Notes: generated by a model not told the origin, from the sequence alone. A DNA stretch of 64,000 nt from Bacteroidia bacterium (GCA_020054095.1 JAGVMA010000063.1:1397-65396), one strand, 5' to 3'. Shown: positions 1-64,000, counted from the stretch's first letter. Program-made: numbers and translations.

Positions 1-20
1 TACAAAGTAAGCAAGAATAT

Positions 21-674
21 TTAAGCTACCGGAGTGGTATCGTCCACTAAAAACACAAATATTTCTTTGGGGCCATGTGCGCCTTGCACTAGTGTTTTTT
101 CGATATCGGCTGTACGGCTAGGGCCCGTGATGCACGAAATAAGCGATGGCATTTGCCCATTGTATTTTTCGCTGATTTGTTTCAGCGCATCCTTATGCGT
201 CATTACCAATTGCGAAGTGTAAACAAGCACTACATGGTAATTAGGAAAAACGGGCAACCTCCTGCCCGATGGCTGGCGCGAGGTAATAAAAATACTGCCG
301 GTGCGAGCCACCGCACTTTCACAGAGTGTAACGCCCACATCTAATTTCGAGAAATCTGTTTCATTATCCGTAAACGGGATATTAGCTTCTGATAATAATC
401 GTTTTAATTTGGGTTCCATGGCAAATACAAGCCCGAAATTATTTTCTTTAATAAGCGCATCTAATCCAAGTGCAAATTCTTTTTCTTTTTCGCAAAACAA
501 AAATTTACCATTAAGCTTTGTAAATTTTTGTGCAAATAAAATCTCCATCGGTTCGTCCGGAATATTATAAATACTGGTTTCCCAATCTAAATCGGGTTGC
601 TCTTGTGTGGTTTTATGAATTAGCGCCTGACGTACTTTTTTTAAAATTTTTTCGCGCGAAGTAGTATCACTCAT
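21..674 (-). CDS. LUD-domain protein (LutC/YkgG family)
   Basis: C-terminal ITGPSRTADIEKTLVQGAHGP signature; last gene of the rsfS-ftsH unit. Confidence 0.85.
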   Translation of the reverse strand: MSDTTSREKILKKVRQALIHKTTQEQPDLDWETSIYNIPDEPMEILFAQKFTKLNGKFLFCEKEKEFALGLDALIKENNFGLVFAMEPKLKRLLSEANIPFTDNETDFSKLDVGVTLCESAVARTGSIFITSRQPSGRRLPVFPNYHVVLVYTSQLVMTHKDALKQISEKYNGQMPSLISCITGPSRTADIEKTLVQGAHGPKEIFVFLVDDTTPVA

Positions 675-681
675 TACTAAG

Positions 682-2748
682 TTAAGTAAGCTTTGTTATT
701 ATTGGGCCTTCGTTCTTTTGCTCTTCTTCCTGCTTGGTGGTAGTTTCCTCTTTTGTTTGCTCAACACCATTTTTATGCTCGGCTTCATTAAAGCTGTTAA
801 ACTTTGCTTGTTCTGGTCTTTCAAATGGGCGGATACCAAAAATCTCTTCCAAATCTTCCTTAAAAATTACTTCCTTTTCTAAAAGTTTATTGGCAAGAAC
901 TGAAAGCTTTTCTTTGTTTTCAGAAAGTATTTTTTTAGTTCGCTCGTATGCATTATCAATCATTTTCTTTACTTCTTCATCTATCGCTTCGGCCGTTTTT
1001 TCGCTGTAAGGTTTATTAAATGCGTATTCATTTTGGCCTGATGAATCGTAAAAGCTAATGTTACCTATGCGCTCATTCAATCCGTAAATAGTTATCATGG
1101 CATAAGCTTGCTTGGTAATTTTTTCCAAATCGCTTAATGCGCCTGTAGAAACTTTTCCGAAAACTATTTCTTCTGCTGCGCGTCCGCCTAATGCTGCACA
1201 CATTTCATCAAACAACTGGTCGGCAGTGGTAATTTGTCTTTCTTCGGGCAAATACCATGCTGCGCCTAATGAGCGCCCACGCGGAATAATAGTAACTTTT
1301 ACAAGCGGACTTGCATGCTCAAGCAACCAACTCACAGTAGCGTGTCCGGCTTCGTGGTATGCAATTACTTTTTTCTCCTGAACAGAAATTACTTTGTTCT
1401 TTTTTTCTAAACCTCCAATAACACGGTCAACTGCATCTAAAAAATCTTGACGACCAACTACTTTTTTGTCTTTTCGGGCGGCAATTAAAGCTGCTTCGTT
1501 ACAAATATTTGCAATATCAGCACCCGAAAAGCCGGGGGTTTGTTTCGCCAAAAAATCAATATCTACCGTGTTATCAATTTTTAATGGTTTTAAGTGAACT
1601 TTAAAAATTTCTTTACGCTCGTTCACATCTGGCATGTCCACATATATTTGCCTATCGAAACGGCCGGCACGTAACAGCGCTCTGTCTAAAATATCGGCAC
1701 GGTTTGTTGCTGCTAAAATAATTACACCACTATTAGTCCCAAAACCGTCCATTTCGGTGAGCAATTGGTTAAGCGTGTTTTCGCGCTCATCATTTGCTCC
1801 ATGCGATACACTTTTACCGCGTGCTCGTCCTATGGCGTCTATCTCATCAATAAAAATAATACAAGGTGATTTTTCTTTCGCTTGACGGAACAAATCGCGA
1901 ACGCGCGATGCACCCACACCAACAAACATTTCAACAAAATCAGAACCTGAAAGTGAAAAGAATGGAACCTTTGCTTCACCGGCAACTGCTTTTGCCAATA
2001 GAGTTTTACCAGTTCCGGGAGGGCCAACCAACAATGCGCCTTTCGGGATTTTTGCACCTAACTCGGTGTATTTTTTAGGATTTTTCAGGAAGTCAACAAT
2101 TTCTTTAATCTCAATTTTTGCTCCTTCTAATCCGGCTACATCGTTAAAAGTAATTTGCACATTATTTTCTTTTTCAAAAAGAGTAGCTTTTGATTTACCG
2201 ATGTTAAATATCTGTCCGGGTCCACCGCTTCCGCCACTCATTCTGCGCATAATAAATACCCAAATTAAAATCATTACTACCAAAGGTATAATCCAACTCA
2301 ACTGCTCGCCCCAGCTTGTGCGCTCTATGCTTGTGGCTTCCACACGCTCTTGCTCAGGTATTTCTTTTTGTATATCGTTTAGTTTAGTGATGAACGATGT
2401 TACATCTGGAAACTTGTAAACGTATTGCGGATCGGCTTTGCTGAATTGCTGCTTGGCAATTTGCTCGTATTTTTTTTCTTTTAATTTCTCGGCTTTAATA
2501 TAAACTTCGGCATAGGTTTTATTTACAATTTCTATGCGTTGCACATCCATGTTACGCACCATTTCGGCAAATTGCTTTGCATCAATCTCTTGCGAACCAC
2601 CGCCAATTTTCACAAAGTTCAATGCTATCAGCGCAATGATGATGATGGCATAGATCCAATAAAAGTTAAACGAATTTTTCGGCATTTGCGGCTTCTTAGG
2701 CATCCTGTCCTTCAATCCACGTTTTTCATTATTTTGTTGTTCACTCAT
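682..2748 (-). CDS. ftsH: ATP-dependent zinc metalloprotease FtsH
   Basis: Two TM helices, Walker A GPPGTGKT, Walker [17 protein letters not shown] zinc motif. Confidence 0.98.
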
Positions 2749-2774
2749 TTTGTTAATCCTTCTAAATAATTTTG

Positions 2775-3146
2775 TTAAGCAACTTTCTTAATTTCTGCAT
2801 CAGCCCACAGCGCTTCTAAATTGTAAAACTCGCGCACTTCTTTCTGGAAAACATGAACCACCACGTTAAAGTAATCTATCAAAATCCATTCGGCAACTTG
2901 TTTACCCTCGCTGTGCCAAGGTTTTTCACCTGTTTCTTTCTTCACCATCTCTTCTACTGATTGAGTTATTGCCTCAATTTGCACATTTGAATCGCCTTCG
3001 CAGATGATAAAAAAATCGGCCACCGCACTTTGAATTTCTCGTAAATCAAGGCAAACAATGTTTTTCCCTTTTTTTTCTTGAATTCCTTTTATAACTGCAT
3101 CGGCAATTTTTTGCGATGATTCTTTCTTTTTTTTCTTTTTTGCCAT
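2775..3146 (-). CDS. rsfS: Ribosome silencing factor RsfS (Iojap)
   Basis: EKKGKNIVCLDL, WILIDYFNVVVHVF, FYNLEALW motifs; ATG at 3146 preferred over TTG at 3149. Confidence 0.95.
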   Translation of the reverse strand: MAKKKKKKESSQKIADAVIKGIQEKKGKNIVCLDLREIQSAVADFFIICEGDSNVQIEAITQSVEEMVKKETGEKPWHSEGKQVAEWILIDYFNVVVHVFQKEVREFYNLEALWADAEIKKVA

Positions 3147-3219
3147 CAAGTATTTTTACAATTTTGTGCCTGCTCACAGTTATTTGACGAACGAGGCAAC
3201 TACATATTTTATATAGTTG

Positions 3220-3227
3220 CAAAGTTA
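3220..3227 (-). promoter_or_regulatory. Bacteroidota sigma70 -7 element (TAACTTTG) for rsfS-ftsH-LUD
   Basis: Exact TAnnTTTG match about 75 nt upstream of the rsfS ATG. Confidence 0.65.
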
Positions 3228-3247
3228 ATGAAATAATTGCTTTAAAT

Positions 3248-4009
3248 ATGGCGCTGAAAACATTATTTACAGGACAAAATTTGCTTTGGATGGACGAGGT
3301 GGACTCCACCAATTCTGTCCTTATGGGACTTGCAAAAAACGAAAAATTAGCACATGGCAGTGTGGTTTGCTCCTATAACCAAACTGCAGGGCGTGGACAG
3401 CGAGGCAACTCCTGGCAAAGTGAACCGAATAAAAATATTACTGCCAGCGTTTATTATCAGCTTGGTGCATTGCCGGTTGCCAATGCATTTGTACTCAATA
3501 AAATAGTATCGCTCGCTGTGGCGGATACACTAAAAACAATAATGCCTAATCAATCAGTAAAAATAAAATGGCCTAATGATATTTTTGTTGACAACAAAAA
3601 AATAGCAGGAATATTAATTGAAAACACTTTGAAGCAAGATGCTATTGCTTATACTATAATTGGCGTGGGAATAAATATTAATCAGGAAAAATTTGATGTG
3701 CCAACTGCTGTTTCGGTTAAAAATATTTTAGGAATTGATTACGATTTAAACAGTGCATTAAATATATTTTTAGAAAACCTTGAAGCACTGTACTTGCAGC
3801 TAAGAAGTGCAAAAACAGGTGAGCTAAACAAAGGATATTTTGCATCGCTTTACAAACTAAGTGAGCTGCAAAAATTTCAGCAGGCAGATAATACATTTGA
3901 AGCTACAATTGAAGGAGTGAACGAACATGGAAAATTAATACTGAAAAAAAAAAATGGAACAGCCGAAACATATAATTTCAAAGAGATAAAATGGATTCAT
4001 GAAAATTAA
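3248..4009 (+). CDS. birA: Biotin--acetyl-CoA-carboxylase ligase (no N-terminal HTH)
   Basis: DSTN, QTAGRGQRG, KWPNDI, KKIAGILIE motifs. Confidence 0.95.
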   Translation: MALKTLFTGQNLLWMDEVDSTNSVLMGLAKNEKLAHGSVVCSYNQTAGRGQRGNSWQSEPNKNITASVYYQLGALPVANAFVLNKIVSLAVADTLKTIMPNQSVKIKWPNDIFVDNKKIAGILIENTLKQDAIAYTIIGVGININQEKFDVPTAVSVKNILGIDYDLNSALNIFLENLEALYLQLRSAKTGELNKGYFASLYKLSELQKFQQADNTFEATIEGVNEHGKLILKKKNGTAETYNFKEIKWIHEN

Positions 4010-5720
4010 GCCTATTGCATTATTTCTTTTTATTTCACTTCAAATATTTGGACAAAATTACCCGACCAATTTTTTCAGGATGCCGGTGGATACGCTTGTT
4101 TCCCTATCGGGAAATTTTGGCGAAATACGTTACGATCATTTTCATTACGGCTGGGATATTCGCACAGGCGGAAAAGAAGGTATGAAAATAGTAGCTGCGG
4201 CCGATGGTTATGTTTCGCGTATAAAAACCGGAACTTATGGCTACGGAAAAGTAATTTATGTTACACATGCCAATGGCTATGTTACTGTGTATGCTCACTT
4301 AAGCGCCTTTAATGATTCAATAGGATTTTATGTGAAAAATGAACAATATAAATTGCAATCGTATGAAACAGAGCTGTTCCCTAAAGTGGGAGAATTGAAA
4401 GTAAAAAAAGGAGAATTTATTGCGCTATCAGGCAACACCGGCTCATCTGAAGCGCCACACTTGCATTTTGAAATTCGTGACGAAAAAACTGAAGAGATAA
4501 TTAACCCTTATTTTTTCGGGCTTGATATACCCGATACGGTTAAGCCGTTTTTTAAAACATTGGCAGTTTATCCTTTACTGGAAGGTGTTGTAAACGGGAC
4601 TACCAATCAACCCACATATATTGAGTTACAAAAAAAAAACGGCAAATATGTTTTTAAGAATAAAGACTCAGTTGTAGTTACCGGAAATTTTGGATTAGGA
4701 ATTGAAGTTTACGATTTAGAAAACAAAACACCAGGACAAAACCAAATTTACTCACTTGAATTAGAGTTAAACGGAAAAATTGTTTACACTTTTGAGTTAA
4801 AACGATTTGCGTTTGACCAAACTCGTTATGTTAATTGCCATATAGATTACAAAGCCCAGCGAAAAGACAAGAAAGGAATACAGCGCACTCATATAATTGA
4901 TGGAAATAAATTTCCGGGTTATAGCACAACAGAAAATAATGGAATGTTAAACTTAAGCAACGATAGCATACACCGTGTACGATTTATTGCAAAAGATTTC
5001 TACGGCAACACAAGTGTTTTCACATTCTATATTCAATCAAAAAGAAATCAGGCAGCCGAAAACCGGATGCTTCAGGAAGAAGGGGGACTAAATAAATACC
5101 AAATAAACTATAAAGATTCTTTTGCACTTAATGGTGATTATTTAAAACTATTCGTTCCAAAAAATACATTTTATAGTTCCTTTACTTTAGAAGTGAGTAA
5201 ATTTCTCAGCATTAAACAAACCTATAGCATACCATTTGTTCTAAGAGATTATTATGTTCCGCTTCATAAATACATTACTATATCATTAAAAAATACTGTA
5301 CAAGTAGCCGATTCTCTAAAGAAAAAACTGACGATTGTTTCGGTTAACAACAATGGTGGTTTTGTAAATGAGGGCGGAGAGTATAATGATAATTGGGTAA
5401 CCACTAAAACGAGAAGCATGGGCTTATACACAATAGCAATGGACTCTACTGCCCCAAAAATTAAAATCCCCATTTTGCCAAAATCAAAAAACATAAATAC
5501 TTTACAAGCGATTGAAATAAAAGTGAGCGATAATTTAACAGGGATAAAAGAATACAGCGCTTATATAGATGGCGAATGGATACTGATGGAATACGAACAC
5601 AAGAAAAATACATTCATCATAATAAATGGTGATTTACCAAAAGGCAAGCACACTATAACCATTAATGCCATGGATGGAAAAGAAAACAAAAGCAGCATTA
5701 GTTTTGAATATGTGAAATAG
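3999..5720 (+). CDS. M23 family metallopeptidase with long C-terminal extension
   Basis: Signal peptide; HxxxD (HYGWD), YAHL and PHLHFE motifs; overlaps the birA stop. Confidence 0.85.
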   Translation: MKIKPIALFLFISLQIFGQNYPTNFFRMPVDTLVSLSGNFGEIRYDHFHYGWDIRTGGKEGMKIVAAADGYVSRIKTGTYGYGKVIYVTHANGYVTVYAHLSAFNDSIGFYVKNEQYKLQSYETELFPKVGELKVKKGEFIALSGNTGSSEAPHLHFEIRDEKTEEIINPYFFGLDIPDTVKPFFKTLAVYPLLEGVVNGTTNQPTYIELQKKNGKYVFKNKDSVVVTGNFGLGIEVYDLENKTPGQNQIYSLELELNGKIVYTFELKRFAFDQTRYVNCHIDYKAQRKDKKGIQRTHIIDGNKFPGYSTTENNGMLNLSNDSIHRVRFIAKDFYGNTSVFTFYIQSKRNQAAENRMLQEEGGLNKYQINYKDSFALNGDYLKLFVPKNTFYSSFTLEVSKFLSIKQTYSIPFVLRDYYVPLHKYITISLKNTVQVADSLKKKLTIVSVNNNGGFVNEGGEYNDNWVTTKTRSMGLYTIAMDSTAPKIKIPILPKSKNINTLQAIEIKVSDNLTGIKEYSAYIDGEWILMEYEHKKNTFIIINGDLPKGKHTITINAMDGKENKSSISFEYVK

Positions 5721-5730
5721 AATCTTATTC

Positions 5731-5738
5731 TATATTTG
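5731..5738 (+). promoter_or_regulatory. -7 promoter element TATATTTG
   Basis: TAnnTTTG match 24 nt before the ATG at 5763. Confidence 0.55.
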
Positions 5739-5762
5739 TTCAAATTTTTATAAGAAAATAAC

Positions 5763-6653
5763 ATGAAAAATATTTCAGTAATAGGCAGCGGAACAATGGG
5801 CAATGGCATAGCACACGTATTTGCGCAATGTGGTTACAATGTATCGCTTATAGATGTGCGCGAGGAAGCGCTTAAAAATGCGTTAGATACAATTGCTAAA
5901 AACGTAGACCGACAAATTGCAAAAGGTGCATTAAAAGAAGAAGATAAAACCAAAACACTTGGCAACATAAAAACATTTACAAAAATTGCCGATGGCGTAA
6001 AAGCAGCAGATTTAGTAGTCGAAGCTGCTACCGAAAACGTAGAACTTAAGCTTAATATTTTTCGTGAATTAGATGCAGCTGCACCTGCAAATTGTATTTT
6101 ATCATCAAATACATCTTCTATTTCAATAACAAAAATTGCTGCGGTTACTAAACGTGCCGATAAAGTAATAGGCATGCATTTTATGAATCCGGTTCCGGTA
6201 ATGAAATTAGTGGAAGTAATACGCGGCTATTCTACTTCCGATGAAGTAACGCAATTAGTTATGCATACATCAAAAGCGCTGGGTAAAATCCCTGTTGAGG
6301 TAAATGACTACCCTGGTTTTGTTGCCAATAAAATTTTAATGCCGATGATTAACGAGGCAATTATTACTCTACACGAAGGTACTGCGGGAGTTGAAGAAAT
6401 AGATACTGTTATGAAATTAGGTATGGCACACCCGATGGGACCTTTGCAACTTGCCGATTTTATTGGCTTAGATGTATGCCTTGCAATTTTAAGAGTGTTA
6501 CAAGATGGTTATGGTAATCCCAAATATGCTCCGTGCCCATTACTTGTTAATATGGTTATGGCAGGGCATTTAGGTGCAAAAACCGGAAAAGGATTTTATC
6601 AATATACTGCCGGAAGTAAAGATTTAGTAGTGGCTGATAGATTCAAAAAATGA
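5763..6653 (+). CDS. hbd: 3-hydroxybutyryl-CoA dehydrogenase
   Basis: GSGTMG Rossmann motif, SNTSS, GMHFMNP, HPMGPL. Confidence 0.93.
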   Translation: MKNISVIGSGTMGNGIAHVFAQCGYNVSLIDVREEALKNALDTIAKNVDRQIAKGALKEEDKTKTLGNIKTFTKIADGVKAADLVVEAATENVELKLNIFRELDAAAPANCILSSNTSSISITKIAAVTKRADKVIGMHFMNPVPVMKLVEVIRGYSTSDEVTQLVMHTSKALGKIPVEVNDYPGFVANKILMPMINEAIITLHEGTAGVEEIDTVMKLGMAHPMGPLQLADFIGLDVCLAILRVLQDGYGNPKYAPCPLLVNMVMAGHLGAKTGKGFYQYTAGSKDLVVADRFKK

Positions 6654-6662
6654 ATTTATACC

Positions 6663-7793
6663 CTAAGCCTGCTTTAAAGTTTCTGCATACAATTTTTCAT
6701 AAAGCGGTAGAACTTCGCCTAAATCATATTTTTTTGCTTGTTCATACGCTTGTTCTTTAAATTTATATAGCGTAGCGTCATCATTTAATATCTTTAAGGC
6801 GTTATTCGCCATGTCATCCACATCGCCCACATTACTAGTATAACCTGTAATTCCGTTTATATTAACTTCGGGCAAGCCACCGGTATTAGTTGATATTACA
6901 GGCACTTTACAAGCCATTGCTTCTAACGCTGCTAAGCCAAAACTTTCTGTTTCTGATGGCAATAGAAACAAATCGGCTACACAAAGCAATGGCGTAGGGT
7001 CGGTAATTTTTCCCATCGAACGAATATCGTTACAGGTATCCAACTCTCGACAAAGTTTTTCGATATTAGCTCGCTCTGGTCCATCGCCAACTAAAATTAA
7101 TTTAGAAGAATATTTTTTTCTCACCTTCTCAAACACTCGTAATACATCATCAATTCGTTTTACTTTTCTGAAATTAGAAACGTGAATTAGAATGCGCTCG
7201 CCATAAGGCGCAAATTGTTTTTTATCGCATTCTGACTTTGATTGCTGAATATAATCATCCACACAAATAAAATTCGGAATAACATGAATTGGTTTTTCTA
7301 TTTTAAAATATTTCAAAGTATCCTGTTTCAAACTATCTGAAACTGCCGTTACGGCATCACTCTGATTTATGGCAAACGTAATAACGGGCTCAAAAGATGG
7401 ATCTTTGCCGAGTAATGTAATATCGGTGCCGTGCAGCGTGGTAATAACAGGAATATTAATTCCCTCTTTTGCTAAAATTTGTTTTGCCATATATGCAGCA
7501 CTCGCATGCGGAATTGCATAATGCACATGAAGCAAATCTAATTTTTCGTACTTAACCACATCTACTAATTTGCTTGACAAAACTAGCTCGTAAGGCTGGT
7601 AATCAAACAAAGGATAATCGCTCACTGAAACTTCGTGGTAAAAAATATTGCCCGATATAAAATCTAAACGTACAGGCTGACTGTAAGTTATAAAATGTAC
7701 TTGATGGCCTTTAAGTGCCAATGCTTTTCCTAATTCGGTGGCCACCACTCCGCTTCCACCAAAAGTGGGATAACACACAATTCCAATTTTCAT
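6663..7793 (-). CDS. bshA: N-acetyl-alpha-D-glucosaminyl L-malate synthase (GT4, bacillithiol biosynthesis)
   Basis: MKIGIVCYPTFGGSGVVATELG N-terminus, HVHYAIPHA, TTLHGTD, ESFGLAALEAM. Confidence 0.95.
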   Translation of the reverse strand: MKIGIVCYPTFGGSGVVATELGKALALKGHQVHFITYSQPVRLDFISGNIFYHEVSVSDYPLFDYQPYELVLSSKLVDVVKYEKLDLLHVHYAIPHASAAYMAKQILAKEGINIPVITTLHGTDITLLGKDPSFEPVITFAINQSDAVTAVSDSLKQDTLKYFKIEKPIHVIPNFICVDDYIQQSKSECDKKQFAPYGERILIHVSNFRKVKRIDDVLRVFEKVRKKYSSKLILVGDGPERANIEKLCRELDTCNDIRSMGKITDPTPLLCVADLFLLPSETESFGLAALEAMACKVPVISTNTGGLPEVNINGITGYTSNVGDVDDMANNALKILNDDATLYKFKEQAYEQAKKYDLGEVLPLYEKLYAETLKQA

Positions 7794-7840
7794 TTTTAAA
7801 ATATTAAAATTTTATCTGCATCATGCAGAATATAAAATTA

Positions 7841-10776
7841 CTATTTAATTGCATCGTAAATTATCTCCTGAATTTTTGTGCGAATCCCCATTTTAGAAAG
7901 TTTATTAATATCAGCATCGGGGTAAACTCTGTTGGAAAGAAAAATGTAAACTAATTTTTTTTCGGGATCAACCCAAGTAATTGTTCCGGTGAAACCGGTG
8001 TGTCCATAACTCATGTATGATACACAGCTGCAAACTGGGCTGTCTTTTTCCGGATTTATTTCTGGTTTGTCGAAGCCCAACGCTCTGCGATTATCTTGGC
8101 AAAATTGGCACTTTGTAAATTCGTTTACAACCGCTGAATCGAGGTAACGAACACCGCCATATTCGCCATTTTGCAAATACATTTGCATCAGTATTGCCAA
8201 ATCATTTGCATTGCTAAATAATCCGGCATGGCCTGCTACGCCACCCATCATTGCCGCTCCTTGGTCGTGCACATATCCTTTCACTAATTGTTTTCTGAAT
8301 TTTACGTCATATTCAGTAGGCACAATTCTATTCTTATCAAATTTTTTAAGCGGATTGTACGTGAGTGTGGATGCGCCAAGTGGTGCATAAAAACTAACAT
8401 TCAGGTAATCATCTAAAAACCTATCGGTTTGCTGTTCTACAATTTGCTTAATAAAATAGTAACCCAAATCGCTGTACTTGTATTTCCCTGCATCTTTAAT
8501 TTCGGAATTCACTATCCATTTATATATTGAATCGACATACAATTTATTCATAAACATTTTATCTGTTACCTGATAAGGATACTGTGTACTGTAAGCTGTA
8601 TCATAAACTCCTTTTTTATATTCGCCTTTACTTACGGTTTTCATCCAAAAGGGAATCCATTCTTTTAAACCTGCTTGATGTGTCATCATCTCGCGAAAAT
8701 TAATTTTACTCTTATTCGTTCCTTTTAAATAAGGCAAATAAATACTTAGTGAATCATCGAGTTTCACTTGTTTATCCTGCACCATTTTCATCATAGCTGC
8801 TGTTGAGCCGGCTATTTTTGTAATGGATGCAAGGTCGTACAAATCAGTATTCTTTACTTTTACTTTGTTTTCGTAGGTGTGGTAGCCAAATGATTTTTGG
8901 TAAATGACTTTACCATCTTTCGCAACTAAAATTTGACAACCGGGATATGCCTTGTCGTAAATTCCTTTCCACGCCACCGAATCAATTTTATTTAACTGCT
9001 CTGAATTTATTTTCAACTCCTCGGGCAAAGTGTATTTCAAACGAGTGGGCGCAATGGTATTAATGCCCGTGCCAATTTTAAAATAATTAGATGCTGTAAC
9101 GGGCAATTTCCCTTGTGATGAAATGCCGCCAAAAATTAGTTGGGCAGATAAGTCTTGATTATCGTCATACGATTCGTAAGACATAATAATTGCATCTGCC
9201 AAATGCACACTGTCCATTTTTGCCAATATGTAAGGATTGCCGAATACATCTACAATTGTTTTCTTTTTTCTGATTATTTCGTTCAATACTTTTTTTAACT
9301 TATCGGTGAACCCGAAATTTTTAGCAGGAGAATTATTGGTGTTGTTCACCTGAACTATAACCAAATTATATTTTTCTAATTTCTTGTACAGCGAGTCGCA
9401 CTGTGGTTGTTTACAATCTTTATCAAGTCCGTAACAATCTACCGATGTATAGTTATTTAAGCGTTGCTTAAAAACATTATCTTCGTCATAACCAAGCGAT
9501 ACAGCAGCAATCCGAAGCGTATCAAGTTTTTTAAGCGGAATTAAATCGTTGTTGTTTTTTAAAACAGTAATTGCGTACTCTACTAAATTTCTGTTCAATA
9601 ATTTTGCCTGCTGGTTATTTAAATCGGCAACTAAATTTTTAGTGCTTATTTTTTTTGTTGATTTAAACCGCACCAATATTTAGCCATCAGAATTTTTTTA
9701 CAGCGAATATCTATCTCTTGCTGCGCAATCAATCCACTATCAATTGCTTGTTTAATTTTTTGAATTCCTTCCGGAATATCATCCGGAAAAAGTAGCACAT
9801 CATTACCTGCGAGTAGCGCTTTCACGTTTATTTCGCCCGATGTGTAGTACTTGCTCACACCTTTCATATTTAAAGCATCGGTAAAAATTAAACCTTTAAA
9901 CTGAAGTTTATCTTTCAGTAAATCTGTAACCACTTTTTTTGACAAAGTACTTGCTGTTTCTTTTGTTGTATCCAATGCAGGTATTGACAAATGTGCTACC
10001 ATCATACTGCCCAACCCTTGGCTAATCATTGTTTTAAACGGAAATAACTCTAAACTATCTAATCGCTCAATTGGTGAATTGATGGTGGGTAATGTTTTGT
10101 GTGAGTCGCTATCAGTATCGCCATGACCGGGAAAATGCTTTGCATTAGCGAGTATAAAATTATCCTGCAATCCTTTCATATACATAATTGCTTTGCGAGT
10201 AACATTAATTTTATTTTCGCCAAACGAGCGATTGCCTATTACCGGATTGAGTGGATTGCTATTCACATCGGCCACAGGTGCAAAGTTTACATGAATACCC
10301 ATGCGCTTACAATGGCGTGCAATTTCTGCTCCCATCTGATAAATCAAACTATCATTTTGTATAGCTCCCAAAGTCATTTGGCGCGGAAAAGCAATAGTGC
10401 TATCAAGTCGCATGGCAAGGCCCCATTCGCCATCTATAGAAACCAACAGTGGTACTTTACTTAACGACTGATAATAATTAGTAAGTTTTGCTTGCCTCAA
10501 TGGGCCACCTTGAAAAAAAATAACACCTCCAATTTTATTTTCCTGTATTAGCTTTACCACATCTTTCGGCTTTTGCTTTTTTTCATCGCTGTAAGCTGCA
10601 ATCATAAAAAGTTGGGCAATGCGCTCTTCGGGCGATAGTTTTTTCATCACACTATCTGCCCAATGCGATGCTATGTCATTGATAAATGGTGGCGCAGCAT
10701 TTTCTGCTGTAATAACTGCCACAAATGATGTGGTAAATAAAAGAAAAACTAAATAAAATAAAAATCTATTTCTCAT
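7841..10776 (-). pseudogene. GH3 beta-N-acetylglucosaminidase / beta-lactamase-like serine hydrolase fusion, split by an apparent 1-nt deletion
   Basis: ORF 9646-10776 has a signal peptide plus KHFPGHGDTDSDSH and FTDAL (NagZ type). ORF 7841-9676 has the GH3 C-terminal part, SxxK (ASITK), YSD and HTGFTG. One extra A in the A8 run at 9649-9656 gives a continuous QQKKISTKNL. May be an assembly error. Confidence 0.8.
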
Positions 10777-10862
10777 TATTGCTGCACATAAAAATACTTT
10801 TAGCGTAAATGCAAAAAGCGTGCTGCTAAACTACTTTTCAACATATAGACTGTTAATGTAAA

Positions 10863-11066
10863 TTAGGTTTTAAACCAATTAAGGCATTGCATATACGCAT
10901 CGCGCATTCCTTCATACATGGCCTCACGACCAAAGTTACACGCCTGTTGCGACTCGTTAATTGTGTCTTTCGAATGGCTAATTTGGCTTTGGAGCCAATT
11001 CACAAAGCTTTCGATTTGCTCGGGAGTAAAGTTTTTCATGGGGATTTTGTTTTCGGGGTTTAACAT
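10863..11066 (-). CDS. Small hypothetical helical protein (67 aa; alternative start MKNFT)
   Basis: ATG 5 nt after the mltF stop on the same strand; fills the gap before the GH3 gene. Confidence 0.6.
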   Translation of the reverse strand: MLNPENKIPMKNFTPEQIESFVNWLQSQISHSKDTINESQQACNFGREAMYEGMRDAYMQCLNWFKT

Positions 11067-11071
11067 TTTTA

Positions 11072-12571
11072 TTACTTTTTCACTACTTGTTCGGGCAATG
11101 TATTGGGAATAAAATTTTTGTAATGCTCATAACGGTTAATTATTTCTTTTACATAAGTACAAGGTTCAGCGCCTCTGCAGTAGCCGTGTTTTACAACAGG
11201 ATCGTTATAATAAATTGATTTAGATTTTGAGAGCAAGTAAAACGAAACAGCATCCCAGTTGCCGCCCGCTTGCTCAAACTTAATTGCAAGGTTACGTGCA
11301 TCTATCACATGCCCTAGCCCAACATTGTATGACGCCAACACAAATTTTATTCGTTCATCTTTTTCCGGAATGTGTTTTTCCCAATACATATTAATTTTAT
11401 CGAGGTATTTTGTACCGGCATTTATACTTTGTTCGGCAGTTGCATTTAACGTATCAATACCAAAGTAAACAGCAGTTTGTGGGATAATCTGCATCAACCC
11501 GCTTGCACCAGCCCACGATAGGGCATCATTATTAAACCTCGATTCTTGGCAAATAAGCGATGCGAGCATTCGCCAATCCCAATTAATTTTTGTTGCATAC
11601 TTTTTTATCAGTTCATCGTACTCCGAAATATTATTGCCCGATTGCGAAAAATAGTCACTGTCTATTCGTTCTTTTACTCCTCTATTATTTTGAAAATATT
11701 TAGCATAAGTGTGAGAAAAATTACCTTTTCGTTTTGCTTTTACAATCCAATTATTGATAATAGACAAAAGCATTTCTGAATTTTTTCTTACCGCCCATGC
11801 AATTTGCTGCGGCAAACTTAGTTCGGTTTTAGTATCAATATTCGGGAAATAGGTTTGGTTTACCATTGCCACATTTTCATCAGCAACAGTAAAATCAATT
11901 ACTCCACCTGCAACCATACTAATAAGTTCTTCTGTTTCTTTTGTTCCGGGAGCGGCAATAATATTTATATCTCCTCCTATTTCTTCCGATATATTTTGTA
12001 ATCGCTCGTAAAACGATGACTCCCTTCTCACATAAATTTCTTTGCCCACCAAATCATATACATTACGAATTAATTTTTTATTCAGTGTTTGTTGAGTCAA
12101 TTTTTTCCAGTTATCAGGTTTGCGTTGCACAAGCACTTGGCAGGTATATAAAATAGGTTTGGTAAAATTTACTTTTGTAAGTCGCTCTTTTGTTATTGTT
12201 AAGTTAGCTGCAACAATATCTACATCTCCATTATTCAATTGCCAAAAAACATCATCTAAATTTTTTGCCAATTTTAGCTCTAATTCTATTCCTGTCGATT
12301 TACAAAAATCGCTTAGCAGTTCGTATTCAAAACCCATCGGCTCACCTTTGTATATAAAGTATCCGGTTGAACTGTAATCGGTAAGCACAATTAATTTTCC
12401 GCGCTTTAAAATACTGTCAAAATCTACAGTAGCATTTTCAGCATTAGGTTTTTTATGTGATTGAAAAATTGAATTAGAAGCAGACTTGTACTTATACATA
12501 AAAACCAACCCGGTAAAGAGAGCAAGTAACAACAAACTGAAGCTTTTTAGTTTTATGGATGGGGTAACCAT
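11072..12571 (-). CDS. mltF: Lytic transglycosylase MltF (substrate-binding domain + SLT domain)
   Basis: YFIYKGEPMGFEYEL, ANLTITKER; SLT motifs QESRF, GLMQ, ASYNVG. Confidence 0.88.
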   Translation of the reverse strand: MVTPSIKLKSFSLLLLALFTGLVFMYKYKSASNSIFQSHKKPNAENATVDFDSILKRGKLIVLTDYSSTGYFIYKGEPMGFEYELLSDFCKSTGIELELKLAKNLDDVFWQLNNGDVDIVAANLTITKERLTKVNFTKPILYTCQVLVQRKPDNWKKLTQQTLNKKLIRNVYDLVGKEIYVRRESSFYERLQNISEEIGGDINIIAAPGTKETEELISMVAGGVIDFTVADENVAMVNQTYFPNIDTKTELSLPQQIAWAVRKNSEMLLSIINNWIVKAKRKGNFSHTYAKYFQNNRGVKERIDSDYFSQSGNNISEYDELIKKYATKINWDWRMLASLICQESRFNNDALSWAGASGLMQIIPQTAVYFGIDTLNATAEQSINAGTKYLDKINMYWEKHIPEKDERIKFVLASYNVGLGHVIDARNLAIKFEQAGGNWDAVSFYLLSKSKSIYYNDPVVKHGYCRGAEPCTYVKEIINRYEHYKNFIPNTLPEQVVKK

Positions 12572-12665
12572 AGGTGCCTCCTTTTATTAGGTTTTTCACA
12601 CTCCGTTTAACGCAAGCCAATGTGAATAGTGATAAATATTAGCTATACGGCACGCAATCGTTGAT

Positions 12666-12673
12666 TAAATTTG
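12666..12673 (+). promoter_or_regulatory. -7 promoter element TAAATTTG (near-leaderless Nudix transcript)
   Basis: TAnnTTTG match 4 nt before the ATG at 12678. Confidence 0.45.
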
Positions 12674-12677
12674 CCAA

Positions 12678-13325
12678 ATGTTCGACCAATTTATAGCACA
12701 TGTAAAACACAGAATACAAGAGCCACTGCCGGGAGCTGAGGCGCAATACAAAATGGCGCCTATTGGTAGAAAAACTGCGCAAGAATATTTAGCTAAACAA
12801 AACATAAAACCAAAAATTGGCTGCGTTATGATTTTGCTTTATCCCAGCGATGATAAAATAATGATTCCGCTTACGCTTAGAAGCACTTATGACGGCACCC
12901 ACAGTGGGCAAGTTAGTTTCCCCGGTGGCAAACACGATGAGGCGGATACTGATTTAAGCCACACAGCTTTGCGCGAAACAGAAGAAGAATTAGGAATACA
13001 AAAAAGCAGTATCGTTTTAATTGGCAAACTTACCGACTTGTATATTCCGCCAAGCAATTTTTTAGTACATCCATTCTTAGGTTACTGTAACACAAAACCA
13101 TCGTTCAAAAAAAACGAAAGAGAAGTGGCAGAAATATTAGAAGTAGAAACAAACCGTTTGGCCGATAAATCCATTATAAAACAAAAAAAAATATACAATA
13201 AAACTTTTGGCTGGACAGTTAACACGCCTTATTATGAAATAGCTAACCAAACTGTGTGGGGCGCAACGGCAATGATAATAAGCGAGCTAAACGAGTTGAT
13301 TTTAAATGAGCCCTCGGGCTTTTAA
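12678..13325 (+). CDS. Nudix hydrolase, CoA pyrophosphatase type
   Basis: HSGQVSFPGGK and ALRETEEELG Nudix box; VWGATA. Confidence 0.9.
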   Translation: MFDQFIAHVKHRIQEPLPGAEAQYKMAPIGRKTAQEYLAKQNIKPKIGCVMILLYPSDDKIMIPLTLRSTYDGTHSGQVSFPGGKHDEADTDLSHTALRETEEELGIQKSSIVLIGKLTDLYIPPSNFLVHPFLGYCNTKPSFKKNEREVAEILEVETNRLADKSIIKQKKIYNKTFGWTVNTPYYEIANQTVWGATAMIISELNELILNEPSGF

Positions 13326-14636
13326 CTCCAAGTACTTATTTATTGTGTTGATTGATAAATCTTCGGGGCGAGATAAAATGATTTGAATACCAAACTGGCG
13401 TAGCCCTTGTATTATCTGATATTTTTCGTGAACAAATTTTTGCGCCACGGTTTGATGATAAATGTCTTCCACGTTTTTGCAATCATTGGTAGTATAATCA
13501 CTTATCTCGGTGTTTTCAAAAAATATTACCACTAATAAGTGCTGCATGTTTATTTTACGAAGTATTGGCAACACGCGCTCGAGTGAATAAAAACTTTCAA
13601 AATTTGTGTAAAGAAAAAGCAAACTTCTTCCTTTTACAAAATTTCTGATAGAGTGGTAAAGCATCTCGTAATTTGCTTCAAAATTTCTGTCTTGTACGTG
13701 ATAAAGACCGTCTAAAATTTTTCGCAAATGACTCATGCTGCTGTCTGCTTTAAGCATGCTGCCCTGTTTATCTGAGAAAGTAATTAAACCTGTTCTATCT
13801 TGTTTTTGAAGTGCTGTGTTAGATATAATTAATGAAGTATTAATTGCATGGTCGAGTAAACTGAGCCCATTAAATGGCATACGCATATTGCGGCTGTTAT
13901 CAATCACATTGTAAACTTGCTGCGAACGCTCTTCTTCATATTGGTTAACCATTATTTCGGCTTGCCTGCCTGTGGCTTTCCAATTTATTGTGCGCATATC
14001 ATCGCCTCTCACATAGTTTTTTATTTGCTCAAATTCGTAGCTATGCCCTATTCTTCTTAATTTTTTCACGCCATGAAAATGGGCAATCCGAGCCATCGTT
14101 TTCAATTCAAATTCCTTCATTTGAATAATGGATGGGTAAACAGGAACCATTGTTTCTGCTGCAACAGGAAACCTTCGTTCGATAAAACCAAGTGCTGTTT
14201 TAGCATAAATATTTATTTTTCCAAACTGATATTCTCCACGCAAAGTGGGATGCAAAACGTAGTTTATAATTTGCTCTTCACCGGGGAGTAAGGTGATATT
14301 AAAATTAAAATCGCGTTTTTGTAATTGGCTTGGCATCTCATCCACCACATTCAAATCTAACTTTAAGCCGAATTTATTTTGTACATAAATTTTCACATGA
14401 TTATCGCTGCCAAGCGAAAGTACTTTAGTAGTTACACGGTTAGCCGTAACATTTACCGATGGATTAAACAGCATAAAAACTTCGGCAAGCACCAATGCCA
14501 TTGCAACCACAATTAATGCCTGTGCAATTGGGAATAAAAGACCTAACGTGAAACTAATTACAAACAGCAATGCAATGATGCCGAAAAGAAAAAAGAAACG
14601 ATTGGTAATATATATGTTGCCGAAAAACTTGCGCAT
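13302..14636 (-). CDS. DUF58 domain protein (vWA-like MoxR partner) with N-terminal TM helices
   Basis: EFEQIKNYVRGDDMRTINWKATGR DUF58 motif, directly downstream of MoxR. Confidence 0.9.
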   Translation of the reverse strand: MRKFFGNIYITNRFFFLFGIIALLFVISFTLGLLFPIAQALIVVAMALVLAEVFMLFNPSVNVTANRVTTKVLSLGSDNHVKIYVQNKFGLKLDLNVVDEMPSQLQKRDFNFNITLLPGEEQIINYVLHPTLRGEYQFGKINIYAKTALGFIERRFPVAAETMVPVYPSIIQMKEFELKTMARIAHFHGVKKLRRIGHSYEFEQIKNYVRGDDMRTINWKATGRQAEIMVNQYEEERSQQVYNVIDNSRNMRMPFNGLSLLDHAINTSLIISNTALQKQDRTGLITFSDKQGSMLKADSSMSHLRKILDGLYHVQDRNFEANYEMLYHSIRNFVKGRSLLFLYTNFESFYSLERVLPILRKINMQHLLVVIFFENTEISDYTTNDCKNVEDIYHQTVAQKFVHEKYQIIQGLRQFGIQIILSRPEDLSINTINKYLELKARGLI

Positions 14637-14639
14637 ACC

Positions 14640-15623
14640 TTATCTGGGCACTTCTATTTTTTCAATTATCTCTTTAATAATATCTTCCGGATGCAGCCCT
14701 TCCATTTCGCGCTCGGGGGTTAAAATTATGCGATGATTTAAAACCGGATAAGCCATTTGCTTAATATCATCTGGGGTAACAAAATCGCGGCCACTCATTA
14801 CGGCAAGTGCTTTAGAAGTACGCATAATAGCAAGCGATGCGCGTGGCGATGCTCCCAAAAATAAATCGCCATTATTGCGTGTGTTATTTATTATTTCGGC
14901 AATGTATTTTAGCAACTCATCTTTAATGTGAATTTTTTCAATTATATCTCTGCATTCTTTAATATCATTTGCGCCTAAAACCGGATTAACATCTTGCGCA
15001 GTAGCAATTGAAAAATCGTTTTTAAATTTATTTAAAATCTCTGTTTCTTGCTCCAAAGTAGGATAGTGCAATTTTATTCTGAACACAAACCTATCTAATT
15101 GCGCTTCGGGTAGTTTATAGGTTCCTTCCTGCTCTATTGGATTTTGAGTTGCCATAATAAAAAATGGTGCATCCATTTTATAAGTAACGCCATCAATTGT
15201 TACCTGGCGCTCTTCCATTACCTCGAACAAAGCTGCTTGTGTTTTGGCAGGCGAGCGATTAATTTCATCTATCAAAACTAAATTTGAAAAAATAGGACCT
15301 TTGTTAAAAGTAAAGTCCGATGTTTTCATGTTAAATACAGATGTGCCCGTAACATCTGTTGGCATTAAATCGGGAGTAAATTGAATGCGCGAAAAACCTA
15401 CCGATAATGTTTTAGCAAGTAATTTTGCGGTTAGTGTTTTAGCAATGCCAGGCACTCCTTCGAGCAGTACATGACCATTGGTAAATAGCGCTACAAGCAT
15501 TTGATCTATCATTTGATCCTGGCCTACTATTACCTTTCGGATTTCGGTTTTCACTTGCATTACAGCAGCATTAATCCGATTAATGCTTTCCTGATTTTTG
15601 GATGTTAGGTTTGTTTCTTCCAT
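14640..15623 (-). CDS. moxR: MoxR family AAA+ ATPase
   Basis: GHVLLEGVPGIAKT, RIQFTPDLMP, DEINR, ATQNPIEQEGTY, GASPRA. Confidence 0.96.
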   Translation of the reverse strand: MEETNLTSKNQESINRINAAVMQVKTEIRKVIVGQDQMIDQMLVALFTNGHVLLEGVPGIAKTLTAKLLAKTLSVGFSRIQFTPDLMPTDVTGTSVFNMKTSDFTFNKGPIFSNLVLIDEINRSPAKTQAALFEVMEERQVTIDGVTYKMDAPFFIMATQNPIEQEGTYKLPEAQLDRFVFRIKLHYPTLEQETEILNKFKNDFSIATAQDVNPVLGANDIKECRDIIEKIHIKDELLKYIAEIINNTRNNGDLFLGASPRASLAIMRTSKALAVMSGRDFVTPDDIKQMAYPVLNHRIILTPEREMEGLHPEDIIKEIIEKIEVPR

Positions 15624-15631
15624 TTTATTTT

Positions 15632-16906
15632 TTATTTACAATTTTTATAAAAATTATCTATTGATTGATGAAACTTAATGAGTTCAGTGTCTTCCATCAT
15701 CATGCTTGTTTTAATGATGAGATTGTATTGACCGAATATGCCATCTACCACATGGTAAGGCAACTGCGATTTTAACGAAATTTTTTGCATCAATTGATTA
15801 TCAACCTGCGATGTGGGCAGGTGATATTTATTGCGAATAAAAGTTAAGAACTGTCGCATTTTCAAGCGGCATAAATTTTTGTGATCGTTCTGCAAAAAGT
15901 ATAATCGCCCCATGGTTTGCACAAATTCTAATGATGTGTTATTGTTAGGAACAATCATTGGTATAGGTTTCTGCTTTCGTTTAGCACGAAACAAAACATA
16001 TACAAGAACCATGGCAAGCAAAATATACCAAGCCCAACGCATGCTTTTAAACGACAGTAAATATTGCAGCGGCCCTTCGTTTAATCCGTGCATGCCTTCT
16101 TGCTTTTGTTTCATGTAATGTGGCATGCGGTTGTATTCGTCCCAATACGTTTTGCCGGCAGGCAGATGAGAAAAAACTCCTGAGGCATAATCCACACCAC
16201 TTTCTTCAATCATGTAATAGTTTGTGAACATGAGCGGAGTTGAATGAAAGTAGAAATGGCCTTTGCCGTAATCAACTCGCATAAAATTTACAAAGGCAGA
16301 ATCATTTTCTGTTTTAAAATAACCCAACTTTGTAAATGTTTGCGAATAATCGCACAGGTAATCATCATTCATATAGCTCCACCAATAATGAGTAGGGCCG
16401 TACCTGCGCTTGTGGCTGTACTTGTATGGCGATTTGGTTTTTAACGAATCATGGAAAAAATTAGCGAACACAACCGAGTCGGCTCTGTAACTAAATCCTT
16501 GGTAGTTATAACCACACTGATAATCATAGAGCATGTACAAAAACTCGTCAGGAATTTGTTTGCAACATATAAGCGCATTATTACCTTGATAAATAAAGGT
16601 GAGCAAATCTTCTTTTGAAGCTGAATCTAAAAAAAGCGCTTCACCAATAAAAACATAATTTGCATTTGTTAAACTATCTTTTTCATTTTTCAAATAACTG
16701 CTTATTCCTTTTGTCATTTCAACAAATGTATCTTTCTCGAAATAAGTTTTAGCCATTTTATGTATTACATATCCACCATAAGGCTCCTTGTAGTCGTTAT
16801 TATAATTTTCGTACCACTGGTATTTTTCATCAGTGCGTGTAAAATAAAACAGTAAGCTCAGGCAAGCCACAATTACAATAATTATTATCCAAACCTGTTT
16901 ACTCAT
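15632..16906 (-). CDS. DUF4350-like membrane-anchored protein
   Basis: N-terminal anchor, KEPYG motif, C-terminal TM then KRKQKPIP and SLEFVQTMGRLY; position in the MoxR cluster. Confidence 0.75.
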   Translation of the reverse strand: MSKQVWIIIIVIVACLSLLFYFTRTDEKYQWYENYNNDYKEPYGGYVIHKMAKTYFEKDTFVEMTKGISSYLKNEKDSLTNANYVFIGEALFLDSASKEDLLTFIYQGNNALICCKQIPDEFLYMLYDYQCGYNYQGFSYRADSVVFANFFHDSLKTKSPYKYSHKRRYGPTHYWWSYMNDDYLCDYSQTFTKLGYFKTENDSAFVNFMRVDYGKGHFYFHSTPLMFTNYYMIEESGVDYASGVFSHLPAGKTYWDEYNRMPHYMKQKQEGMHGLNEGPLQYLLSFKSMRWAWYILLAMVLVYVLFRAKRKQKPIPMIVPNNNTSLEFVQTMGRLYFLQNDHKNLCRLKMRQFLTFIRNKYHLPTSQVDNQLMQKISLKSQLPYHVVDGIFGQYNLIIKTSMMMEDTELIKFHQSIDNFYKNCK

Positions 16907-16907
16907 T

Positions 16908-17708
16908 TTATTTTACGTTTGTTTTTAGATTTTTCAAAAACACATCGAAGTGCGGAACAATTTTCAAAAATAAATTTTCTTCAATAGTGTTTTCGCCATA
17001 CCAAGCATATTCAAATGTTTGTGTGATTTCTCTAAAGTCGGTGTAATTTTCTCTGCTGCTCATTTCTACCAAATACTCGTAATTTGTTTTGTCTTTTTTC
17101 CACTTTATCCATTCTTTAACGGATAGTTCTTTTATCACCATTAAATAATAAAGGCGCACGGCAAGTCGGTAATTTTTTTCGCTAATTGCTTTTTGCAAAT
17201 AGGCATCTAAATCCGATTCATGTAAATTTTCTTCTATCTTTTCGATATTAAACACTTCATTGTTCAGTGCCGTGTTTGACAAAAACAAAGTTCTCTTTAA
17301 CAGTTTATACAAAACAAATGCTATTACAAAAACGGCAATTGCAATTAATGCAAAGCGTGCGAAAGATTTCCAAAATGAATAAGATGCATTAGGTTTATTC
17401 ATCGTTTTTTTATATTTCTTTTTTGTAGTGGCTGAGTCTAATTTTTTTTCTGCTTCGGTGTAGTCAAATTCCTTGGTGATTTCCTGCCACTTGTTTTTAT
17501 CAAAATTGCGCTTGTTAATAGTATCTTGTAAATACAATGCATGCTTATCAATTAAAGTAGTGGTGTCAATTTCTTCGCCATTGTAGTACATATCAGATGT
17601 GTCGGCACTCAGCGCTTCTTGTACTTTCGCCTCAACCGGCTCGGTCTCTTGCCCAAAAAGATTAAAGCAAAATACACAAAAGAGCTGTGTAAAAAACTTA
17701 CGCTGCAT
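16908..17708 (-). CDS. DUF4129 domain protein
   Basis: YRLAVRLYYL, WKKDKTNYEY, FEYAWYG motifs after one TM helix. Confidence 0.8.
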   Translation of the reverse strand: MQRKFFTQLFCVFCFNLFGQETEPVEAKVQEALSADTSDMYYNGEEIDTTTLIDKHALYLQDTINKRNFDKNKWQEITKEFDYTEAEKKLDSATTKKKYKKTMNKPNASYSFWKSFARFALIAIAVFVIAFVLYKLLKRTLFLSNTALNNEVFNIEKIEENLHESDLDAYLQKAISEKNYRLAVRLYYLMVIKELSVKEWIKWKKDKTNYEYLVEMSSRENYTDFREITQTFEYAWYGENTIEENLFLKIVPHFDVFLKNLKTNVK

Positions 17709-19581
17709 TTTGTGATGTGTTTTTTACAGTCGGCAATTTCATTTTTGCAATTTTATTTTTTAGCCCTGTTGCAGTTCTTATTTCGGTAATTGAAAAATGT
17801 TGTAACGTGAAAGAAACAATGTAAATAGATAGTGCAAAATTTAGTCCTATATAATTTAAAAAACTAAAAAAGCCAACAAAAAACTTACGATACTGCTCGG
17901 GGCTTAAATTAATATTCCAATTAATTACTTCAAAAATAAACCAAGTGATGTACTCTGAGGAGAGTACGACCATGAATAAAAAGCAAATAATAATGTTGAT
18001 GACATGCAAGCCATAAGCTCTGGCAAAAAAAACCAAGCCAAATGAAAAGCCCTTGCCAAACGATGAAAACAAACTGTTTTTTTCAAATACCGATGAGCAA
18101 TACCAATGCATATAAACCGGCATGAGTAAGAAAATAAACCAAACACATGCTTCGGGCGATGCATAAGCAAAAAGCGTGGAAACAATGCCTGCCAAAAAAC
18201 TTTTTGTAAATATTTTTATCCAATACGCAGTATTTCTTTTCTGATTGGGCTCAATTTGTTTTTTAATAAAATAAACTGTTAAAAAAGCAGTAGCGGAATA
18301 CATCAACCCGTTAACTATTGCAAGCAAAGGAAACCTGCCATAGCTGAAATATTGAACCAAATCAATGAAAGAGGTAAAAATATTCGCTATTGTATCAAAG
18401 AAATTACCGGTGTTAAGCGAAAACTCAAATTTTAAATTATCACTTAATAAATAGCCGCAGAGTATTGCAGCCAAAACTGAAAAAGAAAAAACAAACCAAA
18501 ATAGTTTCGAGAAAAAAACACGAAACAATCCAAATGTATGCTGCATTATTTCACCATTATTTTTTACTTCGGTTAGTTCTAATTTTTCTTCAACAGATTC
18601 AGGCAACTTGCCATCTTCTATTGGTTTTGAAAACCCTTTTCGCGAACGCTTATAAGGCAACCAAATAAAATATCCGAAAATAAATGCTGCGGAAACTAAA
18701 ATGAGCAGCGCCTTTAAAATATCGGGGAAACCCGTGTAGCGTGTAATAAAACTTTCGATGAAAGCGGCAAATGTAATCACTGGAGCTATGCCAAGCATTA
18801 TTTTTATTGCTCTGCGCGATGATAACCGAAACGATTGCATGCGCGTATACGTGCCCGGAAAAACCAATCCTATTCCAAAAGTAATTCCGGCACCACCTGC
18901 AATAATAATACTCGAAATTTCTAACGTACCGTGCAGCCATATAGATAGTGCCGATTTAAGAAATAAACCATGCTGAACAAAAAAGTATTGAAAGGTGCCC
19001 ACCATTATTCCGTTATAAATCATAATAGCAATTGTACCAATAGCGTAAAAAATACCCATAATAAAAGTGCGCACTGCAACCATAATATTGTTGAACGTGA
19101 TACCAAGCATCATAAAATCTTGCCGCTGTCCTTTGTAAACCGCCATCGGGTCGCCCTTTTGTATATTTTCCAGAGTCATTGATACATAATAATCGCCTAA
19201 AATTAATCTTGGAAAATCGGGATTATGAATGCAACAGAAAACACCAATTGCAGCTGACAATAAAAAAATGATAAGCGACAAAGTCATTGCCCTACGCGAT
19301 TCCCACATTATTTGTGGCAGCTCTTCTTTCCAAAAATTTACAAAGCGCTGTTTTTTTGTACTTCTGTTTTTATAAATGCTGTGAAATACTTTCTGCGAAA
19401 CATTGTTCAAATAAACCCTAACTGAACGAAAGCGATAAAATGTTCGAGAATAAGAAAGGTCGTCAGTTATCTGAACAAATAAATTGCTCAGCTTCTCCGG
19501 ATTTTTATTTGGATGCTTCAACTCCTTTTCAAATTCCAACCACTTATCCTTATTTTGCTTTATAAACTGTGTTTCTTTCAA
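17698..19581 (-). CDS. Stage II sporulation protein M (SpoIIM/DUF95) membrane protein with extra C-terminal multi-TM region
   Basis: TDDLSYSRTFY, GDPMAVY, HGTLEIS, AAFIESFITR; about 300 further aa with several TM helices; TTG start. Confidence 0.85.
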   Translation of the reverse strand: MKETQFIKQNKDKWLEFEKELKHPNKNPEKLSNLFVQITDDLSYSRTFYRFRSVRVYLNNVSQKVFHSIYKNRSTKKQRFVNFWKEELPQIMWESRRAMTLSLIIFLLSAAIGVFCCIHNPDFPRLILGDYYVSMTLENIQKGDPMAVYKGQRQDFMMLGITFNNIMVAVRTFIMGIFYAIGTIAIMIYNGIMVGTFQYFFVQHGLFLKSALSIWLHGTLEISSIIIAGGAGITFGIGLVFPGTYTRMQSFRLSSRRAIKIMLGIAPVITFAAFIESFITRYTGFPDILKALLILVSAAFIFGYFIWLPYKRSRKGFSKPIEDGKLPESVEEKLELTEVKNNGEIMQHTFGLFRVFFSKLFWFVFSFSVLAAILCGYLLSDNLKFEFSLNTGNFFDTIANIFTSFIDLVQYFSYGRFPLLAIVNGLMYSATAFLTVYFIKKQIEPNQKRNTAYWIKIFTKSFLAGIVSTLFAYASPEACVWFIFLLMPVYMHWYCSSVFEKNSLFSSFGKGFSFGLVFFARAYGLHVINIIICFLFMVVLSSEYITWFIFEVINWNINLSPEQYRKFFVGFFSFLNYIGLNFALSIYIVSFTLQHFSITEIRTATGLKNKIAKMKLPTVKNTSQNAA

Positions 19582-19706
19582 GCGATGTATTTAGAAAATT
19601 TAACCGTAAATATAATTATATAAAGCAGCAATAAATACTTGTTTCAGCAAATTAATCTGTTCGTGTAAAGGATAATACTTTTTACATTTATGGGTTAGAA
19701 ATCTAT

Positions 19707-20438
19707 ATGCCAAACATAGAAATATTTACTGCCCAAAATGTGCCTATCGAGTACGAACTTGCCGGCTTGCGCGATCGCTGCTTGGCGTTTTTACTTGACT
19801 TTACAATAATATCGGCAGTATTAATAATACTGTTAATTGGCTTGGCATTTGCCGGTGTGGGCGAAACTTTAATGATTTACACTGTGTATTTTGTTTTCAT
19901 TCCTATTTTCTTTTTTTACTCGTTGGCAATGGAAATATTTAACGATGGACAATCGGTAGGAAAATTGGCATTAAAAATAAAAGTAGTGCGCCTAAGTGGC
20001 GATGAAGTTACGCCCAACGATTATATTGTGCGCTGGATGTTTAGAATGATTGACATTTATTTTTCTTTTGGCTCCATTGCATCTATGCTAGTGGGCTCAT
20101 CAGAAAAGGGGCAACGCATGGGCGATATAGTAGCTAATACTACCGTAGTTCGGTTGCAACCACGTCACCAAATGGCATTAACCGATTTGTTAAAAATAGG
20201 AACTACTGAAAATTACCAAGTAAAATTTCAGGATGCACGAAAACTAAATGAAGATGATATGCTGCTTTTAAAGCAAGTGTTAGAGCGCCATCAGCGATTT
20301 GAAAACGATGCACACAAGCAAGCTGTAATTACCATTGCTAATAACATAGCAATGCAACTAAACTTAGAAAAAACTCCGGTTAACAAAATTGATTTTTTAA
20401 AAACAGTATTGCGCGATTATGTTGTGCTTACCCGCTAA
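19707..20438 (+). CDS. RDD family membrane protein
   Basis: RCLAFLLD, GQSVGK, QRMGDIVANTTVV; divergent from spoIIM. Confidence 0.9.
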   Translation: MPNIEIFTAQNVPIEYELAGLRDRCLAFLLDFTIISAVLIILLIGLAFAGVGETLMIYTVYFVFIPIFFFYSLAMEIFNDGQSVGKLALKIKVVRLSGDEVTPNDYIVRWMFRMIDIYFSFGSIASMLVGSSEKGQRMGDIVANTTVVRLQPRHQMALTDLLKIGTTENYQVKFQDARKLNEDDMLLLKQVLERHQRFENDAHKQAVITIANNIAMQLNLEKTPVNKIDFLKTVLRDYVVLTR

Positions 20439-20941
20439 TGCTTATGCAAGATAGAGTTGAGAGAGAGAAAAAAATTAGAATCACCAAAATAGATGTGGCG
20501 TATAAGAAAGCAGAAACATACTGCGCCTATCAAGAACGCTGCCAGCAAGAAGTAAGAAACAAATTATACGAATGGGGATTGTGGCCGGATGCTGTTGAAA
20601 AAATAATCGCCCAGCTAATTACCGAAAATTTTTTAAACGAAGAACGCTTTGCAAAAGCGTATGCAGGTGGAAAATTCCGAATTAAAAAATGGGGACGTCT
20701 GAAAATAAAAATCGAATTGAAAAAAAGAAGAATAACAGATTATTGCCTTAAAGCTGCAATGAGTGAAATAGATGATGACGACTACACGGCTGCTTTAAAA
20801 CAAATAATTGAAAAACGGCTTAGCCAACTAAAAGGTAAAAAACAGTTGCAATTTCAAAACGCTGCTCGCTATGCTATATCAAGAGGATACGAAGGCGATT
20901 TGGTGTGGGATTTAATTAAAACATTACAATCTAAATCATAG
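20438..20941 (+). CDS. recX: RecA regulator RecX
   Basis: YCAYQERCQQEV, FLNEERFAKAY, KKWGRLKI, SRGYE. Confidence 0.9.
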   Translation: MLMQDRVEREKKIRITKIDVAYKKAETYCAYQERCQQEVRNKLYEWGLWPDAVEKIIAQLITENFLNEERFAKAYAGGKFRIKKWGRLKIKIELKKRRITDYCLKAAMSEIDDDDYTAALKQIIEKRLSQLKGKKQLQFQNAARYAISRGYEGDLVWDLIKTLQSKS

Positions 20942-20953
20942 TTATATTTGAGT

Positions 20954-22234
20954 ATGAATTACCAAAACAGTTTACAGTTTGCAATTGAACAAGACCGTAA
21001 CGACAAATTAAAATCTTACCGCAATAAATTTTATTTTCCGATTATAAACGGAAAGGAGGCCATCTATTTTACCGGAAATTCTTTGGGTTTACAGCCAAAG
21101 TCAACTCAAGATTATGTTTTAAAAGAATTGGAAGATTGGGCAACTCACGGAGTTGAAGGGCATTTTTTGGCACGTAATCCCTGGTTTTCCTATCATGAAA
21201 TGTTTGCCAATCCGCTTGCGAAAATTGTGGGCGCTTTGCCAAGCGAAGTTGTGGTGATGAACCAGCTTACAAGTAATTTACATTTTTTGATGGCATCGTT
21301 TTACAAACCTACTGCACAAAGATTTAAAATTATTTGCGAAGCCAAAGCTTTTCCTTCCGACCAATATGCAATTGAAACACAAGTGAAATTCCACGGCTAC
21401 AATCCCGATGAAACAATTGTGGAAATTAATCCCCGAAAGGGCGAACACACAATAAGAACAGAAGATATTTTAAAAGCTATTAACGATAATAAAGATGCTC
21501 TGGCACTTGTGTTAATTGGAGGCGTAAATTATTTAACAGGTCAGTTATTCGAGATTGAAAAAATTACAGCAGCGGCACATAGTGTGGGCGCTTATGCCGG
21601 TTACGATTTAGCGCATGCTACTGGAAACATAAAATTAGAATTACATAAATGGAATGTGGATTTTGCATGCTGGTGTTCTTACAAATATTTAAACTCAGGG
21701 CCGGGATGCGTTGGTGGTGCATTTGTTCATGAAAAACATCACTCTGCAAAATTACCCCGACTTGGTGGTTGGTGGGGGCACAACAAGCAAAGCCGTTTTA
21801 AAATGGAGAAAGGTTTTGATCCCATTCAATCTGCCGAAGCATGGCAGCTAAGTAACGCTCCTGTGGTTGCAATGGCTTGCCACAAAGCGGCTATAGATAT
21901 TTTTGACGAGGCAGGGATGGATATTCTTTGCGATAAACGCGATAAACTTACCGGCTACTTAGAGTACATTGTTAATTGTATTAACACAGAAATAAAAAAC
22001 AACAACTATAAATTAGAAATAATTACACCTGCCGATAAAAATCAGCGCGGCTGTCAATTATCAATTGTAGCTCATGGATTAGGCAAAGATTTACACAAGC
22101 AGCTTTCGGAAAACGGAGTGATTGCCGATTGGCGCGAGCCAAATGTAATACGATGCGCACCCGTGCCGTTGTATAATTCATTTGAAGATGTTTTCAGGTT
22201 TGGCGAAATTTTGAAAACACTATTAAACAAATAA
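20954..22234 (+). CDS. kynU: Kynureninase
   Basis: YFTGNSLGLQPK, AFPSDQY, DLAHATGN, WCSYKYLNSGPG (PLP Lys); ATG at 20954. Confidence 0.96.
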   Translation: MNYQNSLQFAIEQDRNDKLKSYRNKFYFPIINGKEAIYFTGNSLGLQPKSTQDYVLKELEDWATHGVEGHFLARNPWFSYHEMFANPLAKIVGALPSEVVVMNQLTSNLHFLMASFYKPTAQRFKIICEAKAFPSDQYAIETQVKFHGYNPDETIVEINPRKGEHTIRTEDILKAINDNKDALALVLIGGVNYLTGQLFEIEKITAAAHSVGAYAGYDLAHATGNIKLELHKWNVDFACWCSYKYLNSGPGCVGGAFVHEKHHSAKLPRLGGWWGHNKQSRFKMEKGFDPIQSAEAWQLSNAPVVAMACHKAAIDIFDEAGMDILCDKRDKLTGYLEYIVNCINTEIKNNNYKLEIITPADKNQRGCQLSIVAHGLGKDLHKQLSENGVIADWREPNVIRCAPVPLYNSFEDVFRFGEILKTLLNK

Positions 22235-22252
22235 TAAAAACAAAAAAATATT

Positions 22253-23473
22253 TTGAAATTCACTGAACTAAATTTAGAAGGAAGTTTGCAAGAAGGTTTG
22301 CATGCGATGGGATTTGAAACACTTACACCTATTCAGGAACAAGCCATACCGGTTATTCTAAACAATACCGATTTAATTGCGTGTGCACAAACCGGCACCG
22401 GAAAAACAGCAGCATTTGTTTTGCCGATTTTAAACAAATTAGCCGCTTCGGGCAACGACTCTACCAACACATTAATTGTGGTACCCACTCGCGAACTTGC
22501 ATTACAAATTGACCAAGCCATTCAGGGTTTCTCCTATTTCACATCCGTTAGCTCACTTGCAATATATGGTGGTAATGATGGAATTATGTTTGAACAGGAA
22601 AAAAAAGCACTTACTAACGGAGCAAATATTATTATAGCTACGCCCGGCAGATTGATGGCGCATTTGAATATGGGCTATGTAAAATTCGACAGTATACAGC
22701 ATTTAATTTTAGATGAGGCCGACCGAATGCTTGATATGGGCTTTGTGGACGACATTGTTAAAATAACAACCTATTTACCAAAGCAACGACAAACATTAAT
22801 GTTTTCGGCAACCATACCGCCAAAAATACGCGAGCTTGCAAAAAAACTGCTCACTAACCCAATTCAAATAAATATTGCAATATCAAAACCGGCTGAAGGA
22901 GTAGTGCAAGGTGCTTACATGACTTACGATTCACAAAAAAATAAACTCATTGAGCATCTTTTAACAGGCAATGATTTAACAAGCGTAATTATATTTTTAT
23001 CAACTAAACAAAATGTAAAAACGCTTGAGCGTGATTTACTAAAAGCCGGAATAAAAGCGAAAGCAGTTCATTCTGATTTAGAACAAGCGGAAAGAGAAAA
23101 TGCATTGCTAAGTTTTAGAAGCAAACAAACACAAGTGCTTGTTGCTACCGATGTACTTTCGCGTGGGATTGACATTGAAGATATTGGCTTGGTAATTAAT
23201 TATGATGTGCCGGGTGATGCCGAAGATTATATTCACCGCATTGGAAGAACTGCCCGCGCGGCTTCTAAGGGAGTTGCCTTAACCTTTATTAACGAGCACG
23301 ACCAGTATAAGTTTTTCAAGATTGAAAACTTGATTGGCTCCGAAATAAAAAAACTACCACTACCCGATGGCTTTGGCGATGCTCCTGCATACAATCCGGA
23401 AGTAAAACCACAAAAAAAATCTTTTCAAAAAAAAAAGTTTTTCAAAAAACGAAACAATAAAAAACAAGCATGA
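22253..23473 (+). CDS. DEAD-box RNA helicase
   Basis: Q motif, AQTGTGKT, PTRELA, DEAD, SAT, HRIGRTAR; basic C-terminal tail; TTG start. Confidence 0.96.
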   Translation: MKFTELNLEGSLQEGLHAMGFETLTPIQEQAIPVILNNTDLIACAQTGTGKTAAFVLPILNKLAASGNDSTNTLIVVPTRELALQIDQAIQGFSYFTSVSSLAIYGGNDGIMFEQEKKALTNGANIIIATPGRLMAHLNMGYVKFDSIQHLILDEADRMLDMGFVDDIVKITTYLPKQRQTLMFSATIPPKIRELAKKLLTNPIQINIAISKPAEGVVQGAYMTYDSQKNKLIEHLLTGNDLTSVIIFLSTKQNVKTLERDLLKAGIKAKAVHSDLEQAERENALLSFRSKQTQVLVATDVLSRGIDIEDIGLVINYDVPGDAEDYIHRIGRTARAASKGVALTFINEHDQYKFFKIENLIGSEIKKLPLPDGFGDAPAYNPEVKPQKKSFQKKKFFKKRNNKKQA

Positions 23474-24813
23474 GTAAAAACGTAACCATTGTTGGTGCAG
23501 GTTTAGTAGGTTCACTTTTATCCATTTATCTTTCTAAAAAAGGATACAACATTAATATTTACGAGCGTAGGGCTGATATGCGAAAGCAAAAAATGAGTGC
23601 CGGAAAATCAATTAACCTTGCATTAAGCGACAGAGGTTGGCGCGGATTAGAAGGCGTTGGAATTGCAGATGAAGTGAAAAAAATTGCCATTCCGATGTAT
23701 GGAAGATATATCCATAATAAAGATGGCAGCACAGCGTTTCAGCCCTACGGGAAAAAAGAGCAAGCCATCTATTCAGTATCAAGAGCGGAAATAAATATGA
23801 AGCTGATGGACCTTGCTGAACAAAACTCAAATGTGAAATTACATTTTGATGAACGATGCACATCAATAGAAAGGCAATCACTCACCGCCCATTTCGAAAA
23901 CAATATCACCAAGCAATTATCAGAAACAAAAGGTGATTTGCTCTTTGGTGCCGATGGTGCATTTGCAGCATCGCGCTTGAACATGCAATTAAGTACCGAT
24001 AGATTTGAGTACAACCAACATTATATTACAGCCGGTTATAAAGAGCTAATAATACCTCCGGGCGATAGCGGTAAATTTTTAATTGAAAAAAATGCGCTCC
24101 ATATTTGGCCACGCGGAAGTTTCATGATGATTGCTTTACCCAACCTGGATGGCAATTTTACCTGCACATTATTTTTACCTTTTGAAGGCGAAAAATCGTT
24201 TGCAAATTTAAAAACAAGAAAAGAAGTAAAAAGATTTTTTGAAACCGAATTCCCGGATGCCGTTCCATTAATGCCAACATTGATTGATGATTTTTTTGCT
24301 AATCCAACTTCATCACTAGTTACTGTAAAATGTTTTCCATGGACATTTGATAACCGAATTGCTTTAATTGGCGATGCTGCTCATGCCATTGTTCCATTTT
24401 TTGGACAAGGTATGAATTGTGGTTTTGAAGATTGCGTAGTTCTTAATCAGTTAGTAGAAAAACACAATCATAACTGGGAAAATATTTTGGCTGAATACGA
24501 GCAATTGCGAAAACCAGATGGCGATGCCATTGCTGATTTGGCCATTGGTAACTTTATTGAAATGCGCGATAAAACTGCTGATCCGAAGTTTTTATTACAG
24601 AAAAAAATTGAGGCGCGGTTTTCAGAAAAATATCCCGAAAAATGGATTCCACTTTATAGTATGGTTACATACAGCCCACACATAAGATATTCTACAGCAC
24701 TAAAAGAAGGAATGAGGCAAGAGAAAATTATGCAGCAAATTATGCAATTGCCAAATATTGATACAACATGGAACAGTTCGCAAGTAGAGGAAAAAATACT
24801 TAGCTTACTATAA
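23470..24813 (+). CDS. kmo: Kynurenine 3-monooxygenase
   Basis: GAGLVG, SINLALSDRG, LHIWPRG, GDAAHAIVPFFGQGMNCGFED. Confidence 0.95.
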   Translation: MSKNVTIVGAGLVGSLLSIYLSKKGYNINIYERRADMRKQKMSAGKSINLALSDRGWRGLEGVGIADEVKKIAIPMYGRYIHNKDGSTAFQPYGKKEQAIYSVSRAEINMKLMDLAEQNSNVKLHFDERCTSIERQSLTAHFENNITKQLSETKGDLLFGADGAFAASRLNMQLSTDRFEYNQHYITAGYKELIIPPGDSGKFLIEKNALHIWPRGSFMMIALPNLDGNFTCTLFLPFEGEKSFANLKTRKEVKRFFETEFPDAVPLMPTLIDDFFANPTSSLVTVKCFPWTFDNRIALIGDAAHAIVPFFGQGMNCGFEDCVVLNQLVEKHNHNWENILAEYEQLRKPDGDAIADLAIGNFIEMRDKTADPKFLLQKKIEARFSEKYPEKWIPLYSMVTYSPHIRYSTALKEGMRQEKIMQQIMQLPNIDTTWNSSQVEEKILSLL

Positions 24814-25137
24814 ATGATTTATGAAAACAAACCACTGTTGGTAAAAATACTTTTTGCAAACACTTACAAAAAACCAATTTTTGGCATTTACCGACCAAGC
24901 GCATATATAAAAGAATCGGGAAACTTTTGCAGCATTTGTAAATTCGATTTATTTAAAAAAGAAATTGAGCCCGGAAATGATTTGGTGTTTAATATCATTA
25001 TTGAATCGCCAGCAGGTTATGGCGAACATTTAAAGAAAGGCGCACTAATGAGCATTCGTAACGGACTTGATGAAGAAGGCCGAGCACTGATTCTTGAAAT
25101 AATTGGGTATGTGAAAAACGAAAAACACCCTGTTTAA
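24814..25137 (+). CDS. Hypothetical protein resembling an isolated EF-Tu domain III beta-barrel
   Basis: ATG directly after the kmo stop; pattern PIFGIYRP..IEPG..SIRNGLDEEGRALILEII parallels the EF-Tu C-terminal domain. Confidence 0.6.
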   Translation: MIYENKPLLVKILFANTYKKPIFGIYRPSAYIKESGNFCSICKFDLFKKEIEPGNDLVFNIIIESPAGYGEHLKKGALMSIRNGLDEEGRALILEIIGYVKNEKHPV

Positions 25138-25154
25138 ATATAAACAGGGCGTTT
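25123..25154. terminator. Probable bidirectional terminator between the kynU-kmo unit and recA
   Basis: aaacaccctgttta-aata-taaacagggcgttt inverted repeat between convergent genes. Confidence 0.7.
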
Positions 25155-25174
25155 AATTTATATACAAATCTAAA

Positions 25175-26209
25175 CTATGCCGTTACCGGCTCACTCATTT
25201 TTTGTTTTATTCTTGCTTCTATTTCTTCGGCTAATTCCAAATTATCGGCAAACAGTTGCTTAACCGCATCGCGGCCTTGTCCTAATTTCTGGCCTTCGTA
25301 GCTAAACCAAGAGCCGCTTTTTTGGGTAATTCCTGCTTCTACGCCTATGTCTATCACCTCGCCTACTTTTGAAATTCCTTCACCAAAAATTATATCAAAC
25401 TCTGCCATGCGGAAAGGCGGAGCCATTTTATTTTTCACCACTTTAACGCGAGCTCTGTTTCCAACCGCAACATCGCCTTCTTTTATTTGACTGATTCTAC
25501 GAATATCTAATCGTACCGATGCATAAAACTTTAGTGCATTTCCGCCCGTAGTTGTTTCGGGATTACCGAACATAACACCTATTTTTTCGCGCAGCTGGTT
25601 AATGAATATGCAGCAGCAACCTGTTTTGTTAATTGTGCCAGTTAGTTTTCTTAATGCTTGCGACATCAAGCGTGCCTGCAATCCCATTTTGCTTTCGCCC
25701 ATTTCGCCTTCTATTTCGGCTTTGGGAGTGAGCGCTGCTACTGAGTCAATCACCACAATATCTACTGCGCCAGAACGAATGAGGTTATCTGCAATTTCCA
25801 ATGCTTGCTCGCCATTATCGGGCTGCGATATTAAAAGTTCTTCTAAATCGCAGCCTAATTTTTGTGCATAAAAACGGTCGAACGCATGCTCAGCATCAAT
25901 AATTGCAGCTATGCCGCCAGCCTTTTGTACACTTGCTATTGCGTGTATTGCTAATGTGGTTTTACCAGATGACTCAGGACCATAAATTTCTATAACACGT
26001 CCTTTGGGATAGCCGCCAATGCCAAGTGCAACATCAAGTCCGAGTGAGCCGGTAGGAATAGATTCTACTTTTTCAATGGCTTCGTCATCCATTTTCATAA
26101 TGGTTCCTTTGCCATAAGTTTTCTCCAGCTTATCCAATGTTAATTGTAACGCTTTTAATTTTTCTTTACTTACACTGTCTTTTTCTTTTGCTTCTTCTTT
26201 TTTGCTCAT
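25175..26209 (-). CDS. recA: Recombinase RecA
   Basis: [38 protein letters not shown]. Confidence 0.99.
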
Positions 26210-26270
26210 GATAATAAATTTTAATGATTGGTTGAATTATTGAATTGTCATTATTTAGGTATTCTGTTTT

Positions 26271-26738
26271 TTAATTTAAGATTTGAGATGTATGGTTTTC
26301 GGTGTCTATTTCTGTGATTATTTTTTCGATGGTTGAATTTTCTGAAATGAGAAATGTGGTGCGCACAATGCCTTCCATCCATTTGCCAAAAATATTTTTC
26401 ATTCCCCACACATCGTAAGCATTTATTATTTCTTTGTTCACATCGGCTATTAACGAAAAAGGCAGATTATACTTTAAAGCAAATTTACTATGCGATTTTT
26501 CGTCATCGGCACTTATACCTATGACTTGGTATCCTGTTTCTAAAAGCAAATCATAGTTATCTCGCAAGTTACACGATTGTGCAGTGCAACCAAGTGTATC
26601 GTCTTTCGGATAAAAATAGATAATTAATTTTTTGCCTTTAAAATCACTCAAACTAATAATTTTTCCGTGCTGATTATTGCCCGAAAATGAAGGTGCGTGA
26701 GCGCCTGTGGTAAGCCGTGTTATATGTTTTTCTTGCAT
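26271..26738 (-). CDS. bcp: Thioredoxin-dependent peroxiredoxin BCP
   Basis: YFYPKDDTLGCTAQSC (PxxxTxxC plus resolving Cys), RTTFLI; ATG at 26738. Confidence 0.9.
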   Translation of the reverse strand: MQEKHITRLTTGAHAPSFSGNNQHGKIISLSDFKGKKLIIYFYPKDDTLGCTAQSCNLRDNYDLLLETGYQVIGISADDEKSHSKFALKYNLPFSLIADVNKEIINAYDVWGMKNIFGKWMEGIVRTTFLISENSTIEKIITEIDTENHTSQILN

Positions 26739-26811
26739 TTCCACTCTTATACAAATTACATAAAACTTTAGCTAATTACAACAGTGTATTTATTAACAAT
26801 ATGCTCCAAAT

Positions 26812-26848
26812 GCAAAAGCCCCGTGCTTATTCGGCAAAGGGCTTTTGT
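26812..26848 (-). terminator. Intrinsic terminator after the 26865-27293 gene
   Basis: gcaaaagccc ... gggcttttgt inverted repeat. Confidence 0.65.
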
Positions 26849-26864
26849 AGATAGTCCTTATAAA

Positions 26865-27293
26865 TTATTTTCCTGAAGGATTAGTGTTTACGTTATTAAC
26901 GCTCGCTTTTATTTCCCACAATTGCCAGTTGGTATCAAATTTATACCAAGTGCCATCAGGAGCTTCCCACTTCATTTCTGCCATTGCAGTCCAAGTTGTT
27001 CCATTGTCAGTGCTTTGTTTTAAGGCATTGCCCTCTTTTTTAATTAAAGCGCCTGCTTTGTTTTCCCAAGTAGGAACAAAGTTTTTAGGATTGCGCCAAT
27101 TTTTGCCATCGGGCGATACTATAATGCCATCGGGCACCATTTTAAAAAACATGGTTTTACCTTTCCACATATTATCTGCCGATTTTACCCAGTTTTCGGT
27201 AATTACCGATGATTTAGGAATTGCATTAGCAACTGCGCTAACACTTGTAAACATTAGAGCCAAAGCCCCGAAGAATAGAATTGCTTTTTTCAT
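26865..27293 (-). CDS. Secreted Trp-rich repeat protein with two Asp-box-like motifs
   Basis: Signal peptide MKKAILFFGALAL; SPDGKNW and STDNGTTW; own terminator. Confidence 0.75.
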   Translation of the reverse strand: MKKAILFFGALALMFTSVSAVANAIPKSSVITENWVKSADNMWKGKTMFFKMVPDGIIVSPDGKNWRNPKNFVPTWENKAGALIKKEGNALKQSTDNGTTWTAMAEMKWEAPDGTWYKFDTNWQLWEIKASVNNVNTNPSGK

Positions 27294-27382
27294 TTTTATG
27301 TTTTTTTAGTTGAGGGTTTCGTTTTAATTATTGTGCAATTTACATATAAATTTTAAAAAATAGTTTTTTATTTCATCTTTTT

Positions 27383-28087
27383 TTAGGGCGTAGATAACGA
27401 AACAGGTATGACTTTTCCGTTAATAAACGTAGCGTTATTAACTGCAAATTTGTAAATAAAATCTGCCATTTTATTTGCCGATAGCGGTGCTTTGTAGCCG
27501 GGAAAAGCTTTTTCCAACATCTCCGTTTGCACCGCACCTAAGCACAAACAGTTTACGGCAATTTTATCGGATTTCAGCTCTTCGGCCAAACATTCAGACA
27601 AAATTGCTAATGCTCCTTTGCTTGATGAGTAGGCGCTCAATCCTTTAAACTTGGCACTACCTTGGTAGCCACCCATGCTTCCAATATTTACAACATGTGC
27701 TTGGTGCGATTTTTTTAAGAATGGTAACAAACTTTGTATAAGAAAGAAAGGTGAAAAAACATTTACCGAAAACACCTCTTGCAAATTCTTTGCCGTAATT
27801 TCATTGAAAGGTTTATTAACGATAGCGCCTGCGTTGTTAATAAGCACATCCACGCTATCAAGGTACTTATTTATTTCTACAAGTATGTTATCGGCAGACA
27901 TATTAGTTAAGTCGGCAGCTATGGGATAAACTTTTGATTGGGGATGAACCTTGTTATTTCTGTCGGCAATGGTTTTTAGTAAAACGGAATTACGAGCAAT
28001 GGCAACTATTTTATTACCATTAGCAGCCGCAATATTCACCATCTGCTCGCCTATTCCTTTTGATGCGCCTGTTATTAATATGTTCAT
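27383..28087 (-). CDS. SDR family oxidoreductase
   Basis: TGASKGIG, NNAG, YSSSK catalytic motif. Confidence 0.93.
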   Translation of the reverse strand: MNILITGASKGIGEQMVNIAAANGNKIVAIARNSVLLKTIADRNNKVHPQSKVYPIAADLTNMSADNILVEINKYLDSVDVLINNAGAIVNKPFNEITAKNLQEVFSVNVFSPFFLIQSLLPFLKKSHQAHVVNIGSMGGYQGSAKFKGLSAYSSSKGALAILSECLAEELKSDKIAVNCLCLGAVQTEMLEKAFPGYKAPLSANKMADFIYKFAVNNATFINGKVIPVSLSTP

Positions 28088-28123
28088 AGAGTAGTTATTT
28101 TTACCCGAAATTATTAACTTTAC

Positions 28124-28669
28124 ATGAGCAAATCACAGCACATGAAATTTATTTATTGCCTACTCATCAGTTTATTTTCTGTAACCGCTATGGCGCAGTT
28201 TTACGATCCGGATGAATCAATCAATGGCGAGCCGTGGCTTAGCTGGAAACGCGTTTACACCGGTGGTCAGTTGGGCTTAAGTTTCGGGCAGTTAACATTT
28301 ATAAATATTTCGCCCGATTTTGGTTACCGCATCACCGATAGATTTTCGGCAGGTTTAGGCCCTATTTATATTTCATATAAAGACAACCGCCCACCTGTTT
28401 ATTCCATAAAAATGTATGGCGGTAAAGTTTTCGCGCGCATGGATTTATTCAAATTTTTATTCGCACATACCGAGTATCAAATGTTGAATGTGCCGAGCTT
28501 TAATTTTGTTGACCAACGATTATGGTTAAATAATGTGTGGGCCGGTGGTGGTCTATCGCAAGGCAGCGGCCCTATGCGTTTCTTTATTATGGCACTGTGG
28601 AATTTAGGTCCCGATGATAGTATTTTCCGTAGTCCGCAAATAACTGGCGGGGTGGGTATTGGTTTATAA
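28124..28669 (+). CDS. Putative small outer-membrane beta-barrel protein
   Basis: Signal peptide, Gly/aromatic alternating strands, C-terminal GGVGIGL. Confidence 0.65.
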   Translation: MSKSQHMKFIYCLLISLFSVTAMAQFYDPDESINGEPWLSWKRVYTGGQLGLSFGQLTFINISPDFGYRITDRFSAGLGPIYISYKDNRPPVYSIKMYGGKVFARMDLFKFLFAHTEYQMLNVPSFNFVDQRLWLNNVWAGGGLSQGSGPMRFFIMALWNLGPDDSIFRSPQITGGVGIGL

Positions 28670-28733
28670 ATTTATAGACCAACAGTGCTTTTTATCCGAC
28701 AAATTTCTTTATTTTAGCGCAAAACCCCCTAAA

Positions 28734-31202
28734 ATGAAGAACTTATTACTTGCTATCGCATCTTTGCTATGCTCTGCATTTATCGCCAATGCCCGAAATG
28801 ACGAAAACCTTTTAAATCCATACACTCGATATTTCGATGATGCATATTTGGAACACCCCAATTTACCGAAAGGAGTATTAGAAGCTGTGGCATTTTGTAA
28901 CACACGTTTCTCACATTTAACTAACTACGAAGCAGAGAGTTGCATCGGTATACCTAAAGCATATACAGTGATGGGCTTAACTCTTGATGGCAAAAACTAC
29001 TTTAAAAACAACCTTCAATATGTTAGTAGCTTAAGTGGAATTTCTGTTAATGAAATGTTACAATCGCCACAAAAAAGTATTTTGGCTTATGCAAAAGCAC
29101 TAAGCGTTTTATTAGAGATAAACAAAAACACTGTTTCAAAAAATTACCAATTAACTGTAAATGACTTGGCAGATGCATTGGTAACATTATCTGAACTGCC
29201 TCACGAAAATGCTAACCAATACTTTGCAGTTTACACACAACTTTATGGCTTTTTAAGTTTTATGACTGATCTAAAAAATCAAGAAATCTACAATTTCCCA
29301 AATCCGGATTATGACTTACCTGCCTATTTTGGAAGCAACTATGCTATCCTTTCTGCAAAGCATATCACTCTATCCGAAAAAGAAATAAAAGACGAAAACG
29401 GCAATACTTTTAAAATTGAAAATCCGATAAATAGTATTCAAACTGTCGATTACCCCCCTGCACTCTGGGTAGCGGCCAACTCTAATAATTTTAGTACCTA
29501 TCGCGGGGCATCGGTTTCGGCAGTTACCATCCATTTTGTACAAGGGAGTTACTCGAGTTGTATTAGTTGGTTTCAAAATCCATCTGCCGGTGTATCGGCA
29601 CATTATGTTTTGCGCAGCAGCGATGGACAAGTAACACAAATGGTTTTGGAAGCGCATCGTGCTTTTCATGTGGGCACCGAAAATCCTTACACCGTAGGAT
29701 TAGAGCACGAGGGATATGTTTCGCAACAATCGTGGTACACACAAGCTATGTATCAATCATCAGCAGCACTAACGGCAGATATTTGTGCAGACTATGGCAT
29801 CAATCCGCTGCGCACTGGTTTTTACCCGTGGTTACCTACTACTTATTATAATCAATCATCAATACCCGGCTCATGCACCAAAGTAAAAGGGCACATGCAC
29901 TACCCCAACCAAACGAATACCGACCCAGGGCCATACTGGGACTGGAATAAGTATTATATGCTTATAAACACACCACCCGCTGCCACAGTTTACACAAGTG
30001 CATCGGGTAATTTTTACGACTCAGGTGGCTCAAGTGGAAATTACAGCGATGACGAACGAATAGTTTGGCAAATTGCACCCACCAATGCTACACAAGTTAC
30101 AATCACGTTTAACTCATTCAGCACCGAAAATACTTGGGATTATTTATACATCTATGATGGCAGTTCGGTAAACGCACCATTGATTGGATATTACACCGGC
30201 ACAAATTCACCCGGCACTATCACATCAAGCGGAGGCGAGTTAACAGTAGAGTTTCGCAGCGACTGTGCCACTACTAGTGCAGGTTGGAATGCAAGTTGGA
30301 CAAGCAATACGAGTAATAATGTTCCTACAAATTTATCGGTGAGTTCAAATGCGTGTCCGCAAATAGGTGTTACATTAAGTTGGCAAAACCAAGGTGCAGG
30401 CTGGTTTGTAGATGTATCTGACAATCCAAACTTTACTACGTTTTATAACAAAAGTGTTGCCAATGCTACATCAGTTGGATGCCCAGGAAGTTTTGAATTG
30501 TATCCATCGCAAGGTGTTTATCTGCAATTTATACCAAACACCACTTACTACTGGCGCGTGTGGGATGGCACAAATTTATATGCCGGCAATTCATTTACTA
30601 CACCCGTGTGTGCTACAACTAATACAAATTGCACAGGTAACATTTATGATACAGGGGGGCCGAGCAATCCACATTCGGGTAACGAAGATTATACGTACAC
30701 CATTCAACCAACAAATGCACAAAACGTAACTATAAATTTTTCGGCATTTGATTTAGAAGCGGGTTACGATTCGTTATACATTCATGATGGTTCAACCATT
30801 AATGCTCCCCTGATTGGTGGCTATACAGGTACCAATTCTCCTGGCAATATAACATCGAGCGGTGGTGCAATTACTTTGCACTTTGTTTCTGATCCATTTG
30901 TAAACAATGCAGGGTTCTCAGCCACATGGCAATGTTCGCTACTATCTTCTTTGGGAAGCTACAATACAACTACTGACTTTAGTGTTTTCCCTAATCCCAC
31001 TAGCGGAATTACAACTATTGTTAGTAGTAAAAAAATTAACAGCATACAAGTAATTAATGCACTTGGCGAAGTGGTTTTAACACAAGCGGTAAATGCAACC
31101 GATAACACTCTAATTGATCTGTCAAACTTGCCCGCAGCGATTTACTTGATAAAAGCAGACGTTAGCGGCATAGAAGTAGTTAGAATAATAACGAAACAAT
31201 AA
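28734..31202 (+). CDS. T9SS-secreted N-acetylmuramoyl-L-alanine amidase (Amidase_2) with two CUB domains and a type A CTD
   Basis: ATG at 28734 with signal peptide; TIHFVQG, SAHY, AFHVG, GLEHEG, DPGPYWDW; two CUB repeats (DYLYIYDG, DSLYIHDG); VFPNPT..GEVV..IYLIK CTD. Confidence 0.88.
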   Translation: MKNLLLAIASLLCSAFIANARNDENLLNPYTRYFDDAYLEHPNLPKGVLEAVAFCNTRFSHLTNYEAESCIGIPKAYTVMGLTLDGKNYFKNNLQYVSSLSGISVNEMLQSPQKSILAYAKALSVLLEINKNTVSKNYQLTVNDLADALVTLSELPHENANQYFAVYTQLYGFLSFMTDLKNQEIYNFPNPDYDLPAYFGSNYAILSAKHITLSEKEIKDENGNTFKIENPINSIQTVDYPPALWVAANSNNFSTYRGASVSAVTIHFVQGSYSSCISWFQNPSAGVSAHYVLRSSDGQVTQMVLEAHRAFHVGTENPYTVGLEHEGYVSQQSWYTQAMYQSSAALTADICADYGINPLRTGFYPWLPTTYYNQSSIPGSCTKVKGHMHYPNQTNTDPGPYWDWNKYYMLINTPPAATVYTSASGNFYDSGGSSGNYSDDERIVWQIAPTNATQVTITFNSFSTENTWDYLYIYDGSSVNAPLIGYYTGTNSPGTITSSGGELTVEFRSDCATTSAGWNASWTSNTSNNVPTNLSVSSNACPQIGVTLSWQNQGAGWFVDVSDNPNFTTFYNKSVANATSVGCPGSFELYPSQGVYLQFIPNTTYYWRVWDGTNLYAGNSFTTPVCATTNTNCTGNIYDTGGPSNPHSGNEDYTYTIQPTNAQNVTINFSAFDLEAGYDSLYIHDGSTINAPLIGGYTGTNSPGNITSSGGAITLHFVSDPFVNNAGFSATWQCSLLSSLGSYNTTTDFSVFPNPTSGITTIVSSKKINSIQVINALGEVVLTQAVNATDNTLIDLSNLPAAIYLIKADVSGIEVVRIITKQ

Positions 31203-31213
31203 TTTATCGCACT

Positions 31214-31254
31214 AAAAAATCTTGCTGCAACAAAAAATGTAGCAAGATTTTTTT
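31214..31254 (+). terminator. Intrinsic terminator after the amidase gene
   Basis: aaaaaatcttgctgca ... tgtagcaagattttttt. Confidence 0.75.
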
Positions 31255-31265
31255 ATTTTTATTGA

Positions 31266-32144
31266 ATGCAAAAATATTTTGCGTTTCTGTTTTTCACGAT
31301 TTACTGTTTAGCTACAAATGCTCAGGAAGTTTTAAATGCCCCATTCACCATTTTAGGGCCTCGCGATGCAATGATTTATACCGATTTGAAATCGGCATAC
31401 AAGGAAAAAGAAACAGTTTATAAGTTACAGTTAGAAGATGCAGTGATTGATACTGCAAAGCTGTTTAAGAAAATTAATCTCTTAAAAAATTTGCAAGTAT
31501 TTTCTGTGCAAGCGAATAACATTGGCTATCTGCCCGAAGAATTTAGTGGGCTTAGCAGTTTAATTTATTTCAGAAGTAAAAACAACCCACTTAAGTACTT
31601 GCCAAAAAAAATTGGCGATTTGCAAAACTTAATGTACTTAGAATTATTCGACACACATTTTGATTCGCTGCCGATGGAACTTGGTTACTTGCAAAAATTA
31701 AAAATATTTCATCTTCAAAACAATCTTACCGATACACTAAAAGTTTCGTTTGCGCTTGGCTATCTCAGTTCATTGCAAGACTTAATGATTTTCAATTCGT
31801 TTATTGACACACTTCCTCGTGATTTAGGAAATTTAAAATCAATAAAACGAATTACACTGGCAAAATGTGGCCTAAAAAAAATTCCGAAAACGATGGGTAA
31901 CTTACAAACCTTGGAACATCTGGTGCTGGATAAAAACAATTTAACCTATCTACCCTCAGCTATTTGGCATTTAAAAAAACTTCGCTACTTATCGTTGAAA
32001 GACAATTATTTCAATAAGATACCTGATGACATTTGCTTCCTTACTTCGCTCGAAACTTTAGATTTAAGGGGAAACAATTTATCGCCTTACGATGTGGAAA
32101 TATTAAAAGCGCTTTTGCCGCTTGGCTGCTTGGTGCTTTATTAA
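31266..32144 (+). CDS. Exported leucine-rich repeat protein
   Basis: Signal peptide; tandem ~23-aa LPxxIGxLxxLxxLxLxxNxL repeats. Confidence 0.88.
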   Translation: MQKYFAFLFFTIYCLATNAQEVLNAPFTILGPRDAMIYTDLKSAYKEKETVYKLQLEDAVIDTAKLFKKINLLKNLQVFSVQANNIGYLPEEFSGLSSLIYFRSKNNPLKYLPKKIGDLQNLMYLELFDTHFDSLPMELGYLQKLKIFHLQNNLTDTLKVSFALGYLSSLQDLMIFNSFIDTLPRDLGNLKSIKRITLAKCGLKKIPKTMGNLQTLEHLVLDKNNLTYLPSAIWHLKKLRYLSLKDNYFNKIPDDICFLTSLETLDLRGNNLSPYDVEILKALLPLGCLVLY

Positions 32145-32145
32145 T

Positions 32146-34077
32146 TTAAAGTTTAGATTGCAATTGCTCCCAATTTTTCATTTCAACCTCTAACTGTTTT
32201 TTCGCATCTTCGTATTTTGCAAATGCCGCTTTATCGTTTATCACATCTTGATACTGCGATGGATTCATCAACTTATTGTCAAATGATTTTATTTCAGTTT
32301 CGAGGCGAGCAATTTCTTTTTCTGATTTTGAAATTTGGTTTTGCAACTGCTTTTGCTCTTTATCTTTTTCTTTTCGCTCTTCAGCAGATTTATTTTTATC
32401 TGCCTCTGCTTTCAATTGCTCATCCGTTTTTTTATTCGCAAACGGATTTTGTTCCAATTGCTTAAACGATTCAATTTTACGAGATGTTAAATATTCATTC
32501 ACATCGCCTATATATTGTTTCACATTTTTATTTTTAAATTCAAATGTGCGATTGCTCATTCCGGATAAAAACTCTCTATCGTGCGATACAATAATTAATG
32601 TACCATCGTAATTCATAAGAGCATTTTTCAAAACTTCTTTTGACCGAATATCCAAGTGGTTAGTGGGCTCATCGAGTACTAACAAGCTATACGGCTCAAG
32701 TAAAAGCTTACACATTGCCAATCGGTTTTTTTCACCACCCGAAAGCACTCTTGCTTTTTTATCAATATCATCGCCACCAAATAAAAACGAACCTAATAAA
32801 TTACGAACTGATTTCCTAATATCGCCCACAGCTACTTCGTCTATCGTTTCAAAAACGGTTTTGTTTCCGTCTAAAGTTTCGGCTTGATTTTGCGCAAAAT
32901 AACCTATGTTAACATTGGCGCCAATGTTAATTGTGCCTTCGCCTTGTTGCTCACCGGCAATTAATTTTATAAATGTAGATTTCCCTTCACCGTTTCTGCC
33001 TACAAAAGCAACTTTATCTCCACGCTCTATTACAAAATCCACATCTTTAAAAATCACTTTTTCGCCATACTGTTTTTTCACGCCAATTGATTCTACCACA
33101 ATTTTTCCTGAACGTGGTGCAGGAGGAAATTTGAAGTGAATTTTTGCTGAGTCATCATCGTCCACTTCTACCACTTCAAGTTTATCTAACTTTTTAATGA
33201 GCGATTGTGCAAAGGCGGCTTTGTCTTTTTTAGCACGAAACTTATCAATAAGCAATTGTGTTTTTTCAATGTATTTATCCTGATTTTTTTTTGCCGCCTC
33301 TTGTTGTTCTTTACGCTCTTTACGGAGCACTAAATATTTTGTATAGTTTGCCTTGTAATCGTAAATACGACCCATTGTAATTTCAATGGTGCGAGTTGTT
33401 ATGTTATCAAGAAATGCTTTGTCGTGCGAAACCATTACTACGGCTCCATAATAATCTTTTAAAAATTCTTCGAGCCAGGTAATTGATTCTATATCCAAAT
33501 GGTTAGTGGGCTCATCGAGTAAAAGTATATTGGGTTTTTGTAAAAGTAGTTTTGCTAATTCTACACGCATACGCCAGCCACCACTAAATTCATCCATCAG
33601 TCTTGTAAAATCATTTCTATCAAAGCCCAAGCCAAGCAAAGTGGTTTCTATGTCGGCATCTATAGAATAACCACCAAGCATATTCATTCGCTCGCCTAAA
33701 TCGTGCAAATCAGTTAGCAGTTTCATATAAGCATCGCTTTCGTAATCGGTACGGGTTTCAAGCTGATGATTAATGTTATTGATTTTACTTTCAATAATTT
33801 TTATTTCGGTGAATGCCGATGCTGCTTCGTCAAAAACTGTTTTACCAAGATTATGACTCATGTCTTGTGGCAAATATCCGATGGTGCAATTGTTTGGTTT
33901 TGAAACTTCGCCAGTATCGAAATTTTGCAAACCCGATAAAATTTTAAGCATGGTAGATTTTCCTGAACCATTTTTACCGGCCAAACCAACTCTGTCGCGC
34001 TGGTTAATTAAAAACGAAACTTCTTCAAACAGCGGCTCACCGCCAAAACTCATAGTTAAATTACTTACCGAAATCAT
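32146..34077 (-). CDS. ABC-F family ATPase
   Basis: Two ABC cassettes (GKNGSGKS/FSGGW, GRNGEGKS/LSGGE), LDEPTNHLD twice, no TM, C-terminal coiled coil. Confidence 0.95.
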   Translation of the reverse strand: MISVSNLTMSFGGEPLFEEVSFLINQRDRVGLAGKNGSGKSTMLKILSGLQNFDTGEVSKPNNCTIGYLPQDMSHNLGKTVFDEAASAFTEIKIIESKINNINHQLETRTDYESDAYMKLLTDLHDLGERMNMLGGYSIDADIETTLLGLGFDRNDFTRLMDEFSGGWRMRVELAKLLLQKPNILLLDEPTNHLDIESITWLEEFLKDYYGAVVMVSHDKAFLDNITTRTIEITMGRIYDYKANYTKYLVLRKERKEQQEAAKKNQDKYIEKTQLLIDKFRAKKDKAAFAQSLIKKLDKLEVVEVDDDDSAKIHFKFPPAPRSGKIVVESIGVKKQYGEKVIFKDVDFVIERGDKVAFVGRNGEGKSTFIKLIAGEQQGEGTINIGANVNIGYFAQNQAETLDGNKTVFETIDEVAVGDIRKSVRNLLGSFLFGGDDIDKKARVLSGGEKNRLAMCKLLLEPYSLLVLDEPTNHLDIRSKEVLKNALMNYDGTLIIVSHDREFLSGMSNRTFEFKNKNVKQYIGDVNEYLTSRKIESFKQLEQNPFANKKTDEQLKAEADKNKSAEERKEKDKEQKQLQNQISKSEKEIARLETEIKSFDNKLMNPSQYQDVINDKAAFAKYEDAKKQLEVEMKNWEQLQSKL

Positions 34078-34082
34078 GGGCG

Positions 34083-34118
34083 CAAAAGTAATAATAAACT
34101 CATAAAGCGCTACATTTG
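34083..34118. promoter_or_regulatory. Back-to-back -7 elements: TACTTTTG (minus, 34083-34090) and TACATTTG (plus, 34111-34118)
   Basis: Each lies 5-6 nt from the ATG of a divergent gene (ABC-F; DUF983 at 34125). Confidence 0.6.
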
Positions 34119-34124
34119 CAGCAC

Positions 34125-34490
34125 ATGGAGTTTAGAAGATTAGTGATATGTGTTTTAAAAAATAAATGCCCTAATTGTCAAGTGGGAAATTTTTTCTCGT
34201 CATCGGTATTTAGCATAAAACATTTTGCTGAAATGAATAAAAAGTGCGAGCAATGCGGTTTTGATTTCAAACAAGAGCCCGGCTTTTACTTTGGAGCAAG
34301 TTATGTAAGTTACGCAATGCAAGTAGCTATTTTTTTAGGTCTCTATTTCGGGATGATTGTATTTTACCATCTTCCTATTACAAGTTTTATAATTGCAGCA
34401 ATAGTTTTACAACTGTTTCTGCTACCTGTTATTTTTAGAGCATCGCGCTTAATTTGGGTAAGCTTATTTGCCGATTTTAAAAAGAAGTAA
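34125..34490 (+). CDS. DUF983 family protein
   Basis: CPNC..CEQC, EPGFYFGASYVSY, two TM helices; ATG at 34125 preferred. Confidence 0.85.
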   Translation: MEFRRLVICVLKNKCPNCQVGNFFSSSVFSIKHFAEMNKKCEQCGFDFKQEPGFYFGASYVSYAMQVAIFLGLYFGMIVFYHLPITSFIIAAIVLQLFLLPVIFRASRLIWVSLFADFKKK

Positions 34491-34492
34491 AA

Positions 34493-35503
34493 TCAAATCC
34501 CTTTGATTCGCTGCCATAACGATGATAGCCCCGACATACGTGCCTTACGCCAATCGCCTTTTGAAATTTTTAAAGTCCCGTCTGCTTGTGGTTCCAACAA
34601 AAACTTAAAAACAAAACTCGCTTGTTTATTATCCCAGCCACCCATTTGCCCAAACCGTATATCATTAAAATAAAGTTTACCGCCTTCGGATGTAATGATG
34701 TAATATCCTTTTGAAAATTTAATCAGCTTTTGCAATTGGTTATCCGTAGTATATGTGTTTATTAAATTTCGTTGATTAGGAAAAAAAGTAAAATCAATTG
34801 TTTCATTTTTGTCGAGCATTGAGCGATAACCAACAAAATAACCAGTATCGGTTTCTGCCAGATGACACCAAAGAATATTATTAAAAGGTGTGGGAAAAGA
34901 CATAGAGCGATTAGTTTTCACGCCAAGCAACTCCAACTGATTATCAAATTTAGCTTTTGTGCTGTATTGATTAATGACAGTGAAAAGCAGATAGATGCTG
35001 CTTATAGCAATTCCAATGTAGTTCCATTTTTTACGCCTGTTGTTATTACTGCGTGCAATCATAACCATGATAAGGCAAAAAGCAAATGGCAGTGTATATA
35101 ACGGATCAACAATAAAAATACTATTTATGTCTATCCGGTAATTGCTAAAGGGCAAAAACAAAGGTGTGCCGTAACCTGTAAATGCATCAAGAAGCGGGTG
35201 AGTGAAAAGCGACCAGAAAAAAAGTTTTGTCCATTCAATTTTGCTAACCGTTTTATTTTTTGAAAATCGGTGAAGTAACAAACCTAAAAGCGGTGCAATT
35301 ATAAATGCAAATAGTAGCGAATGTGAATAACCCCTGTGCACAAACAAACCATCTACCGAATTAAAAAAAGGATTGAGTAAAACGTCTAAATCAGGAATGG
35401 TGCCGCCTACTGCGCCCCAAAGCAATGATTTGTTACCAATTTTTTTACCCAGCACCGCCTCGCCACATGCGGCACCTAAAACTATTTGTGTTATCGAATC
35501 CAT
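34493..35503 (-). CDS. Membrane-bound metal-dependent hydrolase (YdjM-like)
   Basis: MDSITQIVLG, PDLD, HRGYSHS, THPLLDAFT, IFIVDPLYT. Confidence 0.88.
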   Translation of the reverse strand: MDSITQIVLGAACGEAVLGKKIGNKSLLWGAVGGTIPDLDVLLNPFFNSVDGLFVHRGYSHSLLFAFIIAPLLGLLLHRFSKNKTVSKIEWTKLFFWSLFTHPLLDAFTGYGTPLFLPFSNYRIDINSIFIVDPLYTLPFAFCLIMVMIARSNNNRRKKWNYIGIAISSIYLLFTVINQYSTKAKFDNQLELLGVKTNRSMSFPTPFNNILWCHLAETDTGYFVGYRSMLDKNETIDFTFFPNQRNLINTYTTDNQLQKLIKFSKGYYIITSEGGKLYFNDIRFGQMGGWDNKQASFVFKFLLEPQADGTLKISKGDWRKARMSGLSSLWQRIKGI

Positions 35504-35513
35504 TTTTCAATTG

Positions 35514-35538
35514 CAAAGATATGTTTTGATTACATTTG
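35514..35538. promoter_or_regulatory. Back-to-back -7 elements: TATCTTTG (minus) and TACATTTG (plus)
   Basis: TAnnTTTG on both strands between the divergent hydrolase and DUF2461 genes. Confidence 0.55.
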
Positions 35539-35558
35539 GAATCACAAATACAAATGCT

Positions 35559-36221
35559 ATGATTGAAAAAAGCACCATCGGTTTTTTAAAAGCCATAAAA
35601 ACAAATAACAATAAAGAATGGTTTGATAAAAACAAAGACAAATATCTGGCTGCAAAAGAAAACATTGAAAACAATGTTGCTCTTATTGCGAAAGAAATGG
35701 CAAAATTTGAAAAAGGAATGGCGGATATAAATCCTAAAAAATGTGTTTTCAGGATTTACCGAGATGTGCGCTTTTCAAAAGACAAACGACCTTACAAAAC
35801 AAACTTGGGTGCAAGTTTAAATCCCGGTGGCAAGCGTGATATGCAAGGCGGTTATTACTTGCATATAGAACCAAGTAAAAGTTTTTTGGCGGGCGGTGTT
35901 TACATGGCCGAAACGCAACAGGTTAATGCCATAAGGCAAGAAATTGATTACAACCAAAAAGAATTTTTGAAAATTACAGGCGCCACTGATTTTAAAAAAT
36001 ATTTTAAAACACTTGATGCTGAGGATAAATTAAAAGCTACGCCTAAAGGTTATGACAAAAATCATCCACTGATAGATGTTTTACAAAACAAGCATTTTAT
36101 TGTTATGCACTATATGAAAGATGATTTTTTAGTACATAAGGACTTTGCAAAAAAAACTGCAATAATTTTCAAAGCCATGCTGCCGCTTAACTTGTTTTTA
36201 AGGCGCGCACTTGACTTGTAA
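35559..36221 (+). CDS. DUF2461 (TIGR02453) family protein
   Basis: NNNKEWF, FRIYRDVRFSKDKRPYK, YYLHIEP; true start likely ATG 35559 rather than 35373. Confidence 0.9.
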   Translation: MIEKSTIGFLKAIKTNNNKEWFDKNKDKYLAAKENIENNVALIAKEMAKFEKGMADINPKKCVFRIYRDVRFSKDKRPYKTNLGASLNPGGKRDMQGGYYLHIEPSKSFLAGGVYMAETQQVNAIRQEIDYNQKEFLKITGATDFKKYFKTLDAEDKLKATPKGYDKNHPLIDVLQNKHFIVMHYMKDDFLVHKDFAKKTAIIFKAMLPLNLFLRRALDL

Positions 36222-36226
36222 TAGGA

Positions 36227-37078
36227 TTAACGGTGCCACATATCTTCTTCAAAAAGAAAAATGTTTTCTTTTATTTTATCTGCCTCTAGCAGAGCGTCCA
36301 TGCCTTGCTTATATTGCACTATTGAACGGTCGTAAACATTACTTTCTTTATGAATAAAGCTGCTAAAAATGCGTTTTATAAATACATCATCAATAGACGG
36401 CTGTGGTGCTGTATTACCTTTCCAATACATGAGTTTTTCTTTTGCAAATAATTCGCGGCACTCGTTATAATAAATCCAAAATAACGGAGAATAGCCCCTA
36501 AAATCTCCGCTGTTAGGATCGGTTTTTTCGATTAGTGGGCAAATGCCAATGATACGCACTTCCATTACCGAACGCTTATTATCAAAGAACCATACTTCCT
36601 TAATCCAATAGCGCGTTATTTTGCTTTCGTCTATTTTCACCGGAACAATAACAGTATCCATATTGTTCGTAATTGGATTAAACTGTATTATTGTATCGTT
36701 CCACGAAAGTATTTTTGCTGCTTTTTCGGCACTAAGAGATGAGTTAAACTCATCGTCAAATGCAGGGTTGCCGTAAGCGGTAATTTTTCCGGTGTATATG
36801 CCTTTGCATATTACTTCAAACAAACTGTTAGGGCACTGGCTTGTTCCATCTAAGGGATAAAACAGTGGCTGATTTATTTTTTCGCGAACATCAATTGTGC
36901 GCCATATTGTTTTGCTCCACACAACATCGCTTTCGTTTACAAACTGATAAGGTGTGGGCTTACGTTGCTCATCAGTTAGCTGAGGGCATGGCAGTGGCTT
37001 AACTTGGTTGTTTAATACCGATTGTGCATTTGCATTACACATAACAATTGCTGCCAAAAAAAATGCTGATAGTTTCAT
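36227..37078 (-). CDS. GldN/PorN paralog (GldO-like)
   Basis: Shares WRTID.REKIN.PL, WIKE.WFFD, VRIIGICP and KESNVYDR blocks with the adjacent gldN. Confidence 0.88.
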   Translation of the reverse strand: MKLSAFFLAAIVMCNANAQSVLNNQVKPLPCPQLTDEQRKPTPYQFVNESDVVWSKTIWRTIDVREKINQPLFYPLDGTSQCPNSLFEVICKGIYTGKITAYGNPAFDDEFNSSLSAEKAAKILSWNDTIIQFNPITNNMDTVIVPVKIDESKITRYWIKEVWFFDNKRSVMEVRIIGICPLIEKTDPNSGDFRGYSPLFWIYYNECRELFAKEKLMYWKGNTAPQPSIDDVFIKRIFSSFIHKESNVYDRSIVQYKQGMDALLEADKIKENIFLFEEDMWHR

Positions 37079-37151
37079 ACAATAAAATTTTAAAAATTAA
37101 ACTGCACTTGTACTGCCTACAAGCAAGCGGGGCGATGATGTATATAAAAGC

Positions 37152-37188
37152 AAAAACCGCCCCATTCTTTTGGTGGGGCGGTTTTTTT
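37152..37188. terminator. GC-rich intrinsic terminator after gldN
   Basis: aaaaaccgcccca ... tggggcggttttttt. Confidence 0.8.
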
Positions 37189-37204
37189 AAAATTTAGTTC
37201 AGAT

Positions 37205-38092
37205 TTAGTAATGCCACATATCGTGTTCCATTACGAATAATTCATCTTTAATTCTATCGGATTCTAACAAGCAGCCCATTTGGCCCGTATATTGAACAAT
37301 GTACCTATCGTATACGTTTGACTCTTTATGAACAAAACTTGAAAATAAGCGCTTGTGGAATATGTCATCGAAAGTTCTTCGCTCAGAATCGTTATGGCGG
37401 TTAAAAATTTCGTAACGACCAAACATAGGGCGACATTGAGGGAAATACAACCAAAACAATGGCTCATAACCTCTAAAGTCACCGGTATTCATATCAATCT
37501 TTTCCTTTAACGGACAGATTCCAATAATGCGAACATCCATAACCGAACGCTGCTTATCAAAAAACCAATCTTCTTTAATCCAATAGCGTTTAATGTTTTC
37601 GGTCATTATCTCTTTCGGAACAGTTTTCATTGTCATATTACCTAATGAATCTTGTGTATAAACAGTATCCATTGTAGCAATCTTACCCTTCACTTGGTTC
37701 AACGTAAGTTCTAATTGAAACTCATCATCAAAAGCTGGTTGATCATACGCTGTAATTTCGCCCGACAATAATCCCATTTTTATAACCTTCCACAAACTTT
37801 TACGGTCGATTACCTCTTCGTTATCAGGATAGTATAATGGAAGATTAATTTTCTCACGTAAATCAATAGTTCTCCATATACGCTTACTCCACATAATATC
37901 TGCCTCACGCTCGTGAACATAAGTAATAGGCTTGCGCTTATTAATATGATCTTTTACCCAAGGATATTGCTGTGGTGGTGGCGTTTGGTTAATTACAGAT
38001 GGATTCTGTGCATTAACTGCCGGAAGCATGGCAATCATCATAGTTAACACGATGATTAACTTAGCTATTGGTTTGATGATGTTCATTATCAT
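37205..38092 (-). CDS. gldN: Gliding motility / T9SS protein GldN (PorN)
   Basis: READIMWSKRIWRTIDLREKIN, WFFDKQRS, EHDMWHY; follows gldM. Confidence 0.93.
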   Translation of the reverse strand: MIMNIIKPIAKLIIVLTMMIAMLPAVNAQNPSVINQTPPPQQYPWVKDHINKRKPITYVHEREADIMWSKRIWRTIDLREKINLPLYYPDNEEVIDRKSLWKVIKMGLLSGEITAYDQPAFDDEFQLELTLNQVKGKIATMDTVYTQDSLGNMTMKTVPKEIMTENIKRYWIKEDWFFDKQRSVMDVRIIGICPLKEKIDMNTGDFRGYEPLFWLYFPQCRPMFGRYEIFNRHNDSERRTFDDIFHKRLFSSFVHKESNVYDRYIVQYTGQMGCLLESDRIKDELFVMEHDMWHY

Positions 38093-38105
38093 GGTTTTTG
38101 GTTTA

Positions 38106-39722
38106 TTATCCTATTACTTTTAAAGAAAAGCCAGGGATAGTTCTTACAGTTCCATCAGGACCTTTTACTTTCACATTCTCTATATAAACTTTACCGCCTG
38201 TTTTCGCTTTTCCTAATATTGTTTTTTGGGCACCTGTTAGTGATCCGCTCATTGATTTCTCGGTAACCTCAATACCATTTACGGTCATAGAAATATCAAA
38301 TGATACAACATTAAATTTTAAATCAAAATCGAAGCCAACCATTTCTGCAAAAACGAAACCTGTAGCAACCAAGGCGCTTTTAGTGATGGTTAAGTTAGGG
38401 TCTGATGCCTTTTTACCAGCAAAAGATGTTACAGGATCAGGAACCGGTTTTACACGAAATTTGAACGTACCCATGCTCGTATTTTTTCCGCCTAAGTTTG
38501 CGCTCACATTAATAGTTGATTCACCGGCTTTGGTTACACGCACAGTGTATTTTCCTTTTCCACCGCTTAATGAACCGCCACTCATAGATGGCTGAATTTT
38601 TTCGGCAGGAACTCCAGGTACAGATATTTCAACAGGATTATCTACGCCTATGTAGAACACGTTCATTTTTGTAGGAGACACAACCGCGGCAGGACGCGCT
38701 GCTATGAATGAGCTCTTAAACGGATAAGCCGCCCAACTTCCATCGGGCTTTTTAACTTTAATTAACCCTGACCATTTTACTTCGCCTTCTGCAGTTGGTG
38801 AAATCTTATAAACGCCCACACCTCTGTCTACTTTAACTGTGGTAGAATCTTGCGGGCCCGACATTTTTCCGGTAATAGAGTCAACATCGCCCAATACGAT
38901 AACCGGATTAGATGTAGTACTGAAAGCCGCAACGAACACATCGGCTTTATACTCATCGCCTATTAAAACGTAGTTTGAACTTGCCACAACACGAGCTGCT
39001 AGCGTATCAAATTTGAAATCGGCAGCACTAATGTTTTTGAACAACAAGTTAACTGCATCGCCTTCCACGTTGCGCACATCGTTTTGCATTTTAGTTAAGT
39101 TAGCAATAGTAGCAGCTACCGGTAAGTTGTAGAAGTTATACCATTCCCAACTTACCATTTTTTCTTCCGATTGGTTGAATTTTTCGCCTAAGTTCATACC
39201 AATATTAAAATTGGCTTTTTCTTTTTCGCTTAAAAATCCAAGAACCAATTTTTTATACGTTTCAATTTTAGTTTTTAACTCGGCAGCTTTACCGGTAACA
39301 TTTGCCGGATCTTCGCCTATCATATAGTAAGTTGGCGTATCGTAATCGTCCAATTTATCAATGTTTTTTAATTGAAAAGTATCAGCTGTTTTTTGATCAG
39401 GTAAACTCTGAGCATTCATTTTGATGTCCGCTTTCAAAAGCTGAATATAAGTCACCAAGTCATCAGATGCTTTTTGAATTGCATTAGCTTTATCGTAATA
39501 AGGACGAGTTTTTTTCTCATCGTTAGCTAAAGCGGCTTCAAAAGCCGAATAAAGTATTCCATTTTTTTGTTGAGAGTTACGATTGGTTTCTTCCAAACCG
39601 GTGTTCATTACCACAAACGCATTAATAATCTCTTTAGATACGTTAAGCGCCAGTAGTGCTGTTAACACCAGGTACATCATTCCAATCATCTTCTGCCTGG
39701 GGGTTTCCTTTCCTCCTGCCAT
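38106..39722 (-). CDS. gldM: T9SS motor subunit GldM (PorM)
   Basis: MAGGKETPRQKMIGMMYLVLTALLALNVS; KMNVFYIGVDNP. Confidence 0.97.
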   Translation of the reverse strand: MAGGKETPRQKMIGMMYLVLTALLALNVSKEIINAFVVMNTGLEETNRNSQQKNGILYSAFEAALANDEKKTRPYYDKANAIQKASDDLVTYIQLLKADIKMNAQSLPDQKTADTFQLKNIDKLDDYDTPTYYMIGEDPANVTGKAAELKTKIETYKKLVLGFLSEKEKANFNIGMNLGEKFNQSEEKMVSWEWYNFYNLPVAATIANLTKMQNDVRNVEGDAVNLLFKNISAADFKFDTLAARVVASSNYVLIGDEYKADVFVAAFSTTSNPVIVLGDVDSITGKMSGPQDSTTVKVDRGVGVYKISPTAEGEVKWSGLIKVKKPDGSWAAYPFKSSFIAARPAAVVSPTKMNVFYIGVDNPVEISVPGVPAEKIQPSMSGGSLSGGKGKYTVRVTKAGESTINVSANLGGKNTSMGTFKFRVKPVPDPVTSFAGKKASDPNLTITKSALVATGFVFAEMVGFDFDLKFNVVSFDISMTVNGIEVTEKSMSGSLTGAQKTILGKAKTGGKVYIENVKVKGPDGTVRTIPGFSLKVIG

Positions 39723-39780
39723 AGTATTTTTATATTAAAATATTAGTACTAAGTTTAGTTTCGGTTAATTGAATGAATTG

Positions 39781-40575
39781 TTATTTTTTAACATTCATTG
39801 CAGATAGCATATTGCCATAAACATTATTTAAGGCAGCTAAATTGTTTGATAACTCGGCAATTTCTTGTTTATACTTTTCGGTATCGCTAACAGAGGCGCT
39901 CAAGTTACTCATCATTTTATTTATGCTTTCGTAGAATTGGGTAGAAGCTTTTAAGTTTTCTGCCGAACCTTGCAATTGCAACTCGTAAGAAGCGTTTAAA
40001 GCAGAAAGGTTTTTAGAAACTTTGTTCAGTTGCTCGCCAAAAGAAGCGCCATCATCGTTAGATAATGATAAGCCCATTAATGATTCAGCAGCTTTTGAGT
40101 ATGATGAAGATAATGAATTAACATTTTTTGCAGCTGATTTAACGCTATCTACATACTCGTTAGTAGCAACTGTAGCATTTGATATATCAGAAACTTTGTT
40201 TACTGTATCAGTCAGTCCGCGCATTCCATCGCCTAAGCTTGCTATGAGTTCAGGACCAATTTTAGCTTCTTCAAGCATTTTATCTAATGTTTCGGTAACG
40301 GATGCATCTTCTTCAATTGCTTTTTCATCGCCATGACCATCGCCATGCATGCCTGCAAGCTCCGGGTAAACTAAACTCCAATCAACTTCTTCATGTATTG
40401 GCTCAAAAGCCGAGAATATGAATATGACAGCTTCTGTACTTAGACCAATGATAAGTAGTAATCCGGCAAAAGGCCAGTGCTGAATTTTAAAAAGAGCACC
40501 CACGATAACTACTGCCGCGCCAATACCGTATAGTTTGGCCATGAAATTTTTCCACGCTTTTGTTCCTGGTTTCAT
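39781..40575 (-). CDS. gldL: T9SS motor subunit GldL (PorL)
   Basis: YGIGAAVVIVGALFKIQHW, TEAVIF, WSLVYPEL, NNVYGNMLSAM. Confidence 0.97.
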   Translation of the reverse strand: MKPGTKAWKNFMAKLYGIGAAVVIVGALFKIQHWPFAGLLLIIGLSTEAVIFIFSAFEPIHEEVDWSLVYPELAGMHGDGHGDEKAIEEDASVTETLDKMLEEAKIGPELIASLGDGMRGLTDTVNKVSDISNATVATNEYVDSVKSAAKNVNSLSSSYSKAAESLMGLSLSNDDGASFGEQLNKVSKNLSALNASYELQLQGSAENLKASTQFYESINKMMSNLSASVSDTEKYKQEIAELSNNLAALNNVYGNMLSAMNVKK

Positions 40576-40640
40576 AATTTGTAATTTTTAGAGGTTAGTT
40601 GTTTAAGGTTAACTGTTGATTTGATTTGGTTTTATTATTT

Positions 40641-42122
40641 TTACAAGTCATCTCCTTTATCGCGGCCGAGGTAGGTCATTACGCAACGGAATCCGATATA
40701 TGATTTGGCTGTATCTTGATATTCATAAGTACGTGTACCGGTTTGCAAATAGAAACCCACATCTTTCCAAGAACCTCCACGTATTACTTTTCGTTTTAGT
40801 ACTGATGGGTCGCCATCTTTTGCATCGTATAAATAATCAGGGTTTAAATCGTGGTTAAAGTCATAAGCAGCTTCATCGTAAGCACCGCTTGTCCACTCAG
40901 ATGCGTTACCTGCCATGCAATACAAGCCCCATTCGTTAGGCGAGTACGATGTTACTTTTACTGTGTGGAATCCACCATCCACAAAGTAACTACCGCGCAT
41001 TGGTTTAAAGTTTCCTAAGAAACAACCGCGAATGTTACGGATATATGGACCTCCCCAAGGGTAAGGCGATTGATCAAGACCACCGCGAGCAGCATATTCC
41101 CACTCCGATTCGGTTGGTAAACGATAATCGTTTACTAATGTTTGACCATTAGTCATTAACCAACTGTGGTGCAAATTAGTACGCCAAATACAAAAAGCCG
41201 TAGCCTGTTTCCATGATACGCCTACTATTGGATATTCATCGTAAGCCGGATGCCAGAAATAGTTATTAGTCATTGGCTCATTAAATGAGTAGGTGAAATC
41301 GTGCACCCAGCATAATGTATCGGGGTAACAGTTAATTACATCTTTTTTAATGAATACTTTACGGTCTTTTCCGCCTTCGCCATTTACTGTGTATGAACCT
41401 AAAGAGGTATCGGCAGTGGTAAAGCCCACTCCATTGATAAACATTTTACCGTCTTCATTTGGATCAGGATCAGGGGATTTTTTCCATTGGAAACGATTGC
41501 TTTTACGAGCAGCTGTGCGAATATCAATCCACCAATATGCATAGTTTAATTTACGGCTATCTATTTCCTTTTTGCGCATAAATCTTTCGCGTTCAGGTAA
41601 ATACATGTCTTCTAAGATAGAACGGTATTCCTCATCAGGGCTATCCCATTTAATTTTATAATCCCAGCTAATAGGAACAGGATCGGGGTAAGTATTACCA
41701 ACCAAAACCGGCTGATTATAGAACCAATCTTCCTCAGGGATAATGTACTCTTCTATACCTGCATTTGCAAGCAAACGTCTGGCTATAGAATCGCGCACCC
41801 AATATACAAATTGGCGGTACTCATTATTGGTTATTTCAGTTTCATCTATATAGAATGCCTGAATAGAAACCGTTTTCGATTTTTGAGTGAACGCATAAGG
41901 AACGTCTTGGTCGCTTTGTCCCATATTGAAACTTCCCGGAGGGCAAAAAAGCATTCCGTATGGATCTTCCATGAACCATACTTCGCGCCCTTGTACGCCT
42001 ATAAGTTGTCCGTTACCTTTATTACAAGCGGTAATAAAAGATACTACTCCGGCTATAAAGATAACTGCCTTTAGGCGTTTCCAGTTTTTACCGGGGTGTT
42101 GGGTCAATTTATTGTTTTTCAT
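40641..42122 (-). CDS. gldK: T9SS ring lipoprotein GldK (PorK)
   Basis: Lipobox ITAC; FGE/SUMF1 motifs RLPTESEWEYAARGG, RGGSWKD, YIGFRCV. Confidence 0.96.
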   Translation of the reverse strand: MKNNKLTQHPGKNWKRLKAVIFIAGVVSFITACNKGNGQLIGVQGREVWFMEDPYGMLFCPPGSFNMGQSDQDVPYAFTQKSKTVSIQAFYIDETEITNNEYRQFVYWVRDSIARRLLANAGIEEYIIPEEDWFYNQPVLVGNTYPDPVPISWDYKIKWDSPDEEYRSILEDMYLPERERFMRKKEIDSRKLNYAYWWIDIRTAARKSNRFQWKKSPDPDPNEDGKMFINGVGFTTADTSLGSYTVNGEGGKDRKVFIKKDVINCYPDTLCWVHDFTYSFNEPMTNNYFWHPAYDEYPIVGVSWKQATAFCIWRTNLHHSWLMTNGQTLVNDYRLPTESEWEYAARGGLDQSPYPWGGPYIRNIRGCFLGNFKPMRGSYFVDGGFHTVKVTSYSPNEWGLYCMAGNASEWTSGAYDEAAYDFNHDLNPDYLYDAKDGDPSVLKRKVIRGGSWKDVGFYLQTGTRTYEYQDTAKSYIGFRCVMTYLGRDKGDDL

Positions 42123-42142
42123 ATTTCCTGGTTTTGTGATGC

Positions 42143-42179
42143 AAAAGGGCCTTTATACCATTAGGAGTATAAAAAGCCC
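42143..42179 (-). other. Stem-loop with short U-tract in the gldK leader
   Basis: Minus strand GGGCTTTTTATAC-tcctaatg-GTATAAAGGCCC-TTTT. Confidence 0.45.
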
Positions 42180-42198
42180 AAAGCAAATAGACCTGCTT

Positions 42199-42226
42199 TA
42201 ACGTAAGGTTTTATATAAAGGTTACA
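42199..42226 (-). promoter_or_regulatory. Putative ECF-sigma promoter upstream of gldK
   Basis: TGTAAC-N17-CGTTA; same -35 and spacing as the site at 59358-59385. Confidence 0.5.
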
Positions 42227-42239
42227 ATTATTGTTAAAA

Positions 42240-43199
42240 TTATTTTAAGAAACGTGGGTTAATGTGACTTTGTTTTTTGGTTTTAGGTACAGGTTTGAAG
42301 CAATATCCTATTAAAACCTCGAAAGTATTGCTGCTGTAGTTCTTTAAATCAGATAAAGTAACATCGTAAGCAACTCCTATTTTTAGGACATTATTTCCTT
42401 TAACATACTGATAACCAAGCATTGTTGCAATAGCATCTGTCATACGATAAGCACCGCCTAACCATACCATGTTTCTATACATTACGTTTACTCCTGCATC
42501 AAAAATAGTAGCTTTTAAATCAGATTTAACTAATACTGAAGGGATTAGCTTAAAATCAGAGCTTAAATCGAACTCATAACCTGCATTTAAAAATATGTGC
42601 TGTGCGTTTTTAAACTCAAGTGATTTAGTACCGTCTGTTTTTTTGTTTACTTGGCCAGGTAAGTGGCTTGCTGCTAAACCAATATATAATTTAGACGTAG
42701 TATAATATAAGCCAAAGTTAACATCATAAGTTATGGAAGAAATTTGGTTAGTAGGAATGCTTGGGTCGGATGCACCATCAGTTCCATCCGGAGCAAACCA
42801 ATTATCTTTAAATTTTTTCTGAATCATACCTGCATCCACACCAATACCTAATTTACCAACTGCGCCTACAGGCAAGTGGTAGGAGTATGCTCCACGTGCA
42901 AATAATGAATTATCATTACCTAATTGGTCTTGCATGATAGTTAAGCCTGCACCACCTCTCAATGCTGTATTTTGCAACACTGGTGCATCAAAGTTAACTA
43001 ACATAGTTTTAGGTGCACCCGGAAACTGTAACCATTGTTGGCGATACATTACAGCGGTACAAATACCACCACTTGTACCGGCATAACCCGGATTATAAGT
43101 TAATTTGTTTTGCATGTACTGCGAAAATTGTTGATCTTGTTGGGCAAAACCAGCTACAGCAGTGATGGTTAGCGCAATTGAAGTAATGATTTTTTTCAT
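42240..43199 (-). CDS. porP: T9SS PorP/SprF family outer-membrane barrel
   Basis: QQDQQFSQYM..YNPGYAG, YRQQW, AYD, TFEVLIGY; upstream of gldK. Confidence 0.92.
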   Translation of the reverse strand: MKKIITSIALTITAVAGFAQQDQQFSQYMQNKLTYNPGYAGTSGGICTAVMYRQQWLQFPGAPKTMLVNFDAPVLQNTALRGGAGLTIMQDQLGNDNSLFARGAYSYHLPVGAVGKLGIGVDAGMIQKKFKDNWFAPDGTDGASDPSIPTNQISSITYDVNFGLYYTTSKLYIGLAASHLPGQVNKKTDGTKSLEFKNAQHIFLNAGYEFDLSSDFKLIPSVLVKSDLKATIFDAGVNVMYRNMVWLGGAYRMTDAIATMLGYQYVKGNNVLKIGVAYDVTLSDLKNYSSNTFEVLIGYCFKPVPKTKKQSHINPRFLK

Positions 43200-43364
43200 C
43201 GTTTTTCTAAGGTTTTGATGTTTTTTTGTTCAGGGTAAACCTTTAAGGTCGGCTAAGGTAAGACTAATATTTAAAAAAACAAATTTTTTAACATTTTGGG
43301 GTTAATACCTTTCAACCATAAATTAACAAAAAGACGCACCTGCTTACTGATGGTTGCCGAGCGA

Positions 43365-44543
43365 TTAAAAACTAAATTTCTGATACGTTTGCCACCATTG
43401 GTCAGGCAATTCATCTTTTAAAGCTGTTTGGTAAGTATTGTAAGAGCATGGTACATGTGTATGCCTTTCAAAACTTAGTCTTTTGTCGGGTGGGTATGGC
43501 ACTTCCATCCACCATCGGTCAGACTTTATGCTTTTGTAAAAAACTATTTCGTTTTTGAGTTCTTTTATCGCTACGCGGTATTTTGTAAAGTCGGTTGTTT
43601 TTTTAAAAGGGTAATCGCTTTTTCGGTTATAGAAACCATCAATAAAGCACCAAATCATTTGAGCCAGCAATTGTGCACTTTGTGTGTGCTTGTCTAATTT
43701 GGGGTTGAACTCATAAAAGCCAATTGAAGTACATTTGTCGCTCATGCCTGCATAGCGCATAAGCTGGCAAATTTCATCGGCATAAAAGCCATTGGGGCCT
43801 GCTTGTGCCGATGCCGGAGAGTCGCTCATTTTTATGGCTGAAATATCCACGGAAATAATATCGGCATTGCGAATGGCGGGCTCGGTATCTTCCATATTTT
43901 GCCTCACCGAGCCAAGCCGGATAACATCAAAAAAAAGCTTGTCCATCATTCCTAAGTAATCAGGATTGGTAAGATACGTTTGATAACCTACATTACTAAA
44001 ATTAAAAAGATGATTGGGCTGATGCTGAATAATTTTACCGAGCCAGGTTTGCGATGTGAGTAAATCATCGGCAGTGCCTAAATCAAGCGAAGCATCAATG
44101 GATGTGAGATTAACAGTAGCTTCAATATTTTGATAGGCCAGATAATTGGCAAATGTTAAATGCTGTGCGCCACCAATAATGATGGGCGTTATTCTGTTTT
44201 TAATCAACTCATTTAAAACGCTACGAAGCGCAAAGTAGCTGTCATCAATAGTATGGCCGGCATTAATGTTTCCTAAATCAGCAATTTTTATTTCATGATT
44301 ACCATTAAAAAGTTTATAAAGCTGTGGCCGAACCGCATCGGCACCGCCCTGGCAATTGTTATCGGGCTGGGCATTCCGGCTTTCGTTTACTCCAAAAAAT
44401 GCTAAATTAATTTTTCTTAAATCCGGAAAAGCTGCTGACGAAAAATTAGCTGCAATGTTTTTGCCTATTGAACTATTAGCGAAATTTTCTGCCTTTAATT
44501 CATCACTTTCAATTGCTGTAAAGTAAACCGAAATATCTTCCAT
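43365..44543 (-). CDS. Arginase/formimidoylglutamase-fold protein with degenerate metal motifs
   Basis: ADLGNI, PIIIGG, PNGF, GFYEFNP; extra C-terminal FYKS..SDRWWMEVP region. Confidence 0.8.
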   Translation of the reverse strand: MEDISVYFTAIESDELKAENFANSSIGKNIAANFSSAAFPDLRKINLAFFGVNESRNAQPDNNCQGGADAVRPQLYKLFNGNHEIKIADLGNINAGHTIDDSYFALRSVLNELIKNRITPIIIGGAQHLTFANYLAYQNIEATVNLTSIDASLDLGTADDLLTSQTWLGKIIQHQPNHLFNFSNVGYQTYLTNPDYLGMMDKLFFDVIRLGSVRQNMEDTEPAIRNADIISVDISAIKMSDSPASAQAGPNGFYADEICQLMRYAGMSDKCTSIGFYEFNPKLDKHTQSAQLLAQMIWCFIDGFYNRKSDYPFKKTTDFTKYRVAIKELKNEIVFYKSIKSDRWWMEVPYPPDKRLSFERHTHVPCSYNTYQTALKDELPDQWWQTYQKFSF

Positions 44544-44633
44544 TTTTGCTTCTTAAACTAAAACGAAAGTAAGGGCAGTTTAAATTGGTTAACTGATGGC
44601 AGCCAATTGTTTATTAACAGAGTTTTTAAAAAG

Positions 44634-47192
44634 CTATTTTTTTGCGGCTACTTTTTTTGCGGCTTTCTTTACTGCTTTTTTTACAGGCTTGACAACCTTT
44701 GCAGTTATTTTTTTTGCCGCTACAGTTTTTGTTTTAGCCGATTTCTTTTTCTGGTTAAAGCCCGCTATTTCCAAGCATAAGTCTAATGTCATTTCGAGCG
44801 GGTGTTTATCAGCAGGAATTTTAAAAAACTTTTTGCCCGCTTGTATGCAAGGCCCCCAGCGGCCGTTTACTACTTTTACTCGGCTATCTTCTTCCCAATA
44901 TTTAATGAGCTTCTCTTTTTCTTTTTGAATTTTATCTTTCAGCAAAACAATTGCCTCGCTAAGAGTGATTGCAAATGGATCGGCATTTTTTGGCAAGCAG
45001 GCATTGATGGTATCGTACTTTAAGTAGTTTCCAAAAAAACCTTTGGCAACTATCACATCTTTACCTTCAAATTGACCAAGAATTTTAGGTAAACGCGGGC
45101 CTGTTAAAATTTCTTTTATACGCTCAAATGTAACCGTGTATGGGTCATCTGTTTTCGGTAAGGAAATAAATTGGTTTTGATATTTTATATACGGGCCGTA
45201 TCTGCCGATAGAAACCACCACTTCTTCGCCATCGTGCAAGCCTAAATTACGTGGCAGCTTAAATAAATCGAGTGCCTCTTCAAGCGAAATTGTTTCGATG
45301 CTTTGTCCTTTTCTGAGCGATGCAAAAATGGGTTTCACCTCATCTTCTTGTCTGCCTATCTGCGCCATCGGTCCAAAACGACCTATGCGCACTAAAATTT
45401 CTTTTCCTGTTTTTGGATCTTTTCCTAAAACGCGCTCACCACTTGCACGCTCACTATTTTCGCTGGTGTGCTCCACCGTTTTGTGAAATGGCTTGTAGAA
45501 TTCTTGCAGCATTTTTGTCCACGATAATTTTCCCTCAGCCACCTCATCAAACTCCTGCTCTACTCTTGCGGTAAAATTATAATCCATTATATCTTTAAAA
45601 TGCTGCAACAAAAAATCGGTAACTACCATTCCAATATCGGTAGGGAAAAGTTTAGATTTTTCGGCTCCTGTATTTTCGGTTTTCACTTCTTTTGTAATGT
45701 TATCGGCCTTAAGCGAAATGTGATTGTAATTGCGCTGTGTGCCTTGCCTGTCTTCTTTTACCACATATCCACGTTTTTGAACTGTGCTAATTGTGGGTGC
45801 ATAAGTGGAAGGACGACCAATGCCCAATTCTTCTAATTTTTTTACTAAGGTTGCTTCCGTGTATCGAGCCGGATGGTGTGTAAAGCGCTCTACGGCTGTA
45901 ATTTCTTGACGTGCTAGACTTTCGCCTACTTTCATTGGTGGCAATATTCCTTCTGCATTTTCCTCGTCTTCATCATCTTTTCCTTCGAGATAAACTTTTA
46001 AAAATCCATCAAATTTTAACACTTCGCCTTTGGCAATAAAATTTTCAGTGGCTGTAGAAACTTTAATAGTAACTGTTGTTTTCTCTAATTCGGCTTCTGC
46101 CATTTGCGATGCTAAAGTGCGTTTCCAAATTAAATCGTACAGGCGCATTTCTTGTACTTCGCCTTCCACACTGTGTTGGTTCATAGCTGTTGGGCGTATG
46201 GCTTCGTGTGCTTCTTGTGCACCTTTGCTTTTGGTAGCAAATTGGCGAGTTTTTACATAGCGGTCGCCATATACGCGAGCTATTTCGGCAGCGGCTTCGG
46301 TAATTGCAGTTTGCGAAAGGTTAACACTATCCGTACGCATATAAGTTATCTTTCCTTGCTCGTAAAGGGTTTGCGCTATGCGCATGGTTTGTGCCACACT
46401 GTAGCCAAATTTCCTGCTCGCTTCTTGCTGTAAGGTAGAGGTGGTAAATGGTGCCGATGGTGATTTTTTTGCCGGCTTGGTTTCTAAATTAGTGATGCTG
46501 AAATTTGCCGATTTACATTTCTCTAAAAAGGCGGTTGCATCATCAAGCGTATTAAATTTTTTGCCCAATTCGGCTTTTATAATTGCTTGGCCTTCGGTTT
46601 CGAAAATGGCGCTTACTTTATATGACGAAGTGCTTTTAAATTCCATTATTTCGCGCTCGCGCTCAACTATTAACCGCACCGAAACGCTTTGCACTCGCCC
46701 GGCTGATAAGGACGGACGAACTTTTTTCCACAAAATGGGCGATAATTCAAATCCAACTAATCTATCTAAAACTCTGCGAGCTTGCTGTGCATCTACCAAA
46801 TGCTTATCAATTGTGCGCGGGTTATCAATGGCATTCAAAATTGCATTTTTAGTAATCTCGCCATAAGTAATGCGCTTTGTTTTTTTACTGTCGAGGCCTA
46901 ATGCTTCAGATAAATGCCAGGCAATGGCTTCACCCTCACGGTCTTCGTCCGTTGCAAGCCATACTATTTCGGCAGCTTTGGCTAATTTTTTGAGTTCGGC
47001 TACCACCGCTTTCTTATCGGCCGATATTTCATATTCGGGCTCAAAGTTTTTCTCCACATTCACACCCATTCCTTTTTTTACCAAATCGCGAATATGTCCT
47101 ATGGACGATTTAACCGTAAAATCTTTACCTAAATATTTTTCAATGGTTTTGGCCTTAGCCGGTGACTCAACAATAAAAAGATTTTTGCTCAT
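44634..47192 (-). CDS. topA: DNA topoisomerase I
   Basis: IVESPAKAKTI, ATDEDREGEAI, SAGRVQS, ITYMRTD, GIGRPSTY; C-terminal GR(F/Y)GP repeats and Lys/Ala tail. Confidence 0.98.
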   Translation of the reverse strand: MSKNLFIVESPAKAKTIEKYLGKDFTVKSSIGHIRDLVKKGMGVNVEKNFEPEYEISADKKAVVAELKKLAKAAEIVWLATDEDREGEAIAWHLSEALGLDSKKTKRITYGEITKNAILNAIDNPRTIDKHLVDAQQARRVLDRLVGFELSPILWKKVRPSLSAGRVQSVSVRLIVEREREIMEFKSTSSYKVSAIFETEGQAIIKAELGKKFNTLDDATAFLEKCKSANFSITNLETKPAKKSPSAPFTTSTLQQEASRKFGYSVAQTMRIAQTLYEQGKITYMRTDSVNLSQTAITEAAAEIARVYGDRYVKTRQFATKSKGAQEAHEAIRPTAMNQHSVEGEVQEMRLYDLIWKRTLASQMAEAELEKTTVTIKVSTATENFIAKGEVLKFDGFLKVYLEGKDDEDEENAEGILPPMKVGESLARQEITAVERFTHHPARYTEATLVKKLEELGIGRPSTYAPTISTVQKRGYVVKEDRQGTQRNYNHISLKADNITKEVKTENTGAEKSKLFPTDIGMVVTDFLLQHFKDIMDYNFTARVEQEFDEVAEGKLSWTKMLQEFYKPFHKTVEHTSENSERASGERVLGKDPKTGKEILVRIGRFGPMAQIGRQEDEVKPIFASLRKGQSIETISLEEALDLFKLPRNLGLHDGEEVVVSIGRYGPYIKYQNQFISLPKTDDPYTVTFERIKEILTGPRLPKILGQFEGKDVIVAKGFFGNYLKYDTINACLPKNADPFAITLSEAIVLLKDKIQKEKEKLIKYWEEDSRVKVVNGRWGPCIQAGKKFFKIPADKHPLEMTLDLCLEIAGFNQKKKSAKTKTVAAKKITAKVVKPVKKAVKKAAKKVAAKK

Positions 47193-47428
47193 TATATCTG
47201 TAAGTTTCGCGTTTATTTAAGGTTGTTTCTAATGCTTATTTCACTAAAAAACATGAGGTGTTTTCTCTAAATTTTATTTTTTTTCGGGCTGCAAAGGAAA
47301 ACAAACTATTTTGATATTTCCAAATCTCAACTTGTAAGTGCCTCCATTTTCGGGCATTTTTAACCCATTATTTTTATCCTATTATGTAGTATGTAAATTC
47401 TTTTAGAGCGCTTTTACTCATTGATATT

Positions 47429-47466
47429 TGCCATTTTGTCACGCTCACATATTTTAGCTACTTTTG
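47429..47466 (+). promoter_or_regulatory. miaB operon promoter (-33 TTTG, -7 TACTTTTG) overlapped by TGCCA-TTT-TGTCA
   Basis: TTTG at 47435-47438, 20-nt spacer, TACTTTTG at 47459-47466; dyad at 47429-47441. Confidence 0.55.
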
Positions 47467-47510
47467 TTTCCCTGAAAAAAATTTTGGAATTTAATCAACA
47501 AAAACAAAGA

Positions 47511-48935
47511 ATGAGGCAATCGGGCGAACAAATGGAAGAAAGCAGACAAGGTGAAGCGATGGTTTTAGAAAACCCTAACGGAACCAAAAAAATGTTTTTA
47601 GAAAGTTACGGTTGCGCCATGAATTTTTCTGATAGCGAAATTGTTGCTTCGGTATTAGCCGGCAAAGGATATACATCTACCAATAACTATAAAGAAGCCG
47701 ATGTGGTTTTAATAAACACCTGCGCCATTCGCGATGCAGCCGAGCTGCGTGTGCGCAACCGGTTAAAAGAATTTAATGCCGTAAAAAAATACAATCCCAA
47801 GTTAATTGTGGGTGTTATGGGCTGCATGGCCGAGCGATTGAAATCGAAATTTCTGGAAGAAGAAAAAATAGTTGACATAGTGGTTGGCCCTGATGCTTAC
47901 CGCGATTTGCCTCATTTAATAGAATCGGTAGAAGGCGGACAAAAAGCGGTGAACGTACTTTTATCGTTGCAAGAAACGTATGCCGATATAAGCCCCGTTA
48001 GATTAGATTCTAACGGAGTTACTGCATTTATAAGCATTACTCGGGGCTGCGATAATATGTGTTCGTTTTGTGTGGTGCCATTTACACGTGGCCGCGAACG
48101 AAGCCGTGAGCCGGAAAGTATTATTAACGAAGCTCGTCAGTTATTTGAACAAGGTTACCGCGAAGTAACATTGCTGGGGCAAAACGTAGATTCTTATTTA
48201 TGGGCCGATGGAAAAGCAAAAAAAGAATTAACCGATGAAGAAGCAAAACGCGGATTTAGTTTTGCCGATTTGCTGGATGCGGTAGCAAAAATATCGCCCG
48301 AATTGCGGATACGATTTTCTACCAGCAACCCTCAAGATATGACAGATGATGTGCTGCACGCCATTGCCCGCCACGAAAACATATGCAACTATATTCACCT
48401 GCCGGTGCAAAGCGGCAGCAGCACAATGCTTAACCGCATGAATCGTGGTTACACGCGCGAAAAATATTTTGAGCGCATTGCAGCCATCCGGCAAATTATT
48501 CCCGATTGCGGATTATCAACCGATATTATTACCGGTTTTTGTGCCGAAACAGATGAGGAGCATGCCGAAACTATTTCGCTGATGGAAGCCGTGAAATTTG
48601 ATTTTGCATACATGTTTGCTTACAGTGAGCGCCCGGGCACTGCTGCTGCAAAAAAATATACTGATGATGTGCCCGAAGAAATAAAAAAAGCACGCCTGCA
48701 ACAAGTAATTGCGCTGCAACAAAAACACTCGGCCGAACGAACTAAACAAGGTGTGGGTAAAATTCACAAAGTATTGGTGGAGGGTGTTTCAAAAAAATCG
48801 AGCGAAATGTTTTATGGCCGCAACTCGCAAAACACTACTGTGGTTTTCCCGAAAGGAAACCATAAAAAAGGCGAATATGTGAATGTGCTTGCCGAGGAAT
48901 GTACGCTGGCAACTTTAATTGGAAAGGTGATTTAA
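47511..48935 (+). CDS. miaB: tRNA-2-methylthio-N6-dimethylallyladenosine synthase
   Basis: SYGCAMN, NTCAIRD, CDNMCSFC radical SAM motif, C-terminal TRAM; ATG 47511 (or 47532) rather than 47421. Confidence 0.96.
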   Translation: MRQSGEQMEESRQGEAMVLENPNGTKKMFLESYGCAMNFSDSEIVASVLAGKGYTSTNNYKEADVVLINTCAIRDAAELRVRNRLKEFNAVKKYNPKLIVGVMGCMAERLKSKFLEEEKIVDIVVGPDAYRDLPHLIESVEGGQKAVNVLLSLQETYADISPVRLDSNGVTAFISITRGCDNMCSFCVVPFTRGRERSREPESIINEARQLFEQGYREVTLLGQNVDSYLWADGKAKKELTDEEAKRGFSFADLLDAVAKISPELRIRFSTSNPQDMTDDVLHAIARHENICNYIHLPVQSGSSTMLNRMNRGYTREKYFERIAAIRQIIPDCGLSTDIITGFCAETDEEHAETISLMEAVKFDFAYMFAYSERPGTAAAKKYTDDVPEEIKKARLQQVIALQQKHSAERTKQGVGKIHKVLVEGVSKKSSEMFYGRNSQNTTVVFPKGNHKKGEYVNVLAEECTLATLIGKVI

Positions 48936-48995
48936 AAATGAGTAATACAGAAATAAATAAAACAATAATTAAGTGATTTTTTAAAATGAAAAATA

Positions 48996-49061
48996 ACTCT
49001 AATACCTTGAATCTAAAATCTAACATCTTACCTCTTGATTCTAAAATCTTGGTTCTAAAAT
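48996..49061 (+). repeat. Heptamer-periodic low-complexity intergenic repeat
   Basis: cttgaatctaaaat, cttgattctaaaat, cttggttctaaaat. Confidence 0.55.
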
Positions 49062-50280
49062 GAAAATACAAGACATAAAAAATCGTTTCGGAATTATAGG
49101 CACATCGCCTTTGCTTGATAGAGCAATGGATATTGCTATACAAGTAGCGCCTACCGATTTAAGCGTTTTAATAACAGGCGAAAGCGGAACGGGTAAGGAA
49201 GTATTTCCGCAAATTATACACCAATTAAGCAGCCGCAAGCATGGCGCTTACATTGCCGTTAACTGCGGTGCAATACCCGAAGGCACAATTGATTCGGAAT
49301 TATTTGGCCACGAAAAAGGCTCGTTTACGGGCGCTAACGAAATGCGAAAAGGATATTTTGAAGTGGCCGATGGCGGCACCATTTTTTTAGATGAAGTAGC
49401 CGAAATGCCATTGGCAACACAAGCCCGCTTGCTGCGTGTACTCGAAACGGGCGAGTTTATTAAAGTGGGATCATCTAAAGTGCAAAAAACTAATGTACGC
49501 GTGGTGGCTGCCACCAATGTTAATTTACCACAAGCGATAGAAAAAGGAAAATTCAGAGAAGATTTATACTACCGCCTCAATACAGTGCCCGTTACCGTGC
49601 CACCTTTGCGCGAACGCAAGCAAGATATTCATTTATTGTTCCGGAAATTTGCCGCTGATTTTTCGGCAAAATACCGCATGCCGAGCATTAAGCTGGATAC
49701 CGATGCCGAAAAACTACTCACCAATTATTATTACCAAGGCAACGTGCGCCAATTGAAAAATATTACCGAACAAATTTCTATCATCGAAAAAACGCGCGAC
49801 ATAAATGCCGATACTTTAATACGCTACCTCCCGCAGCATAACATTACACAACAACCCATGCTGGCTAAAGCCGATGGCGTGCAAACCGAATTTACTGAAC
49901 GCGACATTTTATACAAAATACTTTTTGATCTCAAGAAAGACATGAACGATTTAAAAAAAATTGTGGTAGATTTAATTGAAAACGACTCGGTATTAAAACA
50001 AGATTTTATGCCCGAAAACGAACACATCATCAAAAAACTTTACCAAGATGTGGGCCTTACCGAAACCACTACCCTTAAACTTGGCTACAACGAAAATAAA
50101 GATTACGATAACGGAACCATTGTGATAGAAGAACCACGATCGCTCCAGCAAGTAGAAGAAGAAATGATAAAAAAAGCATTAGAAAAATACAAAGGCAAAC
50201 GCAAACATGCCGCCAATGAATTAGGAATATCTGAACGAACGCTTTACCGAAAAATTAACGAATATGGAATAAAGGAATAG
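49060..50280 (+). CDS. Sigma54-interacting AAA+ transcriptional regulator (Fis HTH) without N-terminal sensor domain
   Basis: GESGTGKE starts near residue 40; ELFGHEKGSFTGA, FLDEV, FREDLYYRL, LGISERTLYRK. Confidence 0.93.
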   Translation: MKIQDIKNRFGIIGTSPLLDRAMDIAIQVAPTDLSVLITGESGTGKEVFPQIIHQLSSRKHGAYIAVNCGAIPEGTIDSELFGHEKGSFTGANEMRKGYFEVADGGTIFLDEVAEMPLATQARLLRVLETGEFIKVGSSKVQKTNVRVVAATNVNLPQAIEKGKFREDLYYRLNTVPVTVPPLRERKQDIHLLFRKFAADFSAKYRMPSIKLDTDAEKLLTNYYYQGNVRQLKNITEQISIIEKTRDINADTLIRYLPQHNITQQPMLAKADGVQTEFTERDILYKILFDLKKDMNDLKKIVVDLIENDSVLKQDFMPENEHIIKKLYQDVGLTETTTLKLGYNENKDYDNGTIVIEEPRSLQQVEEEMIKKALEKYKGKRKHAANELGISERTLYRKINEYGIKE

Positions 50281-50311
50281 AAAAAATTTAAAATTGTAAG
50301 TTTACAACTTT

Positions 50312-50405
50312 AAATCACTTTTAAAATAAAAAAATGGCTTTCGGAGTAAAAAAACCGGCTTTTTGCTTATAAAAAATCACTTTTGATAAGAAAAAAATGA
50401 CTTTT
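50312..50405 (+). repeat. Degenerate ~21-bp tandem repeat (5 units, A-tract..CTTT)
   Basis: CTTT cores at 50318, 50338, 50359, 50380 and 50401, each preceded by an A-tract. Confidence 0.5.
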
Positions 50406-50479
50406 AAAGCACCAAAAGTTAAAAATGAAAAAACTAAGATTAACAAATCAACAAATTACCTCACCAGCAAATTAACTAA

Positions 50480-50986
50480 TTGGCACATCAACAAATTAAA
50501 ATAATAATCACCCTTTTGCTCGTTACATTATACTCGTGCAAAATGCGCTACTCGTTTACCGGAGGCGAAAAAGGCAACGCCAAAACCGTGCAAGTACAAT
50601 TTTTTAAAGTAGATGCACCACTCGCAAAACCCACCACAGGCATCGTTTTCACGGAAGCATTAAAAGATATAATGCAAAACCAAGGCAAACTTGAACTGAT
50701 AACCACCAATGCCGATTTAAACTTTGAAGGACAAATAACCGCTTATGCCATTACGCCCGTTGCCATCCAAAGCAACGACCAATCGGCCCTCAACCGATTA
50801 ACCATCACCGTACAAGTGAAATACACCAATACATTAGAAAAAGAAAAAAGTTTCGATCAATCCTTTTCGCGATTTGTAGATTACGAAAGTTCAAAAAATC
50901 TATCATCAGTAGAAGATGAATTGATAACCGAAATAGTGCGCCAATTGGTACAAGATATTTTTAACCGATCGCTAAGCAACTGGTAA
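50480..50986 (+). CDS. lptE: LptE family lipoprotein
   Basis: Lipobox LYSC, YSFTG, NRLTITVQVKYTN, QDIFN..NW; start uncertain (TTG). Confidence 0.8.
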   Translation: MAHQQIKIIITLLLVTLYSCKMRYSFTGGEKGNAKTVQVQFFKVDAPLAKPTTGIVFTEALKDIMQNQGKLELITTNADLNFEGQITAYAITPVAIQSNDQSALNRLTITVQVKYTNTLEKEKSFDQSFSRFVDYESSKNLSSVEDELITEIVRQLVQDIFNRSLSNW

Positions 50987-50991
50987 ATTAC

Positions 50992-52062
50992 ATGAACAAG
51001 CAACAATTCATATCGTATTTAGAAAATCCACATTTGCTCGATGAAAAATCGCTGCAAGAAATAGCACCACTTGCCAGCCAGTTTCCTTATTGCCAAAACC
51101 TGCACCTGCTGCTTGCTAAAAACCTTCACAATTTAAGCAGCATCCATTTCGATAAACAAATAAAAATTGCAGCAGTTTATGCCACCGATAGAAAAAAACT
51201 TTATCAGTTAATAAACAATAAGTACAAAGTAGAAAGTATTAAGCACGAAGAGAAAAGTACTGAGAGCCAAGAAACAAGAGTTGAGATTAAAGAGGAAAAA
51301 ATAATTCAAATTGAAGAACCTCTAACCACCACCAATTTACAATCTACAATTGAAAATTTACAAATTGAAGAACCTCTAATCACCAACAATTTACAATCTA
51401 CAATTGAAAATTTACAAATTGAAGAACCTCTAACCACCAACAATTTACAATCTACAATTGAAAATTTACAAATTGAAGAACCTCTAACCACCAACCAGCA
51501 ACCAGTAACAAGTAACCAACTATCAACCGAATTTGAAGAAATAGAAAAATTAGAAAAAGAAAAAATCACACTCGATGAACAATACCAAATACAAGCCGTA
51601 GAAGCCGAAATAGAAATAGGCATAGAACACGCCACCGAACAATTAGAATCACAAGTATATAACTTTGAAGAAGCTGAAACCAGCAACCAGCAACCAATAA
51701 CCCAAAACACCGAATTAAGTTTTACCGATTGGCTAAAAATAAGCACCCAACAAAACATAACCCAATTACCAACAGAAGAAACAACAGCCGAAGAAAAATC
51801 AGAAGATTTAATAGAAAAATTCATAAATACACCACCCGAAAAAATAAAACCCAAAAAAGATTTTTACAACCCCATTAACATGGCACGCCAGAGCGCGCTC
51901 GATAACAGCGAGTACGTAACCGAAACATTAGCAACCATTTACGAAAAGCAAGGCGCTTACTCAAAAGCCATCCGCGCTTACGAAATATTGATTTTGAATT
52001 ATCCCGAAAAAAGTGTTTACTTTGCCGCCCGAATTGAGGAAATAAAGAAATTGATTAATTAA
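50992..52062 (+). CDS. Hypothetical protein with C-terminal TPR-like helices and an acidic repetitive linker
   Basis: FPYCQ near the N-terminus; TETLATIYEKQG..KAIRAYEILILNYPEKSVYFAARI at the C-terminus. Confidence 0.8.
   Translation: MNKQQFISYLENPHLLDEKSLQEIAPLASQFPYCQNLHLLLAKNLHNLSSIHFDKQIKIAAVYATDRKKLYQLINNKYKVESIKHEEKSTESQETRVEIKEEKIIQIEEPLTTTNLQSTIENLQIEEPLITNNLQSTIENLQIEEPLTTNNLQSTIENLQIEEPLTTNQQPVTSNQLSTEFEEIEKLEKEKITLDEQYQIQAVEAEIEIGIEHATEQLESQVYNFEEAETSNQQPITQNTELSFTDWLKISTQQNITQLPTEETTAEEKSEDLIEKFINTPPEKIKPKKDFYNPINMARQSALDNSEYVTETLATIYEKQGAYSKAIRAYEILILNYPEKSVYFAARIEEIKKLIN
51307..51495 (+). repeat. In-frame 54-bp tandem repeat, 3.5 copies (QIEEPLTTNNLQSTIENL)
   Basis: Units start at 51307, 51361, 51415 and 51469, nearly identical. 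Confidence 0.95.
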
Positions 52063-52075
52063 AATAACACACTAC

Positions 52076-52423
52076 ATGGCATTTATTCAAGTACTTATTA
52101 TCATTATCTCGATACTACTTGTATTAGTAGTATTGGTACAAAATTCAAAAGGCGGTGGCATCGCATCAAACTTTGCAGGCAACACACAAATAGTAGGCGT
52201 AAAACGCCAAGCCGAATTAATAGAAAAAATAACTTGGGGTTTTATCATCGCACTTTTTGTGCTATGTATAGCCACCGCATCGTTTAAAGGCGAAGTAGTA
52301 AACACTAAAACCGATTCGGTAGTTAAAAACACCGAAGCACCTATGCAACCTAATCCGGGCGGAAACGGAACAGGCGTTCCGCAAATGCCTCAGCAAGGCG
52401 GTAGCGATACAATTAAACCTTAG
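52076..52423 (+). CDS. secG: Preprotein translocase subunit SecG
   Basis: VLVQNSKGGG, IEKITW, two TM helices. Confidence 0.93.
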   Translation: MAFIQVLIIIISILLVLVVLVQNSKGGGIASNFAGNTQIVGVKRQAELIEKITWGFIIALFVLCIATASFKGEVVNTKTDSVVKNTEAPMQPNPGGNGTGVPQMPQQGGSDTIKP

Positions 52424-52431
52424 TTTGTGTT

Positions 52432-52526
52432 TGTCAGTTTGGCACTGAAAAAATTTCCATCCCAAACACTTCGCTGAAAAATTGTCGCACTATTTAAGTT
52501 CACAACCCATTGGCACAAAATATGAC
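52432..52526 (+). promoter_or_regulatory. Putative sigma54-type groES promoter with upstream TGnCA-N3-TGnCA sites
   Basis: TGTCA-GTT-TGGCA at 52432-52444; degenerate TGAAA-AAT-TGTCG at 52475-52487; TTGGCAC-N5-ATGA at 52510-52525. Confidence 0.5.
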
Positions 52527-52580
52527 AAAGCCAAGCGTAAAAAAAATTTAATCATTAACAATTTAATCTCTAAATAAACT

Positions 52581-52871
52581 ATGGCCAAACTAAACATTAA
52601 ACCAGTAGCCGGCACTCAAAACAGAGTGGTGGTAGAACCGGCAGCAGCCGAAGAAAAAACAGCAGGCGGAATTATTATCCCCGATACGGCAAAAGAAAAA
52701 CCACAACGCGGAAAAATTGTAGCTGTGAGCGAAACCGATGAAAAAGGAAACAAGCCCGCAGTAAAAGTAGGCGATACAGTATTGTACGGTAAATATGCAG
52801 GTACTGAAATTACTGTTGATGGCAAAGAATTACTCATCATGCGCGAATCAGATATTTTCGCAATCATTTAA
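52581..52871 (+). CDS. groES: Co-chaperonin GroES
   Basis: [35 protein letters not shown]. Confidence 0.97.
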
Positions 52872-52897
52872 TTTATCATTCAACACTAATAATTTAA

Positions 52898-54544
<1,647 letters not shown>

Positions 54545-54564
54545 TCGCAATTGAAATAGTTCAG

Positions 54565-54599
54565 AAAAACCGCCCCGCAAAATGCGGGGCGGTTTTTTT
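54565..54599 (+). terminator. Intrinsic terminator of groESL
   Basis: aaaaaccgccccgca-aaa-tgcggggcggttttttt. Confidence 0.88.
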
Positions 54600-54628
54600 A
54601 TGCGGTTAGGTTTAGTAAATTTGCAGCA

Positions 54629-54799
54629 ATGTTTAACAAAAAAAGGTTTTATAAAATTTGTAAAATTGGCTTAGCTCTTACATTTTGTATTTCACTCACC
54701 TTGCATTTAATTAATTTGTTACCCATTTACATTACTATGCACTTTTGTCTGCCATGGCTAATGGCAATGTTAGCAACACACATTCTATTTAAAAAATAA
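54629..54799 (+). CDS. Unannotated 56-aa hydrophobic small protein
   Basis: MFNKKRFYKICKIGLALTFCISLTLHLINLLPIYITMHFCLPWLMAMLATHILFKK; TAAATTTG -7 element at 54616-54623; TAATG overlap with the next gene. Confidence 0.5.
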   Translation: MFNKKRFYKICKIGLALTFCISLTLHLINLLPIYITMHFCLPWLMAMLATHILFKK

Positions 54800-55619
54800 T
54801 GCGCCACACTTTATTCCTTTTTTTAATTACGTTAAATTTTTGTGCTGCACAAGAAACTAAAACCTGTAATTGCCCGGGCAAAAACAAGGACAAAAAAAAG
54901 CACCTTTTACATTGCTTGGGGCTATAACCGAGATGCATTCAGCAAAAGCGATATAAATTTTAAAAGCAATGCCGGCCTGTATGATTTTACAGCGTATGAT
55001 GTAAAAGCAAAAGACCGCCCAAATTTTGAAGCCATTACACCTTTCAGACGACCAAAATATTTTATATTAAACATATCAATACCTCAGTACAATTACCGCC
55101 TTGGCTATTACAACAACAAAAACAACTGGGGTTTTGAAATTAACTTCGACCACACTAAATATGTAGTTGAACAATATCAAACCGTAAGAGTAAAAGGCCA
55201 GATTTATGGCGAAACAATAGACAAAGACACGATCCTCTATCCCGAATTTTTACAATTTGAACACACCGATGGTGCTAATTTTTTTATGGCAAATGTGATG
55301 AAACGCCACTGCCTATTTTCTGGTAAGCACCACCAATTATGGGCATTGGCAAAAGCGGGTATTGGTATTGTAATTCCTAAAACTGAGGTTACGCTATTTA
55401 GTATTAATAGAGACAACCGTTTTCATATTGCCGGATGGATTACCGGAATAGAAACCGGCTTGCGTTACGATTTTTTTAAAGCACGGCTTCATTGAGTTTA
55501 CTGCAAAAGGCACTTTTGCAGATTATAGAAGCGTATTAGCAATAGGAGATTCAAGAGCCGGCCATCGTTTTTTTACAGCCCAAGCCATTTTAACTGCCGG
55601 TTATAGGTTTGGTCTATAG
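54799..55619 (+). pseudogene. Outer-membrane beta-barrel protein gene with two apparent +1 frameshifts
   Basis: Signal peptide frame MRHTLFLFLITLNFCAAQE from 54799 shifts at the A8 run (54892-54899) into STFYIAWGYNRD; a second shift at T7A3 (55471-55480) leads to KHGFIEFTAKG..AILTAGYRFGL stop at 55619. Confidence 0.75.
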
Positions 55620-55737
55620 TTTTTTCTATTTCAATTTCAATCTTTTATATTTTTTTTGCGATGTGATTAAACCTTTTTAAAAACCCCACGTCCTAACATC
55701 AACAAACACAAAAACAAAAACCCTCAATACACGAAAC

Positions 55738-56607
55738 ATGAAAACAAGAAAATTTTTATTCGCAACACTATTAATTAGTTTAACTGCAAGCACACTATTT
55801 ACATCGTGCCGCAAAAACGATGAAGACAATGAAACCGGTGCAGCAACCGACAATGCTTTTGCAGAAGCAAATTTTAACGATGTGGCAAATATTGCCGACC
55901 AAGCCGGATTTAACGGCAACACATCAACCTACCGCACCGGGCAAGATGATGGCACATTATTAAGTGCCTGCGCCACCGTAACTCGCGATACCGCTAACTC
56001 GTCAAACCCCGATACCATTACAGTTGATTTTGGTTCTACTAATTGTTTATCCTTAGATGGCCGTTACCGCAGAGGAAAAATTGTAATCACCTACTCTGGC
56101 GGTCAGAATTACCGCGATTCAGGTTTAGTAGCCACCATTGTTCCGCAAAATTATTTTGTAAACGATAACGGAATAAGCGGTACAAAAACAATTACTAACC
56201 GCGGCCATATTACAAATGGAAAATTAACTTGGGATGTGGTTACAAGTGGAACAGTAGTTTTAGCTAACAATGGCGGAACTATTACCTGGAACTCTACAAA
56301 AACAAAAGTTTTATTAGCCGGAGAAACATATTACAACGGTCCTATAACTTGGCAAACTGCAAAAGTAGGTATCACAGGTTCGGCTAATGGCACCAGCGCT
56401 CAAGGCGAAAGCTTTACAGCAAACATTACATCGCAATTAATCCGCGATTTTAGTTGTACTGCAAATCGTAAACATTTTGTACAAGGCACGTTTGATTTCA
56501 CGCCCGGCTCTCGTCCCACTCGCACTGTTGATTTTGGTAACGGAGCTTGCGATAACACCGCTACAGTTACAATCAATAACAATACTTATACAATCACATT
56601 AAGATAG
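55738..56607 (+). CDS. Thr/Asn/Gly-rich beta-structured lipoprotein
   Basis: Lipobox LFTSC followed by RKNDED; VDFG..C motif twice; DGRYRRGKI. Confidence 0.8.
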   Translation: MKTRKFLFATLLISLTASTLFTSCRKNDEDNETGAATDNAFAEANFNDVANIADQAGFNGNTSTYRTGQDDGTLLSACATVTRDTANSSNPDTITVDFGSTNCLSLDGRYRRGKIVITYSGGQNYRDSGLVATIVPQNYFVNDNGISGTKTITNRGHITNGKLTWDVVTSGTVVLANNGGTITWNSTKTKVLLAGETYYNGPITWQTAKVGITGSANGTSAQGESFTANITSQLIRDFSCTANRKHFVQGTFDFTPGSRPTRTVDFGNGACDNTATVTINNNTYTITLR

Positions 56608-56626
56608 TAGGTTAAGTAGGTTAACT

Positions 56627-56665
56627 AAAAAGTGCGCTCGGTATTTATTTGGGCGCACTTTTTTT
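56627..56665. terminator. Bidirectional terminator
   Basis: aaaaagtgcgctc ... gggcgcactttttt between convergent genes. Confidence 0.8.
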
Positions 56666-56679
56666 ATAGTGTTAAAACG

Positions 56680-59292
56680 CTATAGCTTTGTTGCAAGTAC
56701 GCAAGTTTTTTTAATCTTGCGCACATTACCTTCCGAATCAAAAACTTCAAAATAGATAATGTAAATTCCAATTTTTGATTTTTCGTTTTTATCATTTACC
56801 CCATCCCACGAAAAAGTGCCGTTAGCACCAATTAATTCGTTTCTTACCAATGTGCGTTCAAGCCGGCCTTTGTTATCGTAAATGGTAATATTTGCTATAT
56901 AGCCCGATGAACTAAAGTTGTATGATATATTAACCACATCGTTATAACCATCGTTATCAGGCGAAAAAACTTCGGGCTGAATAGTTATTTCTGATGAGTT
57001 TTCGCCTGTGCTGTATTGCGAATTTTTATAAGCTGGTGTAGCGTATCCTACATTTTCTGCAGCCGAGTGCCAATTGGTTTTGTCTTGCGTTGACCTATCG
57101 TAATTAATTCGCTCAAGCGAAACACCTTTCGTATTATTTAAAAGCGGAAAATGCCAATTGCCAAAATAAATTAATTTATCAATAATCGTTTGCGATTGAT
57201 TAATGAGCACCACCACATCGCCATCAATATTCATAGATGGAAGTGATGTCATATCCAAAAACCCTTTAGGATTAGTGGTGGTGTATTGCATTCTAACAGC
57301 ATTTGAATTTGTAGAAAGCACCAAATAATTGCCCGGAAAAAACAAATAACCATTAGCAGAAATAATTTTAATATCCGCCAATGTATTTGTAATGGTATCC
57401 ATCGTGCACAAATACAATTCTTTTAAATCAATCACTTTTGATGAGCGGTTATAAATTTCCACAAAGTCCACTCCATTATCTTTTGGGTCGGGTAAAATTT
57501 CATTTATCACCACATCATTTATTTGGCAGGGTTGTGGTATAGCAAACAAGGCTGTATTTGAAACGCTAACAGCATTACCTGCACAATCCTCAATTAAATT
57601 TGTAACCGTAAGCGTATATATAATTCCATTTGAGAGTTGCACCGGCAAAATCAATTTCACGCTCTTAAAATCGGGTTCAATTGGGTTTACGGCAATGGGA
57701 TTTCCTATTCCATTATCAATAGAAAAATTAGTTGTACTTAGCAAAGTAGTACTATCAAGTGGTTCAGTAAAATAGGCAACAATGGTGTCGTAAGATGCAA
57801 TTACACCTACTCTTAAAAGCTGAGGTGATGTGTTATCTAAATTTGCAGCACGCACCGAATTTCTTTTTCCGGGTGTGCCGCCCGAGGCATTAACCGATGC
57901 CCGCCAGTTATTTTCTGCTGCACACGGATTGTTTGGGTCAATCATCTCAAGCGACCAACCGCCATCTTCTTTACTCGCATCGGCATACCAATTATCGCTA
58001 TACGAAATGGTGTGCATCACTTGCCCAAAACTATCGCGCAGTATAATTATTTGTCCCGTGTTAGTTAATGCCGGAAAACTCACAACTGCCGCCACGTTTA
58101 TTCCTGTAAAGTTAGGTGCACCGGTTGTAGATGTTAAAACAATAAAACTATCGGCAGGTATTGTAACATCGGGTAAAATTTTTGTGTTAGAGCCAACGGT
58201 AATTGTCCAGTTGACCAATTTTATAGGAAAATTTTTACGGTTAAATAGTTCTACGTATTCAAAATTGGGAAGTAATAAAGGTGGATCGGGGTCGGCCATT
58301 ATTTCATTAATCACAACATCAAAAAGAGCAGGCGAGTAAAACACAAATGGCGTATTGTTATTAGGATTAATAACATTTGAGTTCAAATCTTCTACGGATG
58401 TAACTTGCAAAAGATTAGTTATGTTCTGTGGAAAATTAGTGGCGAAGGTTAAATGAACTAATGATATATCGTTAACATCGCGCGCAGCAAAAGTGGGCAC
58501 ACCTACTCCATTATTTACTATATAATTTGTGTTTAATTGTGATGTAGTTAAGCTCACCGCTTCATTAAAGTGAACATCTAATTGGTTTGCTGAAATAATC
58601 TTTACCGAATCAACGAGCGGAGATGTAACATCAACTATAATTGGCCCGATGTAAAAATCATCGAAATAAAATTTAGTGGCGTTACTCGAAGTATAAAAAC
58701 AGTTAATGCCAAAAAAATTAGTAGTAGTAAAAGTGTTGTCGGTTCCTTGTGCTTCTTGTGTGTAGTTTGTTCCACCGGATGAATCAATAAATAAAGTCCA
58801 AAGACCGGCAGCATCGCGCGTAACTTTAACACGAATAATAAACGCATTTGCAATAAGGGTGGTGCCGCGGCAAACAGAACTGCTCACCGTTCCGCTTTGG
58901 CGAAAAAGTTCTACTTGGTCACCCGAGAGCGCCTCACCAAATTGCAAATAATAACCATTGAGCGCACTTTGTAAATTTTGCTGATCAGAGACCAAATATA
59001 CACGCGCATTATTACTCGCGGATGCAGAGAAATTTAAACGTATCCAGAAATTCCACTCGGCATTATTTATTGACTGCGAATTAGTGGTACTCAAAAAACT
59101 TGTATCGGTACCAGATGAATTTAGTTGCAATTGCATCGAACCATTCACTGTAAAATCGGTGTCGTTTCCTATCCAAGCAGGAGCAGAACTAAAATTTCCA
59201 TCAGTAAAATCATCGGTAATTTGGGAGGATACATTTAAACTGATAAGTAAAAATGATAGGGAGAAAAATATGCGGGATAATAATCTTAACAT
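56680..59292 (-). CDS. Secreted protein with two lamin-tail and two Ig-like domains and a T9SS type B-like CTD
   Basis: DVVINEI..DP..(E/D)(Y/F)VE..N twice; G(W/V)SLE twice; VHFNEAV and AYFTEPL Ig starts; VFSPDNDGYND, GIYII. Confidence 0.82.
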   Translation of the reverse strand: MLRLLSRIFFSLSFLLISLNVSSQITDDFTDGNFSSAPAWIGNDTDFTVNGSMQLQLNSSGTDTSFLSTTNSQSINNAEWNFWIRLNFSASASNNARVYLVSDQQNLQSALNGYYLQFGEALSGDQVELFRQSGTVSSSVCRGTTLIANAFIIRVKVTRDAAGLWTLFIDSSGGTNYTQEAQGTDNTFTTTNFFGINCFYTSSNATKFYFDDFYIGPIIVDVTSPLVDSVKIISANQLDVHFNEAVSLTTSQLNTNYIVNNGVGVPTFAARDVNDISLVHLTFATNFPQNITNLLQVTSVEDLNSNVINPNNNTPFVFYSPALFDVVINEIMADPDPPLLLPNFEYVELFNRKNFPIKLVNWTITVGSNTKILPDVTIPADSFIVLTSTTGAPNFTGINVAAVVSFPALTNTGQIIILRDSFGQVMHTISYSDNWYADASKEDGGWSLEMIDPNNPCAAENNWRASVNASGGTPGKRNSVRAANLDNTSPQLLRVGVIASYDTIVAYFTEPLDSTTLLSTTNFSIDNGIGNPIAVNPIEPDFKSVKLILPVQLSNGIIYTLTVTNLIEDCAGNAVSVSNTALFAIPQPCQINDVVINEILPDPKDNGVDFVEIYNRSSKVIDLKELYLCTMDTITNTLADIKIISANGYLFFPGNYLVLSTNSNAVRMQYTTTNPKGFLDMTSLPSMNIDGDVVVLINQSQTIIDKLIYFGNWHFPLLNNTKGVSLERINYDRSTQDKTNWHSAAENVGYATPAYKNSQYSTGENSSEITIQPEVFSPDNDGYNDVVNISYNFSSSGYIANITIYDNKGRLERTLVRNELIGANGTFSWDGVNDKNEKSKIGIYIIYFEVFDSEGNVRKIKKTCVLATKL

Positions 59293-59357
59293 TTTGCGTT
59301 TTCTGAGTAAATATAGCTACTTTCGCAAATAATCAATTAATGATTTTATCAATAGCT

Positions 59358-59385
59358 TGTAACATTTAACACACGGGTAACGTCA
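59358..59385 (+). promoter_or_regulatory. Putative ECF-sigma promoter
   Basis: TGTAAC-N17-CGTCA ending 9 nt before the ATG at 59395. Confidence 0.55.
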
Positions 59386-59394
59386 TAGTAAACA

Positions 59395-61860
59395 ATGAGA
59401 AAAATATACTGTTTCATTTTATTTATTGGTTTACAATTTATTCCCCTTATTGCTTCGGCAACTATTTTAACCGGCAAAGTAACCGATGTAAAAGGCGAAG
59501 CACTCCCTTTTGCAAATGTATTTATTGAAAAAACCACCAAAGGAACCACTACCAACAAAGATGGAATTTATACAATTGACTTACAGCCTGGCGAATACGA
59601 TATCTCATATAAAATGCTCGGCTATAAAAAGCAAACACTACACATCGTAATCAGTAATGAGAAATTGATTAAAAACATAACCCTTGCCGAAGAGATTTAC
59701 ACTTTTAACGAAGTAGTTATTAATGCCGATGGCGAAGATCCCGCTTATACAATTATTCGCAAGGCAATAAAAAAACGAAAATTTTATCGCGAACAAGTTG
59801 ATGAATATTCTTGCGATGTTTACATAAAAGGCGTACAACGTGTAACCGATTATCCAAAAAAATTTTTAGGACAAGAAGTAGATATGGAAGGCGACATTGA
59901 TACAACAACCGGAATTGTTTATTTATCTGAATCGGTATCGCAATTTAATTTTAAGCAAAATGACAACATAAAAGAGGTAATGATTTCGTCAAAAGTAAGT
60001 GGCGATAACAAAGCATTTAGTTACAACCGTGCATCGGATATGCTTTTTAACTTTTACGATAATTTGATAGAAGTAGGTGGCTTAAGTGAGCGCGGATTTG
60101 TTTCGCCAATATCAAACAATGCACTGTTCTTTTACAAGTTCAAATTAATTGGTTCGTTTTACGAAAATGGCGAATGGGTAAATAAAATTGAAGTATTGCC
60201 AAAGCGGAAAAACGATCCTGTTTTCAGAGGTTATATTTACATTGTTGACAATTCGTGGCGCATACACAGCACCGATTTGTTTCTTACCAAAGACGCTCAA
60301 ATTGATTTTGTGGATACACTCTATATCAACCAAACATTTTTACCTGTTGACAAAGATGTGTGGCTCGTTTTCCAGAATAAATTCATGTTTCATTTTAGTG
60401 TTCTTGGTTTTAAAGGCAATGGCATGTATGTAGGCGTGAATGCGAATTACAATATAAAGCCAAATTTTCCGAAAAAGTTTTTTACCGGTGAAGAAATGAA
60501 AGTAACCGATGACGCCAATAAAAAAGACACCGCTTACTGGAAAGATGCAAGGCCGGTTCCACTCACCAAAGAAGAAGAAGACGATTACCGCAAGCGCGAC
60601 AGTATGGAGCGCATAAGAAATTCAAAACCATATTTAGATTCTATTGATAAAATATCAAACAAACTTACTTTCGGAAAAATATTTTTAAACGGTTATCAAT
60701 ATTATCAACGGTATAAAAAACGCTCCACTTTTTTTTCACCACTCATACAAGCCGTTCAGTTTAACACCGTTCAGGGTTTAACCATCAGCCAAGATTTCAG
60801 CATCACAAAAGAGCTTGAAAAAAATCGTTTCCGCAAAATTTTTGTAAAAGGAATGTACGGTAGCAGCAACAAACATTTTAATGCCGAAGCGGGCTTCACA
60901 TTTAATTATCGCCAACAAAAATTTGAGCGAATAGAAATAAAAGGCGGATTAGAAACGGCACAGTTTAACAACCGCAATCCCATACAACCACTCATAAATA
61001 CCTACTACACTCTTTTTGACAAAAAAAATTACATGAAACTTTACGAGCGATGGTATGGCGAAATAAACCACCGAATAGAAATTGTGAACGGATTAATGTT
61101 ATACACTTCAGCAGTTTATGCCGACCGTATGCCGCTAAAAAACACCACCGATTTTACATTTGTAAAAAAAGCACGCGAGTACAGTTCTAACAATCCGGTT
61201 GTTCCCAATAACGATTCGGTGTTTTCGTTTAACAGGAGTCAATCGTTTGAATTAAGCGCAAGTATTCGCATCCGTTTCAAACAAAAATATTACACCCGTC
61301 CGTTTCAAAAAATAATTACCGGCTCAAAATATCCGCAATTAAGTTTCGATTATAAAATTGCATTGCCAAAAGTACTTGGCGCTGATGTAAGTTATCAGTT
61401 TGGAAAATTTTCCGTTAGTGATGAAGTAAAGCTAAAATTGTTTGGCACCTCGCGCTATTATGTTTCGGCTGGCATGTTTTTTAGTACTGATAGTATGCAG
61501 TTTATGGATTACTATCACTTTAATGGCAACCAAACCATGCTTTCAACCTTTGATTTGCGTAATTTTAATTTGCTGCCGTATTATAAGTATAGTACCAATC
61601 AATCTTTTGTTGAGGCCCATTATGAACACAGTTTTGGCGGATTTATTTTTAATAAAATACCGCTACTGCGTAAATTAAAATTAAACGAAGTGGTTGGCGT
61701 ACATTATATTTCAAGTAACACGCTACCACAATATGCCGAACTATTTGTTGGCATTGAGAAATTAAGAGTAATGCGCATTGACTTTGTAACCGCATTTCAA
61801 AAAAATGAAAAAGTAAGCGCAGGTGTTCGTTTCGGATTAAAAATTGGATCATTTCAATAG
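59395..61860 (+). CDS. Carboxypeptidase-regulatory-like + DUF5686 outer-membrane protein
   Basis: GKVTD..GEALPFANV..GTTTN.DG.Y; EDPAY.IIRKAI; YLSES.S; FVSPIS; beta-strand C-terminus. Confidence 0.85.
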   Translation: MRKIYCFILFIGLQFIPLIASATILTGKVTDVKGEALPFANVFIEKTTKGTTTNKDGIYTIDLQPGEYDISYKMLGYKKQTLHIVISNEKLIKNITLAEEIYTFNEVVINADGEDPAYTIIRKAIKKRKFYREQVDEYSCDVYIKGVQRVTDYPKKFLGQEVDMEGDIDTTTGIVYLSESVSQFNFKQNDNIKEVMISSKVSGDNKAFSYNRASDMLFNFYDNLIEVGGLSERGFVSPISNNALFFYKFKLIGSFYENGEWVNKIEVLPKRKNDPVFRGYIYIVDNSWRIHSTDLFLTKDAQIDFVDTLYINQTFLPVDKDVWLVFQNKFMFHFSVLGFKGNGMYVGVNANYNIKPNFPKKFFTGEEMKVTDDANKKDTAYWKDARPVPLTKEEEDDYRKRDSMERIRNSKPYLDSIDKISNKLTFGKIFLNGYQYYQRYKKRSTFFSPLIQAVQFNTVQGLTISQDFSITKELEKNRFRKIFVKGMYGSSNKHFNAEAGFTFNYRQQKFERIEIKGGLETAQFNNRNPIQPLINTYYTLFDKKNYMKLYERWYGEINHRIEIVNGLMLYTSAVYADRMPLKNTTDFTFVKKAREYSSNNPVVPNNDSVFSFNRSQSFELSASIRIRFKQKYYTRPFQKIITGSKYPQLSFDYKIALPKVLGADVSYQFGKFSVSDEVKLKLFGTSRYYVSAGMFFSTDSMQFMDYYHFNGNQTMLSTFDLRNFNLLPYYKYSTNQSFVEAHYEHSFGGFIFNKIPLLRKLKLNEVVGVHYISSNTLPQYAELFVGIEKLRVMRIDFVTAFQKNEKVSAGVRFGLKIGSFQ

Positions 61861-61868
61861 TTAAAACA

Positions 61869-63188
61869 ATGAGAAAACTAAAATTTACAATTGCTGCGAG
61901 TTTACTTATAATGGCAACATCGCACGCGCAAGACATTCAGTATCCTACATTTTCTTCCACACTAAAAAATGGGATGAAAATAATTGTGTGCGAAAAACCC
62001 GGGAATGATTATGTAGAATCTGAAGTTTGGTACCGTGTGGGAAGCAAAGACGAGAAACCCGGAATTAGAGGCATGGCACATTTGTTTGAGCACATGATGT
62101 TCAGAGGTACAAAAAAATATCCTGCTAATTCGGTTTTTGAAGAAGTGGATAAAGTGGGTGGCCAAGTGAATGCTTACACCACTTACGACCGCACAGTTTA
62201 TCACGAATATGTGCCCGTAACTGCACTCGAAAAAATGTTCGACTTGGAAAGCGACCGTATGCAAAACCTGATGGTAACGCAAGAAATTTTAAACACCGAG
62301 CGCGAAGTAGTAGGTCAAGAATTACGAAATGGCGAAAGTAATTGGTACGGAAAGTTAATAGCGGATAGATACCCATATTTGTATCCTAAAAATCATCCGT
62401 ACGAAGTAGATGTAATTGGTTTTTTAGATGAGATAACAAAATTCACATCAGAGCAGTGCATGGAATTTTACAATAACTACTATAGTCCTAACAATGCATT
62501 TTTGGTGATAGTGGGCAATGTAAAACACGATGAGGTTTTTGTTTTAGCAGAAAAATATTTTGGAGCAGTTACAAAACAACTCAACATAAAAGCACCGACA
62601 AATACGCCCGAATTATTTGGCAATGCATTAAAACAAACCGAAATGCCATTGCTGTTTCCTGTGCAAATATATTCTTACGTTTTTCCCCGACCCGCAGTTG
62701 GCAGTGCCGATTATTTTGCAATGACTGTGCTAACACATATTTTATTTACTGATGCAAATTCTATTTTAAATAACCGATTAGTAAAAAAAGAATATTTGGC
62801 TTATGCAGTAAATATTACTACCGAAGAATGGAGTTTGTTCCCTAATTATGGAGTTATAGATGTGATTATGAATGCATCGCCCGGTAATGTGAAAGTGAAA
62901 AAAATAATTCGTGAAGAGATAAACAAAATTATAGCCGATGGCATTCCGCAAAATTTAATTGATGCCTATATAAAAGCATCGTATAACGGTGTAGTGTTCC
63001 AAAACTACGAATCAGAAAACATTGCATCATCGCTTGGCATAGCCGAATATTATTTTAATGACTACAAAATAGCCTTAAATATTACCGAAGAGTATAAAAA
63101 AGTTAGCCAAAAAGATTTAAAGCGAGTGGCAGCTAACTATTTTTCGGAAGAGAATATTCAAATAATGAACATAAAACCTGAATTTTAA
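61869..63188 (+). CDS. M16 family zinc peptidase, catalytic subunit
   Basis: Signal peptide; GMAHLFEHMMFRG (HxxEH), NAYT, EREVV, YYSPNNA. Confidence 0.92.
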   Translation: MRKLKFTIAASLLIMATSHAQDIQYPTFSSTLKNGMKIIVCEKPGNDYVESEVWYRVGSKDEKPGIRGMAHLFEHMMFRGTKKYPANSVFEEVDKVGGQVNAYTTYDRTVYHEYVPVTALEKMFDLESDRMQNLMVTQEILNTEREVVGQELRNGESNWYGKLIADRYPYLYPKNHPYEVDVIGFLDEITKFTSEQCMEFYNNYYSPNNAFLVIVGNVKHDEVFVLAEKYFGAVTKQLNIKAPTNTPELFGNALKQTEMPLLFPVQIYSYVFPRPAVGSADYFAMTVLTHILFTDANSILNNRLVKKEYLAYAVNITTEEWSLFPNYGVIDVIMNASPGNVKVKKIIREEINKIIADGIPQNLIDAYIKASYNGVVFQNYESENIASSLGIAEYYFNDYKIALNITEEYKKVSQKDLKRVAANYFSEENIQIMNIKPEF

Positions 63189-63199
63189 AAACGAGGTAA

Positions 63200-64000
63200 A
63201 TGAAACAGATTTTTTTTACACTACTAACAGTTATTTCATTTGGTGCAGCAAAATCGCAGCAATCTTTTTTTCCGCCCATTGAAAAATATAAACTAAAAAA
63301 CGGGCTCGAAATTGTTTTTGCAGATTTTGGGACATTGCCCGTTACCACTATTGATGTGTATGTGAATACAGGCAAAAAGAACGAGCTTCCGGGCATGCAA
63401 TCTATTGCAAATACTACGGCACAAGCGCTTTTACTTGGTTGTAAGAATTACACCCGTACTGAGCAGGATAATTTGTTTTCCGAATTAGGAACCTCTATAA
63501 ATGCTGCATCAAATGATAGTTATACTCACATCAGCACAAGTTTTATAAACACTGATATTGAAAAAGGAATGGATATGCTCAGCAACATTATACTCACGCC
63601 CACATTCCCAAAAGAGGAAATAAGCATGATGCTGAAACAGCGAATTGATTACAACAAAACATCTCGTATGGATATATCGCAACTTGCGCAGGTGTTTTCT
63701 AATTTCTTTGTGTATGGAAGCAACAACCCATTGGGCAGGTATTTTTATGCTGCGCAGTTAAATAAAATTAACCGCGACACAATCAGCGAGTTTTATAAAT
63801 TCAACTACACTCCAAAAAATTCTAAAATTGTTATCAGCGGCAAACCTGATAAAGAAAAAGTAAAAAAACTTATTGAACAATACTTTGCATCATGGCAAGC
63901 TGCCTATGGAGAAATAAACGGTGTAGCTTATGATGTACTGCCAATAAAAAAGAAAGAATATGGTTTCATAAATAAAACAAAAGCAAAGCAAGTTGCATTG
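63200..64000 (+). CDS. M16 family peptidase-like subunit lacking HxxEH, truncated by the window end
   Basis: Own translation: MKQIFFTLL..YKLKNGLEIV..GMQSIANTTAQALLLG..PTFPKEE..FYKFNYTPKNS; open to 64000. Confidence 0.85.
   Translation, partial: MKQIFFTLLTVISFGAAKSQQSFFPPIEKYKLKNGLEIVFADFGTLPVTTIDVYVNTGKKNELPGMQSIANTTAQALLLGCKNYTRTEQDNLFSELGTSINAASNDSYTHISTSFINTDIEKGMDMLSNIILTPTFPKEEISMMLKQRIDYNKTSRMDISQLAQVFSNFFVYGSNNPLGRYFYAAQLNKINRDTISEFYKFNYTPKNSKIVISGKPDKEKVKKLIEQYFASWQAAYGEINGVAYDVLPIKKKEYGFINKTKAKQVAL

Follow-up and report, generated by a model that had tools for sequence, protein, structure and literature searches.

Within the analyzed window, a 64-kb stretch of DNA from a Bacteroidia bacterium, a series of plus-strand genes begins with miaB (47532–48935), which encodes a tRNA methylthiotransferase recognized by TIGR01574 (454 bits, cut-off 355) and by the Pfam families UPF0004, Radical_SAM, and TRAM; a further in-frame ATG lies at 47511. 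It is followed by the gene of a receiver-less sigma-54 activator (bEBP; 49060–50280, 406 aa; PF00158, lid, HTH_8), lptE (50480–50986; PF04390, E = 1.4e-18), the gene of a conserved 356-aa protein with an internal repeat (50992–52062), secG (52076–52423; PF03840 and TIGR00810), groES (52581–52871; PF00166 and NF001531), and groEL (52910–54544; PF00118 and TIGR02348). The 356-aa protein yielded no match in Pfam and NCBIfam. Synteny of its gene extends to the majority of 80 related loci, and the gene order miaB, activator, lptE, 356-aa protein, secG, groES is likewise mostly kept there. Moreover, the activator gene directly follows miaB on its 3′ side in 24 of 30 loci, and about half of the searched families have miaB and groES on one contig at a distance of no more than about 6 kb.

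The operon of miaB and the activator is preceded by a 13-bp palindrome, TGCCATTTTGTCA (47429–47441), and by TACTTTTG (47459–47466, plus strand), which matches TAnnTTTG, the consensus −7 box of Bacteroidetes sigma-A promoters. As TGCCATTTTGTCA contains TTTG (47435–47438) and lies 17 nt before the TAnnTTTG box, it overlaps the −33 element of this promoter, in agreement with what an earlier note on this DNA had claimed, and constitutes a putative autoregulatory operator. The arrangement is conserved: NGNCA-WWW-TGNCA precedes miaB in all 41 of 41 close relatives, in 39 of which TAnnTTTG follows after 15–19 nt, and the exact form TGNCA-N3-TGNCA is present before miaB in 21 of 30 loci from diverse families. 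In Flavobacterium psychrophilum, the same layout of palindrome and box precedes the mapped sigma-A 5′ end of miaB, and the motif class SM1/SigA shows the same TAnnTTTG box (PMC9723704, supplement file 3).

The activator begins directly with its AAA+ domain, as had been proposed: PF00158 matches residues 12–178 (E = 1.8e-68), followed by the lid (184–265) and HTH_8 (362–402), and a domain profile search of all 406 residues returned no receiver domain. A conserved helix at about residues 280–308 and a variable linker connect the lid to HTH_8. The Walker motifs GESGTGKE and FLDEV are found in the translation and are invariant in orthologs. The sigma-54 contact loop reads GSFTGA, a probably functional variant of the GAFTGA loop. 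Across 24 orthologs, G87, F89, T90, and A92 of this loop do not vary and G91 hardly does; GSFTGA as a whole and the recognition helix LGISERTLYRKI are invariant in 24–25 orthologs. HTH_8 was modelled by AlphaFold2 as three helices (pLDDT 82–91); the model of the whole activator, for which 24 sequences served as input, was of low quality (mean pLDDT 63.5, pTM 0.28) and was used for secondary structure only. The best PDB matches are the AAA+ structures of NtrC1 from Aquifex, FleQ, and PspF (activator residues 11–250, E = 1e-59 to 1e-70), and no solved structure among the matches spans both the linker helix and the HTH. These three proteins differ from the activator in that they own a receiver or the N-domains of FleQ, or bind distal enhancers. 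PspF of E. coli is likewise sensor-less, combines AAA+ with a C-terminal HTH, and governs a stress regulon; it regulates its own expression and is kept inactive by a factor acting in trans. The activator nevertheless falls outside the PspF family (TIGR02974: 275.6 bits, cut-off 443.55), and in contrast to the PspF–PspA system its proposed targets are cytoplasmic chaperones and its proposed sites are promoter-proximal.

The earlier note had made its proposal dependent on rpoN, and this gene was found in the same genome (C52:59132–59608; PF04552, 173.8 bits) as well as in 39 of 41 genomes; the two genomes in which it was missed are 66% and 69% complete. An ortholog-level match to the activator (E ≤ 1e-100) exists in 40 of 41 genomes, and in 34 of these the alignment spans the protein from end to end. 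Since every adequately complete genome of the class has the activator, its presence or absence cannot serve as a test of the link within the class.

The spacer between secG and groES (52424–52580) contains a sigma-54-type −24/−12 element, TGGCAC-AAAAT-ATGA (52511–52525, plus strand), with TTGGCAC at 52510–52516 and ATGA at 52522–52525. Its GG and TG stand in the canonical sigma-54 register, and it is the top PWM match of the genome (28.4 bits); the only other strong match, at C41:19988 (23.3 bits), falls within coding sequence and was taken as chance. As the earlier note had stated, neither CIRCE nor TAnnTTTG is visible here: a scan of 52424–52580 detected no TAnnTTTG box and no half-site of CIRCE (TTAGCACTC-N9-GAGTGCTAA), nor was a terminator-like hairpin called. 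It is very improbable that the element is a chance match or the site of another factor and that groES is transcribed by read-through from secG or from an unrecognized sigma-A promoter. The missing textbook GC at −12 would suit such a reading; against it speak the TAnnTTTG-free spacer, the retention of the element in a reduced genome of only 21.7% G+C, and its fixed position before the groES ATG: TGGNA-N7-TG is found 46–80 nt upstream in 51 of 55 close relatives, with the register kept. Moreover, the homologous mapped promoter of F. psychrophilum groS, TTGGCATAATTTCTGAAAAG, carries the same TGA-type element and was assigned a sigma-54 motif probability of 1 (PMC9723704, supplement file 3). The sigma-54 5′ ends of that organism lie 13 nt past the base following TG (PMC9723704), and by register with its sequence strings the transcription start of groES is predicted at 52537–52539 (plus strand).

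The −12 position itself requires a correction, as the earlier note had regarded GA instead of GC as a departure at groES. The textbook GC is indeed replaced by GA, but TGA is the usual −12 triplet of the class, as a comparison of about 30 families shows: where a site was found, TGA occurs at 16 of 23 groES, 19 of 26 grpE, and 16 of 22 hsp20 promoters, and TGC at 3, 3, and 4, respectively. In F. psychrophilum, TGA stands at −12 of six of the seven mapped sigma-54 5′ ends that were looked up, groS included, and the motif SM4 of this organism has the same TGA as groES here (PMC9723704). Because GA is the majority −12 both in the class and at these mapped ends, the textbook GC does not define the promoters of this lineage. 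Judged by register and conservation, TGGCAC-N5-ATGA represents the usual type of sigma-54 promoter in the class; groES–groEL sits behind such a predicted promoter with a TGA −12, and the same type precedes grpE–dnaJ and hsp20 across the class.

Two palindromes lie upstream of this promoter, at the places where the earlier note had seen dyads. The distal one, TGTCAGTTTGGCA (52432–52444), starts 79 nt and the proximal one, TGAAAAATTGTCG (52475–52487), whose left half is degenerate, starts 36 nt before the TGG. The proximal motif, CTG[AC]AAAATTGTC, is kept in most of the groES upstream regions compared (54 from close relatives and 30 from diverse families), and the 36-nt spacing class comprises five cases. 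The distal palindrome is the counterpart of a conserved AATGTCAGAGTGTCAC...CTCTGACATTTTTT element in relatives, and its spacing class of 78–79 nt recurs in other families. In most relatives this repeat forms a hairpin, AATGTCAGAG...CTCTGACATTTTTT, with a run of T behind it, which leaves some possibility, though a subordinate one, that it is only the terminator of secG and that a regulatory role, if there is one, belongs to the proximal dyad alone. Terminator stems, however, are usually not conserved in sequence across families, whereas the arms of this repeat are; they consist of TGTCA half-sites, often as TGTCA-GAG-TGTCA, and keep phased distances of 66–68 and 78–79 nt to the promoter. In the window, furthermore, the hairpin is degenerate and escapes the terminator call, but the palindrome is intact. 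A terminator role and a regulatory role of the distal repeat are compatible with each other.

For a broader comparison, 30 loci per gene were taken from the same genome and from relatives of mostly different families, and the 200 nt upstream of each were set against 200 dinucleotide shuffles. The promoter pattern TGG[CTA]A-N7-TG[AC] is present at 19 of 30 groES, 22 of 30 grpE, 20 of 30 hsp20, and 0 of 30 miaB loci (shuffles: means 0.6–0.9, maximum 4), and the relaxed dyad TG.[CA]A-N3-TG.C at 27, 23, 12, and 23 of 30, respectively (shuffles: means 0.8–1.0, maximum 5); since the relatives share descent, these counts are not probabilities. Of the genes that the earlier note had proposed for an upstream motif search, groES and grpE show both dyad and TGA/TGC-type promoter above the shuffles and miaB shows the dyad alone; hsp20 has both as well. 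The distance from dyad to TGG is 25–26 nt in 16 of 18 grpE pairs, and at groES it takes values of 25, 36, 45–46, 66–68, and 78–79 nt, i.e., steps of about 10.5 bp. The exact TGNCA-N3-TGNCA occurs only twice in the window, at the miaB promoter and upstream of groES. In the 3.17-Mb genome, 22 occurrences compare with about 37 expected from a base-composition estimate, and the exact palindrome is therefore not enriched genome-wide, which we count against the circuit. Three of the 22 precede hsp20, miaB, and groES. The support for the palindrome thus comes from its conservation across genomes and not from its genome-wide frequency.

Two known alternatives for chaperone control were not found in this organism. 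HrcA (PF01628) was detected neither in its 100% complete genome nor in any of 41 relatives; in a sample of the phylum, none of the 15 genomes from the class (this one counted) has it, versus 32 of 46 of other classes. Among five genomes from other classes, three that are HrcA-positive have CIRCE before groES and two that are HrcA-negative have a sigma-54-type element. A full-length activator look-alike with 43–44% identity is encoded even in some HrcA-positive genomes outside the class, an observation counted against the circuit. For RpoH (TIGR02392), the best scores in the genome are 167.8 and 161.7 bits versus a cut-off of 323.1, and both candidates were dismissed as other sigma-70-family proteins. 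The claim of a chaperone control distinct from HrcA and sigma32 fits these searches. HrcA–CIRCE likewise controls the groESL and dnaK operons via a conserved inverted repeat, but it comprises a repressor acting on sigma-A promoters, unlike the proposed sigma-54 activator.

At the other chaperone genes of the genome the picture is less uniform. A composite scan for dyad plus promoter retrieved groES and hsp20 only, along with three likely chance matches, and a strict scan for TGGCA-N7-TGC gave ten intergenic matches. Before grpE, a dyad with one mismatch, TGCCCCTTTGTCA, was recognized by eye 57 nt upstream. Two cases are counted against the circuit: clpB has a canonical-looking CGGCAATGCATTTGC that lacks a dyad, and dnaK is ambiguous, with only an off-spacing TGGCAG-N6-TTGT.

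The genome also encodes a second activator, consisting of REC, AAA+, and lid and devoid of an HTH. Such an HTH-less REC-type activator could act from solution, which we likewise count against the circuit. It further leads to an unlikely alternative, according to which the palindrome is the operator of another protein, for example a repressor that substitutes for HrcA, the REC-type activator opens the sigma-54 promoters, and the HTH activator has its targets elsewhere. The second activator has no DNA-binding domain, its look-alikes in 12 genomes share the strand of grpE and are located 4.3–7.9 kb away from it, F. psychrophilum has such a look-alike near grpE as well (THC0290_1548; PMC9723704), and a dyad beside the −24 element and over the −33 box occupies a position typical of repressors. 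However, in most families the operon that encodes the HTH activator itself carries the palindrome, and helical phasing over 25 to 79 nt is easier to reconcile with an activator than with a repressor acting by occlusion.

Further objections to this alternative come from the reduced genome G019 (0.5 Mb, 98% complete), which has no second activator and still keeps rpoN, the promoters, and palindromes. The receiver-less activator is its only PF00158-type match; the −24/−12 element is kept at groES, dnaK, and grpE, and the palindrome at dnaK and grpE. A clear dyad was not found at its groES, nor an operator at its miaB, and both are counted against the circuit. The promoter-pattern scan of this genome produced 41 matches versus 8 in the reversed control, and only three are intergenic: at groES, at dnaK, and within the atp operon, the last being treated as chance. 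Among 300 of its ORFs of 72–345 aa searched with Pfam, about 30 of them belonging to no family and about 190 longer ORFs lying outside the scan, the only DNA-sequence-specific regulators were Fur and sigma-70, leaving Fur as the only other recognizable candidate for a sequence-specific regulator.

The earlier proposal that the activator drives groESL through sigma-54 and represses its own operon fits every comparative test run, although its sigma-54 part is not new. We consider it probable, from comparative sequence analysis, that the locus is the local copy of a class-wide chaperone control module of Bacteroidia made up of a sigma-54 promoter, a palindrome, and a receiver-less activator with autoregulation, and the sensor-less activator is likely the heat-shock regulator of Bacteroidia. 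In the proposed mechanism, the activator from the miaB operon would bind TGNCA-N3-TGNCA via its invariant Fis-type helix-turn-helix, at sites that spacing arithmetic would centre near −45 or −56; a second site would lie at least one helical turn further upstream. The bound protein would assemble into its AAA+ ring and open the sigma-54 closed complex, and the palindrome over its own sigma-A −33 box would let it limit its own synthesis. Typical enhancer-binding-protein sites lie 80–150 bp upstream; centres at about −45 or −56 would be exceptionally near to the promoter, which is counted against the circuit. As the activator has no sensor domain, it is probably restrained in trans, as PspF is by PspA; chaperone titration, perhaps on the conserved helix 280–308, is our guess at what holds it in check, in parallel to other heat-shock systems. 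The weak −12 (TGA, with a non-T before TG at groES) may permit basal expression of the essential groES and groEL.

A more far-reaching version, which we put forward only tentatively, would make the receiver-less activator the master regulator of proteotoxic stress in Bacteroidia and some sister lineages: It would have replaced HrcA–CIRCE, would be indispensable, would use proximal phased palindromes that dispense with DNA looping, would be titrated by chaperones on the linker helix, and would act on a deliberately weak TGA −12 that secures a basal level. Indispensability is proposed because a 0.5-Mb genome has retained this protein, along with rpoN, as its sole activator.

The earlier note had also called the system undescribed, which appears to hold for one part of it, the activator and the enhancer. 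In F. psychrophilum, a sigma-54 regulon of protein quality control with the motif SM4 comprises groES–groEL, dnaK, grpE–dnaJ, clpB, htpG, lon, and skp (Guerin 2021, PMC9723704), and with its mapped 5′ ends sigma-54 chaperone control in Bacteroidota is already in print. A survey further predicted sigma-54 promoters in Bacteroidota before GroEL, GroES, IbpA, GrpE, DnaJ, DnaK, HtpG, ClpB, and Lon and cites Sabree 2009 for B. thetaiotaomicron (PLoS One 2025, PMC12316311). As to the activator, relevant passages of PMC9723704 state three PF00158 proteins, assign none of them, and describe no enhancer; the main-text passages of PMC12316311 differ from the present analysis in containing no remark on an activator, an enhancer, or a TGA −12. 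The main text of Francke 2011 (PMC3162934) mentions neither Bacteroid* nor groE nor miaB. Our full-text literature search, whose scope did not extend to the large appendix of Guerin 2021 that perhaps bears on the motif, met the activator or the palindrome named nowhere. The palindrome, its helical phasing, the putative site of autoregulation, and the connection with the receiver-less activator appear to originate from the present analysis. In F. psychrophilum, expression of the chaperone cluster increased on blood agar, in plasma, and upon osmotic stress (PMC9723704); heat as the signal is assumed here because of the gene set, which is counted against the circuit.

Bacteroidota, which include gut Bacteroides, fish-pathogenic Flavobacterium, and insect endosymbionts, possess a chaperone switch that has no named regulator, with HrcA and RpoH lacking. 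The published sigma-54 chaperone promoters leave their obligatory activator without a name, and the present analysis offers a candidate protein together with a 13-bp site and a rule for its phasing. If true, the circuit would explain why rpoN is retained in very small genomes of flavobacterial symbionts, a retention described in one genome paper as unusual and linked to nitrogen (PMC3971599). Promoter-proximal enhancer sites together with a class-wide TGA −12 would, moreover, widen the textbook view of sigma-54 promoters.

In front of groES stands a sigma-54 promoter that is typical of the class Bacteroidia. Seven plus-strand genes lie in the stretch, namely miaB, the gene of a 406-aa sigma-54 activator (49060–50280), lptE, a gene for a 356-aa family-less protein, secG, groES and groEL, with topA divergent to the left of the miaB cluster, and sequence inspection places the sigma-54-type element TTGGCAC-AAAAT-ATGA before groES at 52510–52525. 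As the earlier note had it, pattern searches of the secG-groES spacer find neither TAnnTTTG nor CIRCE, and a hairpin search finds no terminator-like structure there. Using the activator as query, we fetched 80 loci at 60–82% identity, 54 of which share the gene order through to a downstream groES: TGGNA-N7-TG occurs 46–80 nt before the groES ATG in 51 of the 55 upstream regions (54 relatives plus the window), and among close relatives the five spacer bases of the element vary freely, while TGG(C/T)A(C/T) and (C/A)TGAC are fixed. The comparison was then widened to 40 relatives, 4 of the same family and 36 members of the class from outside that family, with 30 loci per gene and dinucleotide shuffles of these sets as controls. 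The pattern TGG[CTA]A-N7-TG[AC] was found before groES at 19, grpE at 22 and hsp20 at 20 of 30 loci and before miaB at none (shuffled mean 0.6–0.9, maximum 4).

The earlier note regarded the GA at -12, in place of GC, as a departure, a reading that has to be dropped: The base following TG is A in 16 of 23 groES, 19 of 26 grpE and 16 of 22 hsp20 sites found, and C in only 3, 3 and 4 of them, respectively. Across about 30 families, moreover, a T precedes TG in nearly all grpE and hsp20 sites and in 1 of 23 groES sites, promoter position 6 is conserved, as a pyrimidine in the groES promoters and as a purine in those of grpE, and hsp20 promoters often read TGG(A/T)A. In F. psychrophilum, for which 5' ends have been mapped by Guerin et al. 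(PMC9723704), the sigma-54 motif of that study, SM4, is assigned to groES-groEL, lon, dnaK, grpE-dnaJ, htpG, skp and clpB. The promoter strings in their supplement file 3 (groS, TTGGCATAATTTCTGAAAAG; skp, TTGGCACGATAGTTGAATTT; clpB, TTGGAATAACAATTGACGAT; lon, ATGGCACAATCCTTGACTTA; dnaK, TTGGCACAAAACTTGACTAT; htpG, TTGGTATTTATTTTGACTGT; grpE, TTGGCAGCAATTTTGCAATG) carry TGA as the -12 triplet in six of seven cases, and the accessible portion of a 2025 in-silico survey (PMC12316311) describes a chaperone cluster enriched for sigma-54 promoters in Bacteroidota. Hence, the GA is no weakness of the window's element, and sigma-54 control of groES had been described before. In the same supplement file, transcription of F. 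psychrophilum grpE is mapped to begin at the A of its ATG, which makes this sigma-54 transcript leaderless; by register with this grpE string, transcription of the window's groES would start near 52537–52539.

The surrounding genome (3.17 Mb in 87 contigs, 100% complete, 37% G+C) encodes a single rpoN; HrcA was not found in it, and no match to RpoH reaches the curated cut-off, which agrees with the proposed distinctness from HrcA and sigma-32. Its clpB is preceded by CGGCAATGCATTTGC without a dyad, and its dnaK, located behind a small ORF, only by TGGCAG-N6-TTGT and oddly spaced dyad-like sequences. Some further features of this genome were recorded in passing. After groES itself, the groES promoter matrix scores highest (23.3 bits) on TGTTGGCATGATATCTGACAGAT at C41:19988, which falls within a 314-aa coding region, in its 3' part and 115 nt upstream of the following gene. 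Genes for two sigma-70-family proteins, each about 290 aa long, are located at C31:39810–40592 and C66:40035–40811, and AATGGCAAATGTTTTGCG (C66:38244) precedes a gene directly after which one of the two follows. In the window, the 356-aa family-less protein contains, by eye, about three tandem copies of a unit of about 54 nt (51300–51500), and its alignment with relatives is confined to the N- and C-terminal parts.

Upstream of the groES element lie the two dyads described earlier, the distal TGTCAGTTTGGCA (52432–52444) and the proximal TGAAAAATTGTCG (52475–52487), which start 79 and 36 nt before its TGG. Apart from its central base, TGNCA reads the same on both strands, which makes TGNCA-N3-TGNCA a 13-bp palindrome and more than a direct repeat. 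The motif conservation anticipated by the earlier note was borne out: The relaxed dyad TG.[CA]A-N3-TG.C occurs at 27 of 30 groES, 23 of 30 grpE, 12 of 30 hsp20 and 23 of 30 miaB loci (shuffle means 0.8–1.0), and the exact palindrome at 15 of 30 groES and 21 of 30 miaB loci (shuffle means about 0.1). Genome-wide, the exact palindrome is not enriched, with 22 occurrences found versus about 37 expected by our estimate from base composition. Its spacing is regular: At grpE the dyad starts 25–26 nt before TGG in 16 of 18 dyad-promoter pairs, and the groES dyads start 25, 36, 45–46, 66–68 or 78–79 nt before it, in steps of about one helical turn, classes into which both dyads of the window fit. By arithmetic from these spacings, the centres of the putative enhancer sites come to about -45 and -56; sites of enhancer-binding proteins are usually farther from the promoter. 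The distal groES site of relatives belongs to a hairpin that is followed by a T run, so this site may double as secG terminator; in the window the hairpin has decayed while the palindrome is retained. The F. psychrophilum strings, although they reach only 22 nt beyond the motif on its upstream side, show right-hand dyad parts about 25 nt before clpB, grpE, htpG and groS (PMC9723704, supplement). As to the claim of an undescribed system, the sigma-54 control had thus already been published in the available parts of PMC9723704 and PMC12316311, and what stands is the palindrome, of which we found no description in the literature searched.

The same palindrome occupies the promoter of the miaB operon, where it may serve as an operator. 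As proposed, TGCCATTTTGTCA (47429–47441) lies 17 nt before the TAnnTTTG box, so that the -33 TTTG is covered by it. A palindrome at a fixed 15–18 nt before TAnnTTTG is present in 39 of 41 close relatives and at 19 of 30 diverse loci, and the arrangement recurs at the sigma-A 5' end that has been mapped for miaB in F. psychrophilum (PMC9723704, supplement). In the topA-miaB spacers of most close relatives (L012–L063), a conserved AAATGTCAG followed by an AT palindrome of the type TATATATATAAATATATATATA is seen about 60–90 nt upstream of the miaB operator; this element is absent from the window's spacer.

The activator encoded in this operon opens directly with an AAA+ domain (PF00158, starting at residue 12), as had been noted, followed by a lid domain and a C-terminal HTH_8; a domain search detected neither a receiver nor any other sensor domain. 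The loop that contacts sigma-54 has the sequence GSFTGA, and the recognition helix LGISERTLYRKI is invariant in 24–25 orthologs at an overall identity of only 52–83%. A helix at about residues 280–308 is likewise conserved, and the variable stretch after it is probably disordered. The gene directly follows miaB at 24 of 30 loci of diverse families, and miaB and groES are at most about 6 kb apart on one contig in roughly half of the families searched.

Only one other true sigma-54 activator is encoded in the genome, a 386-aa protein on contig C55 (33432–34148; L002:1087–2247) with REC, AAA+ and lid domains and no HTH. Lacking an HTH, it could act from solution on the chaperone promoters. In 12 genomes (G003, G004, G007, G008, G013, G018, G022, G025, G026, G027, G028 and G033; domains were checked in the window genome's own copy only), a look-alike of about 390–410 aa lies 4.3–7.9 kb from grpE and shares its contig and strand, and the F. 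psychrophilum look-alike THC0290_1548 is likewise near grpE. The REC-type protein may share or divide the chaperone regulon with the HTH activator.

For the HTH activator itself, the reduced genome G019 (0.5 Mb, 9 contigs, 98% complete, 21.7% G+C) is informative. It keeps rpoN, and the activator ortholog, directly 3' of miaB, is its only sigma-54 activator. Upstream of groES it retains TTGGCATAAAAAATGA, upstream of dnaK TGCCATTTAGTCA ... TTGGCACAAGTATTGA, and upstream of grpE TGCCAATATGACA followed after 12 nt by TTGGCAAGAATTTTGA; neither a clear dyad at groES nor an operator at miaB was found in its upstream regions. Promoter opening by sigma-54 requires an activator, and as G019 has a single one, this protein must, judging from gene content, serve the groES, dnaK and grpE promoters there. 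The only other sequence-specific DNA regulators in a Pfam scan of 300 ORFs of 72–345 aa were Fur and sigma-70 (19 shorter ORFs were dropped, about 190 longer ones lie outside the scan, and about 30 have no family). G019 also keeps an HPF/'sigma-54 modulation protein' (PF02482, L308:1432–1716) and a zinc-ribbon protein (L296:14970–15722) of PF02591, the family of the RpoN-stabilising HP0958 of H. pylori.

HrcA was found in none of 41 relatives and, in a phylum-wide sample, in none of the 15 class members (the window's own genome included) versus 32 of 46 genomes of other classes; the best full-length activator matches outside the class come from the HrcA-negative families f42 and f50. Among five genomes of other classes, a small number, the three with HrcA (G044, G053 and G094; loci L275–L277) all have CIRCE before groES, in 1–2 perfect copies of TTAGCACTC-N9-GAGTGCTAA, and the two without HrcA have TTGGCACGCCCTTTGA and TGGTACGGTAGTTGC before groES, with TGCAAAATTGACA 47 nt upstream of the latter. 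Both control systems are thus present in one phylum.

Because of its position, the autoregulatory logic (the palindrome of the chaperone promoters is also present on the promoter of its own operon), the matching conservation (an invariant recognition helix parallels a DNA motif constant across the class), the situation in G019 and the complementarity with HrcA, the protein most likely to bind the palindrome is the activator encoded nearby. Against this reading count the short distance of the sites from the promoter, the HTH-less activator as a possible alternative, the clpB and dnaK upstream regions of the window's genome, the groES and miaB upstream regions of G019, and the lack of genome-wide enrichment of the exact palindrome. 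How the activator would be controlled is a guess: in trans, for instance by chaperone titration, by analogy with PspF-PspA, where the regulator is held in trans, and with the chaperone-linked control of sigma-32-DnaK and HrcA-GroEL. As far as sequence comparison goes, the interpretation in the earlier note appears right in outline and only partly new, and the circuit falls within the known kind of sigma-54 and enhancer-binding protein. It offers a specific candidate, open to experiment, for the heat-shock activator that Bacteroidia have so far lacked.
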